Assembly (NCBI GenBank): GCA_964364285.1
Contig: CAYIKZ010000005.1
Coordinates: 1 to 48,037, forward strand
Reading direction: 5' to 3'
Source of the DNA: an uncultured Candidatus Saccharibacteria bacterium
Lineage (GTDB): Bacteria > Patescibacteriota > Doudnabacteria > UBA920 > VMFF01
Length of the DNA stretch: 48,037 bases
Part shown: positions 1-48,037 of the stretch, piece after piece
Layout of the letters: every line of letters begins with the position of its first letter
Numbering within the stretch: position 1 is the first letter of the stretch
Notes under the pieces: model-generated
What the model saw: the letters and a program-made list of their open reading frames with translations, nothing else
What the model was told of the DNA's origin: nothing
The model's database searches: none
Program-made: the position numbers and the translations under genes

Positions 1-8
1 CCGCTCCA
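1..8 (+). tRNA. possible 3' end of a tRNA (Gly-like ...CCGCTCCA), truncated by the window edge
   Basis: Window opens with CCGCTCCA, a typical tRNA-Gly 3' end, directly before a terminator. Only 8 nt are visible. Confidence 0.3.
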
Positions 9-42
9 AAAAAGAACCCCACTTTTTAGTGGGGTTCTTTTT
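9..42. terminator. bidirectional intrinsic terminator
   Basis: AAAAAGAACCCCACT-TTTT-AGTGGGGTTCTTTTT perfect inverted repeat at the end of nrnA. Confidence 0.85.
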
Positions 43-1006
43 ATTTCTCGTCTATTTTCCAACTGCCATCTTCTTGTTTGATTATCTTTCCTGGTATTTC
101 AAAACCTGATGCTAGTTTGTGTCCCCCGCCTCCGAAAAGATTTGCAAGGAAAGAAACATCCATGTTTTTGTTTTCTTCGCTTCTTAAGCTTCCTTTTACT
201 TGGTTGCCGTCTTGTCTAAGGAAGAGCGCGAATTTAATTCCCGGTATTTTGTTTAGTGTTTCAACGAATCCTTCAAAAGTATCATTTGATACTTCTCCAA
301 GTTGATCTAAGTCTTCTTGTGTTACAACGCTTATCGCAACCTTGTCATCATTTAGTAGTCTTGTGTTTTCAATTGCTTTAGCCCAGGCTTTTAGAGAGTT
401 TAAGTCTTTGCTTTGATATGTTGATTCATATATTTTGTCGATTCTTGCTCCATATTTCATTAACTCACCAGCAGCAATTAAGGTTGATGGCTGAGTATTG
501 GAGTGCATGAAAGAACCTGTGTCTGTAAACATTCCGGTTAAAAGACATTTTGCAATATCACTGTTGAATTTGATGTCTAGGTATTTAAAAAAATCGTAAA
601 CTAATTCTGCGACTGAAGATTTTTGCGCGTCTACTAAATTAACTGTTCCATACATTTGATTATCTGGGTGGTGGTCAATGTTTAGTATTGGTAGTGTTGA
701 GTTAATTATGGCATCGAAGCCAGCTCTTGTTTTTTTGCCACAGCCGAAAAGGATTACTCCGTCATAGAATTCGTTTGTTACTGGATTTGGGAGTTCTGAA
801 AGGATTAAGTTTTGTCTTGGAAGGAATTGGAGTCCTGAAGGAACTCCGCCATCTGCAACTAGTGTTGCTTGTTTGTTCATGGGTTCTAAGATAATGGACA
901 TTGCAAGCATTGAACCTCCATCATCTCCGTCTGTTCTTGCGTGAGATGCCATTAGGAAACGATTTTTGTCTGTTATGAATTTTTTTGCTTGTTCAAAGTT
1001 ATTCAT
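41..1006 (-). CDS. nrnA: DHH/DHHA1 phosphoesterase (NrnA-like oligoribonuclease/pAp phosphatase)
   Basis: Motifs HARTDGDD, IDHH, TDTGSF and GGGGHKLASG; lies downstream of rbfA; start moved to the ATG at 1006. Confidence 0.88.
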   Translation of the reverse strand: MNNFEQAKKFITDKNRFLMASHARTDGDDGGSMLAMSIILEPMNKQATLVADGGVPSGLQFLPRQNLILSELPNPVTNEFYDGVILFGCGKKTRAGFDAIINSTLPILNIDHHPDNQMYGTVNLVDAQKSSVAELVYDFFKYLDIKFNSDIAKCLLTGMFTDTGSFMHSNTQPSTLIAAGELMKYGARIDKIYESTYQSKDLNSLKAWAKAIENTRLLNDDKVAISVVTQEDLDQLGEVSNDTFEGFVETLNKIPGIKFALFLRQDGNQVKGSLRSEENKNMDVSFLANLFGGGGHKLASGFEIPGKIIKQEDGSWKIDEK

Positions 1007-1370
1007 TGGTTTCTTCTCTTTCTTTTTCAATCTCGTGGAAGATGTTGCTGATGTGTTCGGCGTATCTTGCGCTTGTGTCTAGATGAAATGATATTCTAGG
1101 GACAATCTTAGTTTCAACGTGTCTGTTTAGTTCACCTTGTATATCGTAAAGGTTTTTCTTTAGTAATTCTAATATATGTTTATCGTTTCCATTTACTATT
1201 GTGATCCATATTTTTGCCCAGCGCATATCTCTGGAAGTCTGAACTTTTGATATTGTGACTATGCTTTTGCTGTTTTTAAAGTAAGGTAAAAGTATTACTC
1301 CTAATAGCCTTTGGATTAAGGAGTTTATCTTTTCTATACGGTTAGTCTTTTTTTTGGGTGGGAATTGCAT
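999..1370 (-). CDS. rbfA: ribosome-binding factor A
   Basis: RIEKINSLIQ, VTISKVQTSRDMRWAKIWI, VPRISFHLD; follows infB. Confidence 0.88.
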   Translation of the reverse strand: MQFPPKKKTNRIEKINSLIQRLLGVILLPYFKNSKSIVTISKVQTSRDMRWAKIWITIVNGNDKHILELLKKNLYDIQGELNRHVETKIVPRISFHLDTSARYAEHISNIFHEIEKEREETNE

Positions 1371-1378
1371 GGGTTTTT

Positions 1379-1400
1379 AAAAGTCCTGCAAGCAGGACTT
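1379..1400 (-). terminator. hairpin or weak terminator between infB and rbfA
   Basis: AAGTCCTGC-AA-GCAGGACTT inverted repeat with a short U-run on the - strand. Confidence 0.5.
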
Positions 1401-3339
1401 ATTTATTAGAAATGAATTCTTTTGCTTTGAGTTTTTCTTCGAAGGACTCAATGACATCCCCTTCAACAATCTTTGTTCCGGAGAGTTTAACCTTCATGCC
1501 GAATTCATCCCCGCTGTTTACTTCTTTTGCGGCTGTTTTGCTTTGTTGTAACTCAAGGATTTCACCACGTCCTGCTTCTTCCCCGTTTCTTATGACTGCG
1601 ATTTCTCCGGATTTTTTAAGCATCCCTTGTTCAACACGGCCTCCAACAATCATGGTGTTTTTTTCTGTCATGAAGACTTTGAGAATCTTTGCTTTTCCAA
1701 ATGTTGTTTTTATTAATTCAGGAGAGAGCATTTTAACAACAGCAGTTGTTACGTTTTCAATTAATTCATAGATGATATCGTACATATCAATGGTTACTTT
1801 TTGTTGTTTTGCAAGACCAAGCGCTTTGCTGTTTGCTTTGGTGTTAAAACCAATGATTGTTGCTTTTGATGTTGATGCTAATGTAACGTCGTTTTCGTTT
1901 ATTTCCCCAGCTCCTTCTGCAATGACGTTTAGTGTTACTTCGTCGTTTTTAAGTTTGTCTAACGATTGTTTGATTGCTTCTAAAGAACCCAAGACATCTG
2001 TTTTTATAATCAGGTTTAAGGTTTTGCTTCCTGCTTCCACTTTTATTCTTTGGTTTTGAGTTATTCTTCTTACTCTTTCTTTTCTTTGAATTTGATAAGC
2101 AATTTGTTTTGCTTCCTCTAGTGTTTCTCTTGTTGAAAGAATGTCTCCGGTTTGAGGAACATCTGAAAGCCCTGAAATCTGAACAGGAGTTGAAGGTAAT
2201 ACTTCTTTGATCTTTTTGCCGTGCTCGTCTTCTAATGCCCTTACTCTTCCGAAAGTTCCACCAATTGTGACAATGTCCCCTATCTTTAGTTGTCCGTTTT
2301 GAATGATGACTGTTGCAACAGGGCCTTTTCCTTGTGAAAGGTGTGATTCAATAACTGTGCCCAGGGTTTTTCCATTTGGGTTTGCTCTGAAGTTTTCAAC
2401 TTCAGCGGTTAGCAAAACCATTTCTAAGAGTTCATCAATTCCTTGGCCTGTTTTTGCAGAGATTGGTACTGCGATTGTTTTACCACCCCAGTCTTCAGTT
2501 AAAACACCATGCTCAGCTAGCTCTTGTTTAGCTCGCATTATGTTTGCCCCCTCTTTATCAATCTTGTTGATAGCAACAATTAAAGGAGTGTTTGTGAATT
2601 TTGCTCTGTTTATGACTTCAATGGTTTGAGGTTTAACTCCGTCATCAGCCGCTATTACTAAGATGATGATATCTGTAACGTTTGCTCCTCTAGCACGCAT
2701 TTCTGAGAAGGCTTCGTGTCCTGGAGTATCTAGTATTGTTATTGGTTTGTTGTTCTTTTTAACTTGGTAGGCACCAATATGTTGTGTGATTGCTCCTGCT
2801 TCTCCTGCAACAACGTCTGTTTTTCTTATGTAGTCAATTAAAGAAGTTTTACCATGGTCAACGTGACCCATGATTGCGATAATTGGCGCTCTTGGTTTTA
2901 ATGACGCTTCGTCTTCTTTTTTTAACATGTCAGCAAGAGAACTTGCTCCTAGGTCAGCATCAGTTTGAGTTTTTTCTTCTTCAGGGTTGAATCCAAGTTC
3001 TTCCGCAACGATTGCAGCTGTGTCGTAATCTATCTCTTCATTGATGTTTGCCATGACTCCGTTTTTTAGTAGGGTTTTTATTACCTCTTGAACAGACAAA
3101 CCCAAAAGATCAACGTAGTCTTTTACTTTGATGAATGTCGGTAGTTTTATATCTTTCCTTACTTTTGGAGTTGTATCAACTATTTTTTGTTTTGGAAGTA
3201 GCGCATCTAAGATTTGTCGAGCTAAGTAGTTGTCTATTTTTCTTGCTCTTGGAGACAATCTAATACCTGCTTCGGCAACTTTTTGGCGAAGCTCTTTTTC
3301 TTTTAGATTTAGTTGTTGTGAGATTGAACTTAAATCCAT
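1399..3339 (-). CDS. infB: translation initiation factor IF-2 (short N-terminus)
   Basis: [16 protein letters not shown] and NKID GTPase motifs plus IF2 C-terminal domains. Confidence 0.97.
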
Positions 3340-3348
3340 AACTTGTGT

Positions 3349-3377
3349 AGTATACGGATTTTCTTAAGAAAAATCAA
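3349..3377 (-). promoter_or_regulatory. sigma70-type promoter of infB (near-leaderless)
   Basis: TTGATT-17nt-TATACT on the - strand; the -10 ends 9 nt before the ATG. Confidence 0.6.
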
Positions 3378-3471
3378 GTTCGCGATATTTAAAATGCTCT
3401 TTTGAAGGAGGATGAAAACTTTAGTATGTTCAGAAATTTTGTTCAAAAACAAAAGAGGATATTTTTGTATA

Positions 3472-4317
3472 TTAAAATGTTCTGTTTTTACCAACAATCA
3501 TTCTTAATTTTTGCGCAGTAATTGTAACTACTGATGGAATCCTTGCGACTTCATTTCCATCCACCGTTATTTTGTATCCTCTTGGTTCTAAGAATTCAAT
3601 CTGTTTGCAGCGGATTGCGGTTGCTCCTGGAATTTTTTCGTAGCATCCGCTTTCTATTTCTTGTTTGTATCTTGCTGCTGTAAATCTTGATAGTTTTTCT
3701 ATCATCACAATATCTAAATTACCATCTTGTGGGTTTCCGATTGGACCACCAGCGCACATTTCTGTTCCTCTTGTGTTTATAATTAGAGCTCCCATTATCT
3801 TTGAGCTTATGGTGTATGAATCATCTATGCGCATTTTTAAGTCTATAGTGCTTCCTGCGAACAGTCTCATTGAAGCCATGAATCCCATTGGTTTGTTTGT
3901 TTGTTCCCCTACTCCTAATTCAAGATAGCTCAGGAAGTAGCTGTCATTAATTTTTGCTAGGTCTAGTTTTTCTATACGTCTGCTGGCAATTGTTTTAACG
4001 CAGGTTTGAAGATCTGTCATTCCTAGGATTCTTCCTAGTTGCGTGTCTTTTGGAAAAGGAATGAAACCCAAAGTAAAATCACGATCCTTGGTTGCGACAA
4101 GCATCTGGCTAAATGTTTCATCTGTTCCGCAAGCAACAAGAGTCTTTACTCCTCGACTTGCCGCAGTATCAACTAAGTCTTGCATTAATCGCAGTGGAGT
4201 GATTCGAGCCATTTCACCACTGACATTGAATTCTGTTAGTAAGCTTTGTAGTTCAGCTTGTTGACGTTCAAAGTTTTTTTGCGGAATGTTATGTGGATCA
4301 AGAATGTAATAGTACAT
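3472..4317 (-). CDS. diacylglycerol kinase family protein (YegS/DAGK-like, degenerate)
   Basis: LVACGTDETF (GGDGT-like), LGFIP, NPQDGNLDIV, TVDGNE. Confidence 0.75.
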   Translation of the reverse strand: MYYYILDPHNIPQKNFERQQAELQSLLTEFNVSGEMARITPLRLMQDLVDTAASRGVKTLVACGTDETFSQMLVATKDRDFTLGFIPFPKDTQLGRILGMTDLQTCVKTIASRRIEKLDLAKINDSYFLSYLELGVGEQTNKPMGFMASMRLFAGSTIDLKMRIDDSYTISSKIMGALIINTRGTEMCAGGPIGNPQDGNLDIVMIEKLSRFTAARYKQEIESGCYEKIPGATAIRCKQIEFLEPRGYKITVDGNEVARIPSVVTITAQKLRMIVGKNRTF

Positions 4318-4332
4318 CTAGTTAACAGTCCT

Positions 4333-4722
4333 TTATTTTTTCTTTGTTGCGTTCTCCTCAATTGGTTCAATGATACCGCCGTTAGCGTCTTTCATTGTGC
4401 ATTTACCTGCAAAGTAAGCACCTTCTTCTACTTGTAGTGTTCCGCAGGACATATCTCCTACTAAACGACCGGTTTTACCTAATACCAAAGCTCCTGAAAC
4501 CTTAACGTTTCCTTGGACAACTCCTGATATTATTGCGTTTTCTGCTTCTACGTCAGCAGAAATTTTTGCGCTTTCTCCCACAAAAAGGTTCTGGGAAGTT
4601 TTTACTTTTCCAGTAACAGTTCCGTCGATTCTTAGGTTACCCTGGCTTTTTAAGTCTCCATCAATCTTTACTGATGGTCCGACTATGCTCTCTCCGTTTT
4701 GTAATCCTTCTTTTTTATCCAT
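4333..4722 (-). CDS. bactofilin (polymer-forming cytoskeletal protein)
   Basis: SIVGPSVKIDGDLKSQGNLRIDGTVTG ... LQVEEGAYFAGKCTM beta-helix pattern. Confidence 0.9.
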   Translation of the reverse strand: MDKKEGLQNGESIVGPSVKIDGDLKSQGNLRIDGTVTGKVKTSQNLFVGESAKISADVEAENAIISGVVQGNVKVSGALVLGKTGRLVGDMSCGTLQVEEGAYFAGKCTMKDANGGIIEPIEENATKKK

Positions 4723-4729
4723 ATGTTTT

Positions 4730-5197
4730 CTAGTTAATTATTTTGGATTCTTTAATTGCTTGTTCTTCTTCTTTTGTGAGTGTAAACTCACTTTTGCTTT
4801 TTATTATTGGTTTTGCGTAAATTCTGTTTGCTTCTCTACCGTGCATTGAAGTTATCACAACTCCATTGTTGTGATCATCAAGCAGTGCCATTGAAAAGCT
4901 TAGGTTGCCTCCGTCATCAGCAAAAGGGTTGTACCTTACCATTCCAATTTTTTGGATTGAGTATTTTTGCTGTTTACGTAAGTCAGCAATTGCTTCCTCT
5001 AGTATGTCACTTTGTTTTGTCAGCTCATTTATTTTCTTACTCTGAGCAATTATGAACTGCTCAAGGTTCGAAGCTTCTTTGCCTGTAAAAAAAGCTTTTG
5101 CAGTTTTTCTGAAACGCAAAAGCATAACAATAGCAAATATTGCTGCGATTAAACTTCCCCCAGCGACAATGAGGCTTACTAGCTCCAAATTATTCAT
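4730..5197 (-). CDS. DUF4446 family membrane-anchored protein
   Basis: N-terminal TM segment, coiled coil, then KIGMVRYNPF..GGNLSFSMALLD..NGVVITSMHGRE..RIYAKP; start moved to 5197. Confidence 0.8.
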   Translation of the reverse strand: MNNLELVSLIVAGGSLIAAIFAIVMLLRFRKTAKAFFTGKEASNLEQFIIAQSKKINELTKQSDILEEAIADLRKQQKYSIQKIGMVRYNPFADDGGNLSFSMALLDDHNNGVVITSMHGREANRIYAKPIIKSKSEFTLTKEEEQAIKESKIIN

Positions 5198-5266
5198 AGG
5201 CAAAGTCATAATACAATGAATATGCTCTTGCCGCAAACCCAGTCCCCCGTGCTATACTTTATGCAT

Positions 5267-5419
5267 ATGCAAGAACAAGAATACGAATTAATAAAAAAAG
5301 ATTTGTACAAAGTGTTGATTTTGAATGCTTTGTATTTAGGCGCTATTTTGGTTCTGTATTTTACAGACCAAAAAACTCATTATCTGCAAAACTGGTTTGC
5401 TAAAATTTTGCACTTCTAG
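5267..5419 (+). CDS. small single-pass membrane protein
   Basis: 50-aa ORF with one TM segment; -10 TATACT lies 8 nt upstream; 5 nt before the next gene. Confidence 0.6.
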   Translation: MQEQEYELIKKDLYKVLILNALYLGAILVLYFTDQKTHYLQNWFAKILHF

Positions 5420-5424
5420 TTTTT

Positions 5425-6687
5425 ATGGGAGTTGTAAAAGAAATTAAATGCCAGGATTGCGGGCCAGTACCAATTCATCATGGTCTTTCTAAGGCCATTT
5501 TGATTATTGACTGGTTTTCAACACCATTTAACAAGTTTTCAATTGGATTAACTCGTTTAATCTCAAAGGTTTTTAATGGTTTTGGGATTGATGATATTGG
5601 GTATATTTTTTGGTTGTTAAGTAAAGTTGGCTTAGCAAAGGTTAAGTATGAGCCGGATGATTTGAATTCTGACCGAGCAAGGTGTATTTGGGAGGCTGCA
5701 AACAAAAGAGGGATTAAGGTTAAAGAAATACGAGCTTTTGGAAGGACTTTAGAGCTTTTTGTTGCTGAATATGATGGTAAAAAGCTCCTTTTTGAAGCAT
5801 TACCAAGGCCAAAGGGTCCTCGTTCTAAAGGGTATTATTGGATGGACAACAAGGCAAAGATGAGAACTGAGTTTATGAAAGCTGGGATTCCAGTTGCTTT
5901 TGGAGATGTTGCTTTTACATTTAAAGGAGCAAAAAAAGTTTTAGACAGAGTTAAGTCTTTGCATAGCGAAGCGCTTGTTTCAGGAAAACCATCTGGCAGT
6001 GGTTTAGTTATTACTAAGCCACATATTGGTTCTAGAAGCAGACATACAAATATTCACTTATTAACTGATCAGGAATTAATGAGAGGATTTAAGATTGCAA
6101 AAAAACTCTCCCCTTTTGTTATTGTAGAGCAAGAGTTAAGTGGTATGGTTCATCGAGCGGCTGTTTTAGGAGGAAAGCTGGTTGCTGTTTTGCGTCGTGA
6201 ACCACCGTATGTAATTGGAGATGGAGTTAGAAATGTTAAAGAGTTGATTGAGGAAGAAAACAGGAATCCAAAAAGACAAGGTCCATATTTCCATCAAATT
6301 CCAATTGACGAACAAACAGAAGCAGAGCTTGCTCGTTTAGGTTTGTCTTATACAACCATCCCTGCTTCAGGAGATATGGTTATTGTTAGAAACAATATTG
6401 GTAGAAGTTCAGGTGGGTCTAATTCTGATGTTACTGATTTAGTGCATCCTGACAACAAAGTTTTGTTTGAAAAGGTTGCTGTGGTAATTGGAGACTCCAT
6501 CATTGGTATTGATTTCATAATCGAAGACATATCAAAGTCCTGGAAAGAACAATACCCTTGCGGAGTTATTGAATGTAACAGTGTGCCGTTTTTAGATTTG
6601 CATCACTTCCCTCTTCGTGGAAATGTTGTTGATACGTCTGGTGCTTTATGGGATATTGTTTGGCCAGAAGCTAAGGTTGTTCTTTAA
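5425..6687 (+). CDS. ATP-grasp ligase resembling the cyanophycin synthetase/GshAB ATP-grasp domain
   Basis: RREPPYVIGDGVRNVKELIEEEN..R, GIDFIIEDIS, VIECNSVP; no Mur-ligase domain. Confidence 0.8.
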   Translation: MGVVKEIKCQDCGPVPIHHGLSKAILIIDWFSTPFNKFSIGLTRLISKVFNGFGIDDIGYIFWLLSKVGLAKVKYEPDDLNSDRARCIWEAANKRGIKVKEIRAFGRTLELFVAEYDGKKLLFEALPRPKGPRSKGYYWMDNKAKMRTEFMKAGIPVAFGDVAFTFKGAKKVLDRVKSLHSEALVSGKPSGSGLVITKPHIGSRSRHTNIHLLTDQELMRGFKIAKKLSPFVIVEQELSGMVHRAAVLGGKLVAVLRREPPYVIGDGVRNVKELIEEENRNPKRQGPYFHQIPIDEQTEAELARLGLSYTTIPASGDMVIVRNNIGRSSGGSNSDVTDLVHPDNKVLFEKVAVVIGDSIIGIDFIIEDISKSWKEQYPCGVIECNSVPFLDLHHFPLRGNVVDTSGALWDIVWPEAKVVL

Positions 6688-7259
6688 TCGCTGAAACTTT
6701 TTTCAAAGGTTTCAGGATCAATGTATAGTTTTGTTTTTATACCCAGGTTTACAGCAACTTGGGTGTTTTCAATTTCATCATCCCAGAACTCAATGTTTTC
6801 TGGTTCTATGTTTAACTTTTTTATTATTTCTTCAAAGAATTCTTGCTCTGCTTTTACATATCCAAGATCACAAGAGAAAAACATTCCATCGAAATGACCT
6901 TGTAATACGTCTGTGATGTATTTTGCTCTGTATTTTTCTTGATCAGCGGTCAGATAGCATTTGAAGCCCTTTTTGCGTAAATGATCAATGATATCAAGGA
7001 TTTTTGTGTTTTTAATTACATCTGATGTAAACCAAAGGTTGAGGAAATCTTCGACAGTCCCATCCCATTTCCATTTCGGTAAGTATGGTTTTAATTGTTC
7101 TTTGAGATCAGCTTTCCCTGTTCGGCAGATTCTAAAATCATTGATGAAGAATTCTGTAATATTTTTTAAAGGCACTCCGTATTTTTCAGAGTACATTTCA
7201 CTGAAGTATTTTGGTCTTGTTATTACAAGACCGTCTGCGTCAATTAAAAGTGTTTTCAT
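6684..7259 (-). CDS. HAD-superfamily hydrolase
   Basis: LLIDADGLV motif I, SCDLGYVK, FWDD motif. Confidence 0.85.
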   Translation of the reverse strand: MKTLLIDADGLVITRPKYFSEMYSEKYGVPLKNITEFFINDFRICRTGKADLKEQLKPYLPKWKWDGTVEDFLNLWFTSDVIKNTKILDIIDHLRKKGFKCYLTADQEKYRAKYITDVLQGHFDGMFFSCDLGYVKAEQEFFEEIIKKLNIEPENIEFWDDEIENTQVAVNLGIKTKLYIDPETFEKSFSD

Positions 7260-7264
7260 ATATT

Positions 7265-7338
7265 TGGTGGACCTAGGCGGAATTGAACCGCCGTCTGAGC
7301 AATGCGAATGCCCTGTTCTACCACTGAACCATAGGCCC
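7265..7338 (-). tRNA. tRNA-Ala(CGC)
   Basis: GGGCCTA/TAGGTCC acceptor stem with G3:U70; anticodon arm GGGCA-TTCGCAT-TGCTC; GTTCAATTC T-arm; encoded CCA. Confidence 0.95.
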
Positions 7339-8624
7339 TAGTCTGAGGTTTGTCCTAGAATCATACCAATCAAAAGCCATAACAACAACTGGGTTTGTTG
7401 GAGTGTGTAGAAATAATGGTCAAAGAACATTAAGAAAATCATTGCTACGAACGCTGAAGTTAAAGCAATGCTGTATATTAATTGTTCGCCTTCTGTTTTT
7501 TCGATTTGATGCATCCCCTTTTTCAATATTGAGGCGAAAAGAACAGAGATTAGTATTAAACCAACAATTCCTGTTTCACATGCAACCTCAAGGAAGAAAT
7601 TATGCGGAGGTTGAACTTGCCATGACTCAGTGGAATTAAGCTGTTTGCTCATTTCCGGGATCATATTCCCTATTCCAACTCCAAAGATTGGATGTTCAGA
7701 GAAGATTTTTAATCCAGTTGTATTGTAAAGAGTTCTGTTGTACACAGTTGGCGCTGTATTTGTGCGAGCATTAAGGAATGGAAAAAGAATAACTATTGAT
7801 AAGATAGTTGTTGATAATATGGTGATTAGTAGTTTTTTGTATTCTAGTTTTGTTTTTTTAATTAGGAGAATAACGATTAGAGCAAGGGATATATATAGAG
7901 CGAGTAGGCCAGAGCGTGAAAACGTTAGGTAATTCCCTATCATCATTATTACTAGAGCAAATCCATAGAAAATCTTTTGTTTGTTTTTATTTTCTTGAAC
8001 AAACAAATATATGGCTGTTGCACATGTAACAATCAGGAAAGCAGACAACTGGTTTGGATGAGCAAAGGTTCCATAAGCTCTAATGAACTTTTCTCCATCA
8101 AGATCTATTTTCGCAACCCCGTCTATATATTTTCCTATTATCTGTTCTCCAAAGATCCTTAATCCAAGTGAGTGTTGCACGAGAAACTGACCAAGAGCTA
8201 TCAAGCTTTGGAACACCCCGGCTATTACTAAAGATATGCTGATGAAGCGTCTGTAGCTTGCTTCACGTGATACATTTAAGGCAAAAATGGCTAAGATAAG
8301 CCATTCTAGGGTTTTTATACCCCAATACCAGTCATTTACACCACGTGGTGAGATTATAAGCAGGGAAAAGAGGGTACTCAAGGCAATTAAGCCAAAAATC
8401 CAGTATTTATTGAAGTTTTTTGAAATTTTGCCAGTGAATATAGCCCAAAATAGGGCAATAACTAGGATGATATCTGATAAATACAGGGATATTACCAAAT
8501 ATTCAGAGAACTGTCCGTTTAATGTTGAAGAAAGATCAAAGAAAATATGCCTTTTTTGAAAGGGGAGTGTGAAAATCAGAAGAAATATCAGGGTTTTAAG
8601 GATTTTATCAGATGTTAGTTTCAT
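7338..8624 (-). CDS. O-antigen ligase (Wzy_C/WaaL) family membrane protein
   Basis: RAYGTFAHPNQL, LTFSRSG, HPIFGVGIGN, QPPHNFFL..ETGIVG; multiple TM segments. Confidence 0.88.
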   Translation of the reverse strand: MKLTSDKILKTLIFLLIFTLPFQKRHIFFDLSSTLNGQFSEYLVISLYLSDIILVIALFWAIFTGKISKNFNKYWIFGLIALSTLFSLLIISPRGVNDWYWGIKTLEWLILAIFALNVSREASYRRFISISLVIAGVFQSLIALGQFLVQHSLGLRIFGEQIIGKYIDGVAKIDLDGEKFIRAYGTFAHPNQLSAFLIVTCATAIYLFVQENKNKQKIFYGFALVIMMIGNYLTFSRSGLLALYISLALIVILLIKKTKLEYKKLLITILSTTILSIVILFPFLNARTNTAPTVYNRTLYNTTGLKIFSEHPIFGVGIGNMIPEMSKQLNSTESWQVQPPHNFFLEVACETGIVGLILISVLFASILKKGMHQIEKTEGEQLIYSIALTSAFVAMIFLMFFDHYFYTLQQTQLLLWLLIGMILGQTSD

Positions 8625-8632
8625 GTGTAACG
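7572..8632. repeat. cluster of five parS-like 16-bp palindromes (7572, 8016, 8173, 8259, 8617)
   Basis: TGTTTCACATGCAACC, TGTTGCACATGTAACA, TGTTGCACGAGAAACT, TGCTTCACGTGATACA and AGTTTCATGTGTAACG match TGTTTCACGTGAAACA at 13, 13, 13, 14 and 12 of 16 positions. Confidence 0.65.
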
Positions 8633-8768
8633 AAATACTTGATTTATTGGTGATTTTATTGTCTAATACTTGATTTATATATCAATCTATGTTCTTTTCA
8701 TAATTATATGTTAGCTAGACGCAATAACCAAATACAGATAATATACCTAGGTAAATAGCGCGTTTTTT

Positions 8769-8845
8769 GCCCTCGTAGCTCAGTGGATTAGAGCGGTTCC
8801 GTCCTAAGGAAAAGGCCGTAGGTTCGATTCCTACCGAGGGCACCA
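8769..8845 (+). tRNA. tRNA-Arg(CCT)
   Basis: GCCCTCG/CGAGGGC acceptor stem; anticodon loop GTCCTAA; GGTTCGATTCC T-arm; CCA. Confidence 0.93.
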
Positions 8846-8852
8846 TAATTTA

Positions 8853-8926
8853 GGGCCCATAGTTCAGTGGTAGAACGCGTCCATGGCATGGATGAGGTCG
8901 GAGTCCGATTCTCCGTGGGTCCACCA
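8853..8926 (+). tRNA. tRNA-Ala(GGC)
   Basis: GGGCCCA/TGGGTCC stem with G3:U70; CGTCC-ATGGCAT-GGATG anticodon arm; variant T-loop TCCGATT; CCA. Confidence 0.92.
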
Positions 8927-8942
8927 GAAGGAAAGAAAATAT

Positions 8943-9596
8943 ATGAAAATTTCAAAATTCTTACACTCATGTGTGTTAATTGAAGATAATGGAAAGGGGT
9001 TATTAATTGATCCTGGAACTTTCAGTTTTATAGAGAACAGAATAACGCCGGATATTTTTAAAAACATAAACGTGGTTGTTTTTACCCATGCGCATTCCGA
9101 CCATTTTGATAAAAGGATTTTAGAAGCAATTATAAAAAATAATGTCGAAGTAAAGATCGTTTCAAATAGCGATGTCTTAAATTTAATTAAGGGTTTTGCT
9201 AATACAATACTGTTGGAAGACAGGAAACAAAATGTTGAAGGATTTGAGATAGAAGGGTTTTTTGCAGAGCATGAAGATGTTGGATACCCATGTCCAAAAA
9301 ATACAGCCTATATTATCAATGGTTTAATTTTACATCCAGGCGATTCACTGAAACCAATAATTTTAGAGCATAAAACGAAAATTTTGGCGGTTCCTGTTGC
9401 GGGACCATGGCTTACAAGAGTTTATGCGATGAATTTTGTTGGTCAATTTAAACCTGGAATAATTTTTCCGATACATGATGCATATATAAAGGATTTTTTT
9501 ATTGAATTTGACTATGGAGCTTGGCAAAATGCTGTTACTAAACAGGGGATTGATTTTAAAGCCCTAAAAGAACCGGGAGAAAGTTTTGAAATTTAA
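8943..9596 (+). CDS. metallo-beta-lactamase fold hydrolase (UlaG/Lactamase_B_3-like)
   Basis: HSC, IDPG, THAHSDH, HPGDS and PIHD motifs; start moved to 8943 because the upstream ORF extension is the tRNA. Confidence 0.88.
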   Translation: MKISKFLHSCVLIEDNGKGLLIDPGTFSFIENRITPDIFKNINVVVFTHAHSDHFDKRILEAIIKNNVEVKIVSNSDVLNLIKGFANTILLEDRKQNVEGFEIEGFFAEHEDVGYPCPKNTAYIINGLILHPGDSLKPIILEHKTKILAVPVAGPWLTRVYAMNFVGQFKPGIIFPIHDAYIKDFFIEFDYGAWQNAVTKQGIDFKALKEPGESFEI

Positions 9597-9601
9597 ATTC
9601 T

Positions 9602-9678
9602 CGGGATGTGGCTCAATTGGCTAGAGCACTCGCTTCGGGTGCGAGAGATTCTCAGTTCAAGTCCGAGCATCCCGACCA
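9602..9678 (+). tRNA. tRNA-Pro(CGG)
   Basis: CGGGATG/CATCCCG acceptor stem; CTCGC-TTCGGGT-GCGAG anticodon arm; CCA. Confidence 0.93.
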
Positions 9679-9686
9679 AAAAAATA

Positions 9687-10340
9687 ATGCAATTTCCAAC
9701 ATACAAAAGAGAAGAAGAGAAAATTCAAAATGGCTTTGATTTCATTATTGGTTGTGATGAAGTTGGTGCAGGACCTTTAGCAGGACCTGTTGTTGCAGCA
9801 GCATGTATATTAAAGAGTGAAACAATAGGGGACAGAAGAACTTCTGATAAATGGTATTACAGAGTTCGTGATTCAAAGACAGTAAGTGAAAAAGAAAGAG
9901 AAGAGTTAGCTGTGGTTATAAAACAAAACTGTTTGTGTTATGCGGTTTCTGAGGTTGATTCTAGAGAAATAGATGATATAAACATCCACAACGCAAGCCT
10001 ATTAGCGATGCATAGAGCAGTTTCCAGTCTCTTAGAACAACTAAATACCCAGGATATTAAAAAGATATTTGTTTTTGTTGATGGAAAGTTTAGAATAAAG
10101 GGACTGTCTTTAGAACAAGAGCCTGTAATCTCGGGGGATTCAGAAATCCTATCAATTGCAGCGGCCTCCATAATCGCAAAGGTTCATAGAGACGGTTTGT
10201 TAAGAAATATAGATAAAGTTTTTCCAAACTACGGGTTTGCAAAACATAAGGGCTATGGAACAAGAGAGCATATCCAAGCAATTCAAAAGAACGGGGTATT
10301 GGGTATCCATAGAAAGTCGTTTTTAAAGAATATTATTTAA
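9687..10340 (+). CDS. rnhB: ribonuclease HII
   Basis: GCDEVGAGPLAGPVVAAA, RDSK, VDG, SIAAASIIAKVHRD, KHKGYGT; start moved to 9687. Confidence 0.95.
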   Translation: MQFPTYKREEEKIQNGFDFIIGCDEVGAGPLAGPVVAAACILKSETIGDRRTSDKWYYRVRDSKTVSEKEREELAVVIKQNCLCYAVSEVDSREIDDINIHNASLLAMHRAVSSLLEQLNTQDIKKIFVFVDGKFRIKGLSLEQEPVISGDSEILSIAAASIIAKVHRDGLLRNIDKVFPNYGFAKHKGYGTREHIQAIQKNGVLGIHRKSFLKNII

Positions 10341-10345
10341 TACGT

Positions 10346-10436
10346 GGAAGAGTGGCCGAGTGGTTGAAGGCGCAGCTCTCGAAAAGCTGTATGGGTCAAA
10401 AGCTCATCGTGGGTTCGAATCCCACCTCTTCCGCCA
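10346..10436 (+). tRNA. tRNA-Ser(CGA)
   Basis: GGAAGAG/CTCTTCC acceptor stem; CAGCT-CTCGAAA-AGCTG anticodon arm; long variable arm; GCCA end. Confidence 0.95.
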
Positions 10437-10442
10437 AAGAAG

Positions 10443-10465
10443 AATCGCCCGAAAGGCGGTTTTTT
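10443..10465 (+). terminator. intrinsic terminator after tRNA-Ser
   Basis: AATCGCC-CGAAA-GGCGGTT followed by a T-run. Confidence 0.8.
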
Positions 10466-10495
10466 GATATGCTATAAACAATTAAATGAGATCAA

Positions 10496-11065
10496 ATGAA
10501 CCAAGAACTTAATGTGCCAACTAGAACCTCGCTCCCAAATCTTAATACCCCTACTCCCACCAAAAAAAATGGCATATTGATATTGATTGGAGTTATTATA
10601 TTTTTGGGTGCTGGACTCTTTATTTTTTTATATTTATTTCTAGCGCTTTTTGGCGCAGGCATGGCTGATAATGGCACTAAAGCATTTGGTGAAATTTGGT
10701 CACAATTTCGGGTACTTATATATGCGCTTGCTGGTTTGGGTATTGCTGGATTGTATTTGATAGTTAGGGGTACGAGCAATGTGATAATATCACCAAGTCA
10801 AGAAAAGCATAGTTTGCTCAAAATATTTGCAAAGGTGATTTTATCCTTTATTTTCATAATACCAACATGGGTGATTGAAAATCATTACCCTATCCCTTCT
10901 GGCGATATTGGTGGCTTTTTCTTAATCTTAATACTACCAATAAACTGGATTGCATACTACATGGCACTGGATGCAAATATATCCTTAAAAAAAAGAGTCC
11001 TCTGGATTATTATTATTTTCTTAATTACCTGGCCTCTTTTGATTCTAGCATCTTACAAGTTCTAA
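10496..11065 (+). CDS. hypothetical multi-pass membrane protein
   Basis: 189-aa ORF with about five hydrophobic segments; no family recognised. Confidence 0.7.
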   Translation: MNQELNVPTRTSLPNLNTPTPTKKNGILILIGVIIFLGAGLFIFLYLFLALFGAGMADNGTKAFGEIWSQFRVLIYALAGLGIAGLYLIVRGTSNVIISPSQEKHSLLKIFAKVILSFIFIIPTWVIENHYPIPSGDIGGFFLILILPINWIAYYMALDANISLKKRVLWIIIIFLITWPLLILASYKF

Positions 11066-11104
11066 CATCGTCCACAATGCTGAGCCAAATTCCAAAAATT
11101 AAAT

Positions 11105-11126
11105 ATCGCCTTTAAGGCGATTTTTT
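11105..11126 (+). terminator. intrinsic terminator
   Basis: ATCGCCT-TTA-AGGCGAT followed by a T-run. Confidence 0.8.
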
Positions 11127-11184
11127 GTTATGCTTTATTTATGATGTTGACCCAATAAGATATCACGCTAACAGGAGCTGAGAT

Positions 11185-11349
11185 ATGTGCTGGAGAGATG
11201 ATGTCCCAATGTCACGTGTGTGTATACGCTGTGGTCAACAATACTACGGTGATTTAGGTCACCGAGGTTGTCCAGGCTGGCGGAAAGACGAGCCAGCAAG
11301 TTCTCCGACCGAGAGCTCAAGGGCGACCAGTCAAGAACAACCAAAATAA
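11185..11349 (+). CDS. 54-aa small protein with a CxxC...HxxC putative zinc-binding motif (below the ORF-track cutoff)
   Basis: MCWRDDVPMSRVCIRCGQQYYGDLGHRGCPGWRKDEPASSPTESSRATSQEQPK; AGGAG SD 7 nt upstream; more GC-rich than its flanks. Confidence 0.5.
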   Translation: MCWRDDVPMSRVCIRCGQQYYGDLGHRGCPGWRKDEPASSPTESSRATSQEQPK

Positions 11350-11506
11350 GGAGGTATGCTGGGCAGTATGCCCAAGAACCTGGAAGCGCTGTCAGCAACA
11401 AGACAGCGCCTATCCTTAATACATCACTAGTTGGTGTTTTGAGGAAAGGAAATTAGTTCCAACATCCTTCACGATGCCCCCAAAAATCAATAATTAAACA
11501 ACATTT

Positions 11507-11842
11507 ATGATCCCTATTACTTCAATACGAAATTCTGGCCAGCTGTATTTCCTGTCAGGACAAATAGGTCTTAAAGACGGAGTTTTGGCTTCAGAAGATA
11601 TAAAAGAACAATTGATTCAAACCGCAGAAAATATAAAAACAATATTAAAAGAAGTTAATTTAACTTTAAATAATATTGTAAGTGTTACTGCATATTTAAC
11701 AGAGCAGTCAGATTACACAGTATTCAATGAAATATATACTGAGTTGTTTCAACCTCCTTATCCAACGCGAACAACAGTAACAGTAAAATCTTTACCCTTG
11801 AATGCAAAAGTTGAGCTTCAGGTTATAGCTTCAAAGGAGTAG
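11507..11842 (+). CDS. RidA/YjgF family protein
   Basis: LYFLSGQIG, FNEIYTELF, PYPTRTTV, LPLNAKVELQVIA. Confidence 0.9.
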   Translation: MIPITSIRNSGQLYFLSGQIGLKDGVLASEDIKEQLIQTAENIKTILKEVNLTLNNIVSVTAYLTEQSDYTVFNEIYTELFQPPYPTRTTVTVKSLPLNAKVELQVIASKE

Positions 11843-11852
11843 AGTAATTGAG

Positions 11853-12938
11853 ATGAAACAAATTTTAATAATCTACACATCCATAGGGCTGGGTCATAAA
11901 AAGATCGCTGAAAACATTGGCGCTTCTTTAAAAGAAGACCTTAACAACAGCGTTGAACTATTAGATCTTTATGATGTTGAATCTGGGGGTTTAAAAAAAT
12001 ACGGAGAAAAACTCTACTATATCCTCCTAAAATACTCTCCATGGATTTGGGAGTTTTTTTACACAAACAAAGTGTTCATAGAAACAACCCTTCCATTCAG
12101 AATATTTGTTGCGAGTTTCAATGCTAGTAAATTAGAGCAAGTATTAAAGAATAAACATTACGATATTGTAATTAGCACACATGCCAATTCATCTGCAATC
12201 ATTTCATATTTAAAGAAAAAAGGAGTATATACTGGAAAGTTTGCGATTGCTTTCTCTGACTATCATCTGCATAGGTATTGGCTCTATGACAACGCTGATT
12301 TGTACCTTGCTAATATAAATGAGCAGAAAGAGGAAATGGTTTCCCGTGGAATTAATGCTGAAAAGATTGCTGTTTGTGGCATGACTCTTCAAAAACAAGA
12401 GTCTGTGGTTGATAAACAAAAGGTGAAAAACAATCTCGGGTTAAAAGAAAATGATAGAATAGTCATTGTTTTCGCTGGTAGTAGAGGCTTTGGTATGAAT
12501 TCAGATATCATAGACCAGCTCGTAAAAACAAACGCAATGATTCTTGTAGTTTGTGGAACAAGCTCTGAAACAAAAGAGCGCTTAACACAGAAATATCTTC
12601 AAACCATTAACGTTAAAGTTCTCGGATATTCAAATTTCCGCGAACTAATTTCTATCGCAGACATAATTGTTTCAAAACCAGGTGGTTTAACTGTTGCTGA
12701 ATCCTTAGAACAAAATGTTCCAATCCTTGTCTCACATTTTCTTCCAGGGCAAGAACGTTTAAACATAGGTTACTTAAAAGAACACAATCTCATCATGCCG
12801 TTATCCCTTGATTACTACGAAGCTGTTAAAGATGAAATACAGACAGGAAGCTTCAGATCCTCGCTCAAAGAAAACCCTAATTTAAAACGCATAGTCCAAT
12901 ATGGAGAAGTGGTTCGTGAAGCAATTTTAAAGCTTTAG
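11853..12938 (+). CDS. UgtP/MGDG-synthase-like glycosyltransferase (GT28)
   Basis: GLGHKKIA, IVISTH, SDYHLHRYW, SKPGGLTVAES, LPGQERLN. Confidence 0.85.
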   Translation: MKQILIIYTSIGLGHKKIAENIGASLKEDLNNSVELLDLYDVESGGLKKYGEKLYYILLKYSPWIWEFFYTNKVFIETTLPFRIFVASFNASKLEQVLKNKHYDIVISTHANSSAIISYLKKKGVYTGKFAIAFSDYHLHRYWLYDNADLYLANINEQKEEMVSRGINAEKIAVCGMTLQKQESVVDKQKVKNNLGLKENDRIVIVFAGSRGFGMNSDIIDQLVKTNAMILVVCGTSSETKERLTQKYLQTINVKVLGYSNFRELISIADIIVSKPGGLTVAESLEQNVPILVSHFLPGQERLNIGYLKEHNLIMPLSLDYYEAVKDEIQTGSFRSSLKENPNLKRIVQYGEVVREAILKL

Positions 12939-12944
12939 AAACTG

Positions 12945-12973
12945 TTGACCAGAACCATTAATTTTAGTAGTAT
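12945..12973 (+). promoter_or_regulatory. sigma70-type promoter of hsp20
   Basis: TTGACC-17nt-TAGTAT. Confidence 0.6.
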
Positions 12974-13007
12974 AGAATCACGAATATAACAGAGTGAAAC
13001 AATAAAT

Positions 13008-13550
13008 ATGGCTAAAGAAAAAAGATCATTTTTTGGGAAAATAATGGGTGGGGATGAACCAGCTCAGCAGGTAAACGTAAGCACAGAGCAATATGTGCAG
13101 CCTTTGCAGACTGTTCAAGATATAGAAGAGGAACAAGTTTTAGCAGAAGTTGATGATTCACAGGGCTTGGAGATAGACGCTCCTTCTCAAGCAAACGCTG
13201 ATGAGGAATGGATGTCTGATTATGAAGGAACTTTAAACATTGATCTGTATCAAACCAGAGACAATGTCATTATTAAATCAACGATTGCTGGTGTTAAGTC
13301 TGAAAATCTAGACATTACAATTGCAAATGACATGGTTACCATTAAAGGTGAGCGTGTTAAAGAAGAAAAGATCCCTGCAGAAGATTACTTCTATCAAGAA
13401 TGCTACTGGGGTGGTTTTTCAAGAAGTGTCATTCTGCCGGTTGATATTGATAGTGAGCACGTAGAGGCTGATTTAAAAGACGGTATTCTAACAGTAATTT
13501 TACCTAAAGCAGCAAAAGCAAAGACTAAGAAGATCAAGGTAAACGGCTAA
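13008..13550 (+). CDS. Hsp20/alpha-crystallin small heat-shock protein with acidic N-terminus
   Basis: IDLYQT..IAGVK..VTIKGER..ECYWGGFSRSVILP..ADLKDGILTVILPK. Confidence 0.92.
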   Translation: MAKEKRSFFGKIMGGDEPAQQVNVSTEQYVQPLQTVQDIEEEQVLAEVDDSQGLEIDAPSQANADEEWMSDYEGTLNIDLYQTRDNVIIKSTIAGVKSENLDITIANDMVTIKGERVKEEKIPAEDYFYQECYWGGFSRSVILPVDIDSEHVEADLKDGILTVILPKAAKAKTKKIKVNG

Positions 13551-13560
13551 CAGTGATTTC

Positions 13561-13593
13561 AAATGCCTCTGGGCTAACCCAGAGGCATTTTTT
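13561..13593 (+). terminator. intrinsic terminator
   Basis: AAATGCCTCTGGG-CTAA-CCCAGAGGCATTT followed by TTT. Confidence 0.88.
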
Positions 13594-13610
13594 ATGTTAA
13601 AATATTACAT

Positions 13611-15821
13611 ATGGCAAGACCTAGGAAACACAAAGAACACCTCATTCCAAAACCAAGCTTAAACTTAAGCCCCGAGACTAAAAAAGGGCTTGCAGTAGTG
13701 TTGTTTGTAGCCCTTTTTCTTATAACTTTGCTTTCACTTTTTGGTAAGGCCGGTGTAGTGGGTGAATACATCTCTAATGGTTTTGTTTTTGGTTTTGGGT
13801 ATATCGCATACCTGGTTCCAGTAATTTTTCTTTTGATAGGTATTGCTTTGTATAAACAAAGCGTTGATGAAGGTGATGGGCAGCACTTCTATTTCCGAAC
13901 ATACCTTGGAGCCTTTATTCTCGCAGGTTCATTAGCAGGGTTGATTCATATTTTTTACATGCGCGATGGTAGTACTGCATTAGATTTAGTTTCAAAAACA
14001 ATTGGTGGTGGATACCTTGGAGCATTGTTTGGTTACCCATTCTTTTCCCTAACTGGTTTCTGGGCTGCCTTGGTTATTCTAATAGGTATCATGATTACGG
14101 GTTTGTTAATAACCTTTGATGTTTCACTATCGAAATTAATTCCAAGCAAAACAGATTCAGATGAAGAAAATGGAAGGAAAGTTAATTTTGATGTTGGACC
14201 GATAAGAATAAACAGTATGGGTAAGAATGGTTTTGTCTCCGAGAAAGTTTCTTCAAAGAATAGAATGACGGGGGATAGTGATGAAGAAAAAGCAAAGTTA
14301 AAAACAAGGTCAATGGAACCAATAATTTCCGCACCTTCCCAGGACAGAAAAACAGATATGCCGGCAATCATTCTTGATGACAGAAAAGACTGGAAACTGC
14401 CGCCGTTTGATTTGTTGGAGGACTCTACAAACACAGTTGACAGCGGAAACATAGAAGTAAATGTTTCAATAATTCAGAAAACACTCTCAGATTTTGGCAT
14501 AGAAGTTGAGATGGGAGAGGTAAATGTTGGACCGACGGTTACTCAATATACTCTAAGACCAGCAGTCGGAGTTAAGCTTTCTCAAATAGCTGGGTTGCAA
14601 AATGATTTGGCACTCGCACTTTCCGCGCACTCAATTAGAATGGAACTGCCAATACCGGGTAAAGCTTTAGTGGGTATTGAAATACCAAATGTTACTAAGG
14701 CAATTGTTAGATTAAGAGAGGTTTTGCAAACAGAGAACTTTGTTAAACACCCATCCAATTTGGCTTTTGCTTTAGGTAGAGATGTTTCAGGTCATCCAAT
14801 GGTCGCAGATCTTGCGAGAATGCCGCATTTGATGATTGCTGGGGCGACTGGTTCAGGAAAGTCTATAGCGTTAAATTCTTTTTTGATATCCTTGCTTTAC
14901 AAAAACACACCCCAAGATGTTAAGTTCATTATTATTGATCCAAAACGCGTTGAAATGACTTTGTACAATGGAATTCCTCATTTGATGACACCTGTTGTCA
15001 TAGATCACGAAAAAGCAATTAATGCCCTACGATGGGCGGTTGCTGAAATGGACCGAAGATACAAAGTTTTGGCTGAAGCAGGGAATAGGAATATATTAGA
15101 ATACAATGCTAACGCAGCTCTAAAATTAAACTACCTTGTAATTGTTGTTGATGAACTCGCTGACTTAATGGCAGTTGCTAAAAATGACGTTGAAGCAGCT
15201 ATAGTGCGTCTTTCTCAGATGGCAAGAGCTGTTGGTATCCACTTAGTTCTTGCAACTCAGAGGCCTTCAGTTGAAGTTATAACTGGTTTAATTAAAGCAA
15301 ACATTACTTCAAGGATGGCTTTTGCCGTTGCTTCTCAAATTGATAGCAGAACAATAATAGACTCAATGGGAGCTGAATCACTTCTTGGAAACGGAGACAT
15401 GCTTTTTGTGACAGCGGAAGTTCAAAAACCAAGACGTATTCAAGGAGCATTCATCGGAGAACAAGAAGTGCATAGGGTTGTTGATTTCTTTAAAAAACAA
15501 ACTGGTGCTGTCATATACAATGAAGAGATATTAGAAAAACCAAAACATAAAATGTCCATACCAGGACTTTCTAACGATGATGGTGGTGACGAGTTGCTTG
15601 CTGAGGCAGAAGAAGTAGTAAAACAAGCAGGCAAGGCTTCAGCTTCGCTGTTACAGCGAAGATTAAGGGTAGGCTATGCTCGCGCCGCTCGTTTGTTAGA
15701 TCTTCTTGAAGATCGAGGAATAATAGGCCCAGGAGACGGAGCAAAACCACGTGAGGTTTATGTTTCAAGAGAAATGGGTTCTGTTGCAGATGAGGAGTAT
15801 GGCGATGACTCAAATATTTGA
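13611..15821 (+). CDS. ftsK: DNA translocase FtsK/SpoIIIE
   Basis: N-terminal TM domain, PHLMIAGATGSGKS, VDELADLM, LATQRPS, gamma domain LQRRLRVGYARAARL. Confidence 0.96.
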   Translation: MARPRKHKEHLIPKPSLNLSPETKKGLAVVLFVALFLITLLSLFGKAGVVGEYISNGFVFGFGYIAYLVPVIFLLIGIALYKQSVDEGDGQHFYFRTYLGAFILAGSLAGLIHIFYMRDGSTALDLVSKTIGGGYLGALFGYPFFSLTGFWAALVILIGIMITGLLITFDVSLSKLIPSKTDSDEENGRKVNFDVGPIRINSMGKNGFVSEKVSSKNRMTGDSDEEKAKLKTRSMEPIISAPSQDRKTDMPAIILDDRKDWKLPPFDLLEDSTNTVDSGNIEVNVSIIQKTLSDFGIEVEMGEVNVGPTVTQYTLRPAVGVKLSQIAGLQNDLALALSAHSIRMELPIPGKALVGIEIPNVTKAIVRLREVLQTENFVKHPSNLAFALGRDVSGHPMVADLARMPHLMIAGATGSGKSIALNSFLISLLYKNTPQDVKFIIIDPKRVEMTLYNGIPHLMTPVVIDHEKAINALRWAVAEMDRRYKVLAEAGNRNILEYNANAALKLNYLVIVVDELADLMAVAKNDVEAAIVRLSQMARAVGIHLVLATQRPSVEVITGLIKANITSRMAFAVASQIDSRTIIDSMGAESLLGNGDMLFVTAEVQKPRRIQGAFIGEQEVHRVVDFFKKQTGAVIYNEEILEKPKHKMSIPGLSNDDGGDELLAEAEEVVKQAGKASASLLQRRLRVGYARAARLLDLLEDRGIIGPGDGAKPREVYVSREMGSVADEEYGDDSNI

Positions 15822-16749
15822 AACAAAGAAAATACAAATGGAAACTCTCCCCGAATACCTTAAAGCGGCTCGGGAGAGTTTTTCATATGATCTAAAACAT
15901 GTTGCTAAGATAACTAACATTTCTCCAAAGTTCATTGAAAATCTAGAACAAGGTTATTACCACCGTTTGCCTGCTGATGTGTATGTTCATGGTTTCTTAA
16001 GAAAACTCGCAGAACTATACAGAACAAAAGCAGATGTTTTAATTGAACAGTACAAGAAAGAAAGAGGAGTGCATGATCAGATTACAAAGAAAGCAGAAGT
16101 ATCATACAAAAGCTACACTGATTCAAAATTTGAAATTACTCCAAAGACCTTAACGTTTGCTGGTCTTGGTTTGTTTGTTCTTTTCATCTTTGGTTATCTT
16201 TTCTATCAAGTGCATGCATTAAATCAACCGCCTAGAATAACTATATCTCAACCACAAGACGGCGCTAGAATAACGACATCATCAGTTATTGTTCAAGGGC
16301 ATGTTGATGTTGGTTCAACTTTAACCATGAATGATCAACAGATTTTTGTTGATTCAGAGGGCAATTTTAAACAACCAATTAGTATTTCTCCTGGTGAAAA
16401 GGTTTTGCTTTTCTCAGCTAAAAATAACTTTGGGAAACAAAGCACAAAACAGCTAGTGGTAATAGGTGACTTTGGGGTGAATCAAGCCCCAGTAATTAAC
16501 GCGGTTAACTTAGTAATAACTGGGGGACCGAATTCAACATGGATTACAGTTCAAATTGATAATGGGGCAGCCCAGAATGATAACATATCTAGCGGTGTTA
16601 CTAAGTCATATTTTGCAAAGAACAAAATAGTATTAAGCACAGGTAATGGTGGCAGTACATCAGTTAATTTAAATGGGAAAAACCTAGGAAAAGTAGGTAA
16701 AGAGGGTGAGGTTGTTAGAGATATTCCTTTCACCGCAGAGGGGAAATAA
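15805..16749 (+). CDS. RodZ-like HTH membrane protein (HTH-TM-Ig-like-DUF4115-like)
   Basis: N-terminal HTH ..LEQGYYHRLPADVYVHGFLRKLA, single TM, C-terminal GNGG..VNLNGK; ftsK-rodZ-recA order; start at 15799 or 15805 (GAGGAG upstream). Confidence 0.8.
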   Translation: MTQIFETKKIQMETLPEYLKAARESFSYDLKHVAKITNISPKFIENLEQGYYHRLPADVYVHGFLRKLAELYRTKADVLIEQYKKERGVHDQITKKAEVSYKSYTDSKFEITPKTLTFAGLGLFVLFIFGYLFYQVHALNQPPRITISQPQDGARITTSSVIVQGHVDVGSTLTMNDQQIFVDSEGNFKQPISISPGEKVLLFSAKNNFGKQSTKQLVVIGDFGVNQAPVINAVNLVITGGPNSTWITVQIDNGAAQNDNISSGVTKSYFAKNKIVLSTGNGGSTSVNLNGKNLGKVGKEGEVVRDIPFTAEGK

Positions 16750-16808
16750 TAGTTAATTATTTTTTAATCTAAGTGTGTTAATATATATCTATCATTAAAG
16801 AAAAAAGC

Positions 16809-17852
16809 ATGGCTAAATTACAGAAAAAATCTACAAACAGTGAAACACGAAATAAAGCAGTGGCAGCAGCATTGTCACAGATTCGAGAAAAGTTCGGAGA
16901 AGGTTCAATAATGACCTTGGCTCAAAACCATTCAATGGAAGTTGAAAGCATCCCAACAGGATCAATTTCTCTAGACTTAGCATTAGGCATTGGTGGCGTT
17001 CCAAAAGGAAGAGTCATAGAAATATATGGTCCTGAATCATCAGGAAAAACTACACTCGCACAACACATAGTTGCAGAAGTTCAGAAAAAAGGCGGGGTTG
17101 CGGCATTTGTAGACGCAGAACATGCGATGGATCCTGAGTATGCTTCTAAAATAGGGGTTAAACTAGACGAGCTATTAATCTCCCAACCAGACACAGGAGA
17201 GCAAGCACTGGATATTGTTGAGACTTTGGTTAGAAGTAATGCCGTTGATGTCATAGTTATTGATTCAGTTGCTGCTTTAACACCACGAGCTGAAATTGAA
17301 GGAGACATGGGTGACAGTCATATGGGATTACAAGCAAGATTAATGTCTCAAGCACTAAGAAAACTGACAGCAATAATTTCTAAATCTAAAAGCACAGTCA
17401 TCTTCATCAATCAGATTCGTATGAAAATTGGAGTCATGTTTGGGAATCCTGAAACAACAACTGGTGGAAATGCTTTAAAGTTCTACGCTTCTTTAAGATT
17501 AGAAGTTAGAAAAGCAGCCCAGATTAAATCAGGCGAAAAGATTATAGGCTCAAGAATTAAAGTTAAAGTTGTGAAGAACAAGGTTGCAGCCCCTTTCAAA
17601 ACAGCTGAGTTTGATATCATGTACAATGAAGGTATCTCTAAAGCAGGGGATTTGCTAGATACAGGCGTTGCATATGGGGTCATATCAAAAAGCGGCAATT
17701 CTTACACCTATGCTGAAACAAAGCTTGGTGTGGGTCGTGAAAACGCAAAGACCTTCCTTAAAGCAAACGATGATGTCATGACCGCAGTAGACAAGGCTGT
17801 CAGAGAGAAATTTGAGGCTGGGGAAGTTCCAGTAAGTTCAGACGAAGAATAA
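16809..17852 (+). CDS. recA: recombinase RecA
   Basis: [43 protein letters not shown]. Confidence 0.98.
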
Positions 17853-17885
17853 CAGGATTTTTCTTTTAAATAAATAGTTTGATAT

Positions 17886-17918
17886 AATACAAACAAGGGC
17901 AATCGCCCTTTTTGTATT
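17886..17918 (+). terminator. hairpin or terminator after recA
   Basis: AAGGGC-AATC-GCCCTT-TTT, extendable by AATACAAA/TTTGTATT. Confidence 0.6.
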
Positions 17919-17919
17919 T

Positions 17920-20235
17920 ATGGTTAAGAAACAACAAAAATTAAATACACACAAGTCTACAGTTTTTTGTAGCTTAGATATTGAAACCTCTGGGTTTGAT
18001 CCTTCAGAGAGTGAAGTTTTAGAATTGGGTATGGTTTTTTTCGAGATTGAAAACAAGAGTATAAAAATATTGAGTGAGTGGCAATCTGTTTTCAAACCAA
18101 CAAAAGAAGTTCCACCAAGAATTCTTGCACTAACAGGTATTAGTCAAGAAGAACTAGATCAAGCAGAATCTTTCAGAGATAAATACGATCAGATTCAGAG
18201 TCTTGTTAAAGATTGTGTTATAGTAGGACACAATATTAGTTTTGATATTAAATTCTTAGAAGGTTTTGGAATCAAGTTTTCCGGAAAACAAATTGATACT
18301 CTTGATCTGGCCCAGATGCTTTTGCCAAACAACCAATCATATAACCTTGAAGCTTTAATGAATTTCTTAGAGGTTGACCACAAAGATGCGCACAGGGCCC
18401 TGGCTGATGCAAAAGCAGTATTGGTTGTCATCGAAAGACTCTTGCAATATTTTGCAACATTTTCTGAGAAACTTAAAAAAGAACTAAGAGATTTCTTTCT
18501 TTCTAAAAAGTTCCCTGAGTTTTCTCAATTCTTAGAAACAGATTTTAAACCAAGAGATATACAAGTTAGGGAAAGAAATTTAGAGATACACGAAAGCAAA
18601 GAGATAACTAAAGCTTTAGAAGAAGATCAAAAGATCGTGACCTTTCCTTTAGGTTTTGAATATCAGTCATATATTTACGGTGCTTTAAAGAAAACAAAAG
18701 AGAAAATTCTTCTAGTCGTTGAGAACAAAAATATTGTATATCAGCTTTGGAAGCAAGGAGTCGCGTATCCTCTTTTTGCAAACAGAGACATTTTAAACAA
18801 GGATGCTTTAGAAAAGACTTTTAAGTCTAAAATGCCTTTAGATCAGCGTTTTTTCTTAGCAAAAATGATGGTTTGGAAAGAAACTAATTGGCAATCAGAA
18901 TCACTTGTAGACCTTAATTTTTCATACACAGGCAATCAATTTAGAAGCCTAATATCCTATTCTGATGAAGAAGATTTAAAGTGGAAGATAGAGGAAAAAT
19001 CAAAGGTTATCACAGTTGATTACACTGACTTTATTAATCTCAAAGATACTTCTAAGTTTGAAAAAAGAAAATTAGTTATTCTTGATCTAAATGCTTTTGA
19101 ACAAGCATTAACATTTGTTACAAGCAAAAAAGTTTCTTGGAATGATTTCATATATTCATTCAAACAAATTTATGATCCCGAAACACAAAGAGGGAACAAT
19201 CAATATGAAGATCTAGTTCTTGAATCTTTAGCAGAGGTTGATTTATTCTTTGGTTTCGCTTCAATGCACTGGAAAAAAATAGATAGCGAGTCATATCAAT
19301 TCTTGGTTAATGAAAAAACAGAGGCTAATACAAACTACGAAGTAATCCAAATAGCGGCACAAAACTTCATTACAAAGATTAGAAAGATAAACAAAACATT
19401 TAAATCAGATCGTATTGATTGGAATTTGGAATATTTAGAAAATTTTTTTGAAAGCGATCCAACTCAAATTCGTTGGATAGAGATTGGAGACAAGAGATTG
19501 GTATTTTCTCTTGCACCGTTAAGTCTTGAAACAATCGCTTCCGAGTTATTTAGCAGTTACAAAAAAATACTATTCACAGCATCTCTTGGTTCAGAGAAGC
19601 TGGTTCAATATTTTGAACATCGTTTGAATTTAAAAAACTTTGATTTAAAAAAAGTTGGTCAGCAAGAATTAAGAAAAAGATTTGAAGTAATAATCTCAGC
19701 ACAAAATTCTGCTCCACAAATTGATAGTGAGGGTTTAATACGATTGTTGGAAAAATTAGACTATCCGGCTGCTTTGTTAATGCCAAGCTCTTCTGCTTTA
19801 AGGACATTCTATGAAGCAAACTTCAAAAAACTTCAGGAAAAATATAAGGTTGCAGCACAAAGCTATTCTGGTGGTTCAAACAAACTTTTGGAAAATTTTA
19901 GTATTCATTCAAATGGACTGTTAATAGTTACTGATAACTTCATACTTAAACAAAGCGCAAAGAGAATAAAGGTTAGAGACGTAGTTATGACCAGACTTCC
20001 TTTTGAACAGTTTAATCACCCGCTTTTTGCAGCTCAAGCAGAGAAATATCCTAACCAATTCATAGATTTTAACATTCCAAGGGCTTTGCATAACTTCCAC
20101 AGCATAATTCGCTTTTTTTTCAGCACTGATCTTGAAAGAATCTACATTTTAGATCAGAAAATACATAAGGATTACGGTAAATACTTCGTTGAGTACCTAA
20201 AATCACTGCCTTTTGTAGATATCAAGTATGAATAG
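17920..20235 (+). CDS. DEDDh 3'-5' exonuclease fused to a degenerate DinG-like helicase
   Basis: LDIETSG, VGHNISFD and HRALADA exonuclease motifs; C-terminal LFTASL and VVMTRLPF DinG-like motifs; no Walker A or DEAH. Confidence 0.8.
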   Translation: MVKKQQKLNTHKSTVFCSLDIETSGFDPSESEVLELGMVFFEIENKSIKILSEWQSVFKPTKEVPPRILALTGISQEELDQAESFRDKYDQIQSLVKDCVIVGHNISFDIKFLEGFGIKFSGKQIDTLDLAQMLLPNNQSYNLEALMNFLEVDHKDAHRALADAKAVLVVIERLLQYFATFSEKLKKELRDFFLSKKFPEFSQFLETDFKPRDIQVRERNLEIHESKEITKALEEDQKIVTFPLGFEYQSYIYGALKKTKEKILLVVENKNIVYQLWKQGVAYPLFANRDILNKDALEKTFKSKMPLDQRFFLAKMMVWKETNWQSESLVDLNFSYTGNQFRSLISYSDEEDLKWKIEEKSKVITVDYTDFINLKDTSKFEKRKLVILDLNAFEQALTFVTSKKVSWNDFIYSFKQIYDPETQRGNNQYEDLVLESLAEVDLFFGFASMHWKKIDSESYQFLVNEKTEANTNYEVIQIAAQNFITKIRKINKTFKSDRIDWNLEYLENFFESDPTQIRWIEIGDKRLVFSLAPLSLETIASELFSSYKKILFTASLGSEKLVQYFEHRLNLKNFDLKKVGQQELRKRFEVIISAQNSAPQIDSEGLIRLLEKLDYPAALLMPSSSALRTFYEANFKKLQEKYKVAAQSYSGGSNKLLENFSIHSNGLLIVTDNFILKQSAKRIKVRDVVMTRLPFEQFNHPLFAAQAEKYPNQFIDFNIPRALHNFHSIIRFFFSTDLERIYILDQKIHKDYGKYFVEYLKSLPFVDIKYE

Positions 20236-20332
20236 GTGTGTATAACACAAGATATTAACAAGATATTTACACCCTTTTTGGCTCTTTTTTCTTCATTTGT
20301 TGGCTTTAGTTAGCCAAAATAGCACCAGAGAA

Positions 20333-20362
20333 TTGACATTAGGTCAATTTCTGTGATAATAT
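20333..20362 (+). promoter_or_regulatory. sigma70-type promoter with an overlapping inverted repeat
   Basis: TTGACA at 20333 with extended -10 (TG-T-GATAAT or TG-A-TAATAT); AATTGAC-N5-GTCAATT at 20331-20349. Confidence 0.7.
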
Positions 20363-20366
20363 ATAT

Positions 20367-20791
20367 ACGTAACGTTTTCCACAGCACCTTAACAAATACA
20401 AACTACAGACAGGGACTTGTTCCTAAGCAATTTGGGGCCAACTCTCTTGTTACTTCTCGTCATAGCCTATTTAAGTCGTAGGCTGATTGAAAACAAAAAC
20501 AAAATGAAGAGGTTTCTCCTTACCTTAAAAGGACAAAAATATAAAACACATACAAACAAAAAGTTTCGTTTAGGTCTACGGACCACAAGAGAAGTACAAG
20601 GTCTATAGTTTGTAACTCGACTTAGTTACAGGCGTTACAGTTGGTTTCTATGCATGTATTTCCTCCTGCATTAGGTTTAGGGCTTAAAAGGTTTAAGCCC
20701 TGCATCTAATGCGGGGAGAAGTCGCCGAAATCGACTATAAAGGCCCTCGGGGCTTAAAATTTATTTTATGAGCTTGCCGCAGGGCCTTTTT
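20367..20791 (+). ncRNA. candidate large structured ncRNA of unknown class
   Basis: Own promoter and terminator; nested long-range helices; C(UACG)G tetraloop; loop-loop complementarity (see findings). Confidence 0.6.
20739..20791 (+). terminator. long terminator hairpin
   Basis: AAAGGCCCT...AGGGCCTTT followed by TT. Confidence 0.7.
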
Positions 20792-20813
20792 GCATTTTTA
20801 AGTGGGTTTACCT

Positions 20814-20846
20814 AGAGCTTGTCAGGCTCTTTTTTTAATATATAAT
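20814..20846 (+). promoter_or_regulatory. second terminator with a nested promoter for the dksA-like gene
   Basis: AGAGC-TTGTCAG-GCTCT plus T-run; TTGTCA-16nt-TATAAT. Confidence 0.55.
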
Positions 20847-20875
20847 AACTATGTAATTAAAACGTTACGAAAAAA

Positions 20876-21184
20876 ATGCCCTCCAAAGAATTTGTGGAAA
20901 AAATGAATGAAAGATTGTTAGAGGAAAAAGAACGTCTTTCGGGAGAATTAAGCGAACTATCATCACACACTGAAATGGGTGATGAAGATGATGAGAATGC
21001 TCAAGAAGTTGGTAATGATGAGGTTAGTCAAGATATTGCCGCAACCTTAAAAGCAGATCTTAAAAAGATTGAGTCAGCTTTAAAGCGAATTGAAGATGGC
21101 AGTTATGGTATGACTGCTGACGGACAGGAAATTCCAGAAGCAAGATTAGAAGTTTTGCCTTGGGCAGATTCAATAGTTGAATAA
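20876..21184 (+). CDS. TraR/DksA family transcription factor lacking zinc-finger cysteines
   Basis: Coiled coil with acidic tip, then ALKRIEDGSYG...IPEARLEVLPWA. Confidence 0.8.
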   Translation: MPSKEFVEKMNERLLEEKERLSGELSELSSHTEMGDEDDENAQEVGNDEVSQDIAATLKADLKKIESALKRIEDGSYGMTADGQEIPEARLEVLPWADSIVE

Positions 21185-21188
21185 CAAA

Positions 21189-21602
21189 ATGAAAAACATT
21201 AAGGAAAAGATAACATACTCCTTAGTGTTTTTTTTATTCTTCCTTCTTGATCAAGCAACAAAGTACTTTGTTTTAAAAAAACATCGTGCTTTAATATTTG
21301 AAAATGAAAACTTTGCTTTTAGTTTAAAAGTTCCAACTCCTTTGATGTATTTAACATACATCATTCTTTTAGGGCTGCTTTCTAATTGGTTTTTAAAAAA
21401 ACAAAACAAAAATATTCTAGACAAGCTTGGTTTTGTTTTAATCCTTTCAGGAGCAGTTTCAAATATTTCAGAACGTTTGTTCAATGGTTTTGTGATTGAT
21501 TTCGTTCACATATATACCGGGGTTTTTAATCTTGCAGATTTTTTCATAATTCTAGGAATTATTCTTCTGTTTTTTTCAAAAGACGAGTTAATGAAAAATT
21601 AA
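21189..21602 (+). CDS. lspA: lipoprotein signal peptidase II
   Basis: LDQATK, NENFAFS, GAVSNISER, VIDF, FNLAD. Confidence 0.9.
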   Translation: MKNIKEKITYSLVFFLFFLLDQATKYFVLKKHRALIFENENFAFSLKVPTPLMYLTYIILLGLLSNWFLKKQNKNILDKLGFVLILSGAVSNISERLFNGFVIDFVHIYTGVFNLADFFIILGIILLFFSKDELMKN

Positions 21603-21634
21603 CGAATATTTAATCTTTTTTGCGTATAGTATAT

Positions 21635-21828
21635 GACAGCAAAATCATTAACTATTCTTTCCGTGAAGCGAAAACGCATCTTCGGGATTAGAGAGGTCTC
21701 TTTCTTGCAGACGCTTCAAAAAAGAAATCAAAGAGCGGATCAGAGCATGTCTCCGCATCCTCCGCTTTACAGAATCCGTTTCAACGGATTTCCTCGGATT
21801 AAAGTTAATGATTTTGCTGTTTTCTTTT
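21635..21828 (+). ncRNA. candidate ~190-nt structured ncRNA
   Basis: Perfect 18-bp 5'/3' stem (21636-21653 with 21803-21820); internal hairpins; -10 TATAGT at 21625; 3' U-tract. Confidence 0.6.
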
Positions 21829-21884
21829 AGAGTTAAACATCAGAATATGCTAGAATTGTTTTGTAAGTAACCTTTAGAAACAAA

Positions 21885-23201
21885 ATGGACAAAACAAAGA
21901 TATATTGGGCTGTTGGAGGAGTAGGAGCTATATTACTCGTAATCTTCCTTGGCTGGTTCTTCTTTTTTAGGGGTTCAAGCTCACCAAGCGGCGGAAATAC
22001 TAATCAGAAACTGACTTTAAACATTTGGGGAGTCTTTGAAACATCAGAGGGAATGAACACTTTCATTACTGAATTCAACAAGAATAACCCTAATGTTGAA
22101 GTTACGTATTCTCAGCGCAATGTTGATACTTATGAAGACGATTTAATCAACGCCTTAGCTATTAACCAAGGCCCTGATATTTTAGTAATACATAATGACT
22201 GGTTACCTAAATACCAGAACAAACTTTTACCAGCCCCGGATAATCTTGTTTCATTAAGAGATTACAAGAATAACTTTGTTGACACAGTGTATTCTGATTT
22301 TGTTTCTGAAAACAAAATCTGGGCAGCTCCCATTGCAATAGACAGTTTAGCTTTGTATTACAACAAAGATATTCTAGGAAGCGCGAGCATCGCGGTTCCT
22401 GCGACAACATGGCAAGAGCTAAAGAACCAAAGTCAGAGAATAACAAACAGAGGGGCAGGATCATTCTTTAACAGATCAGGTGTTGCTCTTGGTACAAACG
22501 CAAATATTAACAGGGCGGTTGATATTTTGTATTTGTTAATGTTGCAAGACAGAGTTGAACCTTACAGCAGTGATTTTTCTCAGCCAACATTTGATCAAGC
22601 AATAACTCAGAAAGATGGAAGCTCATTCTTTCCAGCTGCTGATGCTTTAAATTTTTACACTAGCTTTTCAAATCCAACATCTGATAACTATACATGGAAT
22701 AGCCGTTCAAACTATTCAATTGATGCTTTTGCAAATGGCGAGCTCGGATATATGTATGGGTATTACTATGCCCGTGATTTAATTGCGCAGAAAGCTCCAA
22801 ATTTAAATTATGATATTACGCCAGTACCACAGCCTGATAACATTCAGACTCTGGTTAACTTTGCAAACTACTGGGGCTTTGCAGTTTCAAAGCAAACAAA
22901 AAATCCAAACACCGCTTGGAACTTCATAAAAGCAATGACCAGCAAAAACGCTCTAAAAAAATACTATGAGGTAAACAAAATGCCATCACCAAGAAAAGAC
23001 ATCATAAACGAACAGATTGGTGATCCTGAAATTGGTGTTTTTGCTTCAGCAAACCTAACTGCCAAATCTTTCTACAAAAAAGACCAAGTTAAGGCTGATG
23101 GTATCTTCCAAACAATGATAGATGACATTATTTTAAGGGGAAGAACCATTGAAAATGCGATTTCAACAGCAGCACAGAAGATATCAGGGCTTGGACAATA
23201 G
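21885..23201 (+). CDS. membrane-anchored extracellular solute-binding protein (sugar-binding family 1-like)
   Basis: N-terminal TM segment, GPDILVIHNDWL, LALYYNKD, PATTWQEL, YWGFAVSK. Confidence 0.85.
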   Translation: MDKTKIYWAVGGVGAILLVIFLGWFFFFRGSSSPSGGNTNQKLTLNIWGVFETSEGMNTFITEFNKNNPNVEVTYSQRNVDTYEDDLINALAINQGPDILVIHNDWLPKYQNKLLPAPDNLVSLRDYKNNFVDTVYSDFVSENKIWAAPIAIDSLALYYNKDILGSASIAVPATTWQELKNQSQRITNRGAGSFFNRSGVALGTNANINRAVDILYLLMLQDRVEPYSSDFSQPTFDQAITQKDGSSFFPAADALNFYTSFSNPTSDNYTWNSRSNYSIDAFANGELGYMYGYYYARDLIAQKAPNLNYDITPVPQPDNIQTLVNFANYWGFAVSKQTKNPNTAWNFIKAMTSKNALKKYYEVNKMPSPRKDIINEQIGDPEIGVFASANLTAKSFYKKDQVKADGIFQTMIDDIILRGRTIENAISTAAQKISGLGQ

Positions 23202-23247
23202 CTAAAAAGATAGTTATTTGTGATATAATAAAGAAAAGAGATCGCAA

Positions 23248-23775
23248 ATGAACTCAAAAACAAAAATCAAGATTTTCGCGATATTAATGGGTATAAACCT
23301 TTTTAGCGTTGCGTCAGTATTTGCTGCTAATCCAAAAGGATCTGGTTTAACTGTTTGCGGCAATTCAACTACATCTCAGATTCAAACGTATCAAGATTGG
23401 TTAATACAGCATCCAAAAAACGGTGTAGAGTACCAAGCCAAACAAGATCAGTGGTACATAGATGAACAGAAACAGCGTGATTTAGCAGGAATGTGCGCAC
23501 CTAAAGATATATACAAACAAATTGGTAGAATCATAAACTTCCTGGTCGGAATTTCTACAGCATACTTGGTTTTCAAACTTGCTTTTGCCGGTTATATTAT
23601 GGCAGTGTTTAAAGGTAATGAAACAGCTTTAACAGAAGCGAAAACTCAGATTGGTCATAGCATTACTGGAATGGTTTTAATTTTTGGCGCATACTTAACA
23701 GTAATGACTTTCTTTGGAGATATCTTTGGTGTAAATATACGTTTGCCTTTAGGTATAAACTTGTTTGAGAAATAA
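23248..23775 (+). CDS. VirB2/TrbC-type (T4SS_pilin-like) pilin
   Basis: Signal peptide ending VFA, Cys pair, two TM segments separated by GNE...AK. Confidence 0.65.
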   Translation: MNSKTKIKIFAILMGINLFSVASVFAANPKGSGLTVCGNSTTSQIQTYQDWLIQHPKNGVEYQAKQDQWYIDEQKQRDLAGMCAPKDIYKQIGRIINFLVGISTAYLVFKLAFAGYIMAVFKGNETALTEAKTQIGHSITGMVLIFGAYLTVMTFFGDIFGVNIRLPLGINLFEK

Positions 23776-23776
23776 T

Positions 23777-24553
23777 ATGATAAAAAACAAGCTCGTTAAA
23801 TTTTTAGCATCTGTTGGACTAGCATTTTCAATTTTGGCAATGCCGATTATGACTTTGGCAGCTTTGCCAAAGGTTGATTTTTCAGTTGATGTTTTTGATA
23901 GCACTAAACGAGATCTAATTTCTAAAGTTAAACCAGAAGCTGGTGACGAAATTATTTTTCGTATCACTATAAATAGCAGTGCTACAACTGATTTTTCAAA
24001 TGTAAAGATCAAGGTCGGATTAGATAGTGCGTATATGACATATGTTAGCCCTGAATACATTAATGGTTTTGCTATCGGAGATGTAAAAGCAAAAAGCCAA
24101 TTACGAATGTATAATGCGATAACCATTTTAAAGAAGATTGGGGATTTTAAAGCAACAATAACAGTATCAGCTGACAACGCCCAGCCAAGCACTCAAACGT
24201 TTAGTCTTAATCTTTCTGGTTCAAGTCAACCGCAATCACCAGCAGACAGCAATGACGGCGGTTCTTGTGTCATAGACGGATTTAATACATCAGATACTAA
24301 ACTTTGTAACCCACTCCCTGACAAGAATTTAGGAGAGTTAGTAAAGAGGTTAATCAATTATATTTTGATTGGTATATCTTCGATGGCTATTGTTACAGTA
24401 GTTATAGCCGCGTTTATAATCGTGAGTTCTCAAGGAAACGAAGAAACCATTAAAGGGGCTAAAACATCCATTTCATGGGCTGTTGTGGGAATTGTCCTCG
24501 CTCTGCTTGCGTATTCCATCGCATCAATTATTGAAAGTGCAGTAACAAGATAA
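23777..24553 (+). CDS. pilin-like protein with an N-terminal Ig-like domain
   Basis: Signal peptide, beta-rich domain, C-terminal TM-SQGNEETIKGAK-TM; start moved to 23777. Confidence 0.7.
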   Translation: MIKNKLVKFLASVGLAFSILAMPIMTLAALPKVDFSVDVFDSTKRDLISKVKPEAGDEIIFRITINSSATTDFSNVKIKVGLDSAYMTYVSPEYINGFAIGDVKAKSQLRMYNAITILKKIGDFKATITVSADNAQPSTQTFSLNLSGSSQPQSPADSNDGGSCVIDGFNTSDTKLCNPLPDKNLGELVKRLINYILIGISSMAIVTVVIAAFIIVSSQGNEETIKGAKTSISWAVVGIVLALLAYSIASIIESAVTR

Positions 24554-24555
24554 CT

Positions 24556-25419
24556 ATGAAAAAACTTTTTTCAATCCTATTCTTCGTCGCGATAGCAACA
24601 ATGCCAATAATGGCTTTAGCATCTTTTGATCCACAATGTCCTGGAACAGAAAAGTCTTTGGGATTACTCGCCCCTCTTTTTCATACGAAAATTTGTAGCC
24701 TTAATGAACTAGCATTATTTGCAGTTAATTTTCTTTTAAGTATTATCGCTGTCATCTCAGTCCTCTTTGTTGTTATAGGAGGCTTTAGGTATGTTACTTC
24801 AAATGGAAATGAAGAAGCAGCCTCAAAAGGTAGAGCAACAATTACTAACGCCATAATTGGTTTAGTAATAGCAATGCTTTCATATACAATAATTCGGGTT
24901 TCTGTTAACACGTTTTCTAATAGCTTTAATCCAGAGGCTTCAAGTCAAACACAAAGTCAGACTCAATCCCAATCTCAAACTAAAACAACAAATTCAAACA
25001 ATAATACTCAAGCATCATACTCTAACCTTGTTTCTGGAATTCATTTAACAGGGAAAGCAGACGGGGAATTGATAGTTAACGCAAGTGGTTCAGTTAAAGA
25101 TATACAAGCGACCTGTCCTAATTTTGTTGGAGCAACAGTGAAAGGATCCGCAATTGTTACACATTCTGTGTTGGATGCGCATAACACAAAGCTTTTTGAT
25201 ATGAAGCCTCAAATCGTAGATGGTATGTCTATAAACGGTGATTCTTTTTCAGCTGTTTTAAACTGGGCTGCTGGTTTCTCAGAACCATTGATACGTAATG
25301 GTGAGACTGACTCCTCAGTAGTTTTGCACCTAGAATATGACCCAGGAGCAGGTTGTTCAAAGATAGAGATGGATAAAACATATAATTCAAGGGAATTAAT
25401 TGGTTCAGGCGGTATTTAA
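24556..25419 (+). CDS. pilin-like protein with a C-terminal extension
   Basis: IGGFRYVTSNGNEEAASKGRATITNAIIG core, Ser/Gln/Thr linker, C-terminal domain with a Cys pair. Confidence 0.75.
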   Translation: MKKLFSILFFVAIATMPIMALASFDPQCPGTEKSLGLLAPLFHTKICSLNELALFAVNFLLSIIAVISVLFVVIGGFRYVTSNGNEEAASKGRATITNAIIGLVIAMLSYTIIRVSVNTFSNSFNPEASSQTQSQTQSQSQTKTTNSNNNTQASYSNLVSGIHLTGKADGELIVNASGSVKDIQATCPNFVGATVKGSAIVTHSVLDAHNTKLFDMKPQIVDGMSINGDSFSAVLNWAAGFSEPLIRNGETDSSVVLHLEYDPGAGCSKIEMDKTYNSRELIGSGGI

Positions 25420-25483
25420 CAAGACTGTTTTCCTTTTACTAATAATTATTGTATAATTTAAGACATGGAAGGGGGTGAGAAAT

Positions 25484-25897
25484 TTGAAACTAAGCAAAAT
25501 TAATTTCCTAAAAGTTGGCGAGGTAATATTAGCTTTAACATTGGTACTAGCACCAGTAGCTTTTTCTTTAGCTGCTACAATATATCAGCCAGATTGTAGC
25601 TCATTAGGTGGTGTTCGTTGTGATTCTACAAATACAGGAATTAACGACATTATCATAAAGGTATTGAATATCTTGTTGGGAGTAGCTTTCTTGGTTGCCG
25701 TATTATTCTTAGTTATTGGCGGTTTCCGATACATCACCTCAGCAGGTAACGAAGAGGTTGCAGGTAAAGGAAGAGCGACAATCATTAATGCCCTAATCGG
25801 TGTTGTGGTAATTATTCTTTCATACGTAATAGTCCAGGTGGTAGCAAGAACAGTTACAACTACAGGAAATACTACAGGAACTCCAACTCCTACCTAG
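25484..25897 (+). CDS. VirB2/TrbC-type pilin (possible major subunit)
   Basis: IGGFRYITSAGNEEVAGKGRATIINALIG core; own -10 TATAAT at 25452; strong SD GGGGGTGA favours the TTG start at 25484 over GTG at 25475. Confidence 0.8.
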   Translation: MKLSKINFLKVGEVILALTLVLAPVAFSLAATIYQPDCSSLGGVRCDSTNTGINDIIIKVLNILLGVAFLVAVLFLVIGGFRYITSAGNEEVAGKGRATIINALIGVVVIILSYVIVQVVARTVTTTGNTTGTPTPT

Positions 25898-25936
25898 TTA
25901 ATTTAGATTATTCTTTTAAGAGAGAGAGGTGAAAAA

Positions 25937-26404
25937 ATGAAAAAAAAGATTTTAACATTAGCTTTCGCATTAATCTTGGGTGGAACAAGTCTTTTTGCTT
26001 TTTCACCTCTGATTCCAGAAGTCTCTGCAGCCGCATCTGACCCAAGCATTTGTGGAATGACGGGTAAAGGTGTTTTGCAAGAAGGGACTATTTTAGTACC
26101 AGATCCTAAAACTGGATTATGTATTCCAATGAAAGCCGGGGATGTAAACAGACCTGACACTGTAAACACTTTGTTGATTAGGATCATAAACATAATCCTT
26201 TCAATTTCAGCGAGCTTTGCTATATTGTTCGTTGTTATAGGTGGATTTAGATACATTACCTCAAACGGTAATGAAGAAGTTGCAGGTAAGGGCAGACAAA
26301 CTCTGGTTAATGCAATCATAGGTTTAGTTATAATAATCTTGGCGTATACGATCGTTCGTATTGCTGTTAATACCACAAGTAGTGGTGGATTCTTTGGCTT
26401 TTAA
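25937..26404 (+). CDS. VirB2/TrbC-type pilin
   Basis: IGGFRYITSNGNEEVAGKGRQTLVNAIIG core; SD GAGGTGA. Confidence 0.8.
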   Translation: MKKKILTLAFALILGGTSLFAFSPLIPEVSAAASDPSICGMTGKGVLQEGTILVPDPKTGLCIPMKAGDVNRPDTVNTLLIRIINIILSISASFAILFVVIGGFRYITSNGNEEVAGKGRQTLVNAIIGLVIIILAYTIVRIAVNTTSSGGFFGF

Positions 26405-26413
26405 TGACCTAGT

Positions 26414-26441
26414 AAAAAAGCCCCTAAACAGGGGCTTTTTT
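26414..26441 (+). terminator. intrinsic terminator
   Basis: AAAAAAGCCCCT-AAAC-AGGGGCTTTTTT. Confidence 0.88.
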
Positions 26442-26484
26442 AATTCCTCAACAAATGTTAATATTCATTAAGCTAAACACTTAA

Positions 26485-26571
26485 GCCGACGTGGCGGAAT
26501 TGGCATACGCGCATGCCTTAGGAGCATGTTCCTTAACGGGAGTGAGAGTTCAAGTCTCTCCGTCGGCACCA
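26485..26571 (+). tRNA. tRNA-Leu(TAG)
   Basis: GCCGACG/CGTCGGC acceptor stem; CATGC-CTTAGGA-GCATG anticodon arm; long variable arm; ACCA end. Confidence 0.95.
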
Positions 26572-26604
26572 AAAGTGATAGATAATATATATAAAAGAAG
26601 AAAT

Positions 26605-28497
26605 ATGAGTAAATTTTTTAAGAACGCAGGTATAGTAGTTTTGATTTTCGTTGGTATTGCGCTTGTCGCATCAAGCTTTAGCAGTGGCGTTAAAATCAAA
26701 GAAGTTGGATTAAGTGCGGTTGTAGAACAAGTGAATAAAGGGGAAGTTGTAAAGATAGAAATCAGCGAATCTGATACTAGCCTTTTAGTTTCTCTTAAAG
26801 ATGGTACAAAAGAAATTACAACTAAAGAAAAAAGCGTTTCCCTTTTTGATACTTTAAAAAATAGAGGAGTTGCTCAAGAGAAAATAAACGCAATAGATAT
26901 AACTCCGCTTCAAAGAGGTCCTGTCTCTACAATATTTAGCGCAATCCTACCTTTCCTACTTCCTTTCCTGATTTTCATTGTCCTAATTTACTTCATGATG
27001 AGAAATGTACAGGGTGCTAACAACAAAGCAATGTCCTTTGGACAGTCAGGAGCAAGATTACAAGATGATAGAAAGAAGAAAGTCTCCTTTAAAGATGTGG
27101 CTGGTGTAAAAGAAGCAAAAGAAGAATTAAACGAAGTAGTTGAGTTTTTAAAATACCCACAAAAGTTTTTACAGCTCGGAGCAAGAATTCCAAAAGGAGT
27201 TTTACTCCTAGGTTCTCCTGGTGTTGGTAAGACATTACTAGCAAGAGCAGTTGCCGGAGAAGCAAACGTTCCTTTTTTCCACATGTCAGGTTCTGAATTC
27301 GTTGAAATGTTTGTTGGTGTAGGTGCATCAAGGGTAAGAGACCTATTTAAAAAAGCAAAACGCCATGCACCTTGCATTGTGTTTATTGATGAAATAGATG
27401 CAGTAGGTAGACAAAGAGGGGCGGGTTTGGGTGGTTCTCATGATGAACGCGAACAAACCTTAAATCAAATCTTGGTTGAAATGGATGGTTTTGATACAGA
27501 CACAAATGTAATAGTTATAGCTGCAACAAACAGACCAGATGTACTTGATCCAGCACTGCTTCGTCCTGGTCGTTTCGATAGACAGGTAGTAATAGACCCT
27601 CCGGATATAAACGACAGGGAACAGATATTAATAGTTCATTCTCAAGGAAAGCCTTTGGCTGCTGATGTTAATTTAAGAAAAATAGCTGAAAGGACAGCAG
27701 GTTTTTCAGGGGCAGATCTTTCTAATTTAATAAACGAAGCAGCAATATTAGCCGCTCGTTTAAACAACAAAGAAGTTACAGAAATGAATCTTAAGGAAGC
27801 AATAGAGAAAGTAATGTTAGGTCCAGAAAGAAAAAGCCATCTTCTTTCAAAAAAAGAAAAAGAAATTACTGCATACCACGAAGGTGGACACGCATTAGTT
27901 GCTTCCGTGTTACCAAATGCTGACATGGTGCATAAAGTTTCTGTTATTAGCAGGGGTAGAGCAGCAGGATACACAATGAAAGTTCCTTCTGAAGATAAGA
28001 ACCTACACACCAAGAGTGAATTCTTAGAAGACATTGCTGTTTCATTAGCAGGACTTGCTGCAGAAAGATTAGTTTTCAATGAACAAACAACAGGTGCATC
28101 TAATGATTTAAAAGTTTCAACAGCTCTAGCTCGTAGATTAGTTACAGTGTATGGCATGAGCGATGAAATGGGACCAATGACCTTTGGTGATACACACGAA
28201 ATGATTTTCTTAGGTAGAGATTTAGCAGAACAGCGAAACTATTCAGAAGAGGTTGCTGCAAAGATAGACAAAGAGGTTGCAAAAATAATGAAGCAAGGCT
28301 ACGAAGTAGCAACCGCTGTTCTAATCAAACATCGAGACAAACTTGATATCATTGCAAAAAAACTTGTTGAGCAAGAAACTTTGGAACAAGAGCAGTATAC
28401 AGAGTTAGTACGTGATATAATCCCGGCTCATAAACTTAAACACCCTGAAGAAATGGCTGTAGCGCACGTTCATAAAGAAAAAGAAACTAAAAAATAA
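26605..28497 (+). CDS. ftsH: ATP-dependent zinc metalloprotease FtsH
   Basis: Two TM segments, [39 protein letters not shown]; start moved to 26605. Confidence 0.97.
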
Positions 28498-28512
28498 TCT
28501 GAGGAAGGTAAG

Positions 28513-29433
28513 ATGTTAAGCCTTTCTGAAACATTAACTAGAGCATATATATATACAAAGAACCATAAGTCTTTATGGTTCTTTGGTTTTTTTCTGACAG
28601 GTTGGGGAGTTATGAACTTTGTTAGAAGAGTTAATTTAAACGCAGATCACTTAGATATATATTACAGGCATATTCTAAATTACGCATTAAATCATCCTCT
28701 TCAATTAACGCTTTCAATCGTTTCTTTAATAGTATTAATTGTTTTGGCTTCATTAGTAGGTGCTATTGCAAGGTCTTCCATTATTCACGCGGCTGATGAA
28801 TTAGAGAAAGAAGAACCAATCAGTCTACGTTCTGTGTTAAAACAAGCAACTAAATCAGTTTGGAGAGTTTTTTTCGCTGGATTGTTCACAAACGCAGCTA
28901 TAATATTCTTTTTTTCTTGGTTGGCTCTGCCTTTGTGGCTGGTTTTTAAAAACGGTTTTGAGTTCAGAGGTTTTGTTTTAATTATTACCGCCCTTCTAAT
29001 ATTCGTTCCAATAATCATTGTTTTGTCACTAGTTAATATTTTTGCATGCTGCTACATAGTTATATACAAACTAAAGCTCAAGCAAGCGTTTGCGAGCGCT
29101 TTTGATTTGCTAGCTGTTTTTTGGCAGCAGGTCATTGCTTTGTTTGTGATGCTTTTTGTTATATATTTCTTCCTCTTTTTCCTCTCCGCAACAATGGTTG
29201 GGTTCATCGGCGTCCTTGCATACTTGCCTGCTATTCTGGTAAAATCATTATCACTGCAATGGTTTGCAGCGATCATTCTAGCTTTAATAATAATATTAAG
29301 TTTTGCGCTTCTTTTGGTAAACGCAATATTAAATGTTTTTACCAATTTTGCTTGGACCATATTTTTCTTAGATATAGTTAAAGCAAAGTATATAAAGGAC
29401 GCGAAACCCGTAGGACAACACGCGGGCGGTTAG
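28513..29433 (+). CDS. hypothetical multi-pass membrane protein
   Basis: 306 aa with about seven TM segments; its stop codon lies inside tRNA-Val. Confidence 0.75.
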   Translation: MLSLSETLTRAYIYTKNHKSLWFFGFFLTGWGVMNFVRRVNLNADHLDIYYRHILNYALNHPLQLTLSIVSLIVLIVLASLVGAIARSSIIHAADELEKEEPISLRSVLKQATKSVWRVFFAGLFTNAAIIFFFSWLALPLWLVFKNGFEFRGFVLIITALLIFVPIIIVLSLVNIFACCYIVIYKLKLKQAFASAFDLLAVFWQQVIALFVMLFVIYFFLFFLSATMVGFIGVLAYLPAILVKSLSLQWFAAIILALIIILSFALLLVNAILNVFTNFAWTIFFLDIVKAKYIKDAKPVGQHAGG

Positions 29434-29498
29434 CTCAGTGGTAGAGCATCTCTTTGACGTAGAGAGGGTCATAGGTTCAAATCCTATACCGCCCACCA
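29424..29498 (+). tRNA. tRNA-Val(GAC)
   Basis: GGGCGGT/ACCGCCC acceptor stem; TCTCT-TTGACGT-AGAGA anticodon arm; GGTTCAAATCC T-arm; ACCA end. Confidence 0.95.
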
Positions 29499-29505
29499 GA
29501 AATAT

Positions 29506-30189
29506 ATGGAAATACACGAACTAGAAAAAATTTTAAAAGTTAAATTCAATAACCCTGATCTCTTAATGACAGCGGTTACTCACCGTTCATACTTAAACGA
29601 GAACAGGGCTTTTCATTTACCCCACAACGAAAGATTAGAGTTTCTTGGAGACGCTGTTTTAGAGCTGATTTCAACAAGATATCTTTATGAAAACTACCCG
29701 CACCCAGAAGGAGAACTAACAAACTTCCGTTCCGCGCTTGTTAACTACAGAATGCTTTCTGAGATAGCAAGAAAACTCAATGTTGAAGAGTATTTGTTAA
29801 TGAGCAAGGGTGAAGCAAAAGACACAGGTAGAGCCAGACAAGTTATTCTCGCAAACGCGCTAGAGGCAATAATTGGAGCAATATATTTAGACCTTGGTTA
29901 TGAAGCTGCAAAAGAGTTTGTTTTAAGAGACATTGTTGTAGAGCTTCCATCGATCATAAATGAAGGTTCATACATGGATCCAAAAAGTAAGCTTCAGGAA
30001 ATAGTTCAGGAAAAGCAAGGCGTCACTCCTTCATACCAGGTTATCTCAGAACAAGGACCTGACCATGACAAAGTTTTCTTAGTAGGAGTATTCATCGGTA
30101 ATACAAGAGTAGGTGAAGGAAAAGGTCCTTCAAAACAAGAAGCAGAAGTAGCAGCAGCTGAAAACGCATTGAAAGAAAATAGGTTCTAG
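29506..30189 (+). CDS. rnc: ribonuclease III
   Basis: NERLEFLGDAVL signature; dsRBD DPKSKLQE...GPSKQEAEVAAA. Confidence 0.97.
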   Translation: MEIHELEKILKVKFNNPDLLMTAVTHRSYLNENRAFHLPHNERLEFLGDAVLELISTRYLYENYPHPEGELTNFRSALVNYRMLSEIARKLNVEEYLLMSKGEAKDTGRARQVILANALEAIIGAIYLDLGYEAAKEFVLRDIVVELPSIINEGSYMDPKSKLQEIVQEKQGVTPSYQVISEQGPDHDKVFLVGVFIGNTRVGEGKGPSKQEAEVAAAENALKENRF

Positions 30190-30202
30190 GAAAGAATAAA
30201 TC

Positions 30203-30230
30203 AAAATCCGGAAATGTTTCCGGATTTTTT
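30203..30230 (+). terminator. intrinsic terminator of rnc
   Basis: AAAATCCGGAAA-TG-TTTCCGGATTTT followed by TT. Confidence 0.85.
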
Positions 30231-30243
30231 GTGTATATATGCG

Positions 30244-30281
30244 AAAGCCCCGGACATTGATCAGATCGATCAAGCCGGGGC
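30244..30281 (-). terminator. GC-rich hairpin ending the GC-rich module
   Basis: GCCCCGG..TTGATC/GATCAA..CCGGGGC, followed by TTT on the - strand. Confidence 0.6.
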
Positions 30282-30302
30282 AGACGCACACTTCTGTTTC
30301 TG

Positions 30303-30623
30303 TCAGTGCCATTCCATCGTACGTCGGGCGCCTTCGCCCCAGGCGCTGAACAAGATGCGCAAGCCGGGAGCACCAGGGACGAGCGCGAGCGCCATGTGGA
30401 AGAGTCCTACGGCGTCTTGGCCTTCGACCACTTCGTGCCAGCCGATGGCGAAGATGAGGAGGGCGACCGTAGTGCAGATGAGGATTTGACCCCAGTCGTC
30501 CTTGGCGTTGTCCCAGATGTCGACGAGATCGTCGAGGGTCATGGCAATGAGCGCCAGGATGATGCAGACAACGATGCCGATGACGTTCTTGGTCTGCGCG
30601 ATGAGCCAACGGAGAAAGGACAT
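30303..30623 (-). CDS. hypothetical membrane protein, GC-rich
   Basis: About three hydrophobic segments; C/G-ending codons; SD GAGGA; 1 nt after the upstream ORF. Confidence 0.6.
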   Translation of the reverse strand: MSFLRWLIAQTKNVIGIVVCIILALIAMTLDDLVDIWDNAKDDWGQILICTTVALLIFAIGWHEVVEGQDAVGLFHMALALVPGAPGLRILFSAWGEGARRTMEWH

Positions 30624-30624
30624 G

Positions 30625-30816
30625 CTAGTTCCTCGGGTGAAGGTTTTTCGGTTCCATGCCGCAGAGATAGAAAAAGGCGCCGTACAGCACCCCCTGTCCG
30701 ATCAGGGCTATCCATCCGATGTTCAACCCGAGCAACTCGTTGGCAAAAACCCAGACCAACACCGTTGCCAGACTGATGGCCAGGGCTAGGCGAAAAAGTA
30801 CCTTGGTGATCGACAT
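30625..30816 (-). CDS. small two-TM hypothetical protein, GC-rich
   Basis: MSITKVLFRLALAISLATVLVWVF...; SD GAGGGGG; start moved to 30816. Confidence 0.6.
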   Translation of the reverse strand: MSITKVLFRLALAISLATVLVWVFANELLGLNIGWIALIGQGVLYGAFFYLCGMEPKNLHPRN

Positions 30817-30915
30817 GAACCCCCTCGTGGAGTTACGGGTGTATGAAGTGTGCGATCCAGTGAAAGTGCGGACCGCTTTTGTAAGCAATCCTGCAATATT
30901 ACAACTGAACACACT

Positions 30916-30965
30916 ACTTTAACACAAATATACTGTATTGTCAAGGAAGTTTTATGTGGTATAAT
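30916..30965. promoter_or_regulatory. divergent promoters with overlapping -35 elements
   Basis: - strand TTGACA-17-TAAAGT (30944-30916); + strand TTGTCA-16-TATAAT (30938-30965). Confidence 0.6.
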
Positions 30966-31000
30966 TAACAGGTAAATTACAGATACTGAAACACAAATAA

Positions 31001-33637
31001 ATGTATTTAAAAAGGTTAGAAATTCAGGGCTTCAAGTCTTTTGCAAACAAGACCACTTTAGAGTTTGAAAAGGGCATTACTGCTGTTGTGGGACCAAACG
31101 GGTCAGGTAAATCAAATGTTGCAGATGCAATTCGTTGGGTCTTAGGAGAGCAGAGCTTAAAACAACTTCGCGGCAAAAAAAGCGAGGACGTCATTTTTGC
31201 TGGCTCTGAAAAAAAACATAAAATGTCGTTTGCAACAGTAAGTGTTACTTTTGACAACAGTGATAAACGTATTCCTTTGGATTACTCTGAAGTTTCCATT
31301 TCCAGGAGCATAGATCGAAGTGGCGAGAGCGATTACATGATAAACGGAAACAAGGTCCGTTTGTTAGATGTCATTGATCTTGTTTTAAAATCAAACATTG
31401 GAACATCTCGGCACACAGTTATTGGTCAGGGAACAATTGATCAAATGGTTTTAGCAGGACCTTCTGAAGTTAAAAATTTAATAGATGAAGCAAGTGGTGT
31501 TAAAACATATTACATCCGAAGAGAAAAAACTCTTAAGCGTTTAGAACAAACAGCGCAGAACTTAATGCGTGTTCGAGACTTGTTAAAGGAAATTGAACCA
31601 AGGTTAAAATCATTGCGTAGACAAGCAAAGCGCATGGAAGAAAGAACAGAGATTGAATCAGAGTTAAAAGTTTTTCAAACAGAATTCTTTTCTGGGAAAT
31701 ACTGGCGTATACAAGAATCATTGCAAGAACTTGTTTCTAAGATTGATGGTTTAGAAAAACAAAGAACAGAGTTAGAAAGTGAAATATCAAACCACCGTGC
31801 AAACTTAGACAAAAACGAAGGTGACAATAAAGCAGAAGTTTTGGCATACCAGCAGATACAGGGTGAGATAAAGAGAATGGTGGATAAGAAAAACAAGATT
31901 CTTGAAGATGCTGCAATGATTAGGGGAAAGCTTAATGCAGAAAAATCAGTAGGTGTTGCTTTGGACAGCAAAGCCTTGGGTCTTGAAAAGAACAACCTTG
32001 AACACCAAAAGAATACTTTAACCGCAGAAATAGAAAGGGCTACTTCAGAGAAAAAAGGGATTATAGCAGAGTTAGAAAAACATCATCAAATTTTTGATGA
32101 AATTTCTAAAAAGCTTTTAGATATTCAACAAATCATTGATAATCCAGAGAACCTTAATTTCCATGAACTTTCAGAGGATATAGAAATGTTGGATCGTAAG
32201 TTCGATGAGTTCTATCAAAACCTTGAGCGTGCTTCAGACGTTTCTCTAATAATCTCTTTTGCTCAGGAATTTAAAAGTCATCTTTCTAAATTTAAACAAA
32301 AGACAACTCATTTTGCGCAAAACCCATTTGTTAATTTTGAAAAACAAAGAAAAATACTTTCAGATATATTAACTCAAAAAGATAGAATATCCCAGGAACT
32401 AAATAACTTTGAATTAAAGAAGTCAAAAGTAGGAATAACATTAGAATATTCAGAAGCAGAACTTTCTAAGGTTGAACAAAAACTTTTGCATCTAAACTTA
32501 GAACTTCAAAAAGCTGGTGCTACTAGCACAGATCAATACTTTGAACAGTTAATGTCCCAAGAAAAAGAGTTGAACACTGAGCTACTAAATCTTGGAAAAG
32601 AAATTTCTGTTTTAGAGCAGAAAATAACTAGCTACCATCAAAAAGAACAAAGCAAGAAATCAGAGATCTTAGACGAAGAACGTGCATTAAGAAGTAAACA
32701 AGATCATCTTTCAAAGTTAAGAGATCAGATTTCGCTCTTGCAGATTGAAAAAGCAAAGCTAGATACTCAAAAAGAGAATGTTGTTTCAGAAGCAAAGTTT
32801 GCTTTAAATCCTGAAGGCTTTGCGGAGATAGAAAAGAAAAAGATTCAATCAAGCACAAATAGCTTAGAGGAAAAGATTCATAAACTTCAAAATCAACTCA
32901 GCATGATTGGTGGAATAGACGAGTTGACTCTAAAAGAATACGAAGAAACAGAACAGCGCTACGGTTTCTTAAGTGGACAAGTTCAGGACTTAGAAAAAGG
33001 AATTGCTGATTTAAGATCAGTAATAGAAGAGTTAGATGAATACATTAAAAAACAGTTTGATGATTCATTCAACAGAATCAATGAAAAGTTCGAGAGTTAC
33101 TTCCGTATTCTTTTTAACGGTGGACGAGCATATCTAAGCACAATCCGTGCTAAAGAAGAGAAAGCAAATCAAGAAGCAGAGGAAGAAGCGATCTCTGAAG
33201 AAACTGGAGATACAGAAGAAACAACGAAATTAAGACCTGAAGAAAAGTTGGTTGCTAGGTACGAGAAAGGATCAGATGATGTTGTTGGGATTGATATAAA
33301 AGCGACACCACCAGGGAAAAAACTCGCAAGCATTTCTGCTCTTTCTGGGGGAGAGCGTTCTTTAACCTCAATAGCTTTGCTTTGTGCACTCCTTTCTTGT
33401 TTCCCATCACCGTTTGTAATGCTTGATGAGGTAGATGCGGCTTTAGATGAAGCAAATACAATCCGTTTTGCTCAGATATTGGGAACACTTGCACACAGCA
33501 CCCAATTTGTTACTGTTACTCATAACCGAGAAACAATGAAACAAGGACACACACTTTACGGTGTGACTATGGGGGATGACGGTGTATCTAAGATTCTCTC
33601 AATTAAAATCGAACAAGCAACAGTATTTGCTAAATAA
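31001..33637 (+). CDS. smc: SMC-family ATPase, short form
   Basis: QGFKSF, GPNGSGKSN, LSGGE, LDEVDAALD and VTH motifs; long coiled coils. Confidence 0.9.
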   Translation: MYLKRLEIQGFKSFANKTTLEFEKGITAVVGPNGSGKSNVADAIRWVLGEQSLKQLRGKKSEDVIFAGSEKKHKMSFATVSVTFDNSDKRIPLDYSEVSISRSIDRSGESDYMINGNKVRLLDVIDLVLKSNIGTSRHTVIGQGTIDQMVLAGPSEVKNLIDEASGVKTYYIRREKTLKRLEQTAQNLMRVRDLLKEIEPRLKSLRRQAKRMEERTEIESELKVFQTEFFSGKYWRIQESLQELVSKIDGLEKQRTELESEISNHRANLDKNEGDNKAEVLAYQQIQGEIKRMVDKKNKILEDAAMIRGKLNAEKSVGVALDSKALGLEKNNLEHQKNTLTAEIERATSEKKGIIAELEKHHQIFDEISKKLLDIQQIIDNPENLNFHELSEDIEMLDRKFDEFYQNLERASDVSLIISFAQEFKSHLSKFKQKTTHFAQNPFVNFEKQRKILSDILTQKDRISQELNNFELKKSKVGITLEYSEAELSKVEQKLLHLNLELQKAGATSTDQYFEQLMSQEKELNTELLNLGKEISVLEQKITSYHQKEQSKKSEILDEERALRSKQDHLSKLRDQISLLQIEKAKLDTQKENVVSEAKFALNPEGFAEIEKKKIQSSTNSLEEKIHKLQNQLSMIGGIDELTLKEYEETEQRYGFLSGQVQDLEKGIADLRSVIEELDEYIKKQFDDSFNRINEKFESYFRILFNGGRAYLSTIRAKEEKANQEAEEEAISEETGDTEETTKLRPEEKLVARYEKGSDDVVGIDIKATPPGKKLASISALSGGERSLTSIALLCALLSCFPSPFVMLDEVDAALDEANTIRFAQILGTLAHSTQFVTVTHNRETMKQGHTLYGVTMGDDGVSKILSIKIEQATVFAK

Positions 33638-33643
33638 CAAAAA

Positions 33644-34249
33644 ATGGAACAACTAATTCAAAGCATTACAGGATTTGTAACTGACGTTATCTCAGCTGGC
33701 GGGTATATGGGTGTTGGTTTTTTGATGGCTTTAGAATCTTCCGCTATTCCAATTCCTTCTGAAATCATAATGCCGTTTGCAGGGTTTTTAGTTTCTGCAG
33801 GAACATTTACGCTTTTCGGTATTTCTTTTGCAGGAGCAGTTGGTTCTATGATTGGTTCAGCTGTTTTGTATTACATAGGATACTATGGAGGAAGACCTGT
33901 TGTTGAAAAATACGGTAAATATTTTTTGATCAATCATAAAGATCTAGATGTGGCTGAGAACTTTTTTCAGAAACATGGTCAGCTTGCAAACTTCATCGGA
34001 AGATTCTTGCCAGTAGTAAGAACATTCATTTCTTTTCCAGCTGGAGTCGCTAGGGTAAAAATAGCACCGTTTCTTGCTCTTTCATTCATTGGTTCGTTTT
34101 TTTGGTCTTTGTTTTTGGGTTTCATTGGTTTAAAACTTGGACAAAATTGGCAAACAATCCATTCGTATTTTAGAGGCATTGATTATGTTATTGTTGGTCT
34201 TTTTATTTTAGGGCTCATTTACTATATTAGAAGACATTTAAAGCATTAA
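33644..34249 (+). CDS. DedA family membrane protein
   Basis: LESSAIPIPSEIIMPFAG, GRFLPVVRTFISFPAG. Confidence 0.92.
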   Translation: MEQLIQSITGFVTDVISAGGYMGVGFLMALESSAIPIPSEIIMPFAGFLVSAGTFTLFGISFAGAVGSMIGSAVLYYIGYYGGRPVVEKYGKYFLINHKDLDVAENFFQKHGQLANFIGRFLPVVRTFISFPAGVARVKIAPFLALSFIGSFFWSLFLGFIGLKLGQNWQTIHSYFRGIDYVIVGLFILGLIYYIRRHLKH

Positions 34250-34259
34250 AAACAAAATT

Positions 34260-35765
34260 ATGAATCAAGAACTATTAGATTATGTGATAACAGCAAGAGC
34301 AAAAGGTTCTGATGACGTGAAAATAAAAGAGGAACTATTAATTGCGGGTTGGAAAGAGGCTGATCTAGATCAAGCATTGGCTACGAATATACCTACATCA
34401 CCAAGCTCTGCTTCAGAAGTTGCTAGTGTCATTCCGAAAACCTTTAAGGAACGATTAAAAGATAAGAAACTATGGGAGAGCATAGTTGGTCTTGTTTTAA
34501 TAGTTGTTGCTGGTGCGTATTTTTATATGGTCTATGCAACGGGACCACAAAAAGTTTGGGATAAATTGAGTTTCGATAATTATTTTTCAAACGTTCAAGG
34601 CTGGCATAAACACGAATTGGTGTTAACGTATTCAGATACCAGTAGTGAACAAAAATCAGAATCCAACGCAAAAATTCAAGCAGATATTTTATTTGAGAAA
34701 GATAAAATAACCGGCAGCGGAAATATAGCTGCTGGCTATCAATTCAGTGGTAGTGAGTATTCTTTCAGTGGGATTGAAATGAGGTTTTTGGATAATGCTG
34801 CGTATATAAATCTCAAAAGTATTCCTTTCCTGTTTGATTATCTTAAAGAATACGATGGTTGGTTGAAAGTAGACAGTAAAACCGCGAAAGCTGCAACAGG
34901 AACCGCAGAAGATCAGGAATTGGTGAAGGAGGTTTTAGATATTTTGAAGCAAAACAAGGTTGTCTCAAGTCACAAATATCTTGGGAAAGAAGACGTCCTG
35001 GGTAAAAAAACTTTTCGCTATTCTTTAGTAATTGACAAACAAGCTTTAATTGAAAGCTATAAACAAATATTAGAGCTTGATAAAAACAACACTGCAAAAC
35101 TCTCTGCTGATGATCTTAAATCAATTGCTGATGGAATCACTAGATCGGAAATTAGTATTGATTTATGGCTAGGTGTTACAGATAGTGAAGTATATCGGGT
35201 ACAGGCTGGCATACGAATGCCAGACTTCTTAAAAAAATCTAAAGCAAAATCTAATGACGTTACAACCATGGCTAATATTAGACAAATTGGTCTTGGTTTG
35301 GAGCTGTATTATAACGACTATAACCACTACCCAGACTCACTTAATGAGTTAGAACCAATATATATTTACGCGCTCCCAATACCAAACAATAATGATATTC
35401 CAGAGTGCCCAATAAAAGATGCTTATGCATATAACAGCATAAATAATAAATCAGCATATTCTCTAAAAGCATGTATCAGTACTGACGTAGGCGTACAAAC
35501 AGCAGGTATTATTGAAAGTACACCAGCGGGGATCCGCACGTCTGAATCTCATCCTGAATGGAGCAAGGAAGAAGACCTCGCAAACTCACCTCTAAATTCA
35601 TCATTTAATTTTGACTGGAAAATAATACCATCATCTCCTGTTACTGTTACAGCTCCAAGCAAATACTATGATGTATCCACGGCATTTTCACGGTATGAAT
35701 CTAATAGTTCTTCTAATCAGACACCTTTAAACAGCACTTTGCCTGTAGACCAATTCAGTCGTTAA
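34260..35765 (+). CDS. membrane-anchored hypothetical protein containing a pilin-head-like segment
   Basis: TM segment near residues 72-92, beta-rich region, then KSNDVTTMANIRQIGLGLELYYNDYNHYP. Confidence 0.65.
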   Translation: MNQELLDYVITARAKGSDDVKIKEELLIAGWKEADLDQALATNIPTSPSSASEVASVIPKTFKERLKDKKLWESIVGLVLIVVAGAYFYMVYATGPQKVWDKLSFDNYFSNVQGWHKHELVLTYSDTSSEQKSESNAKIQADILFEKDKITGSGNIAAGYQFSGSEYSFSGIEMRFLDNAAYINLKSIPFLFDYLKEYDGWLKVDSKTAKAATGTAEDQELVKEVLDILKQNKVVSSHKYLGKEDVLGKKTFRYSLVIDKQALIESYKQILELDKNNTAKLSADDLKSIADGITRSEISIDLWLGVTDSEVYRVQAGIRMPDFLKKSKAKSNDVTTMANIRQIGLGLELYYNDYNHYPDSLNELEPIYIYALPIPNNNDIPECPIKDAYAYNSINNKSAYSLKACISTDVGVQTAGIIESTPAGIRTSESHPEWSKEEDLANSPLNSSFNFDWKIIPSSPVTVTAPSKYYDVSTAFSRYESNSSSNQTPLNSTLPVDQFSR

Positions 35766-35779
35766 TATATAACAAGCTG

Positions 35780-35808
35780 TTGACTTCTACTCCCTTTTTT
35801 GTTAGCAT
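35780..35808 (+). promoter_or_regulatory. promoter of rpsP
   Basis: TTGACT-17nt-TAGCAT with TG extension. Confidence 0.6.
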
Positions 35809-35844
35809 TATCAAGCAATTAAAGCTAAGAAATAGTCAGAAATT

Positions 35845-36234
35845 ATGTTAACCATTCGTTTACAAAGAACCGGCAAGAGAAACCACTCTCATTTCAGAGT
35901 TGTTTTGGCAGAAAAAGAATCTTCGGTTTCAAAAAAATTTGCAGAAGTTCTTGGTTCATACAACCCACATAGCAAAGACTTGGTAATCAAAGACCAAGAT
36001 CGTTTGAACTACTGGATTGCTCAAAGAACTGATATGTCACCAACAGTGCACAATCTTTTAGTAACTAAAGGAATATTAAAAGCAGATAAAGTTAAAGCTT
36101 TCAATGTTCCAAAGAAAAAAGAAGAAATACCAGTTGAGGTAGCTCCAGTTGCAGAAGCAGTTCCAGAAGCTGAAGTTAAAGCAACAGAAGAAACTCCAGT
36201 AGAACAGCAACCAGAAGAAGTAAAAGCTGAATAA
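35845..36234 (+). CDS. rpsP: 30S ribosomal protein S16 with acidic C-terminal tail
   Basis: MLTIRLQRTGKRN..FRVV..EVLGSYNP..YWI. Confidence 0.95.
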   Translation: MLTIRLQRTGKRNHSHFRVVLAEKESSVSKKFAEVLGSYNPHSKDLVIKDQDRLNYWIAQRTDMSPTVHNLLVTKGILKADKVKAFNVPKKKEEIPVEVAPVAEAVPEAEVKATEETPVEQQPEEVKAE

Positions 36235-36242
36235 TACAAAAG

Positions 36243-36294
36243 AAAAACCGCCAAGAGCGGTTTTTTTGACGTCAAGAAACATTTAAAGTAATAT
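36243..36294 (+). terminator. terminator running directly into the khpA promoter
   Basis: AAAAACCGC-CAAGA-GCGGTTTTT; TTGACG-17-TAATAT at 36266-36294. Confidence 0.75.
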
Positions 36295-36365
36295 ATGCAT
36301 ATACGGCTTAACCCAGGTCGAAATGCCGGAAAGTAAAGCTAATAAAGCAGAAATCAGTAAAGAAT

Positions 36366-36692
36366 ATGTCACTAGAACAGGATCAACAGTTTGTCGAGTT
36401 TATCGTAAAAGCTCTTGTTGACCACCCTGAAGATGTTAAGACTGAACGTACTGTTGACGAGATGGGAGTATTAATTACTCTTCACCTAAACCAACAGGAC
36501 ATGGGTCAGGTTATTGGACGTCAGGGTCAGACTGCAAAAGCAATTAGAACATTGCTTCGCGTCGTTGGTGCAAAGAGAAAAGCTCGCGTAAACTTGAAAA
36601 TCAATGAACCAGAAGGTTCAATGAGACAAGCTCAGGTCTCTGAGCCAACAACACATGGTTTGGATGACTCAATGGATGAGTTCAAACTTTAA
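36366..36692 (+). CDS. khpA: KH-domain RNA-binding protein KhpA
   Basis: KALVDHPEDV, DMGQVIGRQGQTAKAIRTLL; follows rpsP. Confidence 0.92.
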   Translation: MSLEQDQQFVEFIVKALVDHPEDVKTERTVDEMGVLITLHLNQQDMGQVIGRQGQTAKAIRTLLRVVGAKRKARVNLKINEPEGSMRQAQVSEPTTHGLDDSMDEFKL

Positions 36693-36709
36693 TAAATAGT
36701 TAGGCAAAT

Positions 36710-36754
36710 CAAAACCAGCTGTTCCTTGTAAAAGGTAGCTGGTTTTGTTATGCT
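36710..36754 (+). terminator. terminator with nested promoter
   Basis: CAAAACCAGCT/AGCTGGTTTTG stem; TTGTAA-17-TATGCT at 36726-36754. Confidence 0.65.
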
Positions 36755-36821
36755 CCTATGATGCTTTCTAGGGGAAGTATTGTTCCATTCAACCAGGTCT
36801 CTATGGCCGGGAGCTCTGAAC

Positions 36822-37517
36822 ATGACGGAACGCAAGAAGTTCTTGGTGCTGGGAGCCACCGGCACCCTCGGTTCAGCAGTGGCTTACGAGCTTGAGGAGC
36901 AGGGTGCGGTGGTGTACCGCGTTGGGCACCATTCGTTCCCCCCTGCGCTGATGGGTTGTGACGTTGCAGACCATCGCAGCGTTCACCAACTCGTCCAGAA
37001 GGTGCAGGACGAGATCGGCGAAGGCGAGAAGTTCGATGGCATCTTCTACGGTGTGTCCCGACATTCCTTCGCGGAGTGTCAGCACGCGCTGCACGAAAAA
37101 ACGAACGCCTACCAGCAAACTCCGGCGTTGGCTGCGATGCTCAGCGTCGAAGTCATCGGGCTACAGATCGTTCTGGAGCAGTTCGCTCCGATAATCCGTG
37201 ATGGCGGCGAGTTTGCCGTCGCGTCGCCGACGTTCGCGCGTCAGGGGAACGGTGACCCGAGTTTCTGGAGGGTACTGGATGCTGCCGACATTAACTTGTG
37301 GCCGTACGTTGCGGTGAAGAGGATGCAGTCGGAATGGCTGCATGCATGGGATCGTTCGACGTCGTGCAGGTTCGCGCTCATTGAAGTCCCTGCCCGCCTG
37401 GTCATCGAAGGTCCAGTCACGGGAATCATCCCCGGGGAGATGCCGGAACACTTCTTCCAGCGCGCGTACATGTTCGCGAAGGCGACTTGTAGGTTGATGC
37501 TTGGAGAAGAAGAGTAA
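36822..37517 (+). CDS. divergent short-chain dehydrogenase/reductase-like protein, GC-rich
   Basis: LVLGATGTLG Rossmann motif, CDVAD, YVAVK (YxxxK); SD GGGAG; start moved to 36822. Confidence 0.65.
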   Translation: MTERKKFLVLGATGTLGSAVAYELEEQGAVVYRVGHHSFPPALMGCDVADHRSVHQLVQKVQDEIGEGEKFDGIFYGVSRHSFAECQHALHEKTNAYQQTPALAAMLSVEVIGLQIVLEQFAPIIRDGGEFAVASPTFARQGNGDPSFWRVLDAADINLWPYVAVKRMQSEWLHAWDRSTSCRFALIEVPARLVIEGPVTGIIPGEMPEHFFQRAYMFAKATCRLMLGEEE

Positions 37518-37557
37518 GGAGGAAGAAGGAGTGCGGCTTCACGCCGCAGAACGCTGG

Positions 37558-37600
37558 AGCGCCGAAGATCTGAATCAAGGTCTGCGGCGCTTCTGTTTTT
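37558..37600 (+). terminator. GC-rich terminator of the SDR-like gene
   Basis: AGCGCCG..AGATC/GGTCT..CGGCGCT followed by TCTGTTTTT. Confidence 0.6.
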
Positions 37601-37616
37601 GTGTTAATATTTAATT

Positions 37617-38333
37617 ATGAAATTTGAAGTCATTACAATTTTTCCTGAGCTAATCGATGATTACAAGAAGATCAGTATAGTTGCTCGGGCAATCAAAAAA
37701 AGACTGTTGCAGATTAAAGCTTTTAATCTCAGAGATTATACTTTTGACGCGCACAAAACAGTTGATGGAAGACCGTATGGTGGCGGCGCTGGCATGGTAT
37801 TAAAAGCAGATGTTCTCTCTCTCGCTATTCAAGCTGTCTTAAAAAAGAGTTCTAAAAAAGAAAAAACCAAAGTCATTTTACTAACTCCAGCAGGAAAAGT
37901 TTTTTCTCAGACTGAAGCAAAAAAACTTGCAAAGAATGACCGCTTAATATTAGTTAGCGGAAGATATGAAGGTTTTGATGAGCGTATTTCTTCATTAGTT
38001 GATGCTGAGTATTCAATCGGGGATTATGTTTTAATGGGCGGAGAACTTCCTGCTTTAGTAATGATTGAAACAATTGCTCGTTTTATTCCAGGAGTAGTTG
38101 GGAAAGAAGAATCAATTCAGGGAGAAAGTTTCTCAATAGACGGCAAAACATCAAATCTTTTAGAATATCCTCAATATACTAGACCTGAAGTATTAAAGAT
38201 TGGCAAAAAAACATTACGAGTTCCAAAGATTCTACTTTCTGGGGATCATCAAAAGATTGAGATCTGGCGTGCTGATCAGGCTTTGAATAAAACAAAAAAA
38301 GTTCGTCCCGACCTTATTAACAAACAATGGTAA
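37617..38333 (+). CDS. trmD: tRNA (guanine-N1)-methyltransferase
   Basis: VDGRPYGGGAGMV, GRYEGFDER, SIGDYVLMGGE, LEYPQYTRP. Confidence 0.96.
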   Translation: MKFEVITIFPELIDDYKKISIVARAIKKRLLQIKAFNLRDYTFDAHKTVDGRPYGGGAGMVLKADVLSLAIQAVLKKSSKKEKTKVILLTPAGKVFSQTEAKKLAKNDRLILVSGRYEGFDERISSLVDAEYSIGDYVLMGGELPALVMIETIARFIPGVVGKEESIQGESFSIDGKTSNLLEYPQYTRPEVLKIGKKTLRVPKILLSGDHQKIEIWRADQALNKTKKVRPDLINKQW

Positions 38334-39295
38334 TGAAAAAGTTTGAGGTTACAGAAAACAAGCTTCGCTTAGATAGGTTTTTAGCAGAGAGCTTTAAAGA
38401 AGTTTCAAGAAGTAGAATCCAGAAAGATATTGAAGCTGGACTGGTTTTTGTTAACAAAGAGAAAGTTTTAGAAGCAAAGTTCGTTGTTAGATCTGGTGAC
38501 ATAGTTGAATATGATTACACTGTAGAACAAAAGATCCAAGCAAAAGAGTTAGATATTAAAGTGATCTTTGAAAACAACGATATTTTGATAATAGACAAAC
38601 CAGCTGGGTTAGTGGTGCATCCCGCACCTGGATACAAGGGGGTAACATTAGCAGAGGGATTGTTGCATAAATACAAAGACATCAAGGTAATTGGCGAAGA
38701 TGAAATTCGTCCTGGTATTGTTCATCGTTTAGACAAAGATACATCAGGAGTGCTGTTTGTTGCGAAGAGTCAGAAAATGTTTGAACATCTAAAAGACTCT
38801 TTTCAAAAACGTACTGTTAAAAAACAATACATAACTTTGCTTGCAGGACATCTTCCTTCAAAGCACGGTTTCATCAATACACCGATTGGTAGACATCCAA
38901 CTGACTTTAGAAAAATGACTGTTAATCTACCAAAAGAGCCTAAAGAAGCAGTCACAGAATACACTGTTTTAGAGTACTTACCGTTTAAGGGAGAGAAGAT
39001 TAAAGGCCACAAAAGCATTGACGAGTTCACTCTTGTTCGTGTAAACTTACACACAGGACGTACCCATCAGATTAGGGTACACTTTTCATCTCTAGGTTTT
39101 CCGATTGTTGGCGATGCGTTGTACGGTCCAAAGAGTAATTGTTCTTTCGGACTTGATCTGAAAAGACAGTTCTTACACGCAAGCAATATTGAGGTACAGC
39201 TTCCTGACAAAACTTGGGTAGAAGCACACGCGGATCTCCCAGAAGACTTAAAGAAAGTTTTAATAGATTTAAAAGCAAAGAATATTAATTTGTAA
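38327..39295 (+). CDS. RluA/RluD family pseudouridine synthase
   Basis: S4 domain, DKPAGLVVHP, VHRLDKDTSG, TGRTHQIRVH. Confidence 0.93.
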   Translation: MVMKKFEVTENKLRLDRFLAESFKEVSRSRIQKDIEAGLVFVNKEKVLEAKFVVRSGDIVEYDYTVEQKIQAKELDIKVIFENNDILIIDKPAGLVVHPAPGYKGVTLAEGLLHKYKDIKVIGEDEIRPGIVHRLDKDTSGVLFVAKSQKMFEHLKDSFQKRTVKKQYITLLAGHLPSKHGFINTPIGRHPTDFRKMTVNLPKEPKEAVTEYTVLEYLPFKGEKIKGHKSIDEFTLVRVNLHTGRTHQIRVHFSSLGFPIVGDALYGPKSNCSFGLDLKRQFLHASNIEVQLPDKTWVEAHADLPEDLKKVLIDLKAKNINL

Positions 39296-39309
39296 GCTAA
39301 CTTAAAAAA

Positions 39310-39678
39310 ATGCCAATTGTAAAACACATTAGTAAATCACAACATCGCTCAGACATGCCTGAGTTTAAAACCGGATGGATTGTTAAAGTTCACCAGAAAA
39401 TTAAAGAAGGCGAAAAAGAAAGAATCCAGATGTTTGAAGGTTTAGTCATTGCACGAAAAGGTGGCACTGGAGCAAATGCAACATTTACAGTAAGAAAGAT
39501 TGCTAGTGGAGTAGGTGTAGAACGTATCTATCCATTACACTCACCAAACATTGCTAAGCTAGAAGTCATAAAGCAGGGTGATGTTAGCAGAGCAAAACTT
39601 TACTACGTAAGGGCAAAACAGGACAATCAGCCAAGATTTAGAAAAGGAAAAGAAAAGGCAAAAGATAAGAAGAAATAA
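39310..39678 (+). CDS. rplS: 50S ribosomal protein L19
   Basis: EGEKERIQMFEG, FTVRKIASGVGVER, RAKLYY. Confidence 0.96.
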   Translation: MPIVKHISKSQHRSDMPEFKTGWIVKVHQKIKEGEKERIQMFEGLVIARKGGTGANATFTVRKIASGVGVERIYPLHSPNIAKLEVIKQGDVSRAKLYYVRAKQDNQPRFRKGKEKAKDKKK

Positions 39679-39680
39679 TA

Positions 39681-39702
39681 AAAGCCCCGGAAACGGGGCT
39701 TT
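39681..39702. terminator. bidirectional terminator between rplS and sod
   Basis: AAAGCCCCG-GAAA-CGGGGCTTT. Confidence 0.8.
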
Positions 39703-39706
39703 TATG

Positions 39707-40306
39707 TTACTGTATAAACTTGTCTATACCAACTGCTTTGAATTTTGCTTCTACAACTTTCCAATCAAGGTTTTTAAAGAAAGCATCAATGTATGTTGCT
39801 CTTGCAGTCCCATAGTCTGCCCAGTAAGCATGCTCATAAGTATCTAGAGCAACAAGTGCACTTGCATCCCAAACAGGGAAAGTATTTTGTGCATCACCAA
39901 GGTAGTTAAAGAGTCTGTTTGTGTTCCAATCAAATGCAAGCCAAGCCCAGCCTCTTGCTGCAAGCCCAGTTTGTTTTAAGTCTTCCTTCCAAGCATCAAA
40001 CGAACCAAAGTCTCTTTGGATCATTTGAAGTAAAGCACCGGTTGGTTCTTCACCGTTTCCACCGAGATGACCAAAATATATTTCATGGTTCTTAACTCCA
40101 CCAACAGCAAAAGAATATTCTAATTTTAATTCCCTTAAATCAGAGTAAACTTGGTTTGCTGTTGATTTATCTACAGTCTTTAGTTTCTCCTCTATCTCAT
40201 TAGCTTTTTTAACATATCCTTCATAGAGCTTGTAATGGTCTTCCATTGTTTTTTGGGAGATGCCATCTAATTGCTTGATGCTATTAAACTTTTTTGCTTC
40301 GTACAT
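39707..40306 (-). CDS. Fe/Mn superoxide dismutase family protein
   Basis: EDHYKLY, NHEIYF, GWAWL and DTYEHAY ligand motifs; start moved to 40306 (SD AAGGA); promoter TTGACC-17-TAAGAT at 40360-40332. Confidence 0.9.
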   Translation of the reverse strand: MYEAKKFNSIKQLDGISQKTMEDHYKLYEGYVKKANEIEEKLKTVDKSTANQVYSDLRELKLEYSFAVGGVKNHEIYFGHLGGNGEEPTGALLQMIQRDFGSFDAWKEDLKQTGLAARGWAWLAFDWNTNRLFNYLGDAQNTFPVWDASALVALDTYEHAYWADYGTARATYIDAFFKNLDWKVVEAKFKAVGIDKFIQ

Positions 40307-40368
40307 AGTTATCCTTTCTTTTTGTATTGTAATCTTAAGCTTTAAGGTAGGCTTGGTCAATTGATCCT

Positions 40369-40397
40369 TTGACAAAAAGCCCTTTTTGCGGTAAAGT
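40369..40397 (+). promoter_or_regulatory. sigma70-type promoter upstream of the structured RNA and rny
   Basis: TTGACA-17nt-TAAAGT. Confidence 0.7.
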
Positions 40398-40402
40398 GGG
40401 TT

Positions 40403-40607
40403 TAATGAATATTTAATCTGATTGTGTAGCATATTTACAGTCTTTTAGTGATAAACAGTATGTATTTTCAATCAATTCTTACTTTTTCCAAACTTAACTT
40501 ACATAAAGAATTGTTCTAGTTTCCTTTAGTTTTCAAACTGAAAATTTCAGCATACCCACTCGTTATCACTCAAAAGGCTTTACTACACTTCATTAGTAAA
40601 GGCTTTT
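40403..40607 (+). ncRNA. structured RNA upstream of rny (6S-like RNA or cis-regulatory leader)
   Basis: Series of nested 5'/3' helices spanning about 190 nt (see findings). Confidence 0.5.
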
Positions 40608-40610
40608 ATT

Positions 40611-42128
40611 ATGCAATTAATATACGCTCTACTTGCGCTGGTTGTAGGTTTGGGAGTCGGATACTTAATCCGAAAAGCGCAGGTTACAAAGAAAATCGGG
40701 CACGCTGAGGCTCGCGCCCAAAGCTTGCTTGAAGAAGCAAAGACAAAAGAAAAAGAAATCTTGTTAGATGCTAAAGCCCAGGCTTTAGAGATAATTGATG
40801 CGGCAAAAAAGCAAGAAGCTGAATTTCGTCAGCAAATTATTCGTTTTGAACAGAGAATTGAAAAGAAAGAAGTTGATTTAGAAACTAAGTCTAACAACTT
40901 GGATAGTCAGCGTGCGGATTTGGAGAAGAAAAAAGAAGAAACAGCAAAGTTACAAGAAGAGATGCGTGAGTTTAAGCAAAAACAGATTACCAAACTAGAA
41001 GAAATTTCTGCAATGAGCAGAGACGAGGCTAAACAGCTGATTTTAGAGACAACTGAAAAAGCACTCAAAGAAGAAATGGTTGCTCTTCAAAGAAAGATTG
41101 TTGCTAATGCAAGAGAAGAAGCAGACAAGAAAGCAAAAGAAATCGTTGCTCATGCTATTGAGCGTTGTGCTTCTGAAGTTACTGCAGAAACAACAACAAC
41201 AATTGTTCAAATTCCAAATGAAGAGATGAAAGGAAGAATTATTGGTAAAGAAGGAAGAAACATTAGAACCTTCGAACAAATGATGGGCGTTGAAATATTG
41301 ATTGATGATTCTCCAGACACAGTCGTCATCTCAGGGTTTAATTCCATTAGAAGACAAATTGCAAAATTAACATTAGAGAAACTTTTGCAAGACGGTAGAA
41401 TCCATCCAGCAAGAATTGAAGAAGCATATGAAAAATCTAAGCAAGAAGTTGGTGAAATGATTAAATTGGCTGGTGAGGAAGCGGTCTATGAATTAGGTAT
41501 TACCTCATTCCCTCCTAAACTTATCCAGTTAATCGGTCGTTTACGCTTTAGAACATCATATGGTCAAAACATCTTAAGACACTCCATTGAAATGGCCAAG
41601 TTGTCTGCTTTAATGGCTGAAGAATTGGGCGCTGATGTCATGATTTCAAAGCAAGGTGCTCTTTTACATGATATTGGTAAAGCACTAGACCAAGATATGG
41701 AAGGGACACACGTTGAGATCGGAAGGAAAATTGCTGAGAAATTTAACCTCAATGAGAAGATCATAAACGCAATCACATCACACCACGGTGATACTGAATA
41801 TACAGGTATTGAATCTGCGATCATTGATGCTGCAGACAACATTTCAGGAGCAAGACCAGGCGCTCGTAAAGACACTTACGAAAACTATGTTAAACGTTTG
41901 GAAGACCTTGAAAACATTGCTAATTCGTTTGAAGGTGTTGAAAAGACCTATGCAATTCAAGCAGGAAGAGAAATTCGTGTCTTTGTAAAGCCTGAAAAGA
42001 TTGATGATTATGCAGCACATCGCATGGCCCGTGAAATTGCAAATCGTTTTGAAAACGAATTGAAGTATCCAGGAGAAATAAAAGTTAACGTAATACGCGA
42101 AACTCGCGTTGTAGAATATGCCCGTTAA
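40611..42128 (+). CDS. rny: ribonuclease Y
   Basis: TM segment, coiled coil, KH domain (KGRIIGKEGRNIR), HD domain (LLHDIGK). Confidence 0.97.
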   Translation: MQLIYALLALVVGLGVGYLIRKAQVTKKIGHAEARAQSLLEEAKTKEKEILLDAKAQALEIIDAAKKQEAEFRQQIIRFEQRIEKKEVDLETKSNNLDSQRADLEKKKEETAKLQEEMREFKQKQITKLEEISAMSRDEAKQLILETTEKALKEEMVALQRKIVANAREEADKKAKEIVAHAIERCASEVTAETTTTIVQIPNEEMKGRIIGKEGRNIRTFEQMMGVEILIDDSPDTVVISGFNSIRRQIAKLTLEKLLQDGRIHPARIEEAYEKSKQEVGEMIKLAGEEAVYELGITSFPPKLIQLIGRLRFRTSYGQNILRHSIEMAKLSALMAEELGADVMISKQGALLHDIGKALDQDMEGTHVEIGRKIAEKFNLNEKIINAITSHHGDTEYTGIESAIIDAADNISGARPGARKDTYENYVKRLEDLENIANSFEGVEKTYAIQAGREIRVFVKPEKIDDYAAHRMAREIANRFENELKYPGEIKVNVIRETRVVEYAR

Positions 42129-42918
42129 GAAAATACTATTCTTTGGTGATGCAGTGGGAAAACCAGGTCGCAAAGCATTGCGCCTGGTTTTGCCAGAATT
42201 AAGAGAAAAATATTCTCCCGATTTTATTATTGCAAACGTAGAGAATCTCGCACATGGGAAAGGTGTTACAACTCAAACAATGGCCGAAATTTCAAACCTT
42301 GGTATTGATGCATATACTTCAGGAAACCATATTTTCAAAAAAAATGATTCAGCGGGAGTGTTTAAAGAATATCCAAATTTAATACGACCAAACAATTACC
42401 AGGGAGAATATCCAGGAGTTGGTTTTGTTCGTATTGAGAAAGATGGCCAAGGATATCTAGTCATTAATCTAAATGGAACTGTGTTCTTTGAAACTCAGTT
42501 TGCATCAGAAATTTCAAATCCATTCTTTGATTTTGATAACATCATTGCTCAGCATAAACAACCGGGTGATATTGTTGTGGTTGATTTTCATGCAGAAGCA
42601 ACCAGCGAAAAGAAAGCTTTTGGTTTCTATGCAGACGGTAGAGCAACAGCGGTTTTAGGAACACATACGCATACATCAACCGCTGATCTAAGGATTTTAC
42701 CAAAAGGAACTGCTCATGTTTCTGATGTAGGAATGATTGGTGCTGTTAATTCAGTTCTTGGAGCACCAATTCAAAACTCCCTTAGTATATTCTTAGGTGG
42801 TAAGTTTGTTTATGATGTTGAAGAATCAAACCCAATAATGGTGAATGCTGTGTACATTGAGGCAGAGGATGGACTTGCCACAAAGGTTGAGAAGATATAT
42901 AAAGAAGTTGAGGTTTAA
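42118..42918 (+). CDS. ymdB: YmdB-family metallophosphoesterase
   Basis: GDAVGKPGR, TSGNH, DFHAEATSEK, GTHTH; follows rny. Confidence 0.92.
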   Translation: MPVKKILFFGDAVGKPGRKALRLVLPELREKYSPDFIIANVENLAHGKGVTTQTMAEISNLGIDAYTSGNHIFKKNDSAGVFKEYPNLIRPNNYQGEYPGVGFVRIEKDGQGYLVINLNGTVFFETQFASEISNPFFDFDNIIAQHKQPGDIVVVDFHAEATSEKKAFGFYADGRATAVLGTHTHTSTADLRILPKGTAHVSDVGMIGAVNSVLGAPIQNSLSIFLGGKFVYDVEESNPIMVNAVYIEAEDGLATKVEKIYKEVEV

Positions 42919-42928
42919 AATAAAACAA

Positions 42929-43471
42929 ATGAATATAAAAACACAACTTAGGTTTTTGGATCCAAAAGAAATATTAGCAACATCAGGAATACAAAAAGGA
43001 GAAACAGTCGCAGACTTTGGATGTGGCAATGGTTTTTATCCGGTTGCAGCAGCCTTAATGGTTGGAAATGAAGGTCAGGTTTATGCTATTGATGTTAAAG
43101 CAGAAGCTTTGGAAGCTACTGTTTCAGCTGCTAAGCACGAGGGTTTAAGTAATATATACACAGTTAGACACGACCTTGAATTACCAGGTGTTAAGATAAA
43201 TGACAATTCCTGTGACGTAGTTATTCTTTCTGGAATCCTTCATCTTTCTAAACTTCAAAGAAATGTTTTGAAAGAAACATACAGGGTTTTAAAAACTGGT
43301 GGAAGAATAATTGCCATAGAGTGGAAGAAGGAAAAACTTCCTTTTGGTCCAAATATAAATGACAGAGTTTCAGAACAACAGATGAATGATATGTTAACGA
43401 AATCTGGTTTTCGTCTCCAGGGAGAAATGCCTGCTGACACATTTCATTACGCATTAATATATATTAAATAA
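42929..43471 (+). CDS. class I SAM-dependent methyltransferase
   Basis: VADFGCGNG, VYAID, YRVLKTGG; start moved to 42929. Confidence 0.88.
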   Translation: MNIKTQLRFLDPKEILATSGIQKGETVADFGCGNGFYPVAAALMVGNEGQVYAIDVKAEALEATVSAAKHEGLSNIYTVRHDLELPGVKINDNSCDVVILSGILHLSKLQRNVLKETYRVLKTGGRIIAIEWKKEKLPFGPNINDRVSEQQMNDMLTKSGFRLQGEMPADTFHYALIYIK

Positions 43472-43478
43472 CGGAACA

Positions 43479-43871
43479 ATGATTTCACATATTTTTACAA
43501 AGACATGGATGTTCGGAACTGCACAGTTCATCGGCATCTCAAGAACAGACAAACTTTTTTTTATCCTCTCAAGTGTTTTGTTTGTAGCATCAATACTAAT
43601 GTTTTTTTGGATGAGAACAAAGAAGGACAGTATTAAAAAAAATATGCAGAAACGCTGGAGAGCTTTGTTTGGAACAATCGGAGTCTTAGGATTAATCTGG
43701 TCTTTTCTACGTTATGAATACATAGTAGGAATTTCCAGTCACATGGTTGTAATTATTCTCTACTTCATTGCTCTAGTTTGGGCATTAGTAATTCTGAAAT
43801 ACTATATCGGCAAGTACAAACAACAACTTGCTGAACACGAAAAGCAACAGCAACTAAAGAAATATATGTAG
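43479..43871 (+). CDS. hypothetical three-TM membrane protein
   Basis: Three hydrophobic segments; appears operonic with the upstream genes. Confidence 0.7.
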   Translation: MISHIFTKTWMFGTAQFIGISRTDKLFFILSSVLFVASILMFFWMRTKKDSIKKNMQKRWRALFGTIGVLGLIWSFLRYEYIVGISSHMVVIILYFIALVWALVILKYYIGKYKQQLAEHEKQQQLKKYM

Positions 43872-43881
43872 TTAAAAACAC

Positions 43882-43920
43882 GAACGCCCCCTGGGTCAAA
43901 CCCGGGGGGCGTTTCGTTTT
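43882..43920. terminator. GC-rich bidirectional terminator
   Basis: AACGCCCCCTGGG-TCAAA-CCCGGGGGGCGTT with T-runs on both strands. Confidence 0.75.
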
Positions 43921-43929
43921 AGCGTTGTT

Positions 43930-44379
43930 CTAGTGCAGCTTCGGGTCACGTGCTGTGACCACGAAGGCGCTGGTGCAGGCCTTCGGGATGAAGACCATCG
44001 AGGATTCGTTGTGCTCGAGTAAAGCAATGACGAGTGCTTCGATCCCTAGGCCGGTTGTTTTCGCAACCGCCGGGATCAGGACGCGCACTGCAGCGGTGTT
44101 GCAGGAGTTTAGTAGCTCCACCAGCGGGGTGCCGAAATCTCCACCCAGGGTCTCGTTCGTGACCCTGAACTGGATTCCAACGAACGTGCGGAGCGTTTCT
44201 GGATCCACGATCTCGACGGTTTCGTAGTCGCCGAAGTGGGTCCTTCGGAACCGCATGACCAGCCGAGTCGGAAGCACATGGATCTGCGCGACCGTGAGAT
44301 CCGGTGGCAGAGGATCAGGGGCACTTCCCAACGTTGGTGTAACTCGTACCGCTAACGCACGTTCAACTTCGCTGTTCAT
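43930..44379 (-). CDS. hypothetical protein, GC-rich
   Basis: 149-aa ORF; SD AAGGAG 5 nt before the ATG; promoter TTTACA-17-TATGAT at 44490-44462. Confidence 0.6.
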   Translation of the reverse strand: MNSEVERALAVRVTPTLGSAPDPLPPDLTVAQIHVLPTRLVMRFRRTHFGDYETVEIVDPETLRTFVGIQFRVTNETLGGDFGTPLVELLNSCNTAAVRVLIPAVAKTTGLGIEALVIALLEHNESSMVFIPKACTSAFVVTARDPKLH

Positions 44380-44502
44380 CACATCTCCTTATGGTTGTCG
44401 TGTTGGCTCTGAAGATCAACAGGTGCTTGAGGTTCTTAACATCAGGTTCTTTCAAAGAAGCATCATAATATATTTTACTCAATTTGTAAAGGATATGGGT
44501 AG

Positions 44503-44627
44503 TTGACCAAAGCTTTTTAAAGGTTTAGACTGTTGTTAGATGTATAGTTGATTTTGACTGAAGTTTAAACTTCAGTTTTTTAATAACTAGGAGTCTACAA
44601 TTAAATAGATAACTGTGGGAAACCACA
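44503..44627 (+). promoter_or_regulatory. nusA promoter and structured leader
   Basis: TTGACC-17-TAGACT; ACTGAAGT-TTAA-ACTTCAGT plus T5; TGTGG-GAAA-CCACA. Confidence 0.6.
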
Positions 44628-44642
44628 AAGGGTTTTAAAAAT

Positions 44643-45782
44643 ATGAATGAAGCGTTTGAACAGGCCTTAGAACAGATTGAAGATGAGAAAGGAATAGCAA
44701 GAGAAGAAATTCTTTTAATGATAGAAGCGTCTTTAGCCGCAGCTTTTAGAAAAGACTATGGTGAAAAAGATCAGAACATTGTTGTTGAGTTTAACCCAGA
44801 ACACTTATCAACAAAAGTTTTTGATGTAAAAACAGTTGTTGAAGAGGTTCTTGATCCTCAGAAAGAGATTAACTTAGAGGATGCAAAAGAAGTTTCTTCT
44901 AAATACAAACTGGGTGATGAGATAAAGACGGAGATTACTCCGAAAGACGGAACAAGCTATGGAAGAATCGCAGCTCAGACCGCCAAGCAGGTTATTATCC
45001 AGAAACTTCGTGAAGCAGAGCGTAATGTTATGTTCTCGGATTTCAAAGCAAAAGAAAGAACTTTACAGAATGGAACAGTTCAGCGTGTTGAAGGTGATAC
45101 TGTTTTAGTTGACTTAGGAAAAGCGACTGGTGTTCTTTTTCCTTCAGAACAGATTAGAGGAGAAAAATACATTCCCAACCAACGCTTAAAGGTTTTGGTT
45201 TTGCATGTTGAATCAGCAGCTAAGGGTCCTAAGATCACTCTTTCAAGAAGCCATCCAGACATGATTAGAAAGCTTTTTGAGTTAGAGGTTCCTGAAATTT
45301 ACAATGGAACAGTTGAAGTTAAATCAATTGCTAGAGAAGCAGGTTCAAGAACAAAGATCGCTGTTTCTTCAACACAAGACGGCATTGATCCAATCGGAGC
45401 TTGTGTTGGTCAGCGAGGTACAAGAGTTCAAACTGTTATGGCGGAAATTAGTGGTGAGAAAATCGACATCATTGAATGGGATGAAGATCCAGTTAAGTTC
45501 ATTGCAAACGCATTGTCACCCGCAAAGATCTTAAACGTTCAATTAGACATGGAAGAAAAGAGCGCTAAGGTTGGTGTTTTAGAGGACCAGCTTTCATTAG
45601 CAATTGGTAAAGCCGGACAAAATGTTCGTTTAGCCGCTCGTTTAACAGGCTGGAAAATAGATATAAATGGTGAGAAAATAACTCCAGAGGGAGAAGTTGA
45701 AGCAGGAGAAAGCGAAGTTGTTGCTGAAGTAGAGCATATCGCAGCAGCTCCTGAAGAAACTTCCTCTGAACAAGGAGAATAA
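44643..45782 (+). CDS. nusA: transcription termination/antitermination factor NusA
   Basis: [15 protein letters not shown]1 and KH domains, [21 protein letters not shown]. Confidence 0.97.
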
Positions 45783-45783
45783 C

Positions 45784-46377
45784 ATGCCTTTAATTCCAAT
45801 GGTTATAGACAAGGCGCCGATGGGTGAGCGCGCCTATGACATATATTCAAGATTGCTAAAAGACCGTATAATATTCTTAGGTGAGCCAATTGATGATCAT
45901 GTAGCAAATACCATCATTGCTCAACTGTTGTTCTTAGAAGCAGAGAACCCAAAAGAAGATATTAAGATATATATTAATTCTCCTGGTGGTTCTGTTACTT
46001 CAGCACTTGCTCTTTATGATACAATTCAGTACATGAAGTGTGATGTTGCAACAATTTGTATTGGACAAGCAGCATCAGCAGCAGCTGTGTTGCTCGCTTC
46101 AGGAACAAAAGGAAAGCGATATTCTTTACCAAATGCCAGAGTCTTGATTCATCAAGTTATGGGTGGAGCAGAAGGACAACAGAAAGATGTTGAAATCCAA
46201 GCTAAAGAAATGCTTCGTATCAAGAACCAGTTAAATGAAATTCTAAGCAGACATACAGGACAAAGTATTAAAAAGATAGAGCAAGATACTGACCGTGATT
46301 ATTTCATGACAGCAGAAGAAGCAAAAAAGTATGGTCTAGTTGATAAAATTATAAACAAGCAGGTATTATCTAAATAG
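45784..46377 (+). CDS. clpP: ATP-dependent Clp protease proteolytic subunit
   Basis: [34 protein letters not shown]. Confidence 0.97.
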
Positions 46378-46395
46378 TCATTAAGACATAAAACT

Positions 46396-47454
46396 GTGGC
46401 TAAAAAAACATCGGTTTCATCTGAATCATCAGATCAAGAAACCAAAACAAAACCAAAAAAGAGAGTAGTGAGAAAAAAGAAAACAGGAACTGAAGATCAA
46501 CCTGATTTTTCTGTTTTTCCAAACAATGGTGGACCAGTACAGATGGACTCTGTGATTGATCCTGTTGCTGCAGAAAGCATTCACAGCAGATACCATTCTT
46601 TAGAACCAGTTGATGAAGAACAAAGAGACGAAGAAAAGCGCGATATAATGCGGGATATTAAGCCACGTGATTATAAACACGATGCTACTTTCTTAGTTCC
46701 TGAAAAATTTGGTTTTGAGTTAAAGCCACGACACAGTTTTCCAAAACAGGGAGGTCTTGGCGGAAAATTAGTTTGGATCATTTCTGGTTTAATAGTTATT
46801 TTGATTATTGTTTTTGTTTCTTTAAGCATCTATTCAAACAAGGTGGCAAATAATAATAGCGAAAATGTAGCAATTCCATCAGAACAAGCAGATCAGAACC
46901 AAAATACTGGAACTTACAGATTTGCAATATCTAATGTTCCTGGAGAGTTTAAATCGCCGCTAACAAGTTTGATTCAGAACAAGTTTAAAGATCAATTAGT
47001 TTTTGCAGAGAACTCAAGCACACTTCCTGCTGTAACTAAAGACACCTTGTTCATTAAACAAGCCGGTCAGCAACTAGCAACAGATCTGTTAGTCTTCCTT
47101 GCGTCAAATGGAATCAAAGCAGAGATGCAACAAGTAGATGATTTACAAGTTGAAGCAGTTTTGTATCTTTCAAGTACAGTCTCAAATCCTGACTTAAGTG
47201 GTTTAACAGCAGCTGCTTACAATGCAACAGGGGTAAGTGGTTTAGCTAAAAAGAATTGTGATGTTCTGATTAAATACAAAGTAACTAGTTGCAACGCACT
47301 AAATGCAACTGCAAATCAGACTGGTTCTACAGTTACATACAAAACTGCAAAAGCTTTGTTTGTGTTAAAGAGAACACCAGAATATGCAACCGCAAAGTTT
47401 GGATTAGCAGGAGCAGATCAGGTAGAAGATATACAGCTGACGATTGGGAAATAG
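46396..47454 (+). CDS. membrane protein with a C-terminal LytR_C-like domain
   Basis: Charged N-terminus, single TM, YNATGVSGLAKK...DIQLTIGK. Confidence 0.65.
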   Translation: MAKKTSVSSESSDQETKTKPKKRVVRKKKTGTEDQPDFSVFPNNGGPVQMDSVIDPVAAESIHSRYHSLEPVDEEQRDEEKRDIMRDIKPRDYKHDATFLVPEKFGFELKPRHSFPKQGGLGGKLVWIISGLIVILIIVFVSLSIYSNKVANNNSENVAIPSEQADQNQNTGTYRFAISNVPGEFKSPLTSLIQNKFKDQLVFAENSSTLPAVTKDTLFIKQAGQQLATDLLVFLASNGIKAEMQQVDDLQVEAVLYLSSTVSNPDLSGLTAAAYNATGVSGLAKKNCDVLIKYKVTSCNALNATANQTGSTVTYKTAKALFVLKRTPEYATAKFGLAGADQVEDIQLTIGK

Positions 47455-47474
47455 GTTAAGTTTTAAAGACATTC

Positions 47475-47504
47475 ATAAAACCCCCATTTAAATGGGGGTT
47501 TTAT
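47475..47504. terminator. intrinsic terminator
   Basis: ATAAAACCCCCAT-TTAA-ATGGGGGTTTTAT. Confidence 0.85.
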
Positions 47505-47541
47505 TGTGTAAAAACTATGGATAAGGGTGGTTTTTAGAGAG

Positions 47542-47570
47542 TTGACAGTGTTCCTAAAATCCTTTAGAAT
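47542..47570 (+). promoter_or_regulatory. rRNA promoter
   Basis: TTGACA-17nt-TAGAAT about 400 nt upstream of 16S; boxA-like AGCACTTTTAAAA at 47701. Confidence 0.75.
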
Positions 47571-47976
47571 ACCGGTACGTTTGAAGCTTTTAATATATAC
47601 ATAGGAGTAAGCGGCAGAATAACTATTCGGCAACTTAGGGAGGGTTGTAAAGACACCAAACTATCTTTGCGTGTTTTTTATTCGCTCCGAGGGCTTCAAA
47701 AGCACTTTTAAAAAAGAATATGCAAGCAAATGAATAGTGATAGAAATGTTACGTCTACATGCTTCAGTAAAATGAAGCGTGTACTCTAGATTTCCCAATC
47801 TAGTAAATATCCAATGAATTTTATTCGCATAATAGCGAACAATAGTTTGATAGTTTTCTAACAACGGTGTAAAAAACTATCGCCAGAAAAAGTTCTTAAG
47901 TCCCTGCAACTGCCCCCTCATTGGGGCGACCGTATACTTAACAATTACTTCTACCTTTTTACTTTTAGTAAAAAGT

Positions 47977-48037
<61 letters not shown>

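Follow-up and report, generated by a model that had tools for sequence, protein, structure and literature searches.

Results

The locus and its genes

The window, by which we mean the whole 48,037-nucleotide stretch that was analysed, is contig C5 of a 20-contig genome (G000; 691,620 bp, 38% G+C, 98.65% complete). The features that bear on the argument are the following, with ranks taken from a genome-wide PWM scan.

4333..4722, minus strand: bactofilin gene, conserved neighbour of the array (Pfam PF04519, 98 bits)
4730..5236, minus strand: DUF4446 gene, conserved neighbour of the array (Pfam PF14584, 149 bits)
7338..8624, minus strand: Wzy_C / O-antigen-ligase-family membrane-protein gene, host of the array (428 aa; Pfam PF04932)
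7572..7587, no strand: parS-like site encoding EVACET (3 mismatches, 2 with positions 5 and 12 free; PWM rank 1)
8016..8031, no strand: parS-like site encoding IVTCAT (3 mismatches to the strict consensus; PWM rank 2)
8173..8188, no strand: parS-like site with a broken core, CACGAG, encoding QFLVQH (3 mismatches; PWM rank 3)
8259..8274, no strand: parS-like site encoding NVSREA (2 mismatches, both in the arms; PWM rank 4)
8617..8632, no strand: weak parS-like site over the host-gene start codon (4 mismatches, counted by eye; PWM rank 8)
31001..33637, plus strand: SMC gene, presumed client loaded at ParB-parS (878 aa; SMC_N 230.9 bits)

The host protein scores 77.1 bits against Pfam PF04932 (Wzy_C; cut-off 31.7), and its nine hydrophobic segments predict a polytopic membrane protein, as expected of that family. 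It reached no equivalog cut-off in NCBIfam and carries no equivalog name, its placement being at the level of the Wzy_C family only. Among the best 80 of 565 relatives of the protein in public records, the closest are labelled Candidatus Doudnabacteria or Patescibacteria. All 12 aligned orthologous ORFs are intact (428–599 aa) and share 29 invariant residues, which indicates that the host gene is a working gene. The genome carries two further Wzy_C paralogues, and a PWM scan of these gave no match above 8 bits. Promoter, terminator and repeat scans of positions 7200–8900 returned nothing above shuffles that is relevant to the array.

Among the 12 relatives' loci with a Wzy_C orthologue, 11 have DUF4446 and bactofilin genes 0.5–3 kb after it. 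The DUF4446 product combines an N-terminal hydrophobic helix with a C-terminal domain that is conserved in the alignment; the family was absent from 14 of 14 control genomes, and we found no mention of it in the literature searched. The first-pass annotation had called these two genes suggestive neighbours; they are conserved neighbours, but nothing ties either of them to ParB. Complex prediction for ParB with DUF4446 gave a score of 0.00 in both runs, a value that weighs neither for nor against binding.

Five parS-like sites

The same annotation had described five 16-mers in this gene that match the parS consensus at 12–14 of 16 positions, and all five are present, with 3, 3, 3, 2 and 4 mismatches in order of coordinate, or 1–3 mismatches when positions 5 and 12 are left free. 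Translation returned the peptides EVACET, IVTCAT and NVSREA, which contain those that it had reported as imprints of the sites (VACET, VTCAT and VSREA), the sites use two reading frames in accordance with its claim of more than one, and the site at 8617–8632 does span the start codon, the ATG at 8622–8624. It had also listed a bare core at 8341, where a CACGTG hexamer indeed lies, but beyond the core the match fails, with 7 mismatches over 16 nt (by eye). In 8 of 12 orthologues a nearby alignment column, only a few codons off, holds a site, and the hexamer may be a chance occurrence or a relic.

The five sites differ in quality and history. Site 8259 is the best strict match in the genome and the sole one of the five with an intact CACGTG core, whereas with positions 5 and 12 free the best is site 8016, whose single mismatch is a central G-to-A change; this site is also the genome's only exact match to a relaxed pattern with Y/R at the centre. 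Both 7572 (alignment column 535) and 8016 fall where a site is present only in the own genus (g1), and they retain 16/16 and 14/16 nucleotides, respectively, in the congener G001. Site 8259 (column 171; 16/16 in G001) is common to one relative, L034. By contrast, at the column of site 8173 (column 223; 16/16 in G001) six orthologues from other families also carry a site with ≤3 mismatches, and at that of site 8617 (column 1, the gene start; 14/16 in G001) sites with 0, 1 and 3 mismatches are found in L033, L039 and L036, respectively. On the alignment, 8173 and 8617 accordingly correspond in position to good sites that other families carry; relatives have positional homologues of the window's sites that are perfect or have 1 mismatch. 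A perfect parS was not found in G000, where four of the five cores are altered, and the top two sites in the window score 20.5 and 19.4 bits, at and just below the floor of the training range of the PWM (20.5–28.4).

Rarity and clustering

Within the window there are 4 matches with ≤3 mismatches against a shuffle mean of 0.36, and none of 100 shuffles reached 4; pattern scans also bore out the earlier remark that the window holds no comparable cluster elsewhere. Over the whole genome (691,620 bp) there are 8 such matches, 4 of which lie inside 7572–8274, a span of 703 bp that also contains the genome's single 2-mismatch match; the expected number of groupings of 4 in 703 bp is ∼3×10−7. With positions 5 and 12 free, the host gene accounts for 4 of 9 genome-wide matches with ≤2 mismatches and for the genome's only match with 1 mismatch. 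A PWM built on 30 sites from relatives outside the own genus and scanned over the same 691,620 bp, the comparison with genomic background that had been suggested at first pass, placed its top four matches in the host gene (ranks 1, 2, 3, 4 and 8 for the five sites). Four sites were observed in the host gene, as compared to a mean of 0.009 when its codon order was shuffled and 0.21 when synonymous codons were resampled from genomic usage, and 0 of 1000 replicates reached 4 in either case. The motif is rare in the genome and clustered at a single locus, as expected of a chromosomal parS.

Arrays in relatives

A pattern search of 30 relatives and G000 at ≤1 mismatch found 32 distinct sites in 14 genomes, while the reversed pattern used as a control gave 3 matches. 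Tight arrays include 5 sites in ∼0.9 kb in each of G016 and G025, 4 sites each in G011 and G019, and 3 in G017. According to tblastn with the window protein, the arrays fall in the Wzy_C orthologue at 23–40% protein identity, and conservation in orthologues, another of the suggested checks, was found for 30 of the 32 sites, which lie within that orthologue or ≤100 bp upstream of it (20-kb contexts). The remaining 2 are on a contaminant-like contig, G009:C33, which has three good parS sites without a Wzy_C gene; it was set aside because it encodes GidA and an OmpA protein with Por_Secre_tail and looks like contamination, and G009's own Wzy_C orthologue, on C92, carries sites. At ≤2 mismatches, 12 context loci hold 52 sites in 18,955 bp of gene versus 3 in 194,882 bp of flank.

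The own family has 0–3 sites per genome with ≤1 mismatch to the relaxed pattern, as compared to 4–10 in sister families, and its signal over noise is low, with matches to the reversed control in 5 of 10 genomes. Variants with a central CACATG (position 8 or 9) make up 9 of the 30 PWM training sites and are common in array-rich relatives.

Across the Patescibacteria, loci around the best 80 of 565 protein relatives contain at ≤1 mismatch 54 sites in 145 kb of gene window versus 5 in 730 kb of flank, and all 5 flank sites belong to two loci, where they lie shortly downstream of the gene. At this threshold, 26 of these best 80 loci have at least 1 site, 11 have at least 2, and 54 have a Wzy_C relative without a site. 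Some of the site-bearing loci are labelled Moraniibacteriota or Parcubacteria, and none of those labelled Peregrinibacteria, Gracilibacteria or Microgenomates among the best 80 has a site. In an even sample of the phylum (150 genomes and G000), a perfect site is present in 32 of 151 genomes. Of 30 loci around perfect sites in this sample, 13 have a Wzy_C ORF, with the sites inside it in 10 and a single site ∼170 bp outside it in 3, and 17 have none, among them ORF-free arrays of 5–12 perfect sites. An alternative genetic code in the ORF-free arrays (L176–L179) was considered and rejected, since reading TGA as sense returned the same 13 Wzy_C loci. The 17 of 30 loci without Wzy_C mean that the link between array and gene is limited to certain clades; within these limits, the distribution of sites in orthologues marks the arrangement as old and widespread.

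Conservation at the DNA level

In the protein alignment, sites recur at columns 1, 139/140, 223, 306/307, 447, 462, 516 and 557. Five orthologues encode FHVK or FHVQ at columns 139/140, and three encode VS(R/H)(E/Q)T from a site one base over; columns 306/307 likewise have sites one base apart and in differing frames. The 52 in-gene sites imprint the protein as peptides of the VSRET, FHVK and CFTWN types and are distributed 30:18:4 among the frames, so that all three are used. In the 4 frame-0 sites the consensus would give an in-frame TGA, and all four avoid it, three via a G at position 12. One L035 site is upstream of the ORF, and in two loci other sites reach downstream of the gene.

A further comparison is with the congener G001, whose host gene has 72% protein identity to that of G000. 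Nucleotide identity between the two is 69/72 in sites versus 850/1209 outside (p = 1.3×10−7), and the synonymous-site check that had been proposed found that, where the amino acid is the same, the two genes use the same codon in 21/21 cases within sites versus 140/277 elsewhere in the gene (p = 2.3×10−6). Three of the 4 internal 16-mers are identical at 16/16 positions, as compared to 3% of all 16-mers in the gene, which argues that the degenerate versions are themselves kept. The own genus has lost the sites that are widely shared at columns 139 and 306, and it alone has sites at columns 297 and 535. The patterns of substitution and alignment show that selection acts on the sites as DNA, beyond coding need, that sites turn over within a persisting array, and that the host gene has long carried the array by descent, across the order and beyond.

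Segregation genes and chromosomal position

The first-pass annotation had also suggested locating parAB and oriC. A parB gene is present, on contig C1 (ParB_N, 122 bits in a profile search), but it is not near the array, and parB and array are on different contigs in 5 of 5 relatives; in most chromosomes, unlike here, parS flanks parAB. ScpA and ScpB genes are on contig C15. No AAA_31 match, and no CbiA match above cut-off, was found in G000, an assembly with a completeness of 98.65%, and in the order sample just 2 of the 31 genomes have an AAA_31 match above its cut-off. A full ParABS set was not recovered, the ParA search of G000 having come up empty, and the predicted system is thus one of ParB, parS and SMC only. 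In one relative, G019, ParB was not found with a protein query, though ∼ten sites are there.

The ParB product contains GERRFRA, ENIQR and GKSR...AN...GHAR. The residues that contact parS and the positions that differ in Noc are given in excerpts of PMC7383237; judged by spacing from the GKSR motif, ParB has the parS-contacting Q, G, K, S, R, N, G and R, among them R and G at the two positions where Noc carries Q and R. The ParB of G000 is thus predicted to combine a CTP-binding N-terminal domain with a helix-turn-helix of the parS type, as a cognate ParB should.

As for oriC, dnaA is on the contig of the array in 5 of 5 relatives, 23–37 kb away, and the minimum of cumulative GC skew adjoins dnaA in the three genomes G004, G005 and G029. 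Contigs C9, which carries dnaA, and C5 of G000 are collinear with G004:C7 and separated by a gap of ∼1.4 kb; across this gap, the array would lie ∼31 kb from dnaA in G000, or 4–5% of the genome, and is predicted to be origin-proximal. We considered an oriC at the switch in gene orientation by Wzy_C itself, at the Wzy_C/tRNA boundary, where AT skew and gene strand flip, but rejected it because the GC-skew minimum is by dnaA. The host gene has only one 1-mismatch match to the 9-nt DnaA-box consensus, against a genome background of 0.23 per kb, and the densest clusters of DnaA-box-like sequences in the genome are on contigs other than C5; an enrichment of DnaA boxes in the gene is not supported.

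Discussion

We found that the vast majority of near-perfect sites in the relatives searched reside in, or just upstream of, a single orthologous gene, and that the degenerate sites of our window occupy the same gene. The reading that we favor, with a probability of roughly 0.8, is that the five palindromes are a chromosomal parS array, a set of ParB loading sites, inside a Wzy_C-family coding sequence in a Candidatus Doudnabacteria-like member of the Patescibacteria. The original proposal that the gene doubles as the chromosome's centromere is supported, at the level of sequence, by the PWM scan, the orthologues, the synonymous constraint, the presence of parB and the proximity of dnaA. Under such circumstances, ParB-CTP, encoded far off on contig C1, would load at the sites of the array and slide onto the flanking DNA, where it would recruit SMC-ScpAB to the origin-proximal region, and SMC would organize the sister origins and help to part them. 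Because ParA was not found, segregation would work as it does in Streptococcus pneumoniae, which lacks ParA.

Counting against a centromere is the state of the sites in G000, where no site is perfect and the CACGTG core of the consensus is retained only at 8259. Outside the two free positions, the sites of the own genus have 1–3 mismatches and have drifted from the consensus, and singly or together they probably bind ParB less tightly than the perfect arrays of sister families; excerpts of PMC4368675 report that changes in the parS core lower ParB affinity in Pseudomonas aeruginosa. Central CACATG variants are nevertheless common in array-rich relatives. Also on the negative side are the low signal over noise in the own family, the location of parB on another contig in 5 of 5 relatives, the failure to find ParB in G019, and the 54 of 80 and 17 of 30 loci in which gene and sites do not go together. 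One could envision a decaying relic, in which an ancestral centromere is eroding in the own genus or family, ParB loads poorly and segregation proceeds by other means. Four altered cores out of five, the loss of the shared sites at columns 139 and 306, and the 0–3 good sites of the own family as compared to 4–10 in sister families are all what erosion would leave. However, erosion should not spare degenerate 16-mers (3 of 4 at 16/16 in G001, when only 3% of those in the gene are), nor leave synonymous codons identical in 21 of 21 cases within sites; in addition, the sites found only in the genus (columns 297 and 535) point to turnover rather than plain loss, and ParB is intact. We therefore consider a relic unlikely.

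Alternatively, the sites could be operators, through which ParB or another palindrome binder represses or adjusts the Wzy_C gene and the tRNA unit divergent from it, with segregation secondary. This could account for the site over the start codon here and for the gene-start sites in 3 other orthologues, and effects of ParB on transcription near parS are described for other species in excerpts of PMC7022226. Most sites, however, are deep in the ORF and spread over 1 kb, an odd layout for operators; the motif is that of universal parS, the sites with ≤1 mismatch are all at one locus in each relative, and the locus is near dnaA in a genome with SMC-ScpAB, so that we regard this explanation as very improbable. 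That the motifs are a by-product of coding or composition, namely of peptide motifs or codon bias with no function in the DNA, is scarcely credible, for although the sites do imprint the protein (VSRET, FHVK and CFTWN types), codon shuffles and synonymous resampling yield means of 0.009 and 0.21 as compared to 4 (0/1000 each), the same column is used in differing frames, two Wzy_C paralogues have no sites, sites occur upstream of the ORF in L035 and downstream of the gene in two loci, and the synonymous conservation (21/21 versus 140/277) contradicts it also.

Given a parS array, one may ask why it should be in this gene. The pairing could be functional rather than a frozen accident, either through an expression-coupled tie of the origin to the membrane or through gating by ParB, although we think this doubtful. 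In the former case, coupled transcription, translation and membrane insertion of the Wzy_C protein would tie ParB-parS, and with it the origin, to the membrane, and the neighbouring membrane-anchored DUF4446 protein and bactofilin might help; in the latter, conversely, ParB clamps in the ORF would gate a glycan-handling enzyme by the cell cycle. If true, such a tie to the membrane would represent a ParA-independent way to part sister origins in ultra-small Patescibacteria without ParA.

Regardless of how the pairing is maintained, the array has been carried in one gene since before the families of the order diverged, and it is also present in some other Patescibacteria. Because the whole array is inside a coding gene, the same bases must encode a working membrane protein and preserve a 16-bp palindrome legible to ParB. 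The locus is therefore a natural system for the study of overlapping codes, in which sites shift frames and turn over while the array persists, and in which stop codons are avoided by way of the two positions that parS leaves free. G000 represents the degenerate end of this range, with imperfect sites on which purifying selection is nonetheless clear. The array could also show where the origin lies when assemblies from uncultured bacteria are fragmented, and serve as a cloneable test object for segregation in organisms that are without ParA and cannot be grown alone.

parS, ParB and SMC are textbook components of chromosome segregation, single intragenic parS sites are common, and origin-proximal parS clusters are known from Bacillus subtilis, Pseudomonas aeruginosa, Caulobacter, Streptomyces and Corynebacterium. 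The locus described here shares with chromosomes of this type the 16-bp palindrome consensus, a cluster of several sites no more than a few percent of the genome away from dnaA/oriC, and a ParB with CTP-binding motifs and parS-contacting residues. In Myxococcus xanthus, bactofilin provides a scaffold for ParABS, and here a bactofilin gene is conserved beside the putative centromere region; unlike in M. xanthus, ParA was not found and nothing ties bactofilin to ParB.

Two other systems invite comparison. The ParB of G000 resembles Noc in scoring 256 bits on the NCBIfam Noc model, but this is below the cut-off for Noc (315), the two distinguishing residues are R and G where, according to excerpts of PMC7383237, Noc has Q and R, and the DNA motif is parS rather than NBS. 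The incomplete Par system of Streptococcus pneumoniae, with an orphan parB, four parS sites near oriC and no parA, as described in excerpts of PMC7022226, is similar in that ParB, parS and SMC are present here and ParA was not found. In the pneumococcus, the same excerpts relate, ParB is tied to capsule synthesis via CpsD and RocS, whereas the sole tie to a glycan-related gene in our case is the presence of DNA sites inside it, and the phylum and cell biology differ.

We found no paper on parS together with ParB in Patescibacteria or Parcubacteria, and no report of a whole parS array that stays with a single gene family over deep divergence, in the literature searched. Excerpts of PMC4368675 do predict that 9 of 10 parS sites of Pseudomonas aeruginosa PAO1 lie within coding sequence. 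In contrast to known ParB-parS-SMC chromosomes, however, here the whole array is in one ORF with parB not adjacent, the pairing of gene and array persists at 23–40% protein identity, and the sites have positional homology across three frames; every site in G000 is imperfect. Intragenic parS is ordinary; a whole array in one protein-coding gene is what sets this locus apart.

Surroundings of the array

The Wzy_C (O-antigen-ligase-family) gene that carries the parS-like array is flanked on both sides by tRNA-Ala genes, which are inverted relative to each other. The spacer upstream of its start codon is filled by two tandem 31-nt direct repeats (8634-8695; 74% identical), and this pair adjoins the parS-like site at the start codon. 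The following features were also recorded in the window:

5425-6687, plus strand, 420-aa ORF without a Pfam match
7265-7338, minus strand, tRNA-Ala gene, anticodon cgc
8853-8926, plus strand, tRNA-Ala gene, anticodon ggc
10496-11065 and 24556-26404, T4SS_pilin-type domains in four small ORFs, of which three are consecutive

Against NCBIfam, the 420-aa ORF gave only partial matches; these fall in the ATP-grasp region of cyanophycin synthetase and score far below the cut-offs. The ORF is kept beside the array in its own genus and family. In one relative, G005, matches to the Wzy_C orthologue (L029, G005:C2, 9442-10741) are split over two different frames, with five stops on read-through; a frameshift or an assembly error in this array-bearing gene is possible.

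parS-type sites away from the Wzy_C gene

Within the genome's own dnaA gene, we found a parS-like 16-mer (G000:C9:14518-14533) with three strict mismatches to the parS consensus and a score of 10.3 bits against the weight matrix of relatives' sites; it is probably there by chance. Three good parS sites adjoin gidA and a methyltransferase gene in the G009 assembly (L030, G009:C33, 2122-3156), and the same contig additionally codes for an OmpA protein that carries a Por_Secre_tail domain; it looks like a contaminant from a different phylum. In G006, three parS-like sites are packed into about 100 bp of DNA that holds no ORF and adjoins a serine recombinase gene (L140, G006:C19, 1412-1516), and Wzy_C was not found near them; the trio may act as a mobile element's centromere or be a remnant that has moved. 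Among other Patescibacteria, four genomes (G104, G121, G162 and G142; loci L176-L179) have 5-12 perfect parS sites within 0.7-1.2 kb, in stretches without Wzy_C and without an ORF of at least 100 aa, and the same holds when TGA is read as sense.

Gene orientation and skew

Between dnaA and the array (20-51 kb of the relative's contig G004:C7, loci L042-L043, and window positions 1-8700), genes lie mostly on the minus strand even though GC skew is already positive, and the Wzy_C/tRNA boundary is the exact point at which gene orientation and AT skew switch. Transcription of the origin-adjacent block of roughly 30 kb therefore seems to oppose replication.

Follow-up and report, generated by a model that had tools for sequence, protein, structure and literature searches.

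Within a window of 48,037 nucleotides, by which we mean the whole stretch of DNA that was analysed, positions 20367–20791 of the + strand carry a gene for an intricately folded non-coding RNA of ~430 bases, found once in nearly all genomes of the Doudnabacteria, a class of ultra-small, uncultivated bacteria. Our analysis establishes this as the gene of an independently transcribed, non-coding, structured RNA of ~430 nt whose family is absent from Rfam 15; the transcript ends, abundance, and stability are inferred without expression data. That the family is both real and new appears highly probable to us, and it may well represent a new class of large bacterial RNA, with a function that can only be inferred. 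To the whole statement, namely a new structured RNA gene together with an inferred mode of action as a trans-acting ribonucleoprotein (RNP) or scaffold, we assign a probability of roughly 0.5. The original prediction had called the element an undescribed large ncRNA or RNA switch: the first half holds, given the lack of an Rfam match and the strong covariation, and the second is not decided by the alternative pairings described below. The sequence at 20367–20791 is, letter for letter, the one given there.

The + strand folds with a minimum free energy of −138.9 kcal/mol, compared with −96.0 ± 5.7 for 100 dinucleotide shuffles (z = −7.59), none of which equaled it, while the − strand of the same interval yields z = −4.91 in the same test. 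We place the RNA on the + strand because the promoter and terminator both lie there, and this strand is also favored because many conserved G-U pairs would become A-C mismatches on the opposite one; at alignment columns 23–51, for example, a UG pair is found in 80 of 81 sequences. The gene has signals of its own, as had been claimed, with a promoter upstream and terminator-like hairpins at the 3′ end, and the transcription unit reads as follows:

20333–20360, + strand: promoter with −35 TTGACA, a 16-nt spacer, and a TG-extended −10 (TGtGATAAT), with 11 of 12 consensus matches and the TG present.
20367–20800, + strand: predicted transcript of ~430 nt, its start inferred from the −10 element and its end from the terminator U-tract, neither of them measured.
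20741–20800, + strand: intrinsic terminator, a long hairpin AAAGGCCCU...AGGGCCUUU followed by a U-tract, from the fold and a motif scan.
20814–20846, + strand: second terminator-like hairpin (20814–20830), overlapped by a promoter-like site of the next gene (TTGTCA-16-TATAAT, 20819–20846), from a motif scan.

An equivalent promoter with a score of at least 10 occurs in 71 of 71 related loci as against 4 of 65 control regions, with a perfect TTGACA in 69 of the 71 and a TG-extended −10 in 62, and this conservation at every locus argues that the RNA is transcribed. Terminator-like hairpins are located at 20741–20755 or 20741–20791 and at 20814–20830, and a crude script detected such a hairpin with a U-run in 49/71 related loci. 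The segment at 20814–20846 is genus-specific by comparison with relatives, and 28/73 loci have a promoter-like site downstream of the RNA and ahead of the next gene (dksA), versus 4/65 controls. Because two terminators and then a separate dksA promoter follow the RNA in the source genome (G000), and such a site recurs in those 28 loci, the RNA appears to form its own transcription unit. Separately, no sequencing run found to hold the locus is on record as RNA, and the only run (X1), whose library is described as metagenomic RNA-Seq cDNA and flagged 'probably DNA', contains a single 159-nt contig corresponding to 20486–20643, with the flanks absent; it offers no evidence for or against expression.

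The fold, pseudoknot included, is proven by covariation among related sequences, and its elements are located as follows:

20397–20410, + strand: 5′ strand of helix P1, partner 20601–20614, from covariation in eight sequences of the window's own family (f1).
20411–20445, + strand: hairpin P2, of variable length, with a purine-rich 5′ base (AGGGA or AAGGAAA) paired with UCUCU or UUUCCUU, from the fold and relatives.
20446–20458, + strand: 5′ strand of helix P3 (CUUGU-U-ACUUCUC), partner 20589–20600, from covariation.
20459–20463, + strand: invariant junction GUCAU, part of CGUCAUAG, the same in 72/72 rows of alignment A3.
20464–20484, + strand: hairpin H1, whose loop (UAAGUCG, 20472–20478) forms the pseudoknot, from covariation (helices 3 and 4).
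20485–20506, + strand: the single strand of highest conservation, GAUUG-AAAACAAAAACAAAA-UG, comprising an (A5Y)n tract with AUG after it in most members, from invariant columns of alignments A3 and A4.
20507–20572, + strand: variable hairpin region, whose loop is rich in pyrimidines (CCUUAA or CCCCRA among relatives), plus another A-rich single strand, from the alignments.
20573–20584, + strand: hairpin H3 (GGUC-UACG-GACC), followed by a conserved AYAAG junction (20585–20589), from covariation (helix 5).
20589–20614, + strand: 3′ strands of P3 (20589–20600) and P1 (20601–20614), from covariation.
20608–20634, + strand: hairpin H4, whose loop (CGACUUA, 20618–20624) pairs with the H1 loop, from covariation, with compensatory changes in 5/6 stem pairs.
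20635–20740, + strand: domain 2, an extended, irregular hairpin in which an internal loop (GUUU/GCA) is conserved and the 10-bp tip invariant, from f1 covariation and comparison with family f2.

Covariation was scored for 36 pairs across 81 distinct sequences in a covariance-model-based alignment (A5), used in place of the MAFFT alignment A3, where the window's family stands one column off so that the pair list of the source genome does not fit. Across these sequences 96.9% of cells are paired, compared with 84.8% in shuffles (0/500 as good) and at most 48% in slid controls, and compensatory double changes occur in 23 of the 36 pairs. Covariation among homologues, which the original prediction had named as a check, is therefore strong, and it extends to the kissing loop. 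That contact, proposed between TAAGTCG and CGACTTA, is 95.4% paired with compensatory changes in 6/8 pairs, and its pairs formed no part of the covariance model behind the alignment. Both helices drawn as closing domain 1 are also supported: P3 (CTTGTTACTTCTC/GAGAAGTACAAG) is 93–96% paired (helices 1 and 2) with double changes in 8/11 pairs, and P1 (TACAAACTACAGAC/GTCTATAGTTTGTA) is 95.1% paired with 3/13 pairs compensatory in the eight f1 sequences. The proposed H1 stem AGCCTA/TAGGCT is 99.6% paired (3/7 pairs compensatory) and the H3 stem GGTC/GACC 99.4%; the H3 tetraloop varies between UNCG and GNRA types, and is closed by CG in 51 sequences, by GC in 19, and by AU in 7. The hairpin drawn as AGGGAC/GTTCCT had to be redrawn: its loop would be only 2 nt, and the fold and the relatives give the longer P2, whose base pairs are kept in 46–50 of 50 f2-type sequences. 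Among relatives, the variable region between the A-rich strand and H3 ranges in length from 50 to 139 nt.

Domain 2 is conserved in part. The inner ten pairs of its proposed closing helix are 100% paired with five compensatory, and the outer three were not supported (75% paired, no covariation) in the same eight f1 sequences. A local hairpin, AGUCG-CCGAAAU-CGACU, considered in place of this closing helix, was rejected as weaker (85% paired with 1 compensatory pair, against 100% and 5/10); it would use the second AAGTCG (20719), which had been suggested as a competitor for the kissing loop and shows no sign of being one. The helix TCCTGCATTAG/CTAATGCGGGG is 100% paired with 8/11 pairs compensatory in the eight f1 sequences, and the 10-bp AGGGCTTAAA hairpin is invariant there and hence uninformative either way. 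Outer parts of the domain differ between families, and the tip is missing in some f2 sequences. The UACAG/CUAUA element said to be common to both closing helices has no conservation outside the genus. Each of two short segments covaries with two partners that exclude each other: CCUU pairs with an upstream AAGG (46/50) or a downstream RRAG (50/50), both pairings covarying, and GUUUG can pair with CAAAC (P1) or CAGAC (H4). This does not show that the RNA switches. By eye in the alignment rows, the inner part of P1 (CAAAC/GUUUG) overlaps the base of H4.

The unpaired regions contain the AAAACAAAAACAAAA tract as well as additional CAAAA repeats. The pattern CGTCATAGC had served to gather the 71 relatives in A3, so that the invariance of GUCAU in that alignment is partly built in, and the same is true of the tract, since the AAACAAAAA run and the preceding TG belonged to the collecting pattern. 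Groups not found with that pattern nevertheless retain the tract, namely family f4 and, in the form AAAUAAAAAUAAAA, the syntenic relatives, and the junction itself takes variant forms (CGUCGUAG in f4 and AUAG in Andersenbacteria-type relatives). Complements of the tract (GTTTTTGTTTT) occur at 10 scattered sites in the genome and in no arrays, leaving a templated repeat unsupported. An AUG follows the tract in 58 of 74 distinct sequences, with a stop codon immediately next in 34. In the source genome, start regions carry a Shine-Dalgarno-like motif in 23% of cases versus 11% at control positions, and A reaches 58% at −4.

Using a covariance model of the core, we found exactly one copy in 134/146 genomes of the Doudnabacteria class, including 113 of the 118 of high quality; BLAST alone had found the RNA in only 17/41 relatives, coverage that the covariance model raised. 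The core pattern gave 0 matches in viral contigs. Diverged relatives with the same gene order (dinG-like, RNA, dksA-like, lspA) are present in Andersenbacteria-type and other Patescibacteria lineages, and five of these syntenic relatives (L155, L157, L161, L162, and L170) had no match in Rfam. Outside the class the R1 model gave five weak matches (E from 2e-4 to 9e-3), which we do not count as members; the two full-length ones, in G175 and G242, contain numerous non-canonical pairs, and one of them coincides with an ORF. With a short broad model (R2, 54 positions) run on 151 genomes we recovered only the 7 genomes of the own class, the three f56 genomes that had contributed sequences to its seed, and 2 marginal matches (E about 0.04). 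The syntenic candidates L157 and L162 were not recovered by R2, so that only synteny and common motifs recognized by eye support their membership.

Known families do not account for the locus. None of the 4227 models of Rfam 15 reaches its gathering threshold within 20367–20791, and the best sub-threshold match (E up to 10, 20150–20950) is RT-14, at 24.7 bits versus a threshold of 48.1 (E = 0.48). No reverse-transcriptase gene lies beside the RNA, and the genome's two are on other contigs, unlike the arrangement of retron, DGR, and DRT ncRNAs. The original prediction saw no hallmark of RNase P, tmRNA, SRP, or T-box RNAs, and we agree on each. RNase P RNA is encoded elsewhere in the genome (C7:34929–35302, 173.5 bits), as is tmRNA (C16:6512–6895, 133.8 bits), with neither RF00010 nor RF00023 matching here; RF00169 and RF01854 are unmatched at the RNA locus at E up to 10. 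There is likewise no Rfam T-box match, and the downstream dksA-like and lspA genes are not aminoacyl-tRNA-related. 6S RNA (RF00013) is unmatched at the locus (E up to 10) and undetected in the genome. No description of such an RNA appears in the portions of the literature available to our search, which included PMC10768705, PMC11293204, and PMC11740963.

The fold suggests how such an RNA may act. P1, P2, and P3 form a three-way junction, and P3 closes a large multiloop containing H1, the invariant GNUUGN-AAAACAAAAAYAAAA single strand, the variable hairpin, the second A-rich strand, and H3. The H1 loop is locked onto the downstream H4 loop through 7–8 base pairs in a kissing-loop pseudoknot, with the second domain and the intrinsic terminator completing the RNA. 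From this arrangement we infer that the RNA may function in trans, as a scaffold or RNP RNA that is both stable and abundant, its pseudoknotted core keeping the (A5Y)n strands, which are poor in G and U, accessible as a putative docking platform. Our confidence that it is a trans-acting RNP or binding platform, rather than a cis-leader or ribozyme, is about evenly balanced. No partner has been identified; possible ones are RNA polymerase, the 30S subunit or S1, and a protein that binds single-stranded RNA, and we consider any one of them unlikely when taken singly. The 30S subunit and S1 enter as candidates because the tract resembles the genome's A-rich, Shine-Dalgarno-poor translation start regions; a ribosome mimic cannot cover all members, however, because the AUG is absent from f3-type members. 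Hfq is the classic binder of AAN repeats, and no Hfq (PF17209) was found in the source genome, which is 98.65% complete.

The gene neighborhood bears directly on this inference:

17920–20235, + strand: upstream neighbor, a DEDDh exonuclease fused to a DinG-type helicase (RNase_T and Helicase_C_2 matches).
20876–21602, + strand: downstream genes for a DksA-like protein (20876–21184, here without the Cys zinc finger) and LspA (21177–21602), from a domain search.

Among at most 79 loci examined, the RNA is preceded by a dinG-like gene in 55 (and also in Andersenbacteria-type loci) and followed by a dksA-like gene in 58 and lspA in 66; it lies upstream of the latter two on the same strand in distant lineages as well. 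The median distance from the start of H1 to the start of dksA is 437 nt, and recA is a further neighbor at the locus. Such constant upstream, same-strand placement counts against a trans-acting RNA, as a cis-regulatory leader would look alike. The RNA could accordingly be read as a switch that controls the dksA-like/lspA operon in cis, as leader or attenuator, driven by the strong promoter and with terminator read-through set by a sensed ligand, protein, or condition, and its position directly upstream of the operon and the short gap between its 3′ end and the dksA start are what this predicts. The two alternative partners of both CCUU and GUUUG are in keeping as well, since covarying pairings that exclude each other are easier to reconcile with a switch than with a rigid scaffold. 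Known regulatory leaders, however, are generally about 100–300 nt long, and this RNA, with its pseudoknot and two domains, spans 400–520 nt. The source genome places two terminators and then a near-consensus dksA promoter between the RNA and the operon, a promoter-like site being present in 28/73 loci, and no anti-terminator complementary to the 5′ strand of the terminator was seen. Because the upstream dinG-like gene (55 loci) is equally conserved, linkage to dksA and lspA may reflect no more than a conserved gene block. The RNA's own promoter, near-consensus and constitutive with a perfect −35 in 69/71 loci, is of a kind typical of stable-RNA genes. On balance we judge a cis-acting leader unlikely, though it is the leading alternative. 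Far less credible, and to our minds barely worth entertaining, is that the locus is the mRNA of a small protein. The source genome does contain an ORF of 63 aa (20417–20608) and another of 34 codons from the AUG at 20504, and an AUG after an A-rich leader is typical of its start sites; a 1-nt deletion nevertheless puts G002 out of frame, and the start codon is missing from G006. Across the 74 distinct sequences a stop comes directly after the AUG in 34 and the AUG is missing in 16, the rest encoding unrelated peptides of 3 to >50 residues, and substitutions are compensatory in helices without any codon pattern. This unconserved small ORF rules out a coding function for the family.

Three further readings differ in what the RNA does. 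It may be a large ribozyme, or it may assemble with itself into an architectural RNA, as has been reported for ROOL, GOLLD, and OLE, with the covarying 7–8-bp loop contact made between molecules. Many invariant unpaired nucleotides and a pseudoknotted multi-helix core would suit either role, size and complexity fall within the range of known large 'ornate' RNAs, and covariation cannot distinguish intramolecular from intermolecular loop-loop pairing. On the other side, no catalytic-core motif was recognized and no Rfam ribozyme matched; the gene is also chromosomal, single-copy, and absent from viral contigs, while ROOL and GOLLD are often phage-associated. We hold this reading to be quite unlikely. 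We are slightly more doubtful still of a functional analogue of 6S or Ms1 RNA, which would bind RNA polymerase through the large A-rich internal loop, bounded by P3 and by a terminal stem, and so adjust transcription globally, perhaps with the neighboring DksA-like factor of the secondary channel; polymerase binding is untested. The genome has no detectable 6S RNA, the gene is single-copy, lineage-wide, and strongly promoted, and a DksA-like gene adjoins it. The core can moreover be drawn as a closing stem, a large loop with a small hairpin on each strand, and a terminal stem. But 6S RNA is a single long, irregular hairpin of about 180–200 nt with a central bubble and is not known to contain a pseudoknot or a second domain. 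The present RNA, more than twice that length, possesses both, the kissing-loop pseudoknot being supported by covariation, and matches neither RF00013 nor any other Rfam model at E up to 10. Its A/C-rich loop strands are also unlike a melted promoter, and the dksA-lspA pairing exists in Firmicutes too, where no such RNA is known. Very improbable, finally, is a known housekeeping RNA, for example SRP RNA, so diverged that Rfam models miss it. SRP RNA was not found in the source genome, and RF00169 matched in 0/41 relatives, while the present RNA is lineage-wide. The partner proteins are missing too, however: searches of the source genome for Ffh gave no match to the M domain (PF02978) or to TIGR00959 and no DTAGR motif in any frame, and the SRP54 GTPase domain (PF00448) reached only 17.7 bits, at the level of a P-loop, while SecY, the positive control of the protein search, was found at 365 bits. 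RNase P RNA and tmRNA lie elsewhere, and no Rfam SRP model matches at E up to 10. An SRP-like motif at C8:33787 was set aside as a GC-rich stretch with ORFs and no Rfam match.

The boldest reading, which we regard as unlikely though not negligible, makes the RNA either part of a housekeeping ribonucleoprotein not yet described or a large ribozyme, with an origin early in the history of Patescibacteria. It would since have been retained as one strongly expressed gene in Doudnabacteria, in Andersenbacteria-type lineages and, further diverged, in others. If so, it would rank with RNase P RNA and tmRNA as a large RNA found across the lineage, and its two mutually exclusive covarying helix pairs would represent a working conformational cycle. 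Since the SRP system and 6S RNA are apparently missing, the RNA might take on a core task of translation, protein targeting, or transcription for which other bacteria use different machinery, and it may help explain how Patescibacteria manage without SRP. Conservation of a locus of ~430 nt in genomes of ~0.7–1 Mb argues for an important function. Large structured bacterial RNAs are rare, and those known (rRNAs, RNase P RNA, tmRNA, group I and II introns, OLE, GOLLD, ROOL, and raiA) opened new biology; the alignments, the models, and the invariant (A5Y)n tract provide handles for structure probing, cryo-EM, partner pull-downs, and broader searches.

Comparison with these and other large RNAs reveals partial likenesses. 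OLE RNA of Firmicutes, about 610 nt long and of unknown function at its discovery, is likewise large, highly structured, rich in invariant nucleotides, single-copy, chromosomal, confined to one lineage, and set in a conserved neighborhood. The Doudnabacteria RNA is shorter (~430 nt), belongs to another phylum with tiny genomes, has no Rfam match, and has A-rich single strands and a kissing-loop core of its own. With 6S RNA and mycobacterial Ms1 it shares a lineage-wide single-copy gene for an abundant-type RNA, a strong promoter, a large internal loop between two stems, and, in its DksA-like neighbor, proximity to a gene of the RNA-polymerase-binding factor type; it differs in its pseudoknot, second domain, more than twofold greater size, and lack of an RF00013 match. 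The CrcZ and CrcY RNAs of Pseudomonas are sponges of about 400 nt that sequester Hfq with several A-rich motifs, and they resemble it in size and in having unpaired A-rich AAN-type repeats as the most conserved feature, whereas the tertiary fold that covaries in the Doudnabacteria RNA is far more elaborate, no Hfq gene was found in the source genome, and the RNA gene is constitutive-type and lineage-wide and not part of a catabolite-repression regulon. ROOL, GOLLD, and raiA are also large 'ornate' bacterial RNAs that emerged from comparative genomics and depend on loop-loop contacts for their architecture, but the present RNA matches none of them in Rfam, is absent from viral contigs, and is single-copy and near-universal in its class. 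The tmRNA and RNase P RNA of the same genome, although it matches neither of their models, come close to it in length (384 and 374 nt) and are, like it, pseudoknotted and encoded once per genome.

We re-read the window and recovered the same sequence for 20367-20791 as the original prediction, which had placed there a large RNA with its own promoter and terminator. Both signals were found, a near-consensus sigma-70 site ending at 20360 and a long hairpin with a U-tract near 20791-20800. The predicted RNA (20367-20800, ends inferred from these signals) lies in a run of genes that are all on the + strand, in the order recA, a DEDDh-exonuclease/DinG-type helicase gene, the RNA, a gene for a DksA-like protein and the gene for LspA, within a genome (G000) of 691,620 bp, 38% G+C and 98.65% completeness. 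Public relatives are filed as, for example, Candidatus Doudnabacteria or Patescibacteria group.

Features of the RNA and its flanks (window positions)
Ending at 20360, + strand: promoter of the RNA, TTGACA, 16-nt spacer and TG-extended GATAAT, 11 of 12 positions matching
Ahead of P1, + strand: 5' leader, the first element
20397-20410 with 20601-20614, + strand: stem P1
20411-20445, + strand: P2 hairpin
20446-20458 with 20589-20600, + strand: stem P3
Between the P3 5' strand and H1, + strand: invariant junction GUCAU
20464-20484, + strand: hairpin H1, whose loop kisses the H4 loop
20485-20506, + strand: single strand GAUUG-AAAACAAAAACAAAA-UG
20507-20572, + strand: variable hairpin, its loop rich in pyrimidines, plus a second A-rich strand
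20573-20584, + strand: hairpin H3, then an AYAAG junction
About 20608-20634, + strand: hairpin H4, whose loop pairs with the H1 loop
20635-20740, + strand: domain 2, followed by the terminator
U-tract near 20791-20800, + strand: terminator of the RNA, a long hairpin plus U-tract
20814-20830: second terminator-like hairpin, ahead of the dksA-like gene
20819-20846: second promoter-like site, ahead of the dksA-like gene

The + strand of 20367-20791 folds with a minimum free energy of -138.9 kcal/mol, compared with -96.0 ± 5.7 kcal/mol in 100 dinucleotide-preserving shuffles (z = -7.59, 0/100 as good), while the - strand scores z = -4.91; the many conserved G-U pairs identify the + strand as the functional one. 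BLAST detected the region in 17 of the 41 related genomes searched, and in an alignment of the window's own family the helices stay paired through double substitutions. A pattern taken from the most conserved stretch recovered 83 stretches from a species-representative genome collection, 80 of them being L029-L108, and 46 sequences among these matches listed were aligned with MAFFT (A4). RNAalifold predicted 28 pairs on A4, 12 with compensatory changes, and we then built a covariance model of the RNA core (R1, 204 positions), which matches 93 of 97 sources at E ≤ 1.1e-9. R1 misses two chance pattern matches (L056 and L095), a chance BLAST match (L026) and L014, in which only the 3' portion of the RNA is present.

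Covariation among homologues, suggested as a check in the original prediction, is present for the helices and for the kissing loop. In the R1-derived alignment of 81 distinct rows, to which the kissing loop was added manually, standard pairs fill 96.9% of 2761 cells versus 84.8% after shuffling (0/500 as high), 23 of 36 pairs show changes on both sides, and the covariation score is 0.380 versus 0.172; pairing falls to 32-48% when partners are displaced by 1-3 columns. The proposed contact between the loops of H1 (20472-20478) and H4 (20618-20624) is borne out in the same rows, with 95.4% pairing, compensatory changes in 6 of 8 pairs, and variants such as UAAGUC/GACUUA, CCAAUC/GAUUGG, UCUAACC/GGUUAGA, CUAGUC/GACUAG and CCAGCC/GGCUGG. 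Eight sequences of the window's family support P1, the outer closing helix of domain 1 (95.1% paired, 3 compensatory pairs), and the 11-bp helix of domain 2 (100% paired, 8 compensatory). The closing helix proposed for domain 2 holds in its inner 10 pairs (100% paired, 5 compensatory) and not over its full length, and the 10-bp tip of domain 2 is invariant. The sequences behind these counts are related to one another, and the alignment used for the nested helices was fitted to R1; the pseudoknot and the MAFFT-based counts (RNAalifold pairs on A4, alternative pairings, P1 and domain 2) carry no such model-fit bias.

The most conserved sequences of the RNA are the A-rich tract, CGUCAUAG and AGGUC...GACCAYAAG. 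Conservation in the MAFFT alignments A3 and A4 is partly built in, since the pattern used for collection included CGTCATAGC as well as part of the A-rich tract; members from family f4 were found via the model and not via this pattern. Two segments have alternative partners. CCUU (20446-20449) pairs with 5' AAGG of P2 (20411-20415) in 46 of 50 sequences or with 3' RRAG of distal P3 (20597-20600) in 50 of 50, both mutually exclusive pairings being kept by covariation, and GUUUG (20608-20612) can pair with CAAAC of P1 (20399-20403) or CAGAC of H4 (20630-20634), as seen by eye in aligned rows. A conformational switch could underlie these pairings, or merely breathing at the junction.

The view that the RNA belongs to no recognised class stood up to Rfam 15 (4227 models), whose hits in the whole window are limited to six tRNAs and the beginning of 16S rRNA, with nothing for the RNA. 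When filters were relaxed and E-values up to 10 admitted, the best match in 20150-20950 was RT-14 (24.7 bits, threshold 48.1); microRNA or snoRNA models and some unrelated elements of bacteria and eukaryotes made up the remainder, none of them near its threshold. The reverse transcriptases of G000 lie only on contigs other than the window's (C1:85172-85786, RVT_1, 81.2 bits; C8:26618-27211, RVT_1, 33.7 bits). RNase P RNA and tmRNA were rejected because G000 has its own on contigs C7 (173.5 bits) and C16 (133.8 bits), respectively. Neither 6S RNA nor SRP RNA, in its small or large form, was found in G000, and an SRP RNA reading was rejected on the protein side as well: searches of G000 found neither an Ffh M domain nor a TIGR00959 match, the SRP54 GTPase signal did not exceed P-loop level (17.7 bits), and none of the six frames contains a DTAGR motif, while the SecY control scored 365 bits. 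No description of the RNA was found in Rfam 15 or in full-text searches of the literature, subscription journals and supplements being outside this scope.

The RNA is non-coding. A 63-codon ORF was rejected as a protein gene, being broken in relatives in the alignment of the window's family. An AUG follows the A-tract in 58 of 74 distinct sequences, with a stop codon directly next in 34, and is missing from 16; the other ORFs from this AUG would encode mutually unrelated peptides of 3 to >50 residues. The A-tract with its AUG resembles a translation start region, because starts in G000 are A-rich (A up to 58% at position -4) and Shine-Dalgarno-poor (SD-like motif in 23% versus 11% of control positions; strong SD in 8%). 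Members of the f3 type lack the AUG.

Of 146 genomes sampled from the Doudnabacteria class, all in one order, 134 carry exactly one copy by R1, as do 113 of the 118 that are at least 90% complete. By family, with G000 left out, the counts are 7/9 (f1, the window's own), 91/95 (f2), 24/25 (f3), 9/9 (f4), 1/2 (f5) and 1/5 (f6). Across 151 evenly sampled Patescibacteria genomes, R1 detects 7/7 members of the class and, outside it, only 5 weak, unconvincing matches; the core pattern has no match in a viral contig collection. Full f3-type copies in L034, L054 and L100, filed as Acidobacteriaceae, Binatia and Verrucomicrobiia MAGs, are probably on mis-binned Doudnabacteria contigs. All 71 loci with enough flank have a promoter with a score of 10 or more out of 13, placed 72-231 nt before the modelled core (perfect TTGACA in 69, extended -10 in 62), compared with 4 of 65 control regions reaching that score, and a crude script found a hairpin and U-run 140-200 nt past the core at 49 of 71.

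We sought relatives outside the class by an LspA search of the phylum sample and inspection of the DNA upstream of LspA. Three genomes of family f56 (L155, L161 and L170) have the same layout: a DinG-type helicase gene, the promoter TTGACA-17-TGnTATTAT, a leader similar to AGUUCUUUACA, a P3-like stem followed by AUAG, an H1 hairpin with a CGAUC loop matched by a complementary GAUCG downstream, the tract AAAUAAAAAUAAAAUUGCAG, and a terminator followed by DksA/TraR and LspA. One f56 RNA folds with z = -8.43. R1 misses this type because P3 and AUAG are separated by an inserted domain of roughly 130 nt. A pattern for the f56 type matched 4 stretches, titled Candidatus Andersenbacteria, Parcubacteria group, an unnamed bacterium and a Maribacter MAG, the last at a contig end. 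An A5Y tract accompanies a P3-like stem in both L157 (family f71) and L162 (f14). L157 adds an H1-like hairpin with its loop complement downstream, whereas L162 has a different arrangement with no loop partner seen. A short broad covariance model finds neither, and Rfam gives no match for L155, L157, L161, L162 or L170. The family of the RNA reaches beyond Doudnabacteria, to an extent that is not settled. Diverged relatives (also L188-L190), some of them under the titles Candidatus Andersenbacteria or Parcubacteria group, occupy the same place among a DinG-like gene, DksA/TraR and LspA.

Because the RNA is single-copy, lineage-wide and preceded by a near-consensus promoter, its best reading is a stable trans-acting RNA of a ribonucleoprotein, to which we assign a probability of about 0.5; the mode of action is inferred, without expression data. 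The pseudoknot would lock a rigid frame presenting long G- and U-poor strands, which could not pair within the RNA and are its best-conserved part; on this conservation we propose that the exposed strands may be a docking platform for a partner. Hfq was not found in G000.

The main rival, a cis-acting leader of dksA-lspA, would account for the constant position of the RNA and for CCUU and GUUUG each covarying with two mutually exclusive partners, but it appears unlikely given the size of the RNA, its own terminators, the separate downstream promoters of part of the loci (a promoter-like site before the dksA-like gene in 28 of 73) and an upstream gene conserved equally well. Other possibilities are a role like that of 6S/Ms1, a ribozyme or a self-assembling RNA; comparisons with OLE, 6S, Ms1, CrcZ, ROOL and GOLLD are made against their general background descriptions, with Rfam searches as the only check.

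Separately, the SRP system seems to be missing from G000 and from the samples of 41 and 151 related genomes, which may be known already or reflect the limit of a first-look search. RF00169 was found in 0/41 relatives, and PF00448 gave only partial matches in the 151 Patescibacteria genomes, nearly all at the P-loop end of the model (longest 122/196 positions, best score 25.9 bits), with 14/14 control genomes positive; the literature searched yielded no statement of SRP absence in Patescibacteria. The DksA-like protein (20876-21184) has lost its four zinc-finger cysteines in f1 and f2 and keeps an acidic DENA-type tip, and relatives in other lineages (L157, L161) retain the C4 zinc finger. An ORF at 23248-23775, near a solute-binding protein gene, weakly matches a type IV secretion system pilin (19.7 bits, below cut-off). 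Elsewhere in this otherwise 38% G+C genome, a GC-rich stretch with overlapping ORFs and no Rfam match (C8:33600-34200; L027 600-1220) is possibly foreign DNA.
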